DNA of 63,523 nt, filler included, from Choristocarpus tenellus KU-1152 (lineage: Eukaryota > Protista > Phaeophyceae), in assembly GCA_964200185.2 (NCBI GenBank). It is 10 parts of 10 records of this genome, joined end to end, with 100 filler letters (N's around TTAATTAATTAA, not from the genome) between each part and the next. Parts side by side here need not be neighbours in the genome. Positions count along the whole stretch, not along the records: positions 12,299 to 19,046 come from CAXNAD020007435.1; positions 19,147 to 27,141 come from CAXNAD020005287.1; 8 more parts are not named here. One strand, written 5' to 3'. How positions within the stretch are numbered: position 1 is the first letter of the stretch; each line of letters begins with the position of its first letter. This document shows positions 1-63,523 of this stretch, in pieces. The notes beneath the pieces are model-generated. The model ran no database searches and was not told where the DNA came from. It saw nothing but the letters and a program-made list of their open reading frames with translations. The position numbers and the translations under genes were made by a program.

Positions 1-1498
1 CCCTGTTGTTGTCATGCGATGTGTTACAACTCCAACAACTTGCCTGAGGAAATAGATAAATGCCGATCGGCGTATCTGACAGGGTGGGGGGGGGGCAGAT
101 CGCAACAAACGATATCTCGGGCATGACTGAGATATTTGTACAAAGAGGTCGGTCATCATATAATGTCAATACTTGTATGCGCTCAGTGGTAGCTTCTTCT
201 ACTTAGCGACGATAGCAATAAAAAATAAACAAATTATTAATGTGGGAAAATAACACTTCTTCTCAGTCAGTCAGCCATCCATAATGACAATGAGACGCCG
301 CCCCGAAAAAACTACTTCGAAAGTACACTATTATTTTCTACCACCTCCACCGTCGACAGTCAAACGACTCCGCCAACCGCACTAATTATTCAAGCAAGCA
401 AGCCAATGCAGGGCATACATGTACACGTCGATCAAACCAAATCGTTTGCCGCCCCCCACACACTATCCTACTACCACCTTCGTCGGGATGGATTCCCATT
501 CGTAGCGGGGCCCTCCAAAAGTGCCGCAACATTTACAAAAAAAAACATTTGTGCACTTTCCGCACACGAATCCGTGTCTCGCTCATCCTCAATTTTGATG
601 ATCGGCTGTTTAGTATCGATCGTGTTGAAACTTGTTCCAATCTTGGAGTTGTTGCATACTTTGGACATTCTTCACAATTTCTGGTAGCGAGTCTCCCTTC
701 ATATTTGTACACAACATGCAACGAGCCAAAGACTGGTTGCTACAATTGCATCAAACTTTACTTTCATTCTTGCTCTAGACTGCTTTTATAGCACATATAT
801 ACTATTATTATACTAGGATAGTGCCAGACAAAAAGAGGTAGTCCTTTTTAGTGCAGCTGTCTGCAGTGAAGAGGTAAAGTGCATGTAAATACAGAGCAAC
901 CCATTTCTATGACGTTCTGTGACCAATTACTTCTTAGGTAGTTTCTTGATACTTTGGAGTAGATGGTGCAGGTAAGGATGGAGTACATGAAATGTTTGCG
1001 AATTAAAAGTACATCAACTACGATGTCAGCAGACACCCTAAGGCACCAAACTTCAAGTAGAACTGGGAGTTTGGGATCCAATGGAAAGATAGGTGGACGC
1101 CCCTGCACAAATTCGTGGCTTGGGGTAAATCCAAGATGACTGGAAAGTTTGAACCAGATCATTTCTGTTGCTACAGGATGTGACAGGGGTGGGTTTTCTC
1201 TTTATCCAGGACTCTTGGTGTAAGGGAAGAAATGAGACGCATTCAACTACATCATCAGTAGATGAATTAGTTGCAGGTAGCTAGTCAGGACAAGCATACA
1301 AAAAGCATCAAGGATTCCATCCATACTTGTTCTTGAAGTTCAAATCTTCATCTGCCCAACAATAAGTTGGGTATTTCAACTAGTGACCGAGTGCGGAGCA
1401 TCGTGCTTTGTCGATATCCAATGAACAAACACAGAAGTCTCCAATGCAACAAATCTCAATAACCATAGTGTCATATTATGACATACGAAGTACATGGA

Positions 1499-1757
1499 GA
1501 GTCAGTGTATCTTAGAGGGTAGAGCCGCGTCGGTTTATGACCCAAAATCCAATGTTGCGATTTTGATGTAATTTTGGCTATTGTGTTTGTTAGGAAGTGC
1601 CACTATCATTATTCCGGGCACACCTTTTCATGACATACACATTTCACCTATTCCGAAACATTTCGGAGTAGGAAACTGTAAAAAACAACAACGTGGGAAG
1701 CCAAGTCCCAAATAGACAAACAGGGCAAAACTCGTACCCTCCAAGATACTTTCACTC
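1499..1757 (+). mobile_element. MITE family A copy (~260 bp, GAG...CTC termini), 4-bp TSD TGGA
   Basis: Starts GAGTCAGTGTATCTTAGAGGGTA and ends TACCCTCCAAGATACTTTCACTC (23-bp imperfect TIR). Flanked by TGGA on both sides. Homologous to 9 other copies in the window. Confidence 0.9.
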
Positions 1758-2051
1758 TGGACAGGGTTGAGCAGGGGAAAACTGCACACACGAACACACA
1801 CACACACACCTCAAGTCTATCTACGCTGATGAGCACACAGAACACCGACATCTACACAACTGTAACAACAAAGTATCAGTACTTCACCTCTTTTTTGTAT
1901 CTTTACACTTTTAATGACCAGTTGGTGCCTACGACAAACCTAACCTAATAAAACAAGTCAATGAATCGAAGAGGGAGAGGTGCAATTTCACCTGAAACAA
2001 GAGTGTCATGGCCAACAGTATTCCCACACCGTAACCACTACAAAAATAAGA

Positions 2052-3469
2052 CTACTTGAGAGCTGTCCGCAGTGTGCCATCATCCGTGGCACTGGCAGGT
2101 TTGAAGTCTGCACGACGAGACCCAAGGAAACGGTCGTATATTTCCAAGTACCCCCTACGGTCTTCTAGAGACATCGATGGACGTGTCATCAAGAGTGCAG
2201 AATGAAGGTGTTCCGACAAAATCTCGACTGCGTCCCCTAACTCAGAACTTGCCCCAACAACCGGTTCTACAAACTCTTTCTGCTCCTCTTCTTCAGTAGT
2301 CCCAGCTTCCACTCCAATGGGTGAAACCTCCTCTAGCAGACCAGATGTTTCGTCTAACTTGGTGTGCAGGGTCTTGGAACCTGCTTCCCCATTCAAAGTT
2401 TCAGTCAGGGAGGGAGCACCATTACTCCTGGAGTCGCTCACCTTCTCTTCTCTTTCCTACAAGCAAGGTACAGTAGCTCTCAGGGTTAGTACTTGGGGTG
2501 GGGACTTGATCATGAAGGGAGATCTACCCACGACACTACTCTAGATTTATTAAGTTTCCTTAGCAGAATCGAGTCATGTGATCTCTTTCCCCACCTTCCA
2601 GAGGACGATTCTAAGCCATTACCTAAGTGAGCCAAACTAATCGAGAGGTAGGCAGGTTGGGACCTGTTTGCACTAACTCAAAGCAAACGATAAGGTATCC
2701 ATAGTTGCGTTTGAAGGATGCTGACAGATATGTCCAAAATTCGACTTTTTCTTACAATGAGGAGAATTGCGTCGGAAAAGTTTGAAACAATAGAGAAATG
2801 GACGTTCTCAAGTTAAACATAGAACTTAATCCATAGAAATATGAGCAAATTGAAAGAGACGAAAAACAGAATTAAAGTACAAAACTGTGAAAGCTTGGGT
2901 AGCTCGATTACTTTGACTCATTCCAAGCCATTTTTCTTACCCTGTGCAATGCAACTTTTTAATTGCTTTACGTGCACAGTAGTGTCGGCTAAATTGATAT
3001 TCCCTAACCCTTTCCGCACACAATATGACCGCACAATTCAGCAAAGGCTCTTTCTCCATTTGTACAAAATGACATCATTTTACCCTTTGTCGGAATACTT
3101 TAAATGCAATTAAATGCAATCCTCCCAACCTCTTAATTGATTTGGCTCAGTACCCTCCAAACCAAGGTATCCTCCCCCAAATCCACCTACCTGGAAGATG
3201 ACCACTGAAGCAATCTAACCAGTGCCACTTTCAAGTTACCTACAACCACAAATTATCCCCTGCAATCATCATAACATTCCTGATGACATACGTCAAAGAG
3301 GTGCTCATTGCACCAGATAATCTACAAAATACCTCCCTTTTGCCCCTCTTTTCCTCCAATTCATCCCACTCACCCTAAGATAACAGTGTATGGCCTCCAG
3401 CTGGGCTGTGTCGACAACCCCCTGAAGATCGGCCCCGGTGAAGAGTTCTGCAGCGGGGGACTTTGCCAC
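2052..3469 (-). CDS. PEX1: Peroxisome biogenesis AAA ATPase PEX1, last two exons (3469-3374 and 2456-2052); 5' part not seen
   Basis: Exon VAKSPAAELFTGADLQGVVDTAQLEAIHCYLR (CAG| ... |GTGAGT, 96 nt) splices in frame to a terminal exon containing HLHSALLMTRPSMSLEDRRGYLEIYDRF...LRTALK*. This matches the PEX1 AAA-D2 lid (FTGADL..L...AQL.A.H) and C-terminus (TRPSIS). Confidence 0.8.
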
Positions 3470-3719
3470 CTGAGGAAGAGCTTCGATTTTGGCCTTGAGA
3501 GACAAAGGCAGCTTGCGGCTTACCTGGGCAATACCAGTATTGCACAGAGATTGGAGTGTAGACCGACAAAGTACATTGAAACAAGGAGGACCGAGAGGAG
3601 CCTTTCAGTTTCCTGAAGGCGTTTCAATAGAATTGAGATTTTGCAAACTGGATAGTAAAGGTGAAGCAACCCGAAATATACCCCTCAGAGTACAAAATAT
3701 GCCATACTTGAATACTTCA

Positions 3720-3975
3720 GAGTCAAAGTATATTGGAGGGTAGAGCCGCGTCCGTTTGGCAACCAAAATCCAAAGTTGAAATGTATTTTTGTTTATTGTG
3801 TTTGTTAGGAAGTGTCAATATCCTTGTTCCAGACACACCTTTTCATAATGTATGCATTTTACTTACTCTGAAACACTTCGGAGTATGTAAAATATCATAA
3901 AAAACCCCGTGGGAAGTCACGCCTCAAACGGACAAACAGGGCAAAATTCCTACCCTCTAAGCGATATTTTCACTC
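3720..3975 (+). mobile_element. MITE family A copy
   Basis: GAGTCAAAGTATATTGGAGGGTA ... TACCCTCTAAGCGATATTTTCACTC; flanks share TCA (3 bp). Confidence 0.9.
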
Positions 3976-4182
3976 TCATGAAAAGGATACGCCAGATGTA
4001 TCCTAAATCGTTCGTTCTACTTCACACTGTACATGAGAGCGTGTCTAAGACTCTCTTGACAAAAACACCCTAAACATTGCATGCCAACAAGGTTTCCATG
4101 AGATTAATTGACCATGCTGATTGGTTAAGCAGATGCTGTACACACTAGGGCTTAAATGGCCATGTTTGTCAACCATATGCAG

Positions 4183-4385
4183 TGTGTGCACACCGGCTTT
4201 TAAGATAAGGCCATATTTAGGCTGCGAGTTGCTACCTTTCAGGAGCATTCCCAAAAATTTCCACTGGCTAAGTAATGGACATTGGTGTGTGCGCACCGGC
4301 TTTTAAGATAAGGCCATATTTAGGCCGCGAGTTGTTACCTTTCAGGAACTTTCCCAAAAATTTCCACTAAGTAATGGACATTGGG
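4183..4385. repeat. ~103-bp tandem duplication (2 copies)
   Basis: TGTGTGC(A/G)CACCGGCTTTTAAGATAAGGCCATATTTAGG...TAAGTAATGGACATTGG occurs at 4183 and 4286. Confidence 0.9.
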
Positions 4386-4587
4386 CAGAGAGACACCATG
4401 ATACTAACTGCAAATGGTGTAAACACTACTTACACATAAACCTTGAATGGATTCTCGCATCAATACCAGTAATAGTCACATCCCGCTGACAAAACTGTAA
4501 TCCAATCTTGAGCAGTGGCGTGCACCACAAATTGCTGTTTTAGGACAGGTCAGCAACGTTACCTTTGCACCACCTGATGAACTTTTT

Positions 4588-4637
<50 letters not shown>

Positions 4638-4670
4638 TTATTCTTTTTTTCTATTTTTCTTTTTTTTTTN

Positions 4671-4769
4671 NNNNNNNNNNNNNNNNNNNNNNNNNNNNNN
4701 NNNNNNNNNNNNNTTAATTAATTAANNNNNNNNNNNNNNNNNNNNNNNNNNNNNNNNNNNNNNNNNNNN
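4671..4769. other. Artificial contig-joining linker (N-run/TTAATTAATTAA/N-run); same linker at ~12199-12298, 19047-19146, 27142-27241, 31118-31217, 34923-35022, 38408-38507, 41548-41647, 50903-51002
   Basis: The same 12-mer, which gives stops in all six frames, is centred in N-runs nine times. Confidence 0.97.
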
Positions 4770-5000
4770 GCGTCCATTCGGGGGCCGAAATCCAATGTTG
4801 CGATTTCCATGTAATTTTATCCGTCGTATTTGTTAGGAAGTGTCAGTATCCTTGTTCCGGACACACCATTTCATAACATATACATATTACCTACTCCGAA
4901 ACATTTCGGAGTAGGAAAAATATCACAAAAACCCCATGGGAAGCCAAGCCCCAAATGGACAAACAGGGCAAAACTCGTACCCTCTGAGATAATTTCACTC
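4770..5000 (+). mobile_element. MITE family A copy, left end cut off by the gap
   Basis: Internal sequence matches family A, including the perfect hairpin CCTACTCCGAAA-CA-TTTCGGAGTAGG (4890-4915). Ends TACCCTCTGAGATAATTTCACTC. Confidence 0.9.
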
Positions 5001-6978
5001 CCTGTTGATAGATATGCTAGCCTGACACTCTCACCTCATGGCACTCACTCTGCATTTGACTTAACGTTCAAGAGAGAACGTCGTACACCAAAGTGACCCA
5101 AAGCAATTATGAGGGTGGGAATTTTGCCCTGTGAAAGGAGACCCTGAAGTCGTGATGGTCTCATAAACGCCATTATGACCTTGAAGTCCTGCATTTTATG
5201 CATCTGTACTTCTTCATAATTTAATTTTCAATTAGTCATCATGGGGTGGATATAGGTCGTGCATGTTTGTTCAGCCCTTTATATATATCCCAATCAAAGC
5301 AATAAAGTGAACAATCGAAGTGAAACATCCAGCATATTTGATGACATTGCTATTAAGGCATCTTCTACAAGCCTCATCTTCAACAAACAGGCTTGTGGAA
5401 TGGAATTACATATCAAAACGTGACAAACTTGCGGACCGTTTTGTAATATAGAGGTCCTACCTTGTCTCTCCATACTGAGGAAAATACTCAGCTTACCACA
5501 TTGGGACTGTTGTTAGCTTCTTGGGATGCCATGGACTCCTCTCCATCTCCTCTCGAATTGGGGGGGAAGGGTCTGAATTGTTGCATCTGTCGATCACGAT
5601 CAGTGAGGAACGGACCTTGCGATCAAGATTGGAGGCATTTACTCATGTTTGCATCGATGGCCTGCACTCCAGATCACAACTTTGGGGCCTCTTTCTACGA
5701 CCTCGAGGCTGTGTAAGAGAGTGCAGGTCACTTTACTGTCTGCACTGGTTCGTATCAATGGCATACATTTATTTGGGATCACGGCTTCAGCGACTCTCTT
5801 TACAAGGACCTTGCGACTGGGTAATAGAGTGCAGGTCGCCCTATGGGTTGCATCAATGGTCTGTGCAAAAGTGCACTGCTTCGGGGTCTCTCTTTACGAC
5901 CTTGAGGCTAGGCAAGAGTGCAGGCCACCAGAGTGCAGACCACCTTACAGTGTCCACTGGGTTGCACCAACGACCTGTACCCCGGGTCATAACCTCAGAG
6001 ACTCCCTATAATGAGGGGATAACATCAAGACTCTGCATGGTGGTGCTAACAGCATTACTGTTGTGTGTCCCATGTGTCTCGATTATCTGTAGAGTAGGTT
6101 CTGCCTTATTCACATACTCACTCTTGTATGTTGGTGCTCTTGCTGTTTGTATGTGTTCTCCAGTGTTGTAATCTCCCCTTTCAGGTATAGAAGGGATCAG
6201 CAGTTTGATCAGTCGCAACTCAGGCACAGGCGGCTAAGGGAACACAAGGAGAGCGTTGTTTGTAACGCATAGTTACCCCCGTCAAGAAGGTGTAATACAA
6301 GGAGAAAATGATAGAGACTGGATACTTGGGTTGAGTGCCCCAGGGAAGAGACAAAAGGATGGCAGGACAAGTCAGATATTTCCAAGTCTTTGGGAGCAGT
6401 GAACAAGAACATACTGGAGATGGCAATAGGGAGGGGGGGATTATAATATATGGATGAGAGGGCCACAAGTCCCTGGTAGATCTAGTTACAACGAGGGGAG
6501 AGTCTTTCTATGACAGTACCTAATCTCAATGTGACTGGGAGACATCATTGTTGTGTCTTGTATTTGTTTGTCTTTATAGTTCCGAAGTGGAAGAGTTCTT
6601 CTATGGCAGTACCCTGATTCGATGTTATTGTGACCTTTGTGGCTGTATTCATTTGTGTTTATGGTTGTGAAGGGAGAGAGTATTTACTTGACAGTATCTT
6701 ACTTCTATGTTATCGTGAGACATTTTTTTGTATATTTGTTCATGTTTGTAGTTCTTAGTTAGCGTGGGAGAGTCTTCTATGGCAACACCCTATTACTTTG
6801 TCACTGTGAGACGTTATTTTTGTGATTGTATATTTTTTGTGTTCATGGCAATGAAAGGGGGAGCTAGTTGTACATGAGTGCGAGACTCTGGTGTAGGGGG
6901 TTTTCTCTTGAACGTTGAGTCAAATGCAGGGTGAGTGCTTGAGGTGTGAGTGTCACGCTAGCATATCTGTCGTCAGGG
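5001..6978. mobile_element. Putative non-autonomous DNA transposon with ~80-bp terminal inverted repeats
   Basis: 5001-5078 (CCTGTTGATAGATATGCTAGCCTGACACTCTCACCTCATGGCACTCACTCTGCATTTGACTTAACGTTCAAGAGAGAA) is the near-identical reverse complement of 6901-6977. The interior has diverged tandem repeats (5690-6000, 6490-6870) and no intact ORF. Confidence 0.65.
5155..5450. repeat. Dispersed degenerate repeat, copy 1 (others at ~7195-7500 and ~8765-9190)
   Basis: Shared blocks CATTATGACCTTGAAG, TAGGTCGTGCATG, CCCAATCAAAGCAATAAAGTGA, TCCAGCATATTTGA and GGA(A/T)TGGA(A/G)(T/C)TACAT occur in the same order (some blocks diverged in individual copies). Confidence 0.75.
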
Positions 6979-7194
6979 CAAATTGTAGGGATGTTTTTTT
7001 TCTCCAACTTTCCTTCTCTGCTGGAACCCCAATGCTACCTACTGATACGTTAGTAACTGGAAGTGACATTCAATAAATTTCTGCAACATTCATGATAGGA
7101 TAAGGAGTGGCACTTTATTTCCTTGTCTAATTGTCTGTTCTTTGCATTGAAGCAGTTATGCTTCCTGCTGAGGGGGCATGTCTCGCGTTATAGT

Positions 7195-7500
7195 TGTTAG
7201 TGGCGGTTGATAAACATCACTTGACCTTGAAGCCCAAGATTTTAGATGTTGTACTTCTTCAACTTCTTATCTATCATGTAGTCAATGTGATGCCTTGCAT
7301 AGGTCGTGCATGGTTGTTCAGTTCTTTTTGTAGACCCCAATCAAAGCAATAAAGTGAGTAATCGAAGTGATGAATCCAGCATATTTGAATATATTTATAT
7401 TAAGGTGCCCTCTACGAGCCTTGTCTACACTCTACAGGCTTGTGGATTGGAGCTACATTTCCCGTCATGGTAAGCTTGTGGAATATTTTGTAACAATAGC
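7195..7500. repeat. Dispersed degenerate repeat, copy 2
   Basis: TGACCTTGAAG, ATAGGTCGTGCATGGTTGTTCAG, CCCAATCAAAGCAATAAAGTGA and TCCAGCATATTTGA are collinear with 5155-5450. Confidence 0.75.
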
Positions 7501-8764
7501 AGTCTCCAAAAAATAGGGAGGTTCTTTTCATCGTTGTTAGGGTTAGGCTTAGGATTATGCTCATGCACTTCCGTAGTCTGTCGAATGAACAAAAAAGTTG
7601 TAGTGAGGTATTCAGCAACTCTAATGTAGGAAGTTTTAACTGCTCCCTACTCCTATATGCCCCCCTAAACTAAGAACTGTGTTCTTTCTCCTAATCCTCT
7701 GCTTTTCTTTTCTTCTCCTTTCTTTTCTGTTTACGCTGCTTGTCCTTTTTGTTCTAGAAGACTGCTTTGAATCTCCAAATTTGTTTGTATATATATCACA
7801 ATATTCTTAGAAGTATTTTTTTTGCTATTTGACTGACATTTTTTGATAGATTTCGCACCACCAACACATGAGATGCACATTTCAAGGGGGCGGCACAGGC
7901 TCGACTGAGCAAGCAGTAGGCAGGGAGTACCACTGAGCCAAAAAAAGTAAACAAGAGGTACCCAGTTTTTTGGGCGTTTCGCATTGTAATGCAGTTACAA
8001 AATCTTTTGCAATTCTCCCAAATTCCTATGGATGAAGTGCTAAGTTTGACTTGAGAGGGTTGAATTCTCTATTATTTGAAACGTTTCGACACCCTTCGGC
8101 AACTACCCTAAACTCCTTCGTAAAAAATGGCGAATTTTGCATATATTTGACAACATCCATAAGATACAACTCTGTGTACCTCTCGTTTACTCTGACTACT
8201 TCTACAATGTGTTTAGTGTTTCGGACCTCTGGTGTGGTACCCACAACTTGCTGCACAAGTTTTCCACTACTGAAAATTATCAAACTAATTAACGACCCCT
8301 ACGCCATCAGCATCATATTCCAAGTTTGACTATAACTCAAAACTGCAAATTTGGCGCTCACGCAATCATCTTATAGCCTAACAAACTACCAATTTCGACT
8401 TGCTTATCTAAACTCTCGTTGTCTGAAACCTTCTGGACCAGTGATTCACTTGGAAATAAAGCAACTACAACACTTGATACAGGCGAGTAGTGTATGTACT
8501 GTTTCTTGCGCTCTAACCAGTGCAAGCAGTAAGCATGGAGGCAGGCAACCCAAAAAGGGATTGTTCGATTCGTTACAGATCCAGTGTAAAATCTGCAACT
8601 TGAGAATAAGGCAACAGTTTTCAGTTGTATTACGGCTTCTTAAAACTAGACTCTTTCAGAAATGGTATCATGACAAACATACACACGTTGTCAGTCCTGA
8701 TCCGTATACTTGCCTTGAGAATAACTATATCTTCATCTATCAACCTGATATGTTGCAGGCGATA

Positions 8765-9190
8765 TGTCTTGGTGGTTTCATAAACACCATTATGACCTTG
8801 AAGTACCAGATTTGATATATTTGTATTTCTTAACTATACATTTATTATTTAGATGTTATATTGCCCCCAATTGGTACATCGTTGCCAGTTCCTTTTTATA
8901 TTATTATATTTGATGATTTTTATGAAGGGAATAATCCAAGTGAGAGATCCAGCATATTTGATGACTTGTGCACCAGGAGCCCTATACGTGCATCAGCGTC
9001 ATCGATAGACCTGTAGATTGGAGCTATATATCCTGTGGAGGTAAGCTTCTGGATCGTGCTGTAACAGATAACCACTATCTCCGTTGATCATCTGGTTATC
9101 GATTCATCATAGGCACCTTGTTCGTTCCTCAATGTTGTAGATTGGAGCTAAACATCCCATAGCTGCAGAGCGTTTTGTAACACGATAATA
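8765..9190. repeat. Dispersed degenerate repeat, copy 3
   Basis: CATAAACACCATTATGACCTTGAAGT, ATCCAGCATATTTGATGAC and TGTAGATTGGAGCTA (twice). Confidence 0.7.
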
Positions 9191-12100
9191 TGATGCGTTC
9201 GTTGATCACTTGAATTAGGACTAAATGGCCATTGATATCTGATTCATTAACAAGAATACCAACCCTTCAACTTGAACCATCCTCACTCCCTCATTCCATT
9301 CCTGCTCATATGTTTGTCTCTTTCTCTTGCTCTTGCTTCGTTCTAGTTCTGCGATTCCTTGGGGATGATAAGCCCACAGAATACGTGAGCTACCCTCTTC
9401 TTATATTTCTTCTTATATGTGATGCACGAACTGCTGTCACTATCATTTCGAGCAGATGCGTGCTAAGGCTGAAGGAAGTATTTTCGGACAGTCTTTACCA
9501 TCTTGGACTTGCGTGAGCAATGCAGTAAGATGGGAAAGTCATACCCTAAATTTCACTCAGCGTCGAGGACTTCATCTGCCTATTATACTTGACGGTGAAC
9601 GGTATTGAATGCCCTTCCCAGGTTTGTTCGAATACCATTAATATTTTGTGGGTCAAAATATACGTGGAGACACAGAAACACTTCACACACACCCTATAAC
9701 TATAATCCTTATCTACAATAATCTTGTCACCCCCACTACACGTATCAGCACTCAGAGTGTGTAGAACCCATCATCATTGGTATCCGACTCAAAACCACAA
9801 TAACAATTACGACCCTTCACAAGACCTCCATCTTCCTCACCCCCTCACTCTATACCTGTAGTGCTTCGAAGTGTAATAATCCTCACTCTGTGTTGGTATC
9901 AGGTTTTGTTACCCCTTGGAGACAAAGGACCCAGTTCCATGCGGGTCAACAATTTATTTTTCTAGTCTTGTTGTTATGCAGGCATATCACTCCTGTTGAA
10001 TACAACATGTATGTGTTAACCACGGCATACCCTACTTGTGGTCTCCTCCGATTATACTCTCTGAAAGTCCTGTAGTAGTCCCATCGAAAAATATTTCACC
10101 CGACCCAGCCTGAATCCGGGTCTGGTTACCACTCTGTCTGAGATAGTCTTAGACTGATTCTACTAAATCATCCACTACGGATATTTGGGCTCAGGTTAAG
10201 ACTCTTTCCTCAGTTTAAACTTTGATGACCCTGGACTTCGGTCCTCCTTTCGAACATATATTAGGTGGAGTGATTCATGCGTTATAGTAGCATTAATATC
10301 CCCTGAATTCAAGGGCTCACACAGTGTGCGATCTTTACTACTACATAATTTTTTAGGAGTTTGTGTAGAGTTCAATATATTTCGAACAGGTTTCATCTTC
10401 ACTATCTTCCTCCTTATGCAATACATTTTGGAGAAAGAGTCTAAGATATTTTTCAGACCATGCGATTGGATATCATCGAACTGCTTCCAATATATAGTAT
10501 GTACGAACAGATGGAATATAGGACGATCGGACAAAGATATCAGATTTCATATATATATATATTATTATTAATAATATATATATATATGTATTTATACTTT
10601 GAGGTATATACTATATAATATTCCAACAGGTAGCATGATATGTTACCTCCATATTTTTCATTGTTAACGGATTCTGAATGGAGAGAGAGAGGTTATCTAT
10701 TGGATACATAAACAATCCCCAATACCCAATACATTCAGTATACTATGAATTTTTTCTTCTCACATTTTGTTTCATTTTTTCCCTTTTAAAATATCCGTTT
10801 TTTCTGTTTTTCTGTTTTTCTGTTTTCTTCATGGTTTCAGATTAATTGTATGGTACAAATTTTAGTTCGTCGTAAGAAGAGTTTGACGTTAATGGTTCGA
10901 GAATACTCATTGTATTCTCTCTTTTTCATTTTGGTTCTCCACAACTATAGAAAAAATATATCTCCATTATACTTCAAACTATAGTCTTTACTTTAAGGAT
11001 ACGATACAATCTTCTATCCATCCACACCCAGAGTTGGACTATAAGAAACAGTGCACAACTGTAGTTGAAATAAATCTTCCTAAATCGAAAATCAAGATTT
11101 AAGGTTAGGTCGAACAAGCAAAATTCCTATTGGAGACTTTATGTAAAGTAGGAAGAATGGAGAATTTGTACTAACATACAACTTACACAGGTTATAAAAG
11201 TAGGTTGCACACAGGTCTTACCGGACCCAACAGGTGCAAGGTACAAAGGGACTCAAAATACCCTCTACAGTCCCGATAACTCTCGACTTCAATGAAAGAG
11301 GAGATGGGAGTTCGTTCTTCGCCTTTGTGATAAGGGAACAGAGAACGGAGGTGTAACATTCGAATGAAATCGAACGTGGAGCAAAGAAGGAGAGTTGACG
11401 AATGGATGGAAGGAGGGAATGCAAGGCACATCTCGAAAGGGTCGGTGTGGTCACGGAGATGCTGTGGGAGAATTGAGGGTGGAGGGCAGCATGCTCGTCT
11501 AGTCACGGTATCCACATCCAAAGTGGTTTCACTCAAGACTTTGCTCGCATTACGAAGCTTCAGCTTACTGTTTCTCCTCGTTGGCGGAGTGCTATGTCTC
11601 TGGCCAGCCTCGAGCGAGACAAATGACGTAGGCCCACCACTCCTTATCTGTCTACCGGGCTGGAGCTACAATGCAACAACACTATACTTCTTGGTAAGCT
11701 GAGAAACTTTGGGCGGTATATTTTTGCATCTGATATTGGTCAACGGGCTATTTCAGTCTCTGCTTGCTGACTAACGAGCTGCTCTCCCTCGACGGCACAG
11801 CTGGCAGTGTCGGCATGCATCCGGTGTTGGAGGAGAGGGCTGGACTCCTCCAACTCGGAACGTGATATGCGCAGTCATCAGTCGTCTGAGACAAGAGCTG
11901 CAAGCTTTGCCAACACCATTACAGTGATAATGTTTGAAATCGCTGTGATTTATCAGACGACGTCTGAAGTTCTTGTGTGGTAAGCAAGTTGAGGCATATC
12001 TAGGCAGTGGAAAATAGATACGGTGATTGTTGATCACATGCTGGGTCAGCTCACTTTCTCTTCCGGTAAGATGTCTATGTCCACGTCTCAATGATTAGAT

Positions 12101-12298
12101 TGCCGAGCACATGGTGCCATGATCGCGGACTCTTGACTATACCCCCCCCCCCTCATGCCCTTGCCTCATCCCTTCATGATGCGCTAAACTCATTAAAANN
12201 NNNNNNNNNNNNNNNNNNNNNNNNNNNNNNNNNNNNNNNNNNTTAATTAATTAANNNNNNNNNNNNNNNNNNNNNNNNNNNNNNNNNNNNNNNNNNNN

Positions 12299-12346
12299 TT
12301 GACCCAATGGGACAGCCGCCACCCCCCCCCCCGAATACTTTGAGCC
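12299..12346 (-). mobile_element. MITE family B terminus (truncated by the gap)
   Basis: GGACAGCCGCCACCCCC...GAATACTTTGAGCC is the reverse complement of the family B left end GGCTCAAAGTATCTGGG...GGTGGCGGCTGTCC. Confidence 0.75.
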
Positions 12347-15300
12347 TGTGTCCTACGAGAGTCAGACAAGAGTTGTTCGAGGAGCTTGATGAGGAAAGGT
12401 GATAGATTATCACTGCATGGACGCGGTGTATGATGATTCCTGAACCGATCCTTGGGTAAGGCCTGCATTCCTCCTCGAACTCTCCTGAGGGCCTTAGCGA
12501 GAGCATCAGCGAAGAAACAGAATTATTAGACACTGTGGGGGCTGAGTTATCTGCTGATGTCCCTTAAAAAATGGGGCCTTTGGTCCCCGAGCTTCTTGTG
12601 AATGCGTTCCATGGTTTTGATGCAATCCTGGTGGTAGCTCATGTCTAGGTTGCGAGTGGTCCTTTCTCCCTCTCGTCTGCCTAATTCAGACTGATTCAAC
12701 CCTACTTGATCACGTAGCTCATTAATCTCGCTTTTGAGCTGTGCTTGTTGTGAAACCTGAATTGAATGAATCGTGCTTTCGTATGCAATGGCTGGTTGTG
12801 ATGAAGGGGTGTCATGGTGCCGCAAACCACTGGTGGATTTATTATGTTACAACTGAAGTCATGACTTGCTCAGTCAGAAGGTGGATGATGTGTATTCGAT
12901 GTTCTTCCTTGGTACACTCAAAGGAAGAAATGCATGTTCTCAGAACAGGTTTGTTACCTTGGCGGACAAGGGTTTCTGTGGATGACTTAACTGTGAATCT
13001 ATGGCATCCAGGTGTGCATCAGGCACACTTAACGCAGAGTGAGCATGATGGATTATGAGGGGGAAATATCAATCAAGAAAAAATACTAAACACATCAAAT
13101 ATGCGAGTGGCAACTTCTTGTGTGAAGTTGAAGCAAGGGGAAACCAAAGAAGAAACAAGAAGACAAACTTGAACCAATGTCTGAGGGAACTGACGTGGCA
13201 CATAGTATGCCTGTATATGTGATAGGTGGCGACTGTTCTTATGTTTCCTATGTATTTTGGTGTTCTGAAGGTGATTGATGATGTTTTGAGGAGGAGCTAT
13301 TGAGGTAAGTGAAAATAGCAACCATTATTGTAATGGACAAGTCAACATTCAATGTGGACAAACCATACTGTATCGTATCACAATAAATCAAATGAGTAGC
13401 CTATGTTTTAACATTTCTAACTCTCTGTAACGACGTATCGTGACCATGCTTTCTCTCTGCGTGGTCCTTGGTGGGACAAAGCTGTTTGATGAGGGATCTT
13501 TGGCTCGGCTGCAAAGTCCAAGCGAACGGCATCTGTGCTCCTCTCTCTTCCTCCGTGAGTCTTGTTTGGACTGCTTGTTTCTGGACCTCGACCTGAAACG
13601 GGATCTGCTACTGGTGGAGACGGAATTGAACACGTTCTATAGACCTGCTTATGTGTTCAGTTGAGTTGCCAGGGCAGGTGCGGGAATTTTTGCGAGGTGT
13701 GATGCTGGGCCGGTATCTCTCCGAATCATTGATTCCCTGCTGACTCTGCGCGCCAGGTATGTCTGTGCTTCCTGGGCGACTCTGTGGGCCAGGCATATCT
13801 GCAGACCTGAGTTAATAAGAAAACAAAATGTGACGCAGAAATTGGGAATGTTAGTTTATGGATGGCTAGAAATAGCTACCTAAGCAATGTCCATAACATT
13901 GGGGTCCAAGATCCCCTACTTCCGATCATAGGTGTATGGCGCCCCCTTTGGAGTCACAGATTCCATCATGCTACTCTTTTCCTCCAGGTAGGAAGGGGTA
14001 GACGATGGAGCGCTCCAGTACCATCGAAAGAGACCACGAAACCATGAAGAAAGAAAATCTAGGCCATAGTAGGGAGCTACCAAGAATCCATGTGATGAGG
14101 TGAATAATGAGTATTTTCTCCAGTTTGAAAGAGATATGGTAGGACCTCCGTGATATGCATGCTCCAAAGCTTACCTCTACAAAATATATGGCTCAAGTGC
14201 ACAAGCCTATAGATGGCGTTGATGCCTGTACAGGTCTCCTGAGGAACACTGACGGCCTAAGATCCCAGTAAGAATGGTGAACATCAGGTCAGCAGATGAA
14301 GGTACACTCTCATTCAATGTAAGTGCACAACATATAAATACGAGTGAAGACAAGGACTATCTTCATCCATCCAATATATTCTTATCGAATTTACAGAAGC
14401 CATAATACCTCTGAAAACCGTTGCTTTATTCTTAAGATACAGATCTCACACTGTAACTACAGCATATCGGACTTCCCCCAGTTGGGGGTTCCGTGCGCAC
14501 GTTTACTGCTCGGACTGGTTAGAGCGCGAGAAGAAATAGTTGTGTTATTTGCCTGTAACATCTATACCCAATTCCTCCGTACTACTTCCTGCCCCAGTTG
14601 CACCCAACCCTTGCTACTTTCCGTCCACCCCATCGATAACTACCCTGGGTCCCAGTAGTTGGTCGAATTACTCCAGAAAGACCTCGAGTCTCCACCTCTC
14701 CTTGCACTTAGCTCCTGCCCACTAAATCTTGCCCCAGTCCTACCCAGTCCGCCCTGCCTCCAGCCAAACCCAATGGAACAACAGTGGATCTCTCTAATGT
14801 TTCCGAACGTACACTACGGAAGTCTTGGACCTCCATCTCCCTTTCCTCCGTATGTGGGATCTTGTGCGCCCATCATAGACATTCTCATTGCCCGGCCCCT
14901 ATCCTACTAGAATGTAAGGAATGTAACATAACTAGGGTTATACTTGCCTGTGTGTGCTAATACAAGCATATATAACACACTTTCGTGTACGTTTATCAAT
15001 AGTTCGGTAGAATAAAAAGTATCGATAATGGGTGGCAAGGTAGGGGGGAAGGGGCAGGAGGCCACAGCAGGAAAGGGGTTGTCAAATCCCCCATCTACAA
15101 CGGATAGTATCTGTCACAACACAAGTACCTCTATCTAGGCGTGTCATGTGCTTTAAGCTGGAGACACCAGGTAGATGGCCAAGGAGGGACTTCTTAGACT
15201 CTTGGGATGCTTCCCTAGCTCCCACCCTGGTGTGCAGGACTAAGCAAGGTTGGAGGCACAGGAAGGCAGCAGTATAGCATAGCTGTTAGTAAAATAGTTA

Positions 15301-15557
15301 ATAAATATAGAAAAACACCTTTCACATTTGTGACAACTGTTACTTTTTCAAGAGTTGTACTGACGTTTGAATGGTTTTTCATTGGTTTTTCCCCTGACAC
15401 ATCTGTAAAATATCAGAGGGCATAATAATATAAATCACGAATGACTAAAGATTGACTCATCATACCGTTATGTACGCTACTATGTTGTATTGTACCCAGT
15501 TGTATATAGACGTGCAGGAAACTGTGTTATATGCTTGTATCAGCACACACAGTTTAG

Positions 15558-15816
15558 GAGTGAAAGTATCTTAGACGGTACGAGTTTTCCCCTGTTTGTC
15601 CGTTTGGTGCTTGACTTCCCACAGGTATTTTATGGCATTTTTCCTACTCTAAAATGTTTCGGAGTAGGCAAAATATATACATTATGAAAAGGTGTGTCCG
15701 GAACAAGGATAGTAACACTTCCTAATAAACACGATAGCCAAAATTACATCCAAATCAGAACATTGGATTTTTGCCCCCAAATAGACCCGCCTCTACCCTC
15801 TAAGATACTTTGATTC
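15558..15816 (-). mobile_element. MITE family A copy (reverse orientation)
   Basis: GAGTGAAAGTATCTTAGACGGTA ... TACCCTCTAAGATACTTTGATTC; no clear TSD. Confidence 0.9.
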
Positions 15817-16688
15817 GTAAGTGTGGCACTAATTATGGGACAAGGCACATGTTCGATTAAACTCTTCCAACTCTATCGGACAGTTACGGTAAAATATGTA
15901 TGGAGTAACGGAACAATCAATTAGTGGTTGAGTTATCAGAACCTTTTACTAGTGATTAGTTGAATGAGAAAAATTCTCATATAAAAGGAAATATTTCTGA
16001 TTTTATGGGGCTTTGCATGCTCCACCTAAATTTAATCAATCACTCTACAGACACCAAGCAATCTCGCTGGATTTATCACCTTTACACTCTTTGATGATTT
16101 TGGGGATACTTTAACAGCACAATATTCAGTTTTTAGTCCGATTTCCCCCACCACCTCCTCAGTGCAAGAGGCTATTTGATTCCCTGTGATCACCCTCCGC
16201 CTTGTACCATCCGCGCTCCGTGCCATTGATCTCCTAGCTCTAGGCTGAGTCCCTATCTCTACACGACCTCTTCCTATACTTCTTCACGAAGGCAAAAGAA
16301 ATGAATATAAGTACTGTGTGGGCGGTTGGAAGGCCAAGAAAGTGTTTGTGTTACTATTGGGTTGCAGACATATTTGTCCTTACTGTACCAACCAGAATTG
16401 CCCATACCCACAGAACAGAGACACATGTACTCTACGCATGCGTTCACCACTTCCAGTTATCACCTACTTGGGTCAAGCCAAATATTCAAGTTCCTAGATG
16501 TACGAAATGCTATCCACTGCTCCTGAGCCTCTGTTTATTATTGTCATTGCAACCGATCCTCCGGCATACTTGACTGCAGTGCACCCAACTGCCGTATAAT
16601 TCCTTTCTAACCCAGAGACTGCTCCTGCCACCTAACCCGTGGGTAAGAGCGTTGAAGGTTATTTTGAGTAGTGCTGTTATCTCACCTA

Positions 16689-17127
16689 GGCTCAAAGTAT
16701 CTGGGAGGGGTGGCGGCTATCCAATTGGGGTCAATTTTTTCATGCCGCGATTATTGGGTTATTTTGTTGCATACGTCGGATGGATACCGTAAATGCACCT
16801 TTGTGCCAAAGTATCTTAGAGGGTACAGCCGCGTCCATTTGGGGCCACAATCCAATGTTGTGATTTTGATGTAATTTTGGCTATCGTGTTTGTTAGGAAG
16901 TGTCAATATCCTTGTTCCGGACATATCTTTTCATAACGTAGACGTTATACCTACTCCAAAATATTTTCGAGTGGGAAAATGTCATAAAAAACCCGAGATA
17001 AGCCAAGCCCCAAATGGACAAACAGGGCAAAACTCTCTCCCTCTAAGATACTTTCACTCTTTCCTGATTTTGGTTCAAATGGACACCCTGGTGTAGACCC
17101 CCTCCTCCGTCCCAGATACTTTGGGGC
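16689..17127 (+). mobile_element. MITE family B copy (GGCTCAAAGTATCTGGG...CCCAGATACTTTGGGGC), TSD CCTA, containing a family A insertion
   Basis: TIRs are present with CCTA on both flanks. Removing 16803-17059 restores the sequence of the uninterrupted copy at 27664-27840 (TGCACTTTTCCTG.TTTTGGTTCAAATGGACAC). Confidence 0.85.
16803..17059 (+). mobile_element. MITE family A copy nested inside family B
   Basis: GTGCCAAAGTATCTTAGAGGGTA ... CCCTCTAAGATACTTTCACTC; duplicated TTT at the target. Confidence 0.9.
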
Positions 17128-18751
17128 CCTAGATATTCCTTCTACCGACACACATTCTTCCGTGTTGATATGTCTCCTGCTATAAATGACCCCAACCCTT
17201 TTATGTCTCAAGTACCCCCATACTTCACAAACACAGGCCTTGCCTATCCTCTTCCCCCTACCCTGGGAAGTCTTATGTCTTGATTCCGCAGCTATGCTGC
17301 TCGTGTCCACCTCTGACTTCCCCCTCCCACTAGTTTGCTCTGTCAGTCTCCTTTCTGGGGTAACCTAAACAGACATACATCAATCGCTGAAGGAAAAAAC
17401 GCCGGGAAAGAACTCATAGGACCTGCGAAAATCCATCTCCTATCACTACTCACACATCCCTACATATTCCACACCTGCACTAGCCCTAGCCTCCAGATGA
17501 ACATCCGTAAGTGATGGAGGTATTATACGGTCTGAGAATCCAACATACTCACTATCAGGTTCTACCACTCCACGCTTAGTCTACAACAAGAACAGCATTC
17601 CAAAGTCCCCGACTACAAACACCCTTGTTGTACAATGAAATCTTGGCAGCTCCACAATAATCTACAGGGATCTACGAGGATTTTGCCAATCACTATCAGC
17701 ATTCTCACCTCGGGCTCCCACTTTCGTTCCGGCATATTGGGCCCTGCATATTTCTCTCTTTTGACAATTCCTGAACACCACCTACTGGTCGCCGCCCTAA
17801 TCCTTGCGTCTTGTGTAGCTGTACTGTCGGAGGAGTTCCTTGTGATGTGTCCTCTATTGCCTTCTACAATTGCGCCCCTTTCAACGAACATGCACCACTG
17901 AGATTTTCACACCCAAATTACCCTCGATAATTTTTCTTTGCTCATACTACGTCTTGGATTCCAAGCCTTAGGATTATCTATACACTTGCGAGTAATCTCT
18001 ATATCCTATCCAAATCCGAAAGGCCAGGACTGCATGGTCTTCTCAAGCACGCCTCCACTTTCTGCACACCTTCCCACCCCTTCCCAAGTGAGGTCTCCCC
18101 TGGTCGAGCCACCTCCACCTCCCAATGTCAAACTGTTGTACTTGAACCTCCTACAGATCTTCTTTCCTATCGTCAGTCGAAACAAGAATAAATGCTGCCA
18201 ATAGGTTACATCATCGACATTACAACGGTTTCTCAGAGGAAGCATTTAGGATCAGATCTTCCAGGTTGTATCCTTTGATTGGGTCAGCTAGGTCGATATG
18301 TACTTGTCATAAATATGCCCTAAGCTCCACCTTCTCACTACAACCATTCTAGCATCACCAAGTTCCTTAAAGTGTTTAGGTCTGATGGGTTAACCCTAAG
18401 GAAGAAGGACTGCGGCATAGTAGCCCAAAGGCAGTGGCTACCAATAATGAGTTGAATAACATGTAAATACAGACTGTAACAATATGGGTGTAATCAGTGA
18501 TACAAACAATGTACTAGACAATCAACGGTCGAAATTACGCAGCCCTACTCCGTCAAATCCATGACAGATATGCCAATGGATGGCAAGATTTGTTACAAGG
18601 AAGCAATCTAGAAGTTAACACGTCGAGAAGAGATCGTTGAAACCTGAATCGAATGCATCGTACATGTAAGCAATATGCGTAGAGTACTAGCGATGAGGAA
18701 TCATGGTGTTGCAAAGCACCGATGAGTGATATGCATAGTCTATGTTATGGA

Positions 18752-18783
18752 TAGGGTTAGGGTTAGGGTTAGGGTTAGGTTAG
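18752..18783 (+). repeat. Interstitial telomeric repeat (TTAGGG)n, ~5 units
   Basis: TAGGG TTAGGG TTAGGG TTAGGG TTAGG TTAG. Confidence 0.9.
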
Positions 18784-18786
18784 AAT

Positions 18787-18969
18787 AAATTTTGAACCTT
18801 CATTTTTTCCAATCCATATACCAAGAAGCTCCTTCTTGCCCTCCATATTGACAGCTACTGTCAAATACACAGCTTTACTGATAACAGTATGACTATCCCT
18901 AGCCCTTACATGATTGGATTCTAAATATAATATCGGATACACCTCATCTAAAGCTCTATTTTGCCATCT
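18787..18969 (-). pseudogene. Bacterial IS256-family (Mutator-type DDE) transposase fragment
   Basis: Translates to RWQNRALDEVYPILYLESNHVRARDSHTVISKAVYLTVAVNMEGKKELLGIWIGKNEGSKF. This matches the IS256 block WQNRPL..VYP..YLD...VK.R....V..KAVY.A.G.N..G.KE.LG.W....E.A.FW. The first catalytic D appears as E and the fragment is truncated at both ends. Confidence 0.9.
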
Positions 18970-19400
18970 GGACTTTTTCAGCTTGGAATCGACAAGACCT
19001 CTTTTATTTGCTATATCCAAGCCGTTTAGCTTTCCCAAAGCCCAGTNNNNNNNNNNNNNNNNNNNNNNNNNNNNNNNNNNNNNNNNNNNNTTAATTAATT
19101 AANNNNNNNNNNNNNNNNNNNNNNNNNNNNNNNNNNNNNNNNNNNNGGGGGAGGGTTGTCACGTGCTTAGATTGTACCATTTGAGCACACTGTTGGATTT
19201 GATTGTTGTTGTCGTGATCCTGTTTGTGGAATTGGACTTGGTGTGACCTTGAGTTAGAAACTGCCTTTGTCTCTGCAGTGAAGACACTTCTGTTGGTTAT
19301 GGTCTGTATCACACCACTTGAAACTACATTGCCAGGGCGCCTGCCTGTGTGCCTCAAGTTGATAACTTTGTGCCTGCCTGACCGCATAAATGCATGCAAG

Positions 19401-19643
19401 GTGGACGCCTTGGCAAAGGCCCTGTCTCACTCCATGCAATCTGTGTCAATGGGATCAAGTGAGGGTTACGACATGGCAGACAAGGCAATGGTCCTAGCAG
19501 CTAAGATGGGGTAAGGGTTTTTGTATAGCATGGAAGGGGATTGATTGTTTGACGGGTCATGTGTAGTCTTACCAAACCATCTATTAGTAGTCTCATGCTT
19601 CGCACTACAACTCCTAAAAAACGTTGAGTTAAAGGCATTATAA

Positions 19644-19676
<33 letters not shown>

Positions 19677-22600
19677 CGGCCTTCTTTTTTTTATCAGTGT
19701 GTTCTTCGTTCCGTCATCACTGTTCTTTACTGTATTTCCTCTCNNNNNNNNNNTCTTTTGCTTCTTTTTTCCCCCCCCCCCCCCCCCAAAAAATTGGGTT
19801 TATGAAATATTTTTCCCCCCCCCCCCCCCCCCCCCTCAGCAGAGTTTCTGCATTTTTCTGGTAAGATTGTTGTGCCCGAGCACAGTTCAAGTTCTTCAAA
19901 GAGTTCTTCCCATTTAGAATCTTTGATTGGTTTTACATCTTGATTTGACTGCTGCAAGAAAATCCTATTGTATAGTTGTGTGCAGCGCATTTGTGGATGT
20001 CTACAAAATGACAAGCACGAACATACTACATGGTTTGTGAAGTGTGCTTGGGGGGTTTCCCTCGAACCCTACCTATGACCCTGACACCATTGCCCCCCCA
20101 TAATCGAATTTCTATTGCTGTGGCTTTGGGGGTTCGAAAGGTCGTGGGTACTTTTGCGGAACACTCACCTTTGCCCAGACTGGCTTGGGGGACTGGAGAA
20201 GAAGCTGAGGACTCTTCCATTGCATCCATCCTTCCGCCTTTTCCTAACATCAGAGGTGGTTGTGTGTTGGGAATTTGTTGGGGAACTCTTGTTAGTTTTC
20301 TCATCATGTTTTGAAGCTTTGATTTGAAGAATACGGACGGATGTTTTTAGAGGTTTTCTGGAAATATGTGCTGCTACATGTCTTTTTGAGATACTTCAGT
20401 TGTGTCAGTTGTGAGGGTGTCAAAGCACTTGTTTGCGTTGTTGGGAGTATCAAGAAGACCTTTCACTTCAATTGTCTTGCACATACCACCATAGATGTTG
20501 CATCTAGAAGTTGCATTGTCCGACAAACTTGTAAGTACTTTTTTTGTTTTTTTCTAGATTAGTATACGCTTGGAATGGCTGTTACTTGGAAGGCATGAAT
20601 GCTATCGTTGTTCAGCATCTTCTTTGGACCTGAAATACTCAAGATATCTCATGCTGCATGCTACTCCAGGATTTATCTTTTCCCTCATTGGATCTTACTG
20701 CTAATGTATACTGCAGCTGCATTTCGTGGGCTGTTAGCATGTGAAGGGTGCTCCAAGTCCCTCGCACCAATTTAGATGGTTGTGCCCAGGGTACCTTGGG
20801 ATCCTGGGCTGATGTGCGAGCATATAGTGCCCATACCCTAGCTCTTGTCATTGACTACGATTATTGGCCAACTTTGTCTTTGCCCCCCTATCTATACATG
20901 CCAGGTACACCCTCGCCTCCCAGCATCTCTACTGCGAGCCAGCGAGGTCCTGGTTGTTGAGGCACCATCCGGGGTTAGGGCAAATCTGCTAAGATTCCTC
21001 CGAGGGATCCCTAAGGACCACATGGACAAGCCTCCCACTGAAAGGAACAGGTATGACTCAATATCCTCTCAATACCCAGTACAAAGGCGATGCTCACTCT
21101 CTTGGCATTTGAGGGACATTCAGAATATCATTGGGGCAAGCAAACCTCCCAATCTGAAGGGTTGGTCATTGCACTGCATTTTGAGATACGGAAGGAGGGT
21201 GCTGCACTGGGGGGGGTTCTATATGATCTGTGCGTGTCTCTCTCGAAATCTGAGGTTGCACTAAAGTTGCAAGGATTTTTCTGTTGTAAGGCAACTTCAG
21301 TGCCATGGATAGCATTATTTTTTTTACGTACAGTACACTCCAACAGTGTGCACTACCTTTGGGTTGGCAATGGACATGGTGTCATGGTTGTTGTATCTGT
21401 TGAGGGTGTGGGTAGTACTTGAATGCATCACAGATGAGCAGTCTGAAGAGGTTTTCCATGGAAAGGGGTCCGTCTTTCATCATTTGTCCTGTATCCCCCC
21501 ACTGACCCCACATCCCTGCAGGTTGTATGTGCTCCTTGCTTGGCTCCAAGCTGTTGTACAAGAGAGACTCCGATATGTTCCCTTGGGTTGGAGCAAGAGG
21601 TGTGTGAAAACCAAAAGGATCCCACCTGCCAACGATTTATTTTTCAGTAAGGACAAATGATGAAATACATAGTGTGTGAAATATCACATGGCATCACTGT
21701 GTAATATAAGTCGGCCGCATGACAGTGTCTGGTGTGGTAGGGATTGTTGCACTGGTATTGTTCACAGCGGGTGAGTTTGTGGTGGTTTTGCATGTAGTTT
21801 CACCGTGTCCCATGTGTTCGTGCCGTATATCCTCTTTTTTTATTATTATGAGTGTGCACTACCCATTGTGAGAATGGTGCCAACCTGTTGTACATAAAAT
21901 TGCAGTCTTCGTAGGTGTGATTTACCAACATAAATCGTTTATTTTGGTCATTTGTCTGCAATAGACTCGGTTGAAAAAGGTAATTTGGGACGACTGTCTG
22001 TCCTTGGTGTAACATACAAACCCAACTTTTTTGTGATTTCCTTTCACAGGTACGAATTCAGTGAAGCTGATGCAGCTTGCGCTCTTCAGGCAATTGACAG
22101 CTGGTTGGAATCTGCTGCAAGCGGCGGTCAGCACATCAGCCCAGAGAAAGTCCCATGGGAGGCACTGCGTGCTCTGTTGGGGCAGAGTGTGTATGGTGGA
22201 CGAGTAGACAGCCGTTTTGATCAAGAGCTCCTGGAGGGCTTTGTGTCGTCTCTCTTTCAACCTCAGGCATTCGATCTGGACTTCCCTCTTTGCAAGTGGG
22301 TAGAACGACTACGTCTTTCCATAGAGTTGTATTCTCTGCCACTGCGTGAGAGAGGACTATCCTATGTTGTTATTGCAGACAAGGGATGTGAAAAGGAATC
22401 AGAGATGTGTCTCCACTTTCTATGACAGAATTATCATCGGTCATTACAATATCTAGTAGTCATGAGACTATTCCTGGTGTAGTCTGCTGAAGTGGCTGTG
22501 TCATTCTAACACTAACCCTAACCCCAAACAGTAGGTTCTGTGCGTATGACATGTTCACGTGATTGCTAGCACATAGTGTATCGTCAGGTCTGCCTAACAC

Positions 22601-24730
22601 AGCCATCGCCTTTTGGTTCAATACATATCCCTCGTGTCCTCCTGCAGCTCACACCAAATTGAAGAGGGGCACTCTGCAGTGACCCTGCCAGACGCCACTA
22701 CACTAGCAGCGTTCCTCCAGTGGGCAGAAGCTTTACCAGTCAATAATCCACCCACATGGCTGGGCCTGGCCCCCAATGCTGAGGCAGCGCTACTCACTTC
22801 AAGAGGGGCTCAGCTGCTTTCCAGTTTGCAGGTCAGCTACCCAACTTTGTGTCCATCAGCGCGTACATAGATTGATGTCTAAAGAAAGTCTTTAGGATAC
22901 ACTGGAAAAAGTATTGTCATTATTGTGGGGATTTTATGGTTGTGTCGATTTGTCTTGTGGATAGAGTCCCCTCTAATCGCTGTGATTGGCATGGGGCAGA
23001 TCATTCAAGACGATGGACTCGGAATGGAGGCAGCAGCTTTAACCTTGGCGGAAAGCAGTCAGATGGGAGGTGGGGGTCAGGAGGCCAAGCTGGAGCAGTT
23101 AGCACAGACTGGGCAGAGGTGCGACTCTTCGTACCTTCTGTCACCTTCCCACTCAAGGAAACATATGTGTTGTTAGACTGGTCCCCATTTTCTCAATTGT
23201 TTTATGTTTTTATCAAACATTTCAACTGTGGTAAGTACTTTTTCATTGTTTGTCAATCCTCACCCTCAACGCCCACATCAAATGGTCTGTCCTGTGAACG
23301 GTTCTTGATCAGGTGGTTGTCTCGTCTGCCAGAAGTTCTCAAGCTGGGGCGCTTGATTGACAGGGTTGCCAGCAAGGAAAGGGGTGTGGAGGAGGAAGGG
23401 GATGCACTCCATCGATGCTTGTGCCGAGAAATGGCCACTGGAAGCTCGCTCTTGGCCAAGGTCAGGGCAGACCTGACAGCAGTGCAGAAGTTGTGCAAGG
23501 GCGACATTAAGGCTACTAATGAGGTGTGATTTTTGGGAGAATGTGCAGTTCTGCTAGCTATTTTCGGCAATGTCTAGTAGTGATTTATCCCATTTCTGTT
23601 GATGCGATGCTTCTATTCATCTATGAGTAGCTTACCTCACGTTTGTACTTTTGCAATATCTGTTCTGGAAGACTGCGATGAAGGCATCTGTGCATTGAGG
23701 CGAAATGCAAGAACAAGGCTACGCTTGTATATATGACAATCATACTTACCATTGTTTCATAGCTAATGCACTAATTATGACAATGGTTGACAATGGTTGC
23801 CCCCTAAGCTCCATCTGTGTTGTTATTCATACTCCTACCTCTGTATCAGGTTCGATTGCTGATGAACACTCTTGTGAAGGATGTTGTACCTACCTCATGG
23901 AAGAGTGGTTTGGTCCAAGCAGCCATGGGTGCTGTGGACTGGTTGGAGGACTTCCGTAAACGCCTTGCCCATCTAGAGGCTCTAGCTGAGTCGGATGCTC
24001 TTGCTGGACCTTCTGCTGGCCCCTACTGGCTAGGAGGGCTCTTCAGTCCAGATGCTTTCATCACTGCAACAAGGCAGTTTGTGGCACGTAAACTGGAGTG
24101 CTCATTGGAGGATCTTGTCCTAGACTTTGTCATAGACAGTGGTCAAAGACCAATTGGAGGTGAGACAACAACATAAATGGACTCACTTTTATCTTACATG
24201 ATCCACAAACATTGAGATTTTAGTGCATCCTTAGGCGAATTCTTGTTCTTTTTTCCCTAATACATCGGTCTTTTCTTCTTTGGTAATTATTCTTATCTTC
24301 ATATGGGGAACTTTACCTCCAGTCCTTATTTGAAACTTTTGTTTTGGGGTCGTTTCTCTTCCTTGCCTGATCTTTTTGACCATCGTTGCTATGCTGCTTT
24401 TTTTGGCTTCCAGATGCAACAACTGCGTTCCCTCTTACTGGCCTTGTCCTAGAGGGTGCGGGCTGGAGTGCCGATGGGGACTATCTGACCATCTCAAGGG
24501 AGCATCGCACAGCCCTGCCACGCTGCCAAATTTGTTGGGCTCGGCGCAAGGTCAATGTGTCATCCAACATTGGGCCCGCATCCAAAGCAGAAGTGGTTGT
24601 CCCTGTGTATTTGCATGATGGACGCAGTGACCTCATCGTAGCAGTTGAGCTCTCGATTCCTACAGATATCCCAGCAGCCATTTGGCGCCAGCGGGGTGTG
24701 GCACTTTTAGCATGGACCCCTGCAGTGTAA
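19401..24730 (+). CDS. DYNC1H1: Cytoplasmic dynein heavy chain (DYNC1H1-like), last 10 exons: 19401-19510, 20141-20255, 20905-21050, 21522-21599, 22050-22295, 22648-22831, 23000-23118, 23313-23523, 23850-24159, 24414-24730
   Basis: The spliced translation is continuous and phase-consistent: [24 protein letters not shown]|[22 protein letters not shown]...FRLFLTSE|[13 protein letters not shown]...|[26 protein letters not shown]|YEFSEAD...[24 protein letters not shown]...PTWLGL...[17 protein letters not shown]...GLVLEGA...VPVYL...RGVALL. These are the AAA6 and C-terminal domain motifs of cytoplasmic dynein-1. Confidence 0.95.
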
Positions 24731-27241
24731 CATTTGGGAAGGATTCGAATTTTGGGTTACATCTGTGGTTTTGTGTGCATGTGTGTATAGGGGAGTGCTT
24801 GGCAAAGGGCCCATATGTGTCTAAACTTCCCACACATACACCAAGTATCTGTTTGTGGGCAAGTTTCGCATCGAAAGTCTGTAGTCTGTAGTGCTGAATC
24901 CCCGCCCTCTCACCCTTGATATGCCATCACACTCGATGTATATCCATCCATTTGAAACTCCTACTCCTTGACACTTTGTGTCCTGATAGGGCACTCAGAG
25001 AGGTGCATAGACTTTGGTCGCTCTTGCTTGATCTTGGAGGCACTGTTGAACAGTTGCACCATGAGATGCTGTGCGTAAATCATAACATCGAGGTTGCATC
25101 AAAACAAATTTATCCATTTGACTCGAACCTTGCTCACCATCTCCACAAACCGTTAAACAAGTCATAAACAAGGACGGGAATTATACTTTAAAGCGACAAG
25201 TAAACGTGGATTTTATAGTACCAACGTCGACCAACTCTGGGCATTGGAACTAGCTGTTCTGTTCAGGTTCAGTGAACAACATATAATTGATTTGTACACC
25301 ATTAACCCTTGTTTGAAACGTCACAGACATAGAACGGGTGCTTGAGATTGATGGAGAGGAGTGGATGAAATCGTCCTTAACCTCCATGGATACAAGAAAT
25401 ACACGAGCAAACTTGATAGTGGGCTGAAATTATGACTGAATGAGTTGGAAGTGTTGTGACCTCATCAGATTACTATTTCATGGCCCTAACTCCAGTCCTT
25501 GTCGTGGTATTGTGTAGTGCACTCCTTACTTTGATGTAGGCATCAAATATCGAAGTTGATCCCTTCGCAACTGATCTCATCTCTTCCTGCACAGGGGTGG
25601 AGCGCATGAAGCTTGAGCTGTGACGAACAGTAAGCCTGCATTATTGCTATTCATAAACAGCCCATGTATCTCCTCCTGTTGTTATACGCTGTATGTAGAG
25701 TTCTATACCCAACACTACAGTACCATCTCCGTCTGTGTGTTGCATAGAGTGCGTGGTTGTGATATGTACAGTTATTGACAGGTTGACTGCAGACTGCAGT
25801 AAGAATGCTTCCATTTCCCTTGGTGCATCCTTGCCATTGTGGGAAGTCACAGTTACATTGAGAATTAGGGAGCACACCACAGCATTCATGCACTTAGCGC
25901 TTCGTAGATGTTGCAAACCACATTACACCTGATCACAGCGAGAAACCCGTCAACAGTATGTGCAAGAAGGTACCCACACAATTTACCCTTGACGTCTTTC
26001 GTCGTCCGCATAGCTTTCGGTTTGTGCAATCGACGGTTGTACTCTCAACTCCTTGATCTCTCCTAGGACCTCCCACGCCATCCATCACCTACCTTCCAAA
26101 ACGAAATGTCTTCTGAACTCCTCACTCCTGTCTTAAAGAGTATCTACTACAGTAGTAAGTCTGACGTTTACTGTTGTGAGATGGTGGGTCCGTATAGAGC
26201 TGATCCACCCTGTGCAAGGTCATGGCTAGAGTTGCGCAACAACCACACACCGTAGTAGTGGAGAATAAGGAGGGGTTCTGGAGTTGAATTGCGTAGAAGA
26301 GTAGACACTACTTCTGGAGTGGGGCATATATTGCATGATGAGTGAAGAAGACAGTGTACCTATAACGTGCTGGCACAGGGACAATAGCTCTTTGAAAGCG
26401 GAGTATACCCCACACAGTCAATCGAATCCTCGTACTCTGTACATTGATCAGAAGTTTATTCACGGTTCATGCAAAGCAAGATTATGTGAGTGAGTTTCCT
26501 GATGACCTCGGTCTTTGCATATCCCCATCCTTCTATTGAACCAAGCTCTTCAGTACTCGACCTGATCATCCTTCAAACTGAGAATATTGTAGTGTCCCTC
26601 TCTGCTGTTGCGAGATACTTGGTTTATCCACACTGATTTTGGATGACATTTATATTCTCTGCAGAGCACCCCCTTTCACCCCACATCATGATACCTTCTT
26701 CAAATTGGACATCATTATGACGAGGCACCGTACATTGGAAATGGCAGAAAGGAAAGAACCCTGCACACCACTTCAAGAAACTACAGAAGGATTTAAAGGT
26801 TTTATGCCTCAACGCTACCTAGCCAGGGTGACCCAAAGGGACTGAGCTCTGGGTCCGTAACGTTTTATGAACAGCCAGCCTGATCTTCTAAAAGATACAT
26901 CAACGACGATTGTCAGCCGTCCTGTATTGTCTCTTTTTTTTCCCCATTTTTTCACTTTTCATTGATTTCTGATTCCTATTGTCTATTTTAGTATTATGCC
27001 CTCTGACACTTTGCAGATGTGTCAGGGGGAAAACCAATGCAAAATATACATGTCATTATTAGCCCTAAAGAAAAAAAAAATCCTAAACGTGAGAACACTA
27101 TAAAGCACTGTAAGTGCGAAAACCACTAATAATCTATCAGTNNNNNNNNNNNNNNNNNNNNNNNNNNNNNNNNNNNNNNNNNNNNTTAATTAATTAANNN
27201 NNNNNNNNNNNNNNNNNNNNNNNNNNNNNNNNNNNNNNNNN

Positions 27242-27473
27242 TTTGCCCTGTTTGTCCGTTTGGGGCTTGGCTTCTCATGGATTTTTTTTTGGCATTTTCC
27301 TACTCCAAAATGTTTGTGCAGTAGGTAAAATGTGTACGTCGTGAAAGAGCGTGTTCAGAACAAGGGTATTGACACTTCCCAAGAAACAAGATATTCAAAA
27401 TTAAATCGAAATCGCAACTTTGGAACTTGGCCCCCAAATGGACGTGGCTGTACCCTCTAAGATACTTTGGCTC
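27242..27473 (-). mobile_element. MITE family A copy (reverse, one end lost in the gap), apparently inserted into another family A copy
   Basis: Ends TACCCTCTAAGATACTTTGGCTC, then the sequence resumes mid-element (TTTCCTACTCCAAAATGTTTCGGAGTAGG). Confidence 0.85.
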
Positions 27474-27649
27474 TTTCCTACTCCAAAATGTTTCGGAGTA
27501 GGTAAAATGTATTCATTACGAAAAGGTGTGTCCAAACAAGGATATTGACATATCCAAACAAAAACGGTTGCCAAAGTTGCATCAAAATCACAACATTTGA
27601 TTGTGACCCCCAAATGGACGTGGCTCTACCCTCTAAGATACTTTGACTC
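27474..27649 (-). mobile_element. MITE family A half copy (host of the self-insertion)
   Basis: Runs from the central hairpin to TACCCTCTAAGATACTTTGACTC. Confidence 0.85.
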
Positions 27650-27663
27650 TCCAACCTGACACT

Positions 27664-27840
27664 GGCTCAAAGTATCTGGGGGGGGTGGCGGCTGTCCAAT
27701 TGGGGGCAAATTTTTCATGTCGCAATTTTTGGGTGATTTGGTTGCGTATGTCGAATGGATAAAGAAAGTGCACTTTTCCTGGTTTTGGTTCAAATGGACA
27801 CTCTGGTGTAGACCCCCCACCCCCGAAGATATTTTGGGTC
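27664..27840 (+). mobile_element. MITE family B, uninterrupted ~177-bp copy
   Basis: GGCTCAAAGTATCTGGGGG ... CCCCGAAGATATTTTGGGTC; flanks share (C)ACT. Confidence 0.85.
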
Positions 27841-27999
27841 ACTCCCTTGGGTACCTCTTCGCTCAGGACTTATCGTTTCTTTGGAGCAGGCTCTTCTGAA
27901 GACCCAAGTGGGGAGTCATCGGCGTAGGGGTCGATCCCGAGCTCGTCTTCCTCTTGAGGTCGTTCATGACCTGCACAGCGACCTCCAGGATAGCCATTT

Positions 28000-30670
28000 T
28001 GATGAGGACATCCTTGGTGTGCATTCTCCTCAAGTATGCCCTTTTAATTTTCCACGGTTGTGAAGCCCATACTTCTTCGGCCTGGGCGGCAGACCCAAGG
28101 TCCGGATCTCCGTCCCTTGGTCTGTTCTTCTTTCCCTTTCCTTGCCCTCTTCTTTTTTCCTTGGTCGGGATTGGCTGGGGGTCGTTTGTTCCGGATGCCC
28201 CCTAGAGTGGTGTGTCATGGAGGGGCGCATGGATAGCGGAATGGTAAATAACATGTATGACATGGGTGTCTGCCTCACGAGGCACAAACTTGGCGGGGGT
28301 ATATGCGGCTGTTGCAGGGTCAGCAGGAGGTATATGCGCATAAATATGTACGTTGGGCGAATCATCATAGTCAAAGCTTGACTTACCCATTCCTCTGGAG
28401 ATGTCTCCGTCCCGACAACATACGACAATGAGAGCGCGTCAGTAGGTAGTCTTTTGGCTGCCTACTCTGAGAAGACATGCGCAGCCACTTCCACAATATC
28501 ACGCCAGCGCTGGCCTTGGGGGGTCTCCCCTCTGAGGATGGATAGTCCAGCTCCAGAGAGGACATTAGTGTACGTTCTTGCGAAGTGCTTCTCCTTGATC
28601 TGGTCTGTGAGCTACATGTATAGGTGGGCAATCGTGTTCCGTTAGGAACCCGGGAAAGAACATGCTTTGAGGATGTGAAGGATTTTGGGTTAACAAGATA
28701 TCGATCGAAGAAAGGTTTGCAGGGGATGCGTGTTGTGCTGTAGAACCCCATGGGCTTAGGGTTCGACGCGTGGGGACGTGTTGGGAATGTTTAACCCACC
28801 TGCAATTCTTGAGGGATTCGATGGTGGCGTCCGGGTTAGCATACCACAGTACAGTGAACATGTGAACCGCCCTAATGTCGAATTTGTCCTGGTCGGGTGC
28901 GCGTTAGGTGTGCGGAGGATAAGGTCACATGATCAGGACAGAAGCACGTGGGAATGGGAGTGGGTATGTTGGTTAATGGCGTATCTCATATCACCGATGG
29001 CGATACACATGTATAAATCGTCCATTCATGTTCAGTCTGTGAAACCAGGGGTTAGTAAGGTATTGTTGGACCGGTATTGGATGTCGAAATGTTGAGATGA
29101 CTGCACTGCGCTTACGCTGGAGCCGTCGCGCTTCTTGTGTTCTCTCCACACACCGAGAAGGATGTCCTCCAGCTCTTTTGTTTCTGGTGGAACATAGTGA
29201 GGGGAAGAAAGGGATTGGGTTAGTTGGATCACCAATGCCGAATTAATATGGACATGGGCGACGAAAAGTAGGCGATGCTTCGTAATCGTTTCATGAATCG
29301 TTTCCAGGGAAGGAGCCATGAGAACCTCACCTTCTCCCGCGCATATCTGCACAATGGTGACGATCGAATTGTAGAACTGGGTGGATGTTTGGTCGCCGAG
29401 TCTTTTCATCCCAGTTTCCATGAGTGTGTCCTCCAACACTTCCGTGAGGAATGCCTTTATTTTCGCAGCAACCCTCCTCCTTATTGCCGTCTGGAACGCG
29501 GTGTCGGCACTCCGGAAGTCTATGTCTCCCAGACAGTATTGGTTGCATCGGGTTAGCAATGTCGTCATGCGCATGCGAAGCTCAGAGTCCTCACCTGTCA
29601 CACCTGAAGTCACGCTTACACTCCATGATAGCTGCAACCCAACACACCATCCAATGGAATATGTCGAGGATATTAGGCACGTGTGATCTACTGGGCACCA
29701 CACTCTCTCCTATCGATATGGATTCAGCCTCCTTCTCGCGACTGCTGTGTGAAAATATCTTCCACATGAACCTCATGTCCTCACCTATCTGGAGGTTCGC
29801 TCCGACGTCTGAGGTCCATTGCATTGTGACGTGGGCTGGGAGGTTGAAGCTACATGGAATATTATCCTCCTTCGTTACGCAATCGATGACCCTAAGGAGC
29901 ATGATCCTATGCTGTCCATTCAGACAAAACAAGACGTTATCTCTGTCGTCCAGATCCCTAACGTCGCCATCCTCATCTAGTTCCAGGTTGTCGTTCGCAA
30001 TGTCGTGCGCAAGCAGTTTGCTGTTGGACACACCAGAGGGTACCTTTGCTCTGTGCATGTCGGCCTTGAACTTACGGATCGTTTTCCATCACGAGCACAA
30101 AGAGAAAGGCTGTCCACTCAGGATCCCTGCGAGCTTATCGACGGAAGAGAAAGGCTGTCCACTCAGATTCCCTGCGAGCTTATCGACGGCAACTTGTGGG
30201 TCCGGGCCCAGCTTTGAAAACATTGACTGTACCCTCTCCTTATCAAGGAGATTAGTATTGTACCTCTGGGACAAGGAAGCAGATGTGGCCAGGTTGACCG
30301 TACGGGTCACGCTGAGGTTTAACGTGATCAACTCTGTCGTCCTTTCCTCTTCAGGTTTCTTTGGGCCTCCGGCCGACTGCCTGTGAAGGTAGGGGGGGAT
30401 ATCTTACGACAACGATATCAGCAAACAAGAAGGATGTCGACGCAGGAACGGATACTATTGTCGGGTGATGACAGCAAGGGTATTGTTGTATAAACAGTGA
30501 CAGAGTATGTGAGCAATGATGACGGGATCTGTAGGGAGTGCGAGGTTTATGTCCATGCATGGGCTAGGCAAACGTGAGATGATATGGGCAAAGATCTGCG
30601 TACGGTATTGGTGTGTTCTCATATTCAATATTCCTTCTATGTTGGCGGGGTTTACCGTTCGACGCATGTT
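28000..30670 (-). pseudogene. Intron-less decayed ORF with a ParB/DGQHR-like motif
   Basis: ORFs 30455-30667, 30089-30331 and 29591-30058 share one frame broken only by point stops. They contain RYNTNLLDKERVQSMFSKL ... NVLFCLNGQHRIMLLR. A frameshift leads into 29032-29703. No AT-rich introns were seen. Confidence 0.4.
30101..30190. repeat. 45-bp in-frame tandem duplication
   Basis: AGAGAAAGGCTGTCCACTCAG(GA/AT)TCCCTGCGAGCTTATCGACGG x2; encodes VDKLAG(N/I)LSGQPFS twice on the minus strand. Confidence 0.9.
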
Positions 30671-32736
30671 CGCAAATAGCAGCAGTCTCCACGGAAAACG
30701 CTACGCCGTCCTCATGACGACAACAGCTCTAGGACTTCAAGGTCATAATGGGGTTGCAAACCACCAATAAGACCCATTGCCGGCGACAGTTTTCTTGGAC
30801 ACAATTTTGAACGGAACACACGGTTACCTTTCCAACTACCCACCCTAGTCAAGCCTGTGGATACGATGCCCATCCCACAGAGGGGCGTTGGTTGTTTAGT
30901 ATTTGATGGGTTGTACTGATGATGTATGGTATGTTATTTGCTCTTACCTATGTAATACTGTTTTGGCAACGTGTTGTGTGTGAACTAAATAGCCACATAC
31001 ATCCTGAATGAAGGTTCTCCAAGGCAAACGTTTGAGTATAAGTCAGTTACTGTGTAACAGCCTCTCAGCAAAATTGAGGATGGAGCATACCATGGAGGAT
31101 GGGTTTGACCCAAAATGNNNNNNNNNNNNNNNNNNNNNNNNNNNNNNNNNNNNNNNNNNNNTTAATTAATTAANNNNNNNNNNNNNNNNNNNNNNNNNNN
31201 NNNNNNNNNNNNNNNNNTCTACGGCTCACCCTGAGGGGGGGCGCCAGCTCATCCAGAACTGCTATACCTGTGTGCCTAGACACTCGAACCTTTCCACTGC
31301 AAGGTGTTGAGGAAAGCTACAAGGAAGCTCGAAGGATCCCTCATTGTGGTTGCGTTTCCAAGCCTCCGCTACAGAAACAACAGCAACATCGTTCTTCAAT
31401 TATATTTCTTTATGTGACAATCAGGTTGGACATATGTTAAGGAAGCATCTAGGAGGAGTCCTTTTTTTTCCAGGTATAGGGAGCAATGTTTGCTCTGGAC
31501 AGTTGCCTCAGCATGAAATACAGAAGAATGCGAAAATTCTGGTTAACAGGGAAGGGAGTCCCATCCGCCTGCAGACACTTCCTAGTTGCCTGACCATTGG
31601 TGTGTGCTGCCACACTTGCCCGCTAGTTGCTCAAGTGCATATGCGTGCACGCCTAGAATCGATGCCTTGTCTTCTGCATCCAGTCACCAGGCAGCAGTTG
31701 GACAGTACTTCCTCCCCCCAAAAAATAGTTGGTCGTGAGGCGAAATTGGGAATGCTAGTTCAAGGGGTTGAGTGTTTGTGCACGTATTGATGTACAGGTA
31801 GGCACGAATGTTCCATTCCATTGTGGTTGGTTGCTAAGTGGTCGCTCAAAATCAAATTTCCTGGGGAAGAAAGCCTGACCTCAATTGGGTTTGAATGTGT
31901 GCATTTGTTTCAGAAACTGATCAACTAGCACGAATGAGCTCTGAGGGCGTTTTTATTCGGAGTGTTTGTCATCATCACCCTTACATAAGAGTACCGATCA
32001 AAACACACCTGGAAAATATAGCACTCACGAAACACACCTTAAAACTTCAGCATTGTATACAACGAAGCACTGATAAAGACAGCGGGCATTATAGAAAATG
32101 AAAAATGACTCAGAGCAGTGTCGTGAACAACATGTGTTGTAGAGGAAATGATGTGATTCCAAGCGTTATTCAGGACTAAGGATGTTACTGAGAAAATGAG
32201 CTGAAATATCTTCTGGGCAATCAGAGAGCCTTATCAAGCAAAGGTTACCGAACATTGCTATGACAACGGACGTTGTGCACAAGCCTTGTGCTAGACAACA
32301 GTTGCTACAGAGAGAAAATATAGAGTCGGGCGTTCTATGCACAATGGACGTTATAAAGCAACCTGCTGAAAGAGTTTTCATCATGGATAACATATGTTAT
32401 AGGCTGAATATGGCTGAAAATTCTAAGGTAGCAATCAACTTTTTCTGCTGTGTGTATTACATCTCAACAATATGTTCTGAACTAATAGATCCAAGGATGC
32501 GTGAGTTGGTAGGAAAAAACCCCGAGTGACATGTAATGGATATGTAACAATGGTATGAAGAACTTCTTCAACAAGGTGAATAAGAATGAGGTGGTGATCG
32601 TTGGCGTTCCCTGTGGGATATTGACCGGGTAGGACCTTGGAATATTTGCAATTCACTAAGAGCAGCTCCATTTCAGCATCAAACTACATGGTCCACAGTG
32701 TGTCCCTGCCAACCAGAGGATTCCCTGACACATATG

Positions 32737-33010
32737 GAGTAAAAGTATCTTAGAGGGTACGGCCGCGCCTATTTGGAGACCAAAATCCAATGTTGCCATT
32801 TTGATGTAATTTTGGCTATCGCGTTTGTGAGGAAGTGTCAATATCCTTGTTCTCCAGACACACCTTTTCATATTTTTATACATGAGATCTACTCCAAAAC
32901 GTATACACTTTACCAATTCCAAAACAAAAATATCTTAAGAAACTGGTGGGAAGCCAAGCCCCAAACGCACGAACAGGGCAAAACTCGTACCCTCTAAGAT
33001 ACTTTTACTC
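32737..33010 (+). mobile_element. MITE family A copy, TSD TATG/CATG
   Basis: GAGTAAAAGTATCTTAGAGGGTAC ... GTACCCTCTAAGATACTTTTACTC (perfect 24-bp TIR). Confidence 0.9.
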
Positions 33011-33683
33011 CATGGTGTGTGGGGTCAACATATATTCTATACGTAAAATTGCGAACTATCGCATTCATGGAAATATTTATACTTACACCTTTTGACAGCT
33101 TTTTTCAGTCATTTATTTTAGAGTGATACCATCTAAGATAGGTGTAATGTTGAGTTTTAAGGGCCCTACGACTGACTTGTCGTACGTGTGTTTAGAAGGT
33201 TGTCGAGGGCGTTTTCAGCACACAATTTTCTCACGGCTAATCTTATCTTCTACAGCACACTATCTTTGAAAAGGCCGTTTTCTGTCGGCAATTGGAGCGG
33301 CATCCCATTTTACTTTTTGGGGGTTTGGGACAGGGAATTCTGGACAAAATATCCCCGTTTGACATTTTGTCGGCATTCGGACGGCTGACTGCATTCCAGG
33401 CATGGACCGGGACTATACACTGCACAAGGTTGAAAAAGGCTGAAAGGCTTGAAAAGGGTCAAAATCGAACCCTGACCCCCCTTTTGGACGGTTCCACTCC
33501 CAGGGCTTTATAAGGGACGAGGTAACTGTGGCGGGGCTGGACTGCAAGCTGGCTTGGTAAGAACATTTTCTGAAAAACCCTGGCCAGGACGAAAGGGAGA
33601 TCAACAAGGGCCAGGCCATGAGTCAACTTGCTATTATACATGTATATATTTCAAAGGGTCGGACTGGGGCCTCTAACGGCTTT

Positions 33684-33830
33684 GGCTCAAAGTATCTATT
33701 CGGGTCCCATTTTTTATATGACGCAATTTTTGATCATTTGGTTGCATGCGTCGGATGGATATTGTAAGTGCACTTTTCCTGGCCAGGGTCCGAATGGACA
33801 CCCTGGTGTAGACCCCCCCCCCCCCCCCCC
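33684..33830 (+). mobile_element. MITE family B copy, right end garbled after a poly-C run
   Basis: GGCTCAAAGTATCT...TTTGGTTGCATGCGTCGGATGGATA...TGCACTTTTCCTGG...ATGGACACCCTGGTGTAGACCCCC. Confidence 0.8.
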
Positions 33831-34643
33831 CCCCAACCTTTTTATTTTAAGAGGGGGGAGGGGCGGGGCCCCCCTGGTAAATATATACTCTGGAGTACTA
33901 AGAAAAGGTCCGGACTGAGTCTCAGTATGAATGCCAGGTGGGTTCTTGGGCTGGTTGGGCTGGCCAGATGGTTTGCATGTAAATTGCGAATTTTTCTGTG
34001 AATTTCGAACTTGTAAGAATATATATTTTGTCAGCCTTCTAAGTCATGTCATACGAACATACTTGCAATTATACATACAAACATACAATAGTAATATAAA
34101 ACAGAATAAAACATCTGTAGTAAACAAAAGTGGTAATCACATCAATAACCAGCCCAAAATATAAAAAAAGTATTTGGCGAGTCACCCAAGGTAAAATGGG
34201 ATTTACCTGGGCTGGCCCTGGACATCCGTCTTTTAACACAGTCAGACCATTGGCCGGTCCTGTTATGTTACAGCGTGCCCCTCAGAACTCACCTCCACAG
34301 GATATGCAACTCAAATCCAACAACATTATAAAACGACACTACAGGGGGGGTCCACAGATGATGACCATGGTACTAGCTACACAGGATAAGTGACATAGTA
34401 CGATGTAACGGCAGGACACGTTTTGATGTTTCAGCTGAAATATGCAATAAACAATAAGTAATAAGAGATGCACCCCCCCACCACCGAGGGCTGTGCTCAC
34501 TCCGCTAATAAATACATCCGTACGACACAATGCAAATACTCTACTTGAGTAGCTCTCTTTTGCAAAAGGTTAATAGCCTCACACGATTCCCCTTCGCAAG
34601 GGAATAGGGTATAAGCCCCATTGGTATGTAAGCGGACCCCCGT

Positions 34644-34922
34644 ATGCTGCCACTATGGAGTGGAGCGCGGGGGCATACACGGGAGAAGTGGGCAGAATGG
34701 TGGATGGCGCTGGTGAGCTATGCGGGCGGCAAGAGACTGTACTGCATCCTACAATCAGCATACCGCATTCCTGCACCTCCCACAGCTGATACATCATTCG
34801 AGGAACGCTGCGCATATGATAAATACGTCAGGCATCGCGAAGCCTTGTGGTTCCTGCTGGGACAGGCCACGAGGGGTGCTGCAGCTATGGTGGTCAGCTT
34901 GTATGGTCAACACGTACGAGAG
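34644..34922 (+). mobile_element. Possible N-terminus of a Copia-type Gag (runs into the gap)
   Basis: LPLWSG...EKWAEWWMALVSYAGGKRLYCIL...EERCAYDKY...LWFLLGQATRGAAAMVV resembles the P.F.G...W.EW...L..IL....LW..L...T.G.A..VV pattern of Copia Gag. Recognised by eye only. Confidence 0.4.
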
Positions 34923-35689
34923 NNNNNNNNNNNNNNNNNNNNNNNNNNNNNNNNNNNNNNNNNNNNTTAATTAATTAANNNNNNNNNNNNNNNNNNNNNN
35001 NNNNNNNNNNNNNNNNNNNNNNTAGAAAAAAATTAGTTTGGAATCAGTTGGCATGCATGTACTCGAAGAGGAATTATTGCTAGCGTTTGTGTGTGGAGGG
35101 GGGTAGGTAGGGGGTCAGGAATTTTTCAGCAGTATGGAAAAACAGAGCAAGTAGCATGTGCACTTCCAATCCTTGAAACAATTTTCTCCCTGGACAGCAA
35201 CAGGCTACTTGGAGGAGACTGTCAAGAGTCTCTCAGATATCACACTTGATGTCATGCCTTCCCACACCTCCCAAGCCGCACCTTGCCAGTAACCAGACCA
35301 TACACAAAGTCAGGTAGGTAAATCTTAGACAACAAAAAAAACACAAAAAATAGCATTATAACAAAAAAAACACGTATATTAATATTCAACAATGCTAGAA
35401 CATAGAAAAAAAATCATAGGGGGAGGGGGGATGGACTTTCCATCATCTCTTTTGGAGTACTACTACAATATCACTGTGACAAAACGCTGTAGCTTCAATT
35501 GAGTGCCCAACGTGTTGCAAATAAACTACAGACCCGACTGTATTTCTGTAAAGTATATTGCAATCAAAATTCCAATCAACTACAAAATAATAATAAAAAA
35601 TACGAGCCAATATCCAACATCCATAGTCAACAATACTCTAAGCAAAGAACATATATTTTTTTAATTCGTCAATAAGCCTCACTCACTCT

Positions 35690-36223
35690 ACCCTCTTCCC
35701 CCCATTGCAATCAATGCTCTCTCTCCACCTTTGAGGTGATGTTGGCAGAGAAGACACAGGTCACCCCTGCCAGTTCCCCTTCCAATCGATCCACCCATCG
35801 ACTCTTTAGCTCCTCATCACCAGTCACCCACGGTTCAGCCTGCATTGGAAAATATCAACGGCAATGGAGGGGGGGGGGGGATTCCCTATGAGTTGCATTG
35901 GCAACTTCACAATACAATAATAAACACAACACCAGAAGAGATACATTCAAGAATATTCTTACCAACAAACACAAAACAATTAAATAAAAAAATCCCCTCT
36001 GATGGCACAATTCGGGCTTCAGCACATGATCACAACTCACTATAATATACACAAAATAATTCATTTCCATGACAACCAGAAAGATAAACTGTAGAAATTG
36101 TCACCTCTACATAGCCCCCTGATTTGGACTACATATCAAAATAAAAATGAAACTGCCGCCTACAGTTTGCACCCAGTTTTGAGCAAGTGGATCTTGTGAA
36201 CGGTGCCATTGTGTATACATACA

Positions 36224-36257
<34 letters not shown>

Positions 36258-36591
36258 CATACATATATACATACATATATACATACATACATACATACAT
36301 ACATACATACGTGAACGCCCTCACAAGAGTCACCCGCAACAGCTGTCAAACCACCAAACTGTGAAAAGGCATTACTTTTTTGAGTGACTCTTTGAAGGAG
36401 TCGCATAGTTTTGTAAATAACGGAAATGAGGACCCCAAGGAACAGTGGATTCTTGGTACAAATGTTGCAATACAAGAACAGCGTATCTCTATGACTAACA
36501 GCACCAATGGAAATGACCACAACGATCTTATGAGCAGTGGTCATCAACCAGGACCTTTACATCTGGTCGTTCATCCTCCCAAACACAATTG

Positions 36592-36627
<36 letters not shown>

Positions 36628-38170
36628 CGGCAAAGCCTCCACAAGGAACAGAAAACGGCATAGAGACAACACAGGTGATGCATGTCCTACCCTAATCACC
36701 CAAATAACAAAGCTAAGCACAGGTGGCAATATCGTTGAAACTATCGGGCAAGCTATGAAATGCACCAACACAGCCCACTTTACCGTTGTCTCAAGATCAG
36801 CATCCAGGGCTAAGGGCACTCGAGGAACCCCCATCTCAGTTTTTTATTGTATGTGACAAGCACACGGGTACACTATTTTCAACAAAACTCACTATCTCTC
36901 CAAGCCTGCCACCTAAAATTGAGGGTGCAAGCTCACAAATCCCCACAAAAAGAAAGTGTTGGGGGGGGGCATGATTTAAGGCCAAACTGTTCCAGGTGGA
37001 CTTTCATCAATTTCCACTGAGCAACACCATAAATGAATCCCACACAAGGTTATCATGATATGTACAGACACCCCCTACTTTGGTGGCATCTACATTGTGT
37101 TACAAGATATGCCAATACCAAGGGGTTTCAACGGTGCCAAACAGAGTGAGGAAGTGCTTAGTAAAACAATTCGTCCATATGTCAACATGCCATTCACATA
37201 AAAGATGTACCATTCCTAGATGAGATTAAAACACCATTTCAACTAGAAGTCAGACAGAAAAGCCCAGGATACTCCTGTCACATGAAAAAGCTACATTGGA
37301 ATTACTATTGAACCACTCATCATATTACATTTTTGAAAAGAAAAACTATAAATCAGATGTTAAAAACAAAAACTAACTTGGAATTCCACAACCAAATAAA
37401 CCACTGACTGAAACCTACCATACACAACACCTCCAAAATCCCGAGCACACATCAACACTACAACAAACTATAATCTAATCGACCTCTTCACATCCCCAAC
37501 CAAGTCCAAAGTGAAAAAAACACCCAAATAACTAACAAATAAAAAATAATAGCCCCCTCCCCCCTACACTCCCCTTTCAACACACACACACACACCACTA
37601 GCCAACTTCAACTTCAACACAACCGTACCACAAAAACTACCCCCACCCACCTGCATATTGAGCAGAAATAAACAATCCCGTCCATTCTTGGAATATTTCC
37701 GGTCCAATGGATCCACCGGATTTGGCAGAAGAAACGATCCCCGTTCTTTTCCCTCTGAAGCCTCAGAAACCTCAGTGGGTAACACTAACACTGGGAATGG
37801 TTGAGCGCCCTTCAGCCCCCCAACACCAGACCCAGTGCCTCCTTGTTCATCCTCATCTCTTGCACCCTGTCTACCCACATCACCTCCCTCCGCATGCTCA
37901 ACGCTGTCTTCTGCCACCACCCCCCCCCCCCCCCCCGCTTCCTCCAGAACATCAACCTCAGGAAGGAACCTAGATGTTGACGACAGTTGTCCTTTTCCCT
38001 CAAACCCGAAGTTTCCACCCCCAGAATAACCCCTTTCCTCTGTGCTGCTCATCGACATCAAATTCATGAAGGCTGAAGAGGTAGGGGCACTGTTACCACT
38101 AACATGACTGCCCCCATAAGGGGAATCAAGGCTTGTCAGGCGTTTTGGTTCTCTGCAGCGAGGAGCAGTG
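35690..38170 (-). CDS. Multi-exon gene of unknown function (large low-complexity exon ~38170-37651 plus probable downstream exons ~37215-37120, ~36520-36311, ~35839-35730)
   Basis: A 240-aa G/E/S-rich ORF ends PVDPLDRKYSKNGRDCLFLLNMQ at CAG|GTGGGG. The next AG-bounded block reads EWYIFYVNGMLTYGRIVLLST in phase. No family recognised; downstream exon limits are uncertain. Confidence 0.4.
36213..36310. repeat. (TACA/TATA)n microsatellite
   Basis: Direct inspection. Confidence 0.95.
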
Positions 38171-38319
38171 TAAATTTTGAGCAAGTTAGGGAGGGAATGA
38201 GTGCTGGGATGATGTCTAGGATGAGTTAAGTGCAGTGAAGGGGCAAAGGGGGGGGGCAGAAGATGGAGTTCAGAACCTCCACACATATAGATGTACGTAC
38301 ATGTGGGGCTTGAGGGGCA

Positions 38320-38350
<31 letters not shown>

Positions 38351-38549
38351 TCACATAATAAAAAACTTAAAAAAAAAAAAAAAAGAGAAAATTATACTAT
38401 TTTCTTGNNNNNNNNNNNNNNNNNNNNNNNNNNNNNNNNNNNNNNNNNNNNTTAATTAATTAANNNNNNNNNNNNNNNNNNNNNNNNNNNNNNNNNNNNN
38501 NNNNNNNGGATCTAAGAGTGTAGAGAGAGAGAGAAAGGAGGAGTGAGAC

Positions 38550-38592
<43 letters not shown>

Positions 38593-38799
38593 GGGGTTAA
38601 GGTGGCAGCAGCATCAATGCACAAGGTCTCTTCACTCGTGCAGAGGTTGATGGAAGAGGACACGATACAACTACTGTTCCAGGAACAGAAAGAGAAGACT
38701 GATCATTTGAACAGTTTACCTTGAACCCTATTCTACTCCCTAAATATGATTGTATCCACCATTCAAGTGCACTACCATCGGTGAAGACCTAAGGCACTT

Positions 38800-39057
38800 A
38801 AGAGGGTAGGAATTTTGCCCTGCTAGTCCGTTCGGGGCTCGGCTTCCCACGGTTTTTTTTATGCCCTTTTTTTCGGTTTTCTGTGTGTGAACACAGTTAC
38901 CTCAAATATCTACAACTACGAAAAGGTGTGTTTGGAACATGATGGATATTGACACTTCCTAACAAACACAACACCCAAAATTACATCAAAATTGCAACAT
39001 TGGATTTATCACTCCGAACGGACGCAGCCCTACCCTAACCCTCAGATACTTTGACTC
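38800..39057 (-). mobile_element. MITE family A copy (reverse, degraded)
   Basis: AGAGGGTAGGAATTTTGCCCTG ... GACACTTCCTAACAAACAC ... TACCCTAACCCTCAGATACTTTGACTC. Confidence 0.85.
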
Positions 39058-40259
39058 AAATGTGTGTGTGTGTGTGTGTGTGTGTGAGTCTGCATGCCTG
39101 TAGTGGTTGGGAGGTTAATCCTCCTGACCACAATAGAGTGTCTTCTAGAAAAGGCATATAATCCCTTGAAAGCATTATTATTTTATTAGCAATCGCAGAG
39201 AGGGAAGAAGTGGACCGACAAAAAACAAGGGAGATATCTAGGGTTAGGGAAGGGAAGAAGTGGACTGACTGCAAATTGAGGCAAGTGAGCACCATCGATC
39301 GGTTGCGGGGATTTCAGAACAAGCAGAAAAACTTTAAATGGTACTCAAATGATTCTAAATTAGACCAGTAAAGGCCGGAGCTTGTCACTAAACAAGCATC
39401 CAGGTACTGTGATCCTCACCCATAGGCTATCCTAACCCTGAATTATGACAGAACCCCACGGACACAGGCATTTCAAGTACACTTCAAGTACCTGCACTAT
39501 ATCACACCTTGGCTTCCTTTCAGTCGTCCCCTTACCCCCCCCCCCTTGTGGTCCAGGTGGCAGCACTATTGGGTGTATATTTCACTTTATGCAAAAACAA
39601 CTGTGCAGCCCTGCACACACATACCACGCTGGGAAGTACTCTTAACTTTGGAATGGAGGAGAGAAGAAAATATCACTGGGTAGCAGGAAAGCCCAAACCC
39701 AACAGGAACAAATAATAATAAAAAATTTCATGGGGGGGGAAAAAAAAGGAACATACACACAAAATCACACCCTCAAAAAATGAAGAATTCCTGACAAACT
39801 GAGATAGCACACAACTATGTCGACTCTCCCCCCCCCCAAAAAAATAAAATAATACAAACCCTACCATTGCAGTAACAAACCACACCAAACTGTCATGCTA
39901 ATAACATACAGCTGACAGACAGGAAATTTGCACCACTACAAGTGACCTATGTGCCACACTCACCAATAGGATGCAACTATCTATCGCTTGCAACACCCAC
40001 CCCCACCCCCCAACTGGCAAAGGTCAATAAGGTTCCCCCCGTATAGACCAAATCCCTCAAATCCTTACCAATCAACAGCCTCCTGCAGCAGCACGACATC
40101 CTCCCTGCTCCACGCAGCATCACCACCCCAAGCTTCCTCCCCCCCCCCGCCTCATACCCCCCCCCCCCCCCCCCCCCCCAGCACAGCCACCNNNNNNNNN
40201 NACAACACCCCCCCAAACCCCCCCCCCCCCCCCCCTCCTCCCCCCCCCCCCCCCCCCCT

Positions 40260-41527
40260 CATGATCCCGCTTCAGACCCCTGCTCCTCTCTCCCACCCCC
40301 CTTCCATATTTGTGCCCCATCCCAGCATCTGCGTGTCCTCCATAGCCATAACGCAGCTGATGGCTACGTCGTTGCTCCTCCAACTCATACATACTTCAAC
40401 AAGATACCGGGGAACAGAAGAGGAAAAAAAAGCAGGAGCAGGAGTTGGTGGGGGGCAGGCAGGCGAGGGTCCATTACACGCTACTACAGATATGCGGGGA
40501 GGGGTGGATTGGGATAAGTGATAGGGTTGGGGGTATAGGGGGAGGGACGGTCAAATCTAGAGATCAACCACCACAACAACAAAGGGCAGTGAAAGAACTT
40601 TCCAACAGTGGAACATATTATCACACACACAAGAAATTTCCTTGTGAAGAGCAGGAAAACAAGCGACCTTACAGGAAAAAAAAAGAGGACTAGCGCTCAA
40701 ATAAAAAACAACTCATATCCCAAGAAGCACACAACTCGATCTTCTTCCTTCCTCTTTCAACCATGATGTCCTTCACACACAGTAAGAGTCCCCCTAACGT
40801 TTCGATGCAGCCTTGACAAACTTATAGTGACAAGGGGAACTCAATACTTATCATGTATCTATCTGTTCAGTACAGGACAATTTAGCCCTAGCCCTAGCCC
40901 TAGCCATAACCCTAACACTCACCCCAACCCATGCAGCCTACAAATACAGCAAGGGGTACATTACCCAAGACACAACACGGTGATATCTTCCACACTTAAG
41001 AATCCAGAGCACAACCTCTTCTTTTAAACGACCGGCGGCGATGCCTGCCACCTACAAACAAAACCATCATGAAATCAAAAACAAAATATACTCCAACAAC
41101 CTTCGCTCCAAACGCCATCACAATGAACAATCAAAACCACTTCTACAGCATCCAACCTATATATATATATTAACCCAAACCCACATGGATGCCACACTTC
41201 TACAGCATTGATAGTGTTACACTCTTACTGAAGCAGCATGAACAATAGATATTGTTTCGTACCCCCCCCCCCAAAAAAAAGGGGTTCTCACCACCGGTAC
41301 TACCATACTGCACTGGAAAAAGAAAGGTTCTTGCACTGCACCACCACTACAACACAAGGCTGCAATGAATCAGCAATCAGCAATACACTGCCAAATGGAG
41401 TCGCCAATACCGTGCTACCCCTCAGCAATCACAGTGCCAAATGGTGATGACAGTGATAAGACACTCACAGCTTGCGTTCCTTCTCAATGGTGATGACCTT
41501 GTTCCTCACAAATAATTTCGCCTTCGC
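40260..41527 (-). CDS. Possible exons of an unknown gene (41527-41469 AKAKLFVRNKVITIEKERKL; ~40393 onward MYELEEQRRSHQLRYGYGG)
   Basis: Short exon bounded by TACAG| and |GTGAGT, with a phase-compatible continuation after TTGAAG|. No family recognised. Confidence 0.35.
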
Positions 41528-42391
41528 CTGTACAAGGGGAAATAACCNNNNNNNNNNNNNNNNNNNNNNNNNNNNNNNNNNNNNNNNNNNNTTAATTAAT
41601 TAANNNNNNNNNNNNNNNNNNNNNNNNNNNNNNNNNNNNNNNNNNNNCCCCCCCCCCCCCCCCCATTGACCCGTAACAGATGTAACAGCCAGGGTTGTCT
41701 ACATGTTTGTGACAAGAAGAGTAATGAGTTGTAAGCCATGAATTTTCAAGCACAAAGTACTCCAGAACATTCCATTGGTTCAATTGCATGTTGCCCTAAC
41801 AGGTATCAGACAGCACTGAACCAATAGTCGAATGCCCTCTGCTCTGCTTGGTCACACACTACACTTCCAGAGTATTATCGCAGTTCAGTGCCACTTAAAT
41901 GGGTATACTACGAGTGTTGCGCATCTTAGGCTTGTATTGTAGGCTGTACAAACGACCAACAATAATACTACAAAGTACTCAAAACCACAGCCCAGGGTGT
42001 GCTACTCCCCCACCAATTTCTGGGCTGTTCTTGGTCAAAGTGAGGCCTTACCCAGCCCCACACCTTCCAAGATGGGAAGTAATACCTTAACAGACAAATC
42101 AGACAAATATCAAGTTTGTCTCCCTGAGACAAGTGCCAGGGCCAGCTTTGTCTCTATGTTTCCAATGACTTGATTATTGAAACAAAACTCTGGACCTCAT
42201 GTCATAACTTCCTTCACCTCATGGGTGTGTACTACTTAAAGCTCTCAGGAGTCACAGAGGTATTCACAAATCACCCTATCATACAAGCTACAGATAATAT
42301 CACAAATAACATTATCATTATCTCATCTCAAATTGAGTTGGCATACAGCTGAAGGCCTTAACACCTAGTTGTCATACTTAACAAGTTTTAC

Positions 42392-45300
42392 CTGTTTCTC
42401 TATGTCTGGGTCAACACCAAGCCTCTGTCGATCAAATGGAAAAGGTCGTCCACCATCAAGGCATGCCACCATATGCCCCACTGCAGTGCCAAGTGATATT
42501 GGTCGATGCATTGAGGCAGCAACCTGAGTCAAGGTCATGGAGCCTTGACCAATCATTGGTTTGCAGTACAAGAAGAATTAAATAAGAAAAGTATTAATAA
42601 TAAATTGTACGTAGCACCAACTATTAACAAAGTGAGCATTGACAACAAAAGTATCTATGGTTTCTGGTTGTGATGAGTCGAGGGGCAAGAATAAAGTAAT
42701 CTGAACATCTCACACACTGCTGTGTATTGCATGAACCATGGGGCATGGGGCACCCTTCAATGACAAGAACTGGATATGAACAGGCATTAGGATACAACAA
42801 TAAAAACCTCAAAGGGAAATTGTAGACTTGAACTTAAAGTCACAAGAAAAAAAATTGTCTAGAAGGGAAAGTCAATGAGAGTGGAATAAACAGCCTTTGC
42901 AAGAGTGGGAGAAGGAGGTGGGGCGAGATCTAGAAAATCAGAGACCTGTGACCTTGTGAGTTCAGGCCTCACAACTTGTTCGATGCTCCTAAATCATGCT
43001 CTTGCAACACATTCCCACACAGGACACACAACACTCATTCAGTGGTAGATCGCGTCAATAGTCTCAAAAAAAAAAATCCAGCCCACCATTCTGCATGTAT
43101 TTGTTGTACAGTGCAATCTGCACATCCGTAACTGGTTTTGTGTCCCTCCTGTACAGCCAGAACACAAGTCAGTCAGCTAGTCAGTCAGTCAGTCGGTTAG
43201 TTAGCATGCAACTTAGCATGATACAGTCAGAATGCAATTGGGTGAGATGCATAGTCAGATCATAGCCCTAAAGTACTCTCCGTACAATTGTAGCATGAAA
43301 TAGATGTAGATCACATTGTTCTGCTAAACATTCTTCACCAGTAACCCTAATCCTACATGATTGATTGGCAGTAGTACTGTGCAAGACTAATTCACAGTAA
43401 TTCACTCACTATTGTCAGCTTAGAACTGACATTATGTCATCATTTGTGACACTAGAAAACTGCTCAATCAAAAGAGGACTGGTTCATTTACTTGCTATCC
43501 ATTCTTAGTAGGCTCTTCAACAGTGCAACGCATGGGATGCTAGGTAGTGTACTCTAACATTATTATTTCTAACATTATTATACAGGAACCCTGTACTGGC
43601 CCCTTCCCGTGTAAAATTCTTAGGTGACTGTTAAAAATGGTGCTACATAGTGTGGATAGATGAGAGGCCCATACTGTATAACCAATAGACTAGTACTCCC
43701 AGTATAAAACTGTAGGAATGCACCAACTGACACAAGTCTGAAACAAGTCTGAAACAAGTCTGAAACAAGTCTGACACAAGACAAGTCTGAAGCAAGTCTG
43801 ACACAAGACAAGTCTGGACATGGTAGCATCTCGAAAAGACCCTCTTACACAAGTGACACAAGTAATAAACATGTTTCATGAAACCAAGGGGTATTCAAAA
43901 GAAGCAAATTGTCTCTCACATTGTAGTCATCCACATTTCTGAGCTAGGATCTGCAACAATCTTTGGCACATTGGGGCTGAGGTCATATTCACTGCAACCC
44001 ATTGCAATCACCTGCACTCAAAAAAAAGAAAAATATAAAGGCGTTAATGGAAAGTTAACATGTTGACATATTTTGTTTATCCTAAGATAGAGTTGGTAAG
44101 AATAGTTGAAGATTAACCCTGTTGAGTTCTCCTACTCTTCATGCTCATCATACATTGGTGTGTCTTGCACGGGTATAGAGATACACAAATACACTACACA
44201 AATGGCAACAACAGTACACCATCAAGACCCCTTTGGTGTTGTACTTCTCAAGTGTCCTCTCTGTGTAGATGCAGTGCATTAGGTCTACACCACCAAATGG
44301 AGTAGGATAGTGGATAGGCTTTCTTGTTTATTTCAATCTCAATTACCTTGACAATTTCTTCCCCATAGTCCTGTATCTTCTTTTCCGATATTCCATCCAC
44401 TGTGTGTAATGCGGGAAGATCTGTTGGTCTTTGGACTGACAGCTGTCGAAGGACAGGTACCCCAAGGACATTGTAGGGAGGAATACCATGACGAACAGCA
44501 ATCTCTGATCGTAATGTGTGCTGTTCAGACCAAGTGACATCAAAGTGACATCAAAGTGACATCAAAGTGACATCAACAGGGGGTGTCAAGCAAAAAAAGC
44601 ACCGTTGTTATGGCTTCTGAGGAACTGGAGTCATACTTGGTTCACCACCTATGGCAAGCGGCGGTGATGTTCAATATGATGTTCAATATGTTCAATATGA
44701 TGTTCAATGTGATGTTCAATATGATATATATATATAATGTACAGGATATGCATAATGATGTAAAAAAATTGTACAACCACATCACACTACATCACACTAT
44801 GTAAACAAAAAATTAAAAGTGTACATTCAAGTGCACATCAAGAATGTCAACCTACAACCCTGTATGAGACTCAAGGCATCAAGATACTGCTAAAGTCTTG
44901 TATAATAATACACATACCTACACACACAAACAATACACACATTATTGTTACAAGACAATTGCAATACCTACACACACAAAACAATGCACACATTATTGTT
45001 ACACCCACCAGTCTGTCATACATCTTCTTCTCTGCCCCTTCAAGTCCAATGCCCGTTCCTCTTCCAGGAACGCAGCCCTGGTTTGATGGTACAGCCCGTG
45101 CCTGTACCTCTGTTTGACACCGTAAGCGCCTAGCTGCCACCTCTCGGGAATGTTTCATCTTCTCCCCCTCAGCATGCAGCTCCTCGGATGGGACAAAGGA
45201 CGCAGGCAGCTTGGCCTGCATTTATCAAGGACCAGTCACAGAAATGTTCATTGTTGATGTCTGGCCCATTGCCTCTTGGGAGGGAAGTGTCTTATTTGCA

Positions 45301-48300
45301 TTCAAATGTTGGGTCACTCTTACTGAGGCTATGTACTTGCAATATTTCACTAAAGTAAATATGATAAAATACAAAAGTCTTTCACTAAAGTAGGTTGGCT
45401 CCACATGTCATTTCTTTGTCCAAAATACAGCAATAGCAATAGTCAACGAATCATAAAACTGTACAACAAGGACCCACTGTAAGCATTACAAAAGGCACAG
45501 ACCACCAAGTTGAAGGACAGAAACCTCACCAATGCATTTCGCAGGAAGGTCTCCCCATTTCTTGTGAGTTTGTATGTTGTCCGACCCATCCCATTCATAC
45601 CACTTAAAGAGACCGCTTCTAGCAACCTGAGGGGATAGAGATAGATGGAGTTTGTCTTGTGAGCACTTGGCAACTTGCTGTGGATAGTGACTAATTCACT
45701 GGTCTATGTAAAGGAAATGGGATATATTGATTTGAGTATACTATTATTAAAGTATACTATTATGAAGTGGCACGCCATAAACAAAAACAATAGATCGTTT
45801 AGTGACATCCTCTATTCACATAAAGTACACATTACACTGTGGAAAAGAGATTGTATAAATGTTATGGTTCTGCAAAGAATGTTGTCCATCCTATTGTAAA
45901 AATGTTATGGTTCTTCAAAGAATGTTGTCCATCCTATTGTATAAATGCAATTGTTCTTCAAAGAATGTTGTCCATCCTGTTGTATAAATGCAACTATTCT
46001 TCAAAGAATGTTGTCCATCCTGTTGTATAAACGTAATTGTTCTTCAAAGAATGTTGTCCATCCTACTGTATAAATGTAATTGTTCTTCAAAGAATGTTGT
46101 CCATCCTACTATATAAATGTAATTGTTCTTCAAAGAATGTCCATCCTTAACAGAGAAAAAATATATACACACACACTCCAAAGCACATGTTGGCACACAC
46201 CCCTTGCACACAGAAGTCTACATTCCAAATAGTGTGTACTTCATACATGCAATGTGGTCTGCCCACATCTTAGAAAAAAAAAAGAAAGGACAAAATTTCA
46301 CAACCACATCAGAACCAGCAGAGGGTCTGTGACACAATGTGTCAAGAATATATTTTTTACGTTACTAGTAGTTTTTTATGTTAATAATATCTTGTATCTT
46401 TTGTATCAAGGGCGTATCTAGCCAGCTTGAAGGGAGTGAAGTCAGGAAAAGAACGGTGCTCCTCCACATTAACATACTGTATTCTAATACTAACATTTGA
46501 TACTGTATTCTAATACTACATAACATACTGTATTCTAATACTAACATTTGATACTGTATTCTAATACTAACATTTGATACTGTATTCTAATACTAACATT
46601 TGATACTGTATTCTAATACTACATAACATACTGTATTCTAATACTAACATTTGAAACAGGCTGTAAGTTGCTTCCATGCTGTATGTGCATAGGTTGTTAT
46701 CTCAGTTGACTGACTGTTCCGAATGACAGAAATATCTCCTTCTGTAGCAGGAATCAGCATGTGGGATTGTGATTATTGAATCATCTTCAAAAATAGGGCC
46801 TTAGTTTTCAATTCCCACAACACACAACCCACCCACCATCATTATGGGGATCAAAAAAAAAAAAAAAATGGAATCCATACAATTCATCTCTCCACAAGGA
46901 AGGGTGGAGGGCATAATTTCCATTGTGTATTTGTAAACTCTATCTTTACTGTTAATGTTGTGATAATATTCTTACCTATACACTTTGAGAAGATGGCAAT
47001 AAAAAAATATTATATTAAAAGTAAAATTACTCTATCATACTGATTCATATATATATATATAGTTTCAGTATACTTTACATAGTTAAGAAGGGTGCATTAT
47101 CCCACTTTAAAATTCAAATCATATCTTGGATGGCATTCTTAGCATGTAGAGCAATTCAATAGGTAGGACAGTGGCCAAAAGGGGGAAACTCCAACATCTT
47201 CAGACTAATGAGAATATAATAACTGAGTGTATGCATTAGACTGATTTGGACAATGTTCTTGGCACCTCTTCATATAAGAGCATCTCCTGTTGTCGTATAG
47301 AATTTTCCTTGTAAAATTCATACACTTTTATCACACTTCCACATCATCAGAAATAGTTCTGAACATGAAAGAAACGTTTCTGTCGTGTAATCATTAGAAG
47401 GAAGTGTTTCCTTTCTTTCAAACAAAATTAGAAAACTCTTCTGTACCATAATGTGCAGTGTGTGGTGTCCAGTGTGGAAAAATTTGCCTCATTTGTATGA
47501 TGCTTTGTATTTTCATGAGATCCATCAGATTAAATATCACTTTTGGTGGATCTTCCGCACATGTCATATGTATTGAAATCAGTACATCATGGCCAAAAGG
47601 AATCAGGGTCTTTTTGCTTCTCTCCTACTCATGGATTAATTGATTAATTGATTAATTGACTAGTTGAAGAATTGATTAATTCTCAACTTCCCTTATATTA
47701 ATTTCTGAAAAAAAAGTTGCGAAGTCTATCAAACAATTCACATAGTTTATCAAACAATTCATAGTTTATCAAACAATCCATAGTTTATCAAACAATTCAT
47801 AGTCTATCAAACAATTCATAGTCTATCAAACAATTCATAGTCTATCAAACAATTCATAGTTTATCAAACAATTCATAGTTTATCAAACGATCCATAGATA
47901 CTGAAATGATGTTGGAAGGTTGGGGAAAGTGTTCTACATTAAAGACACTCCTCAAGTAGGTCCTTGGGGAGTACACCTTATAATCTTAGGCCAGGAAAGG
48001 GTACTACTATGGATCACCAAACAGCAAAAGGGGGCACAAGTTCAAAATAGAAGACAGCATGAGGTATACCCCCCATCTTCCAGAACAAAGGGGGGTACAC
48101 TTTTACATATTGCTTGATATCACACACATATTGCTCTGACCTTACATACAGATAATCTACAGATAAAGAGTAAATTATGTTACAATCATTTTGTACCCCC
48201 CTTTAAACCAGAATTGTGGGGGTATAATATTCCCCTCCTTTCCAGTCATCCAATAGCTAATAAAACCACCCAAAAAAATAAACAGACAGTAGTAACAGTG

Positions 48301-50056
48301 GTGTTGTGAATCAAAACCACTTATGAACAGAACTTACACTGGCTACTGTTGGCTCAATTATCTTCTATGTACTTGGTGATATCAAAATGTGCATGCAGTA
48401 CATGAATCAAATCAAGGTGCACAAGTCACTAACATCCACAAGTAGAGATAGACCATACAACACTCATTTACAAAACAAGAAATCAAAAATTATATCTCAA
48501 TTTCCGGTTTTGGTTCATCACCATACTTGCGGTCAAGATTGATATCATAACTACACCTATCAATACCTGTAACTACATCAATAATTATCTGTAACTACAT
48601 CTATCAATACCTGTAACTGCATGTATTAATAGTTATTAATTGTTGTATCAAGTCAATCTATACACTTCACTAAAGTAATACAGAGAGCAGATAGAGTTAC
48701 TAGGGACAATCATACCAAGACACCTGCCTTGAACTTATGTATGTACTTTGTCTACAAATTAACAGGAGCACAAACACATTTTCCAAAGAGTAGCAACTGA
48801 GTTAAAGGGGGGGGAGGGGGATACACACCTCTCTCGCTCCACTAGTTGATGGAACAAAGCCTTCCAGAAGGCTTCTGAGTGGCCATTGCCTTTTCCTTTT
48901 GCAAATGAGGTTTTCTTCGTGGCATTGTACACCTTATCTTTGCACTTCTTTGTACCCATCAGTAGAGATATTGGGACTGTTGTATTCCAGAGGGACAGCA
49001 GGGGGCCAATATCAAACTACTATAGACAACAAGAAACCAGGCATGCATAATACAAGGTTAATACAAGGTTCAGTAGCAGGGAATTTGACATCTTGACAGT
49101 CAAATACTAAGACCAAGATTAGGTGCAAACTTCACAAATAGTTTAAATACCAACATAAATGTAATCAGACACATTGTCGCAAGTGAACCTGGGAGAGGGG
49201 ACAGGAGAAAAGCTTACCCAAAAGGCCAAAGCGTTGACCAGAGTCTTGCACGGCCTGCAGCAGTAACCGTGTTAGGTCCGAATACAAGTCTACATCCTGA
49301 AAAAAAAAAAATGGGGTCAAACAAAAAATAGTCACATATTTGTGTAATCTCTCGGAAGACTTCAAACATAATGCTATGGACCTGTATTAACATGTTGCAT
49401 GTTCTGTGGATGCAACCTCTGTGCTACAAATAGCCAGTGTCAGAGGCAATCTTCCTACACACACAGGTAAGTATGTATACGTAGTATTTTCTGTCTCAAG
49501 GAGAGTATGTTCATCTTGTTAATCTTGTTCTATATTTGCCATTCCTTGTGATTAACCCTAACCCTAACTCTTCCATATGGAAAAGGGTAACAAAAAAAAA
49601 ATATTGCTCACATTAACCAAAGGTCTAACCAATGAGAAATCTCTTACCCACCTCAATATGGGGAAACAGCCACCACTGAGAAAATTGCTAAGGAGACAAG
49701 ATAAACATCATAACCTCCTGCTTCAAAAACAGTAAACTACTTCCTAAGACAAAACACATAGTCCGCACTATGTACTAGGTAGATACTATAAATATCATAC
49801 AGCAGTGAAAAGCAATGTCTAATACACCAATCAAAGATTACACCTTCTAAGGACAACATCCACAGGACGCGATTCTTCAGTACCATCATACCATCATAAT
49901 AGTCCCTCATTCCACAGATAGACCAGTGCTAAAATAGGGTAACACTTATGTCTTGTATACAATACTTTACCTCACTTGAGCTGGTGTTACCACCTCTTGA
50001 GGCAATAGCAGAAGCACGGTCACAGTTGTCACATCCCTCACACCTTTTGCCGTTCT
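42392..50056 (-). CDS. WRN-like RecQ helicase, C-terminal exons: 50056-49971, 49296-49218, 48976-48829, 45626-45530, 45215-45009, 44520-44347, 42523-42392 (helicase core lies upstream of the gap; other small exons may be missed)
   Basis: Phase-consistent splicing gives KRCEGCDNCD (RecQ Zn-binding) and DLTRLLLQAVQDSGQRFGLLVPISLLMG...FAKGKGNGHSEAFWKALFHQL...YKLTRNGETFL (RQC winged helix). It continues with MYDRLHTLRSEIAVRHGIPPYNVLGVPVLRQLSVQRPTDLPALHTVDGISEKKIQDYGEEIVK (HRDC) and RPISLGTAVGHMVACLDGG (WRN-type C-terminal HTH). Confidence 0.9.
43732..43820. repeat. ACAAGTCTGAA-type short tandem repeat
   Basis: About 6 copies of CAAGTCTG with an 11-18 bp period. Confidence 0.9.
44532..44576. repeat. 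(AAGTGACATCA)4 tandem repeat just upstream of a splice acceptor
   Basis: Direct inspection. Confidence 0.9.
45851..46147. repeat. 43-bp minisatellite, 7 copies
   Basis: TTGTATAAATGTAATTGTTCTTCAAAGAATGTTGTCCATCCTA consensus, head-to-tail. Confidence 0.95.
46471..46653. repeat. 25/26-bp minisatellite, 7 copies
   Basis: Core ATACTGTATTCTAATACT followed by AACATTTG or ACATAAC. Confidence 0.95.
47724..47897. repeat. 19-bp minisatellite, 9 copies
   Basis: AGT(T/C)TATCAAACAATTCAT. Confidence 0.95.
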
Positions 50057-50381
50057 CTGCCAAGGTGCAGGGGATAGATAGTAACATGGCGTGGTTTGTG
50101 AGTTACATAAGAATGATTGCTTCACCAGCGTAAATAAAAAGGTTAAGGGAGGTAAGGGAGGTAAGAGAGGTATAGACACAACAATCAGCATTGAGTAACT
50201 GTGGTTCTCAAGCAGGAGGAGATATTTCAACTAAACATTAGCAGGAGATGTGAAATAATAGAATGGTACAATGCAATAGAATAGATTACAACAGAAAAAG
50301 ATTACAGCATGAATGCAGTCTCCATTTTGTTATCTTGTTATTTTGTTATTTTTTGTAAGTGTGAGAACTTACTCGTGCGCA

Positions 50382-50902
50382 AGGTTGTAACTTTTCTAGG
50401 GGGTTGTAACTTGTCTAGGAAGTTGTAACTTGTCTAGGAGGTTGTAACTTGTCTAGGGGGTTGTAACTTTTCTAGGAGGTTGTAACTTTTCTAGGGGGTT
50501 GTAACTTGTCTAGGAAGTTGTAACTTGTCTAGGAGGTTGTAACTTGTCTAGGAGGTTGTAACTTGTCTAGGAGGTTGTAACTTGTCTAGGGGGTTGTAAC
50601 TTGTCTAGGAGGTTGTAACTTGTCTAGGAGGTTGTAACTTGTCCAAGGGGGTTGTAACTTGTCTAGGGGGTTGTAACTTGTCTAGGAGGTTGTAACTTGT
50701 CTAGGGGGTTGTAACTTGTCTAGGTGGTTGTAACTTGTCTAGGGGGTTGTAACTTGTCTAGGAGGTTGTAACTTGTCTAGGGGGTTGTAACTTGTCTAGG
50801 AAGTTGTAACTTGTCTAGGAGGTTGTAACTTGTCTAGGAGGTTGTAACTTGTCTAGGAGGTTGTAACTTGTCTAGGAGGTTGTAACTTGTCTAGGGGGTT
50901 GT
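50382..50902. repeat. 19-bp minisatellite, ~27 copies, running into the gap
   Basis: (A/G)GGTTGTAACTTGTCTAGG head-to-tail. Confidence 0.97.
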
Positions 50903-51002
50903 NNNNNNNNNNNNNNNNNNNNNNNNNNNNNNNNNNNNNNNNNNNNTTAATTAATTAANNNNNNNNNNNNNNNNNNNNNNNNNNNNNNNNNNNNNNNNNN
51001 NN

Positions 51003-51552
51003 CGGTTTGGCATTGTGGGAGGGAGTGGTACCTCGGCAGGGAGGGGTACAGGTACAGGCACAGGTACAGGTACCAAGTACGGCGGTGGATACCCCGGAAA
51101 AGTGGACTTCTTCACACCATTCGTTGCCTTCCGGGAGGCATCGAGATTGGTCTGGGGATAGGGGGAAGAGGCTCAGTAGCTTCACGTTGAGTCAGCATGG
51201 GGGCAGAAAGGGTCGGGGTAGTACACTGGTGGCGAGTTCGAGGGAAGACGTAGAAGGTCCAGTGTTACCCTCGGTCCCGAAGGTGTCCTCCGTTGTTGGG
51301 GTAGGGGCATCGAGGGCGGCAGTGGTTGAGAAGGTTGAATCGCCGAGACTGTCGTCTCCTACTGCGGAAGGGGTATTTGAGGGGGATCGTGGTAGTTCTA
51401 ATATTGTGACTGAATCTGAGATCGGCTCTGGAGCCTTTGTAGCGGCCACCGTGGCGGCTACGGGTGGTGGGGAAGGAGGGCGGGGGGGTGTTGGTGGAGG
51501 TGAGAGTGAGGTGGAGAGTGACTTGGTTAAAAGTGTCAGCACGCCGTTTTGA
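51003..51552 (+). CDS. Probable terminal exon of an unknown low-complexity protein
   Basis: Open from the contig start to TGA. G/S/V/E-rich, like other exons in this genome. The antisense frame has an internal stop. Confidence 0.4.
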
Positions 51553-51725
51553 AGCTGTGGGTGTTGTGTGCGGGCGGGGGGCTGTGTTGTGGTTTTGTCT
51601 GTCGTTGACAAGTCTGTTCGGTTTTGTATTCTGCGTGAGGAGGGATGCCCGTGTGGATACAGTATTAAACAAAAAATAGTATTACTTTTTGTTGCCTCGG
51701 TCCATCAAGATTTGTCAAAAACGAG

Positions 51726-51766
<41 letters not shown>

Positions 51767-54699
51767 TTTTCTTTCTTTTGTGTCTTGTGTGGTGTTTGTT
51801 GGTTTGGGACATATTTATACACACACATACATACATATATGTCACGACTATATTTCCAAGAATAGGTATATCGGGATCTAGCTTTTGTCCTTGAGGCAGC
51901 TATCCATGAAGAGTATAACATAGCGAGGTGTGTGTGTGTGTTTGGAGGGACAGCAAGAATCTCGAGTTGTTTAAGACCAACATGATGACTTTTTTGTTTT
52001 TGTTAGCTTTTATGGGGAAGGATAAGATTTCAAAGGCTGGCTCTGTTACCCTTTTTTTTCTTCGTGGAATGGCATTTTTTTCTGTTCTGGGGGGAGGGGG
52101 GGGAGAGCAGGCCCGACCTTGTGCTTATTCGTCATCGTTGAACAGAACTCTCCTTCCCCCGCTCCCATATATGCTTTGAACCTGTGTGTGGGTCTGCTTT
52201 GACCTTTAGTTACTCTTCAGGGAGTTTGATGGTGTATTTAGATCTAGAGACATCACACAACAGACTTTCTAAAGTATCTTCTGCTTGCTACAGGCCTGCC
52301 ATGGCACCTTTTCATCCCCCGTGTCAAGTCCTTGAGATCCTAGGTGCTAGCTGAGGGGGAAATCTGTTTTTTTTGCCAAAATAGAACTTTGGTACCAGTA
52401 CTGGAATATTTTTCTATTTTTTCAAGATTTTTTTTTTGTTCCCTCTCGTGAGGAGTACGGGAACAATCACTCACGTACACATCAATACGATTGTGACGGG
52501 GGTTTTGTCATCTCTTGTGTAGAGTGGCAGGTGCCGAGTCCTGCCCCTATATTGCCTAACTCTCTAAGATTCTGCAAGAAGACTTGCACAGACAATGCAT
52601 AGTAAAAATAGACAGCGAATTTGTTCGTGACATGTGCCGAGACCATCTCAAACGGTTTCAATTATGGTGGTGTGTGAGTTTGTTGCATACGATCAGCATT
52701 TCCTTTAAGAGATTTTTTTTTTCACTCTGAAAAAAAAAGGGTCTTTATTGTGTGTAGCAGTATTTTACTTTATTTATCAGTAAATTGAAATAATTCCAAC
52801 GTCAACAACTATGCTGAAAAACTGCTTACCGTATGTGGAGTAGATTTGTAGGGATTGAAAACGAAGAAAACTTGTCAAATGATGAATTGTGCGGAGTTGA
52901 TCAGAAGGCCTTCATCCGCAAGGTGAATGAGTGTCTTCTGCAAGATGAGTGAGCATGCAAGGTAGTGATCATCGGATTCATCGTGGAAAATAAACCAGGC
53001 AGCACCTCTTAATGGTCACAATCTGGCAAACACAGCTTCAATGCAGCGACACAATAAATTAGTCATGTCCACAAGGGTTCTTGCTTGTCCCTGCTAACCA
53101 ATAAAGGACCGCCCGAAGTGAAGAACGTCTAGTATACCCTATGTGTGTGTGAAGATACAAATAGTTAGACATCTCATCTTTGTAGAGGGTGTGATAGAGT
53201 ATGTGGGGCCCCTGTGCTGCATCCTGGTGCATGAACTTTTGCCGTTCTGAAGGTTGATTTCACGCTTATTTTGAGGATGAGGTATCCTCTTCTTTAGTGA
53301 CAGCTTCCTATGCGAGGGGGGTGGCTGCATTTCAGGCATGGATGGGAAATTTTGTTTTGGGGCAAATGGTTTGAAATATCCACGATACTTGAAAGGGTAT
53401 ATAATCCTTTCAAGATCGGATGACTAAAAACTAGTATGCCTGGGACTATATGCAGACTAAGATTACGAAAATATACTCTTCTCTCGAAAGGAAGTCATAT
53501 TTGCTCATAGTAACCTCTCAAAACACGCGATAGCCCAAAACAGTCATCCGCAAAGTTGGCTTAAATAATTTTCTCTTCAACCGTCACAAATGTTTTTATC
53601 TGAACTCAGACGACATGCAACAGTCATTGAGGGGCTTGGTGATCTGGTTGGTGTCCAATTGACTGCGGCGTTGGACAATGAAAATGGCACCAGTTAGTTT
53701 ACATGCTTGAAATGTTGAGCGTTGTTTTTCCTGTATTGTCTTGTCTTCTTTTGAAATTTTATTGTTGCTAAAAGGAAAAATGATAATGTTATTTGGTTTC
53801 ATTGTTACACAAACCATCTACTACGTGATGATGATGTTACATCCAATCCCTCAGTAACAATTCGTTCATACTGACCATTGCAGGGAGGAGAACATCATCA
53901 ATAGCAACCACAAAAATAATTATACCCTTACATGTACACCATAAATCAACTGGACTAGGGGGTAAGGGTTGCATGAAGGAGAAGCAAATCTGTCTCAATT
54001 ATCGATGGACTGTTCCAAACAGCGGTGTAGAGTTCAACAGTGAGCCAAAGTAGAGGTGCTCAGGTTTTGGCCGTTTTGCATTTCTATATTTTAATCTTTT
54101 GTAATTCATACATATTTTTATGGATGAAGATTCAAACACTGTTGTGCTGTGGGGGCGTTGGAGATTGAACTGCCGGTTGATTGTTACACATGAAATTGAA
54201 CTAGGATGGTTGGGTTTGCTTCTCTGACACCTTGGTTTGAGTCAACAAATTGTCAGGAAAAATACAGGAAGCGCCAGTACTTAAGGCCCCACTCGCCTCG
54301 CCCACTCTCTTCCATGTGAGTCAATGGTCTGCATAGAGGGTATGGTGGACAAGAACTCCGTCTGGACATTACTGAATGCTTCAAAGCCTCTATATCATAT
54401 TACGAAGGGTGCCAGTTCTTGGAACCTCATTGGCAACCTGGGAAGAAAACATAAAAATATTGGATTATGTTATAGATAATGCGAAAGAAACCTATTATGG
54501 TGTATGATTAGTCACGGTTATCCCATCAACGAATAGTATATTCTGACCCATGCAGCCCCCAATATGTAGTCGGCAGCTATCTCTGATTTGTCGCCAAAAT
54601 CGGCGGACTGCCGAAAGTATCTGCTTTATATTCCTCCCTGTTGCAATAAACTCTACATTGAGAAGTGATTATCAATATTTGGGCTGTACATATGTGAGC

Positions 54700-54741
<42 letters not shown>

Positions 54742-55738
54742 TGAGGGCATGTTTTTGGTAATATGTTTTACTATCGAAGTCACAGGTGAGTGGTTTACAA
54801 AGCCCTGGGTAGACACACACACACACACACGCACACACATTATTATGGAAAGTCAGTATATGCAATGCATGTTCTGTAATTGATACAAAATTTGTCTCAG
54901 CATGCATTGACGACATGGCAATGATATTTTGGGGGCGCCATTTTGTTGCCTCTCCAGGATCACTTTCGTACGTAGTAGCTAGTAGTAGTAGCGGCACGTT
55001 GCTTGCATCCACTGTCCATGGGAATGCTGGTTAGGTGTCTTGCTGAAGGCAAGAAGGAGGACAATGACTTGTAAAAACCTTGGAGCAAGATTGTGGTAGG
55101 CATTATCAAAGTAGCCACTAAACCCCTACCTCACCTCTAAAATTACTACGGCACCACCTCCATAATATATGAATGAAGAAAGGGATCATTCATTGAACTA
55201 TATTACGTATCGCTCTTCTACTAATACTGATGTCTTAGACTCGAAGCTCACTCCTGGAGTACCTCCCCGCTGCATTTACATGGCTCCAGAATCTCCGAGT
55301 GTGAAACTAATCCTATTGCTCTCCCCAAGAATTGTGTTCCATGTAACACTAGGGTAAACACCCACTAAATATCATTGACTGAGTGCTTGATGTACTACTC
55401 TCAATCCATCCAGTACACTCTATTTGTTGGTTGAGGGTTCTTGTAAAAACGGACTCTGATATCAACAACAGAATCTTTTTTCTTGGTGTGTGCATGATCT
55501 CTTTTCTATTTGAGCATACATTGCCATGTGAGAACTTGACAGTACTTTATACTCCCTGATAAACAAAAAGATGGTAGCTTTGAGACAGATTGCCTCCTAC
55601 TCGTGTGGTGGAAATCTCCATTTGTTCAGTCCAGACCAGCCGATTCCACCATACACTGTGTGGCACATGAATAACCTCCGGCATTTGTTCCACCTCGTTC
55701 TCCTAATTATGCCAATCCTCTCGATTTGTGCGCTCCAT

Positions 55739-58700
55739 TTACGCCCCCATATTGTTGTTCTGACTAACGCCTCGTCCCTGCCTGGCCGCAGACTTAGGAC
55801 GGCCTTGTTTACTCCGACTAGAAGGCGGGTTATAGACCCACTCTTCACATGATCCGATATGTTCCAGCTGCAGCCTTCGATCCTGTCGCTCTTCCCCCAC
55901 TAGAACAATCCCCCCACTTACCCCTCCCACCCTGTCACCTTTCAGTGCTCCCTCAACATCACACCCCTGAGATTTCCCCTGTTCATGATTTTGGCATGAT
56001 GTTTTCTCCTTCCCTGTATCTCGCATTTTAAAATCACTGTTGCCACTCCCATCATCGTCCTCCTCGAAGTCATTGCCGTAACCATAGTCTCCTTCATCAA
56101 ACGATCCCCTTCCCTCTTGCCCCTGCAACAGTCCTAGAACCACCCCAGCCTCTGCCCCTGACCCCTCCCCTGCCTCCTGTGGCAGATTGTGACAATGATT
56201 TCCCCCTTCCAACTGGGGAGTCCCTGTCACCATGTTCGCCACTGAGAGGCCATTCAAAACTTCGCCAGGGTCTGTTCTTGCAGAGAGAGAGGAAGGAACA
56301 TGCGCCTCGGTCACAGTCGAGTTTGAATTGGTGTGAAAAAATCTTCTTTGTCCTCTACGCCTGCTGTCATCTCCATGGCTTTTACAAGAACCTGAACCAG
56401 GTCGAGATCTGGATTGCTCCTTTTTTGCTTCCCTGCCTATATTATTGTGGAAGCAGGATTCCGAGCGGGGGTGATGGGCGCTAGAAGCTCGTCGAGAAGA
56501 ATAGGATTGGGAAGAGGATGTGGTAGACGAGAGAATGATGCACAGATCACGATGGGGTGTGAAGGGAGACTGGGAGATGGTTGGGGCTAGGGAGGAAGTT
56601 GATGAAACGGCCTCATGAGGTGCTAAGGGGAAGGAAGCAGTGCCTTGCCCGGTTTCCATCTCTCTCTTTCTCCCATAGACTCCATCATTTCTTGCCTCTA
56701 CTTCCTTCCCCTTGACCACATCTCCGATACCCCCTCCTTTCCGAATATCAATCATGTCTTGGCCCTGGCTATTACCCTTGTTCTTGAACCGGACCCCACT
56801 CACGATTCTATCCCTGCCCATAACTTCACCCGTACTATAGTCAAATGAAGCCTGATTGCTTGTATTCCTAAGACTACTTTCTCTACCTTGAGCACTTGGT
56901 GTTGCTGAAGCCACTGGGGCAATATTGTCAACACCGCCAGATGATGAGGGGAAGAGCGATGGTGATGGCAAAGCTCCAGCCACCTTCAAAACGCTTCGTA
57001 GTCCTGCCACCTGTTCTAGGACTTCCTCGTGCTCATCCTGGAACTCGTTCCACCTATGACAATGAGGTATGAGGCAAGAACTATCGATTTGTATTTGTAT
57101 GTGTTACTCAGTCATGGAAGAGAGAGGGAAAACATGGATAAAGATAGGGTGCACACTTTGTGATGAATTGATGCAGAGTTTGATAGACGCCAACTTTCAC
57201 AGTTACAGGTTACAACACATTCCTTCTAGAAACAACAATAATAGGTGCTAAAGAAAGCGCCATCTTCTACAAAAATATCACTCTTCTTTTCAACCATGTG
57301 ATCATATTCAGCAATGTGGAATCGTGTGAGGCTCCCATCTCTTTCTTCTCTCTTCTTCCATACTAAGACAAACTGCAGTCTAAATCTGCTCAGGTTATGA
57401 GCCTCAACGATATGGAGAATGACATGAGGAAGTTGCCCATCTGGATTGGAGCACCAGGGTGGTCAGTTGAGACCTGGACAACATGGAGATTATCTGAGAT
57501 TGGCTACGCCAGTGGAAAGGGTCTGCACAACATTCTATGGCGAAAATGGTGGTCCCTGAACTCATGAGACACCAATGGGATAGGAATGAATAGTATACAA
57601 GTACTACGAGAAGAACAGCAGACATCTGTGGTTTCTGCTGATCCAAGCGACAAGAGGTTCCGCAGCTCAAATCGCGAAGAGATTCGACAATGAGAACCCA
57701 GACGACGCAGGAGCATAGATGGAATTTGAACGAGTCTATGGACGCCGTGTGGAGGACAAGGTCCCGCGCAAATGATCACCCTGGAAGCGCGCCTCCAGGG
57801 GCTGCAGTTCTCCTCGACTACGGACAGTACGGATCTTGTAGTCAAACGCAAAGAAATTTTGCAGAGTTCAAGCAGCTAGAGGAAGGAAGTGCAGAGAACA
57901 TAAAGAAGGCTTCAAAACTGTTGGCCATCAAAGACGCTGTGCCCAACATTTCACACAGCTGATCACAGACCCGATACAAGCTACGAGGAGCTGAAGCAGG
58001 CAATCATCTCATCATCACCATACTTACCTTCAGACCAGGAGGGGAACGGAAACGCAAGAGCCCTACAAAGCACGACAAGGGACCGACTGTTGGACAATCA
58101 CGGGGGGTCATCGAGATATTCTGATTTATGACCAATGCACTTTCTGTCTCAAATGGGATCATCGATGGAGGGAATGCCATTCGTATTTGGCGGGAAAACC
58201 ACTAGCAGAACAACCATGAGGGATGGTGCCTGCTATGCAATTTCCTCCACCACCTGGAACTACAGTGATACCCAGTCAAGGAGGGCATTAAAAGGGAAGA
58301 GGTGGCAATAAAGATTAGCACAGTCATTCTCAGCCTTCAAGGTAACGGCTAGCAAAGAGGAAGAGTAAGGGACACTTAGCTCATCATGAGGCAAAGAGAT
58401 TGAACTCCTGTGTGACTCTGGAGCAAATATGCATCTCACACCATACAGAGAGGATCTGGTGAACACAGAAGCAATAAAGCGAACCTGCACCTTTGGCAAC
58501 AATGGAAAGCTGGAGGCTACAGAGACAGGGGATATGGTACTATCAACAACAAGCAAGAATAGGGAGTCAGGAAAGGGTGGTATTTCAGAATGTACTTTGG
58601 GTACCTGGAATGCCATGGCCAATATTGAGCACTAGAGCCCTAAGGCGAGAAGGAGGAGAATTCATGGACTTGGGATCAAGAATAAGCACCTCAGAACTTC

Positions 58701-61700
58701 ATGGAACGGTTCGCAGATTAAGTTGGAGAAATCAGGGGAATTTCGACAAGAGTAAGGGAAATGCAATATTTCCTAGGAAGAGACAGAAACTTACACTTTA
58801 TGACTGGCACAATATACTGGGCCACATCAACCCATCAGCCACGAAACACCTTGAAAAGCATGGAATACTGGAGATCTAGACAATACGGTGGCTTCCGAGA
58901 TGGGATGCAAGATGGGCAAGGAATGCAAAGTGATAAAGCTCAGCTACCAGAGGGGAGTTCAAAGCCCCAAACAGCCTAGTGCGGTGATACACACGCATCT
59001 GGCAGGTCCCTTCCAACCGGATGTCACAGCACACAAGCAATTCCAAGTATTTACCGACAAGAGCAGCAGGGACAAGCGAATTTACGGCTTGAAGACCAGA
59101 GATGCAGTGACAGACGCCACCGCTGCCTACGTCAACGAAATGGCCAGAGAAGGCGTGGTTGTGAAGTGCATCAGTAGGGATGGTGTTGGGGAACTTGGGA
59201 AACCAGTTTGATTCTAACACATGCTAGCCAACAGCAGGATTCGATGGAGGAAGTCACCACCACATACACCCCAGAGCAACAGGATCGTGGAACAGTCCAT
59301 TAAGCAACTGACGGAGACTGCAAGGAGCCAACATGTGAAAGTGAGACTGGGCGACGAGTAACGGTTCTTTGCCGTAACGGATGTGGCATTCAAACCTGGA
59401 GGGATGCCTGGGTGGGGAGACACCTTGTGAGCGACTCACAGACAGGTTGAGAGTCTGGGGGAGTGAGTGCTACCTACACCAGACAAAGCAACAGCAGGAA
59501 GCTTCATCGAGGTTTCACCCCTATGCCAAGAGGGGACTGCTAATGGGACATGACTGCATATCACCATGCTGGCACGTATGGCTTCCTCAGGAAGGCAAGC
59601 TAGTCACTTCGACACATGTAACCTTCAAACCAGAGGAGTGCACCATGGACTTTGTTGGGGAACGGGACATCTCTCTGACCGAGTATGGTGAACAATACAA
59701 CTACGACAACATAACCAATGTACTCAGGATATACCCCGAAGACACATACTGTTTAATGGTAGGCAACACTACCCCCAGACCATCAAGAACCATCTGTATC
59801 AGAGGCACTTGTGGGGTCTGATGTGTGAGAATGGCAAACGGTGATGGAGAAGGAGATGGGGGAACAATGGATGAAGAGACATTCATAGAGGGAGAGGATT
59901 TGCCATAGGGAAGGAAACCTATCAAGAATCTGTTCGCATTAAAGATAAAGCGGACAGTTGATGAGACCATCGAACGGTTCAAGGCACAGAGCTTCACTCA
60001 AAGGGAGGGTGTGGAGTACTTCACGTTCAGTCGAGTGGTTGACTTCAAAGAAATCAGGACAGTCCTGGCGACAGCAGCAGCTTGCAATTGGGAGATGAGC
60101 CAAAGTTACTTAGAGGGTAGGGACGCGTCCATTTGGAGGCCAAAATCCAATGTTGCGATTTTGATGTAATTTTGGCTATCGTGTTTGTTAGGAAGTGTCA
60201 ATATCCTTGTAGCGGATATGCCTTTTCATAACGCATACATTTTACCTACTCCGGAACATACTGGAGTAGGAAAATGTCATAATAAAACCCAAGGTAAGCC
60301 AAGACTCAAATGGACAAACAGTGAAAAACTCGTACCCTCTAAGATACTTTCACTCAGATGCACTCACTGAATTTTACACAACCCTACCTTAATGCTTCAC
60401 TACCTGAGGAAGTATGGTTGCAACTGCCTGACGGTATAGTGGTCAAGGCCACCAAGGCTATTTACGGTTTGAAGCAATTGGCCCATGGATGGTACAAGGT
60501 ACTTAAGGAGACGATTCTCGATGATGGATGGAGCATTAGCCAGTTTGATGATTGCTTGTACTTCAAGTGGAGCGAGGACGGGCGAATTGCCACCTTATTC
60601 CACTATGTGGACGACACCTCTCTCATCGAGGACTAGATGGAGGAGATCGAAAGGATGAAAACACTACTGCTCAAGAAGTATGAGTGGAAGAACCTTGGCG
60701 CCCCAGATAAGTTGGTTGGAGTGGCGATGAACAGAGACAAGACTGGTATCACAATACATCAAAAAAAAATTGCCGAGAGTATTGCCGCAAAAGGTATTGG
60801 TTCAATGGAGGTACACTTATCATGATCACCATTGGAACCAGGAATAGACTTGAAACCATGGCATGAGAACGAGGAAGAACTAGATCAAGAACTTTACCCT
60901 TAGTGCACTATTTTGGGGAAACTGATGTTCCTCACAGGAATGATGCAACTGGATCTCTCCAGCACTGTGAGGGAACTAGGTCGCACTGTTTCATCGCCAT
61001 GCGGGCAGCGCTACAAGGAACTGCAATATGTACTGCATTACGATGCAGGCTCCACCAATGTGGGGATACACTATCCCACTGAAGGAGAGAGAGACAACAA
61101 AGGGCTCATAAGGTATGGCGATTCAGACCGGGCCAATGATCCTGTATCAAGACTGAGCGTCACAGGATATCTACTCCTATTCAATGGAAAATCGATTGCG
61201 TGGAAGGTGAAACTGCAAGGAGCTGTAACCACATCTACCTCAGATGCAGAATAGACAGCGATGGTACAAGGGATAAGACACACAATATTTATTGGAGGAA
61301 TCCTGGTAGAGTTTGTCATACCACAAGGGATTTCAACTTGGTACGGGGAAAGTCGAAGCGCAATACAATCAGGGACAACAGTGGGGTTCAACGGAAGAAC
61401 AAGGCATGTCGACCTAAAGTTTAAATGTACAAGGGAGTATGTGAGCAAAGGAAAAATTGTAGTGCACTATATACTTACTGCACTGCAACTTGCTGATATT
61501 TTAACAAAGAGACTACGGAAGGAGCAGGTAGAAGACTTGGTAGACACTGTGTTGATAAGATGAATGCAGTTTGCGAGAGTTAAAGTAATCTGTGTAGAAT
61601 AAGGTATGAATTATGGTAATATGTGACTGAAAGCATTTGGGACAATGGTTCATGTCTTTGCTGATTATTTATTGGCAATTGGTCATAGATTGAAAGTTCG

Positions 61701-62627
61701 CATGTTTGAGACTTTTTTATGTTGTGATGGAGCTTTCTGGGAACGTTCCTTTGCTTCATATTAGTGATTGCTTCTAGAAACAACAATAGGTGCTAAAGAA
61801 AGCCCCATCTTCTACAATAATATCACTCTTCTTTTCAACCATATGATCACATTCAGCAATGGAGAATCGTGTGAGGCTCCCATCTCTTTCTTCTCTTTTC
61901 TTCCATACTCACACCAACAGCAGTCTAAATCTGCACAGATTTGATTTAGATTGCTGGGAGAGATGGGTTGTGCACATTGTCATATCATAATACATTACAG
62001 CATTGAACGATTGGGGAAAGAGTTACAGCAAAACGAATTATATTCCGCATTTTCAGGACGGGCAACTAAGCCAGTAAATCCGATTCTCTGATAACTAAGA
62101 ATTGAGGACTAGTAGAACAGTCAGACAATAATGTGACCTTCATCCCTGATAGCAGAGGATCCACACGAGAAATTCCACATTTTTTCAGGCATTCACGCCA
62201 CACCATAGAGCTCTAGACAATAATCGTCCCCGGCATATTTCTGTGGCAGGGTGTGGCAGTGAAATTTCCCCACAACATGTACATTAAATCACTATTTCTT
62301 TCTTCGTGGAAGATGCCACACTCATGAAAATACGGTTCAGACTTCTTCGTCGATGGAGGTTGGGTGATTGAGGAGTGAGATGATAAGAATGTCTACAAAC
62401 TTGCACAAGGAGGGGCTATAAGCGGTGATTTGGATTCATTCATGAAGTGTGTGCCTTGGGTGAGATAAGTAGAAAGAGGGGGGAAATAGAGGTGCGACGC
62501 ACCTGTCTGTAAGGGTAACATAGCTCTCCTGCAGGGCCTCAAGGTCCCCTATCTTCTCGGTGAGACTGGCAAATAGCTCCTCCTCATGGGATCTGGCAAT
62601 GTCTCTCTCCTCTGTCAGCACCTCTAC
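55739..62627 (-). CDS. Unknown coiled-coil/low-complexity protein; exons 62627-62503 and 57053-55739, separated by a 5.4-kb Copia-containing intron
   Basis: Exon VEVLTEERDIARSHEEELFASLTEKIGDLEALQESYVTLTD(R) ends AG|GTGCGT and joins in phase (CATAG|G) to WNEFQDEHEEVLEQVAGLRSVLK, which continues as the 423-aa ORF. Confidence 0.7.
57223..57392 (+). repeat. 5' LTR (alignable part)
   Basis: About 12 substitutions and one 3-bp indel versus 61771-61937, counted by eye. Confidence 0.85.
57393..57403 (+). promoter_or_regulatory. Copia primer-binding site
   Basis: GGTTATGAGCC directly after the LTR-terminal CA. It resembles the GGTTATGGGCCC PBS that uses an internal fragment of initiator tRNA-Met. 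Confidence 0.75.
60097..60355 (+). mobile_element. MITE family A copy inserted in the Copia RT, 4-bp TSD AGAT
   Basis: Flanked AGAT/AGAT. Excision restores TGG GAG ATG CAC TCA CTG AAT (WEMHSLN..., the RT W.xHQLD motif). Confidence 0.95.
61771..61937 (+). repeat. 3' LTR (alignable part)
   Basis: Direct repeat of 57223-57392. Confidence 0.85.
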
Positions 62628-63436
62628 CTATTGAGTGTTGGAGAGGTGCTGGTTGCAAGCAATGCTATCTTTCACAGTCCACTGCAAAATTGAGGACATC
62701 CATTGTGTTCTACAATAGAGAGAGCTTAGTCTTGACCCTCCCCACGGGAGGATGGAAGATGTGTGTTCTATTGAGACATTCACGTTGTCTCCATTCTGTT
62801 GAAAACATTTAATCAATCTCTGGCACAGGTAGTACCAATTCTTGATAAATGTTCTTGTTCTTGTCATTACTGTCCTTCTTGCAATTATTGTTCTATTTGT
62901 TATTTCTATTCCTTGCTACAGAAACCTCGCCGGATATTTTGCTGGGGTTGGAAACCACTTAATTTTCAATTCTACTCCTATGTTCTTTGCCAGAAGCCCA
63001 AAATACAGTGCGCCACATTCACCCTTCTCATCAGCGTATGCTAGTGAATGGATTTGTTGCTGAAATGATCTTCCTGATTCAAAAAGTGTTACCAAGTACT
63101 GCCTACATTTTGTAAGAGCAATATACTGTATGCCCCTCAGAGTCACTTCTGATTTTTGTATTCAACCATCAACTACCCAATACCTGAGCTCTTGAACCTT
63201 GCTTATTTGGCAGTTACATCAATGGAGGTCATTTCGTCGTTTCTTATGGAGCCCATGTCGTCAAGAGGTGACTTCCATTCTTTGGTGTATTTATCCCCAG
63301 GAATGAGCTCTGAACATACGGGCTTTCGCAGCCCTGTGCCTAAATTTCTGATATTTCCTTGTTGATAATCCTATGCAGCATTTCAGTGTGCTATATCGGT
63401 TACATTCTTGGTGAAAATTTATCGTATTTCACTCCA

Positions 63437-63523
63437 GGCTCAAAGTATCTGGGAGGGGGTGGCTGCTGTCCATTTGGGGTCAATTTTTTTATGTCACGAT
63501 TTTTTGGTGATTTGGTTGCATAC
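63437..63523 (+). mobile_element. MITE family B copy, cut by the window end
   Basis: GGCTCAAAGTATCTGGGAGGGGGTGGCTGCTGTCCATTTGGGGTCAATTTTTT. Confidence 0.85.

Follow-up and report, generated by a model that had tools for sequence, protein, structure and literature searches.

An unplaced 6748-bp contig of Choristocarpus tenellus KU-1152 (CAXNAD020007435.1, assembly GCA_964200185.2) carries a telomeric-repeat tract exactly at the boundary between eukaryote-like DNA and bacterial transposase sequence. Our preferred reading, to which we give a probability of about 0.45, is that DNA of a Megaera-related member of the Rickettsiales was end-joined to a host end carrying a very short telomerase-made tract. 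An in vivo junction is somewhat likelier than a chimeric contig end, and its chances stand a little above even when a telomerase-made and a pre-existing tract are taken together. The contig is present in full at positions 12299–19046 of the window, by which we mean the whole 63,523-nucleotide stretch that was analysed. Its bacterial DNA, at least 260 bp, is confined to the last 260 bp. A literature search by accession returned no publication for the assembly, the contig or the runs. The features discussed below are collected in Table 1.

Table 1. Features of the junction region, in window coordinates
Feature	Positions	Strand	Basis and remarks
Very high-copy dispersed host repeat, one copy	18634–18750	+	Abuts the telomeric tract; Logan depth, direct repeat, alignments
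Telomeric-repeat tract	18751–18783	+	ATAGGG (18751–18756), TTAGGG ×3 (18757–18774), TTAGG (18775–18779), TTAG (18780–18783); ~33 bp
Filler AAT	18784–18786		3 nt, outside both the telomeric repeat and the IS256 gene
IS256-family (Mutator-type) transposase gene fragment, internal, 185 bp	18787–18971	−	Pfam PF00872; tblastn; both ends truncated
IS256/IS3 junction	18961–18973		TTGCCATCTGG (18961–18971) common to both parents with a 1-nt gap; AC (18972–18973) junctional
IS3-family transposase gene fragment	18974–19046	−	Identity to extant copies 73/73; cut off by the contig end
Accidental open frame, 87 codons + ILT + stop inside the telomeric tract	18775–19044	−	In-frame IS3–IS256 fusion

The telomeric tract and its host flank

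Tandem Repeats Finder places a period-6 array at 18744–18783, and (TTAGGG)3 has a single site in the 6748-bp piece and 0 matches in 200 shuffles. The G-rich strand of the tract runs 5′ to 3′ away from the host flank and toward the bacterial piece, which is the polarity of a chromosome end. In form, the tract is a short, near-perfect TTAGGG array at an internal novel junction, as is characteristic of interstitial telomeric sequences of telomerase-assisted repair. In the alignment with intact IS256 genes, the Rickettsiaceae copies read TGG past AAATTT, whereas the window reads ATT and then C-strand repeats; filler is thus present at the host/bacterial junction and extended homology is absent. 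The addition of a telomere onto the bacterial fragment was also considered and is rejected on polarity, as the C-rich strand follows the bacterial DNA in the 5′ to 3′ direction. An earlier note on this DNA had described three nucleotides joining the IS256 block to (TTAGGG)~5, the orientation of the G-rich strand from host flank to bacterial piece, and the continuation of the tract into host-like DNA of the same contig. All three descriptions agree with what we find.

The left flank is eukaryote-like, with very high-copy dispersed repeats and matching contigs from three runs of one organism. No Pfam family was found among its ten longest host-side ORFs, and the Rfam and tRNA scans of this flank were empty. 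No part of the contig resembles human DNA. The Logan contigs of the organism all end at 18663–18665, within the dispersed repeat that abuts the tract, where the summed depth rises from tens to thousands (two to three orders of magnitude). A diverged copy of this repeat (~70% similar), at ~12748–12860, runs on past the equivalent point into unrelated sequence and has no TTAGGG tail. Because this copy continues past the point at which the tract starts, the tract interrupts a repeat copy and does not mark the natural end of the element, which argues for a break at this site. At the corresponding point, a further copy from this organism has a TAGG-like motif (loose end at 18728), which might possibly have offered telomerase a seed.

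Several further observations concern the composition of the contig. Two copies of a ~255-nt element (15558–15812 and 16807–17059), 83–86% alike, lie in inverted orientation ~1 kb apart. The summed k-mer depth of this element is 10^5–10^6 in the organism's runs, against tens for unique DNA, which points to a SINE/MITE-like family of very many copies; the element has no tRNA or Rfam match. The first 49 bases of the contig (12299–12347) are an inverted copy (82%) of 16688–16734, the start of the highest-depth repeat of the piece, so the contig begins in a high-copy repeat, as it ends in a multi-copy IS3. The contig ends reach 49 and 73 nt into these repeats, a comparison aimed at a fixed assembly k-mer. 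Moreover, while the left part (13385–15347) is matched by contigs with 0 mismatches, the contigs from the organism's runs over 17098–18665 differ by 1–2% and are 3–4 times deeper than in the left part. In run X3, the stretch 17098–18665 is a single 1569-nt contig and most of the left part is missing. A low-copy element, either duplicated or transcribed, could account for this stretch.

A mosaic of two insertion-sequence fragments

The IS256 piece matches the Pfam family Transposase_mut (PF00872) with an E-value of 1.4e-14 and 54 bits against a cut-off of 21, over profile positions 150–210 of 379. It corresponds approximately to residues 196–256 of a 440-aa Rickettsiaceae transposase, so that ~61 of 440 codons are present; an intact 440-aa ORF (L001, 2455–3777) served as the reference. 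At its tract-proximal end, the homology stops after ...NEGSKF, immediately before the W of the conserved FW that is present in all relatives. A full-length IS256 element with terminal inverted repeats is not present, and the homology stops at 18787 and at 18971. The piece also lacks the complete DDE catalytic triad: its first Asp is replaced by Glu, and the truncation at 18787 has removed the regions of the second Asp and of the Glu.

In tblastn searches of plasmids, the top hits of the IS256 piece, at 74% identity over residues 25–86 of the frame, were Ca. Megaera polyxenophila plasmids and Rickettsia endosymbiont plasmids. When prokaryotes were scanned at one genome for each species, 113 relatives were returned, the best of which were uncultured Rickettsiaceae (79% and 77% amino-acid identity) and a Ca. 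Megaera genome with over 50 copies (76–77%). As the nucleotide identity to these Rickettsiaceae genomes is just 74–77%, none of those compared is the donor. A much closer copy is found in a marine-metagenome contig that is 93% identical over 18789–18971 (13 of 183 nt differ) and in which the intact gene continues on both sides. As judged from these closest relatives, the donor lineage would be Ca. Megaera and its allies (Rickettsiaceae), which are intracellular. The 1.58-Mb Ca. Megaera sp. genome OZ245887.1 has this IS256 type in over 50 copies (L003–L054); the ORF of one of them (L003) is only 197 aa long, and many of the copies may be broken.

The minus-strand frame that starts at 19044 stays open for 87 codons and extends up to the contig end. 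All protein matches to this fused frame begin at residue 24–26, and its first 24 residues had no match among 1.84 billion representatives in a profile-free search, from which a second element was suspected there. In the same search, relatives of the fused product reached at most 68% identity. The metagenome contig that matches the IS256 piece diverges from the window at 18971, while another metagenome contig fits 18974–19046 perfectly; 18972–19046 had no match in 79 Rickettsiaceae loci. An exact-word scan of JGI metagenomes located a 24-mer from 18974–19046 in contig Ga0316197_10129257, whose 394-aa ORF includes the window peptide. The Pfam domains HTH_Tnp_1, HTH_21 and rve identify this protein as an IS3-family transposase, and the window holds ~24 codons of it, approximately residues 103–126 of the OrfAB-type protein. 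By blastn, the nucleotide identity of the fragment extends to eight contigs, namely the JGI contig and seven others, and the same 394-aa protein occurs on 20 contigs (ENA, Logan and JGI) from marine and other metagenome assemblies. Plasmids of Ca. Megaera polyxenophila carry copies with 89.6% identity to this protein.

Two of the longer IS3-bearing contigs also encode F-type conjugation genes, of which TraH is closest to Megaera (50%). In these contigs (L082, ENA ERZ25039483 contig_22374; L083, ENA ERZ794996 NODE_67), the IS3 copy lies amid IS21, IS240, DDE_3 and DDE_5 transposases and HU genes, together with a MobA/MobL relaxase with a Toprim primase and a full F-type tra block (TraG, H, F, N, U and TrbC). 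Such a layout is reminiscent of a Rickettsiales amplified genetic element, here in what would be a marine relative of Megaera. A Logan contig of SRR23867507 has a truncated Transposase_mut ORF of 264 aa and, starting 27 nt after its end on the same strand, the IS3 ORF. This arrangement is an IS3 inserted into an IS256 copy, with the family order opposite to that of the window's fusion, and it places both IS families in a single bacterium.

The bacterial part of the contig is therefore a mosaic, in which IS3 codons ~103–126 are fused to IS256 codons ~196–256. The fusion point carries an 11-nt microhomology, and blastn matches to the eight IS3-bearing contigs reach into 18961–18971. The IS256 parent sequence at this point was taken from the loose end of the marine-metagenome contig, which translates as VTDGVIEEV upstream of RWQNR. 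The junction word was found in 0 of 89 loci, the window's own contig excepted, and the IS3-bearing contigs compared contain no IS256 homologue. The fused 89-aa product has no exact database record; the gene call on record at this place (P0151, 65 aa) stands alone in its cluster in the protein collection and comes only from the window's own contig. The 87-codon frame is a chance in-frame fusion and not a gene. With no terminal inverted repeats, complete DDE triad or target duplication, the contig has only internal fragments of IS3 and IS256, and these are relics, not elements. The fusion is most likely a microhomology-mediated deletion scar, probably formed in an IS-rich bacterial genome, and it could predate any transfer.

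The two fragments differ in their state of preservation. In the IS256 piece, the motif YLDCIH of nine of nine relatives reads YLESNH, which changes the catalytic Asp to Glu, and where all nine relatives have YPILYLDCIHVKARDNH, the window has YPILYLESNHVRARDSH. The dN between this piece and the three nearest genomes is 0.115–0.12, against 0.04–0.05 among those genomes; as synonymous sites are saturated against all relatives, only the dN excess is usable from the dN/dS comparison. Collectively, the lost invariant residues and the dN excess indicate relaxed constraint, and the IS256 piece reads as a pseudogene at the sequence level. The decay could have taken place inside the bacterium as well as in the host, since dead IS copies abound in Rickettsiales genomes. 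The IS3 fragment shows zero changes from extant copies and thus no post-transfer decay.

At 18914, 18917 and 18919, contigs of two of the organism's runs and of the metagenome carry the letters that restore YLDCIH, and over 18914–18919 the Logan k-mer contigs of the organism's runs show only the intact-type letters. This intact-type variant indicates that a related and apparently live IS was co-sequenced with the host. The window's piece can be distinguished from such co-resident copies by these three letters and by the 13 of 183 nt that separate it from the nearest copy.

With respect to the bacterial piece, the earlier note had recognised an AT-rich IS256 block of ~185 bp, truncated just before the conserved FW and with the catalytic D reading E, and these features hold; the composition is like that of bacterial contigs (GC 30–38%). 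Its guess of a Rickettsiales-type copy was also correct, as the closest IS256 relatives are Rickettsiaceae (77–79% amino-acid identity), and the IS3 piece is likewise Megaera-related. The note had proposed a donor analysis of 18787–19046 as one unit; the Rickettsiaceae affinity stands, but IS256 covers 18787–18971 only. Its reading of the substitutions as decay after transfer is retained as to the loss of invariant residues and not as to when they were lost, given that decay within the bacterium would look the same and that the IS3 part is unchanged.

Origin of the junction

Under the preferred reading, the IS3–IS256 fusion would have pre-existed as a deletion scar in an IS-ridden bacterial genome, whose owner would have lived in or with the host. 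A host break would have occurred within the dispersed repeat, beside a TAGGG-like seed, and telomerase would have added a few repeats. Before a functional telomere was established, this end would have been ligated to a bacterial fragment by non-homologous end-joining, which left the 3 filler bases. We infer end-joining of this kind because filler without extended homology is typical of it. A symbiont source is plausible because the putative donor belongs to an intracellular lineage of the Rickettsiales and much of a genome of this kind consists of IS copies. The insert itself is functionless, a scar. In its fuller form, this account has a marine eukaryote taking up Megaera-like DNA into its nucleus, at a chromosome break where healing by telomerase was already under way; so stated, it is tentative and falls somewhat short of even odds.

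An in vivo origin is favoured because the boundary coincides with the distal edge of the 33-bp tract, where a random in vitro chimera would be very improbable, because the tract is unique and far beyond chance, because its polarity suits a host end extended by telomerase, because the 3-nt filler comes without extended homology, and because the insert differs from the co-sequenced IS256 variant. A boundary at a telomeric tract is a prediction of telomerase-assisted break repair (PMC2246262, PMC7215372, PMC8537989). The evidence on the junction itself comes from Logan k-mer contigs, not reads, with 18741–18788 skipped as a tandem repeat. These contigs neither span nor contradict the junction, the dispersed repeat breaking them at 18663–18665. 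Since the right-hand 1.5 kb of host sequence is 1–2% off the major, deeper variant in the same runs, this contig represents a minor copy, whose private k-mers are dropped in contig building; this also accounts for the intact-type IS256 variant being the only one visible. IS-related sequence is present in all three of the organism's runs, at a depth of the same order as host single-copy DNA. Overall, the read-type evidence on the junction is neutral.

The most serious rival, well short of even odds though a real prospect, is a chimeric contig end, in which a ligation or amplification chimera of the library, or the assembler, joined host DNA to DNA of a co-sequenced Megaera-like symbiont that already carried the IS3–IS256 scar. 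Such an artefact would explain why the contig is short and unplaced and has bacterial sequence only at its extreme end, and it fits the minor-copy status of the right-hand host sequence. Both contig ends lie in repeats, which implies that the assembly graph is tangled here. Also counting against capture, no contig is listed across the skipped stretch 18741–18788, the fused product is on no other contig and its 65-aa call is unique in the protein collection, and extant copies match the IS3 part at 100%. The organism's runs contain IS3 sequence as well as the intact-type IS256 variant, so a live bacterium or other copies were available for chimera formation. However, a random chimera would need its breakpoint precisely on the distal edge of the tract, its partners share no sequence by which assembly or template switching could have joined them, and 33 bp is below any usual assembly overlap. 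In addition, the window's IS256 copy is ~7% off the variant in the organism's runs. The earlier note had named an identical intact IS in a co-sequenced bacterium as an observation that would speak against capture; the intact-type copy comes near to this but is only ~93% identical. That note's central proposal, bacterial DNA caught at a telomerase-extended break, is upheld as to the bacterial origin, and polarity, filler and lost residues fit in vivo end-joining, while the organism's contigs stop at 18663–18665.

A real junction could also have formed at a TTAGGG tract that was already in place, as an older interstitial sequence or a repeat tail, with bacterial DNA inserted later at this fragile site. 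The tract does continue directly from a high-copy dispersed repeat, of which another copy has a TAGG-like motif at the same position, and the tract ends in two degenerate units (TTAGG, TTAG), a feature of aged interstitial tracts. Nevertheless, this version is improbable: the three central units are perfect, the diverged copy at 12748–12860 has no such tail, and beyond the insert the contig has no host sequence that would mark an interstitial site. Finally, the PF00872/MULE families include eukaryotic elements, which would allow the transposase piece to be a fragment of a native Mutator-like (MULE) transposon. This candidate is effectively refuted by best matches that are all Rickettsiaceae (74–79% amino-acid and 74–77% nucleotide identity), by the adjoining 73 bp identical to a bacterial IS3 that lies amid Rickettsiales-type conjugation genes, and by an AT-rich composition like that of the bacterial contigs.

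Significance and comparison with known systems

If the junction is real, it ties symbiont-to-host transfer and telomerase-assisted break repair together in one molecule at single-base resolution. The donor would also be unusual, as nuclear transfers are little documented for the Megaera-like Rickettsiaceae of aquatic hosts. If the preferred reading is true, abortive telomere healing followed by end-joining would be a route of symbiont-to-host transfer outside bdelloid rotifers. If the junction is a chimera, it is a useful warning that 260 bp of symbiont IS debris at the tip of a contig can escape decontamination, and the 87-codon "transposase" ORF there arose by chance from pieces of two different IS.

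In mammals, interstitial tracts made by telomerase have been documented where breaks were repaired (PMC2246262, PMC7215372, PMC8537989). Similar to these, the window has a few exact TTAGGG units at a novel junction, interrupting otherwise unrelated sequence (PMC2246262, PMC7215372, PMC8537989). In those cases, host sequence resumes beyond the tract and the empty orthologous site is known; in contrast, the far side here is bacterial, the contig ends after 260 bp, and the comparison is with a ~70%-similar paralogous copy of the repeat. No flank derived from telomerase RNA was seen at the window's junction.

The bacterial side belongs to the same IS256 and IS3 families as the elements on plasmids and chromosomes of Rickettsiaceae (Ca. 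Megaera, Rickettsia/Tisiphia), at 77–79% amino-acid identity for IS256 and 89.6% for the IS3 protein. Unlike those elements, the pieces here are internal fragments only.

Insertions of endosymbiont DNA in host nuclei are known, for example the Wolbachia-to-host transfers called nuwts. As in nuwts, a fragment from an intracellular member of the Rickettsiales lies beside host nuclear-type DNA and consists of non-functional mobile-element debris. The present case differs from nuwts in its putative donor, a Megaera-related marine lineage, in the telomeric tract at the junction, and in that the integration is putative and known from the contig alone.

In the subtelomeres of bdelloid rotifers, foreign genes and a bacterial IS5-like element occur near short internal telomeric stretches, a pattern read as repeated erosion, healing and capture at chromosome ends. 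Here, the repeat unit and the organism are different, and a single short contig lends no support to a subtelomeric position or to multiple events. What this contig has in common with bdelloid subtelomeres is the association of bacterial IS-type DNA with short stretches of telomeric repeats.
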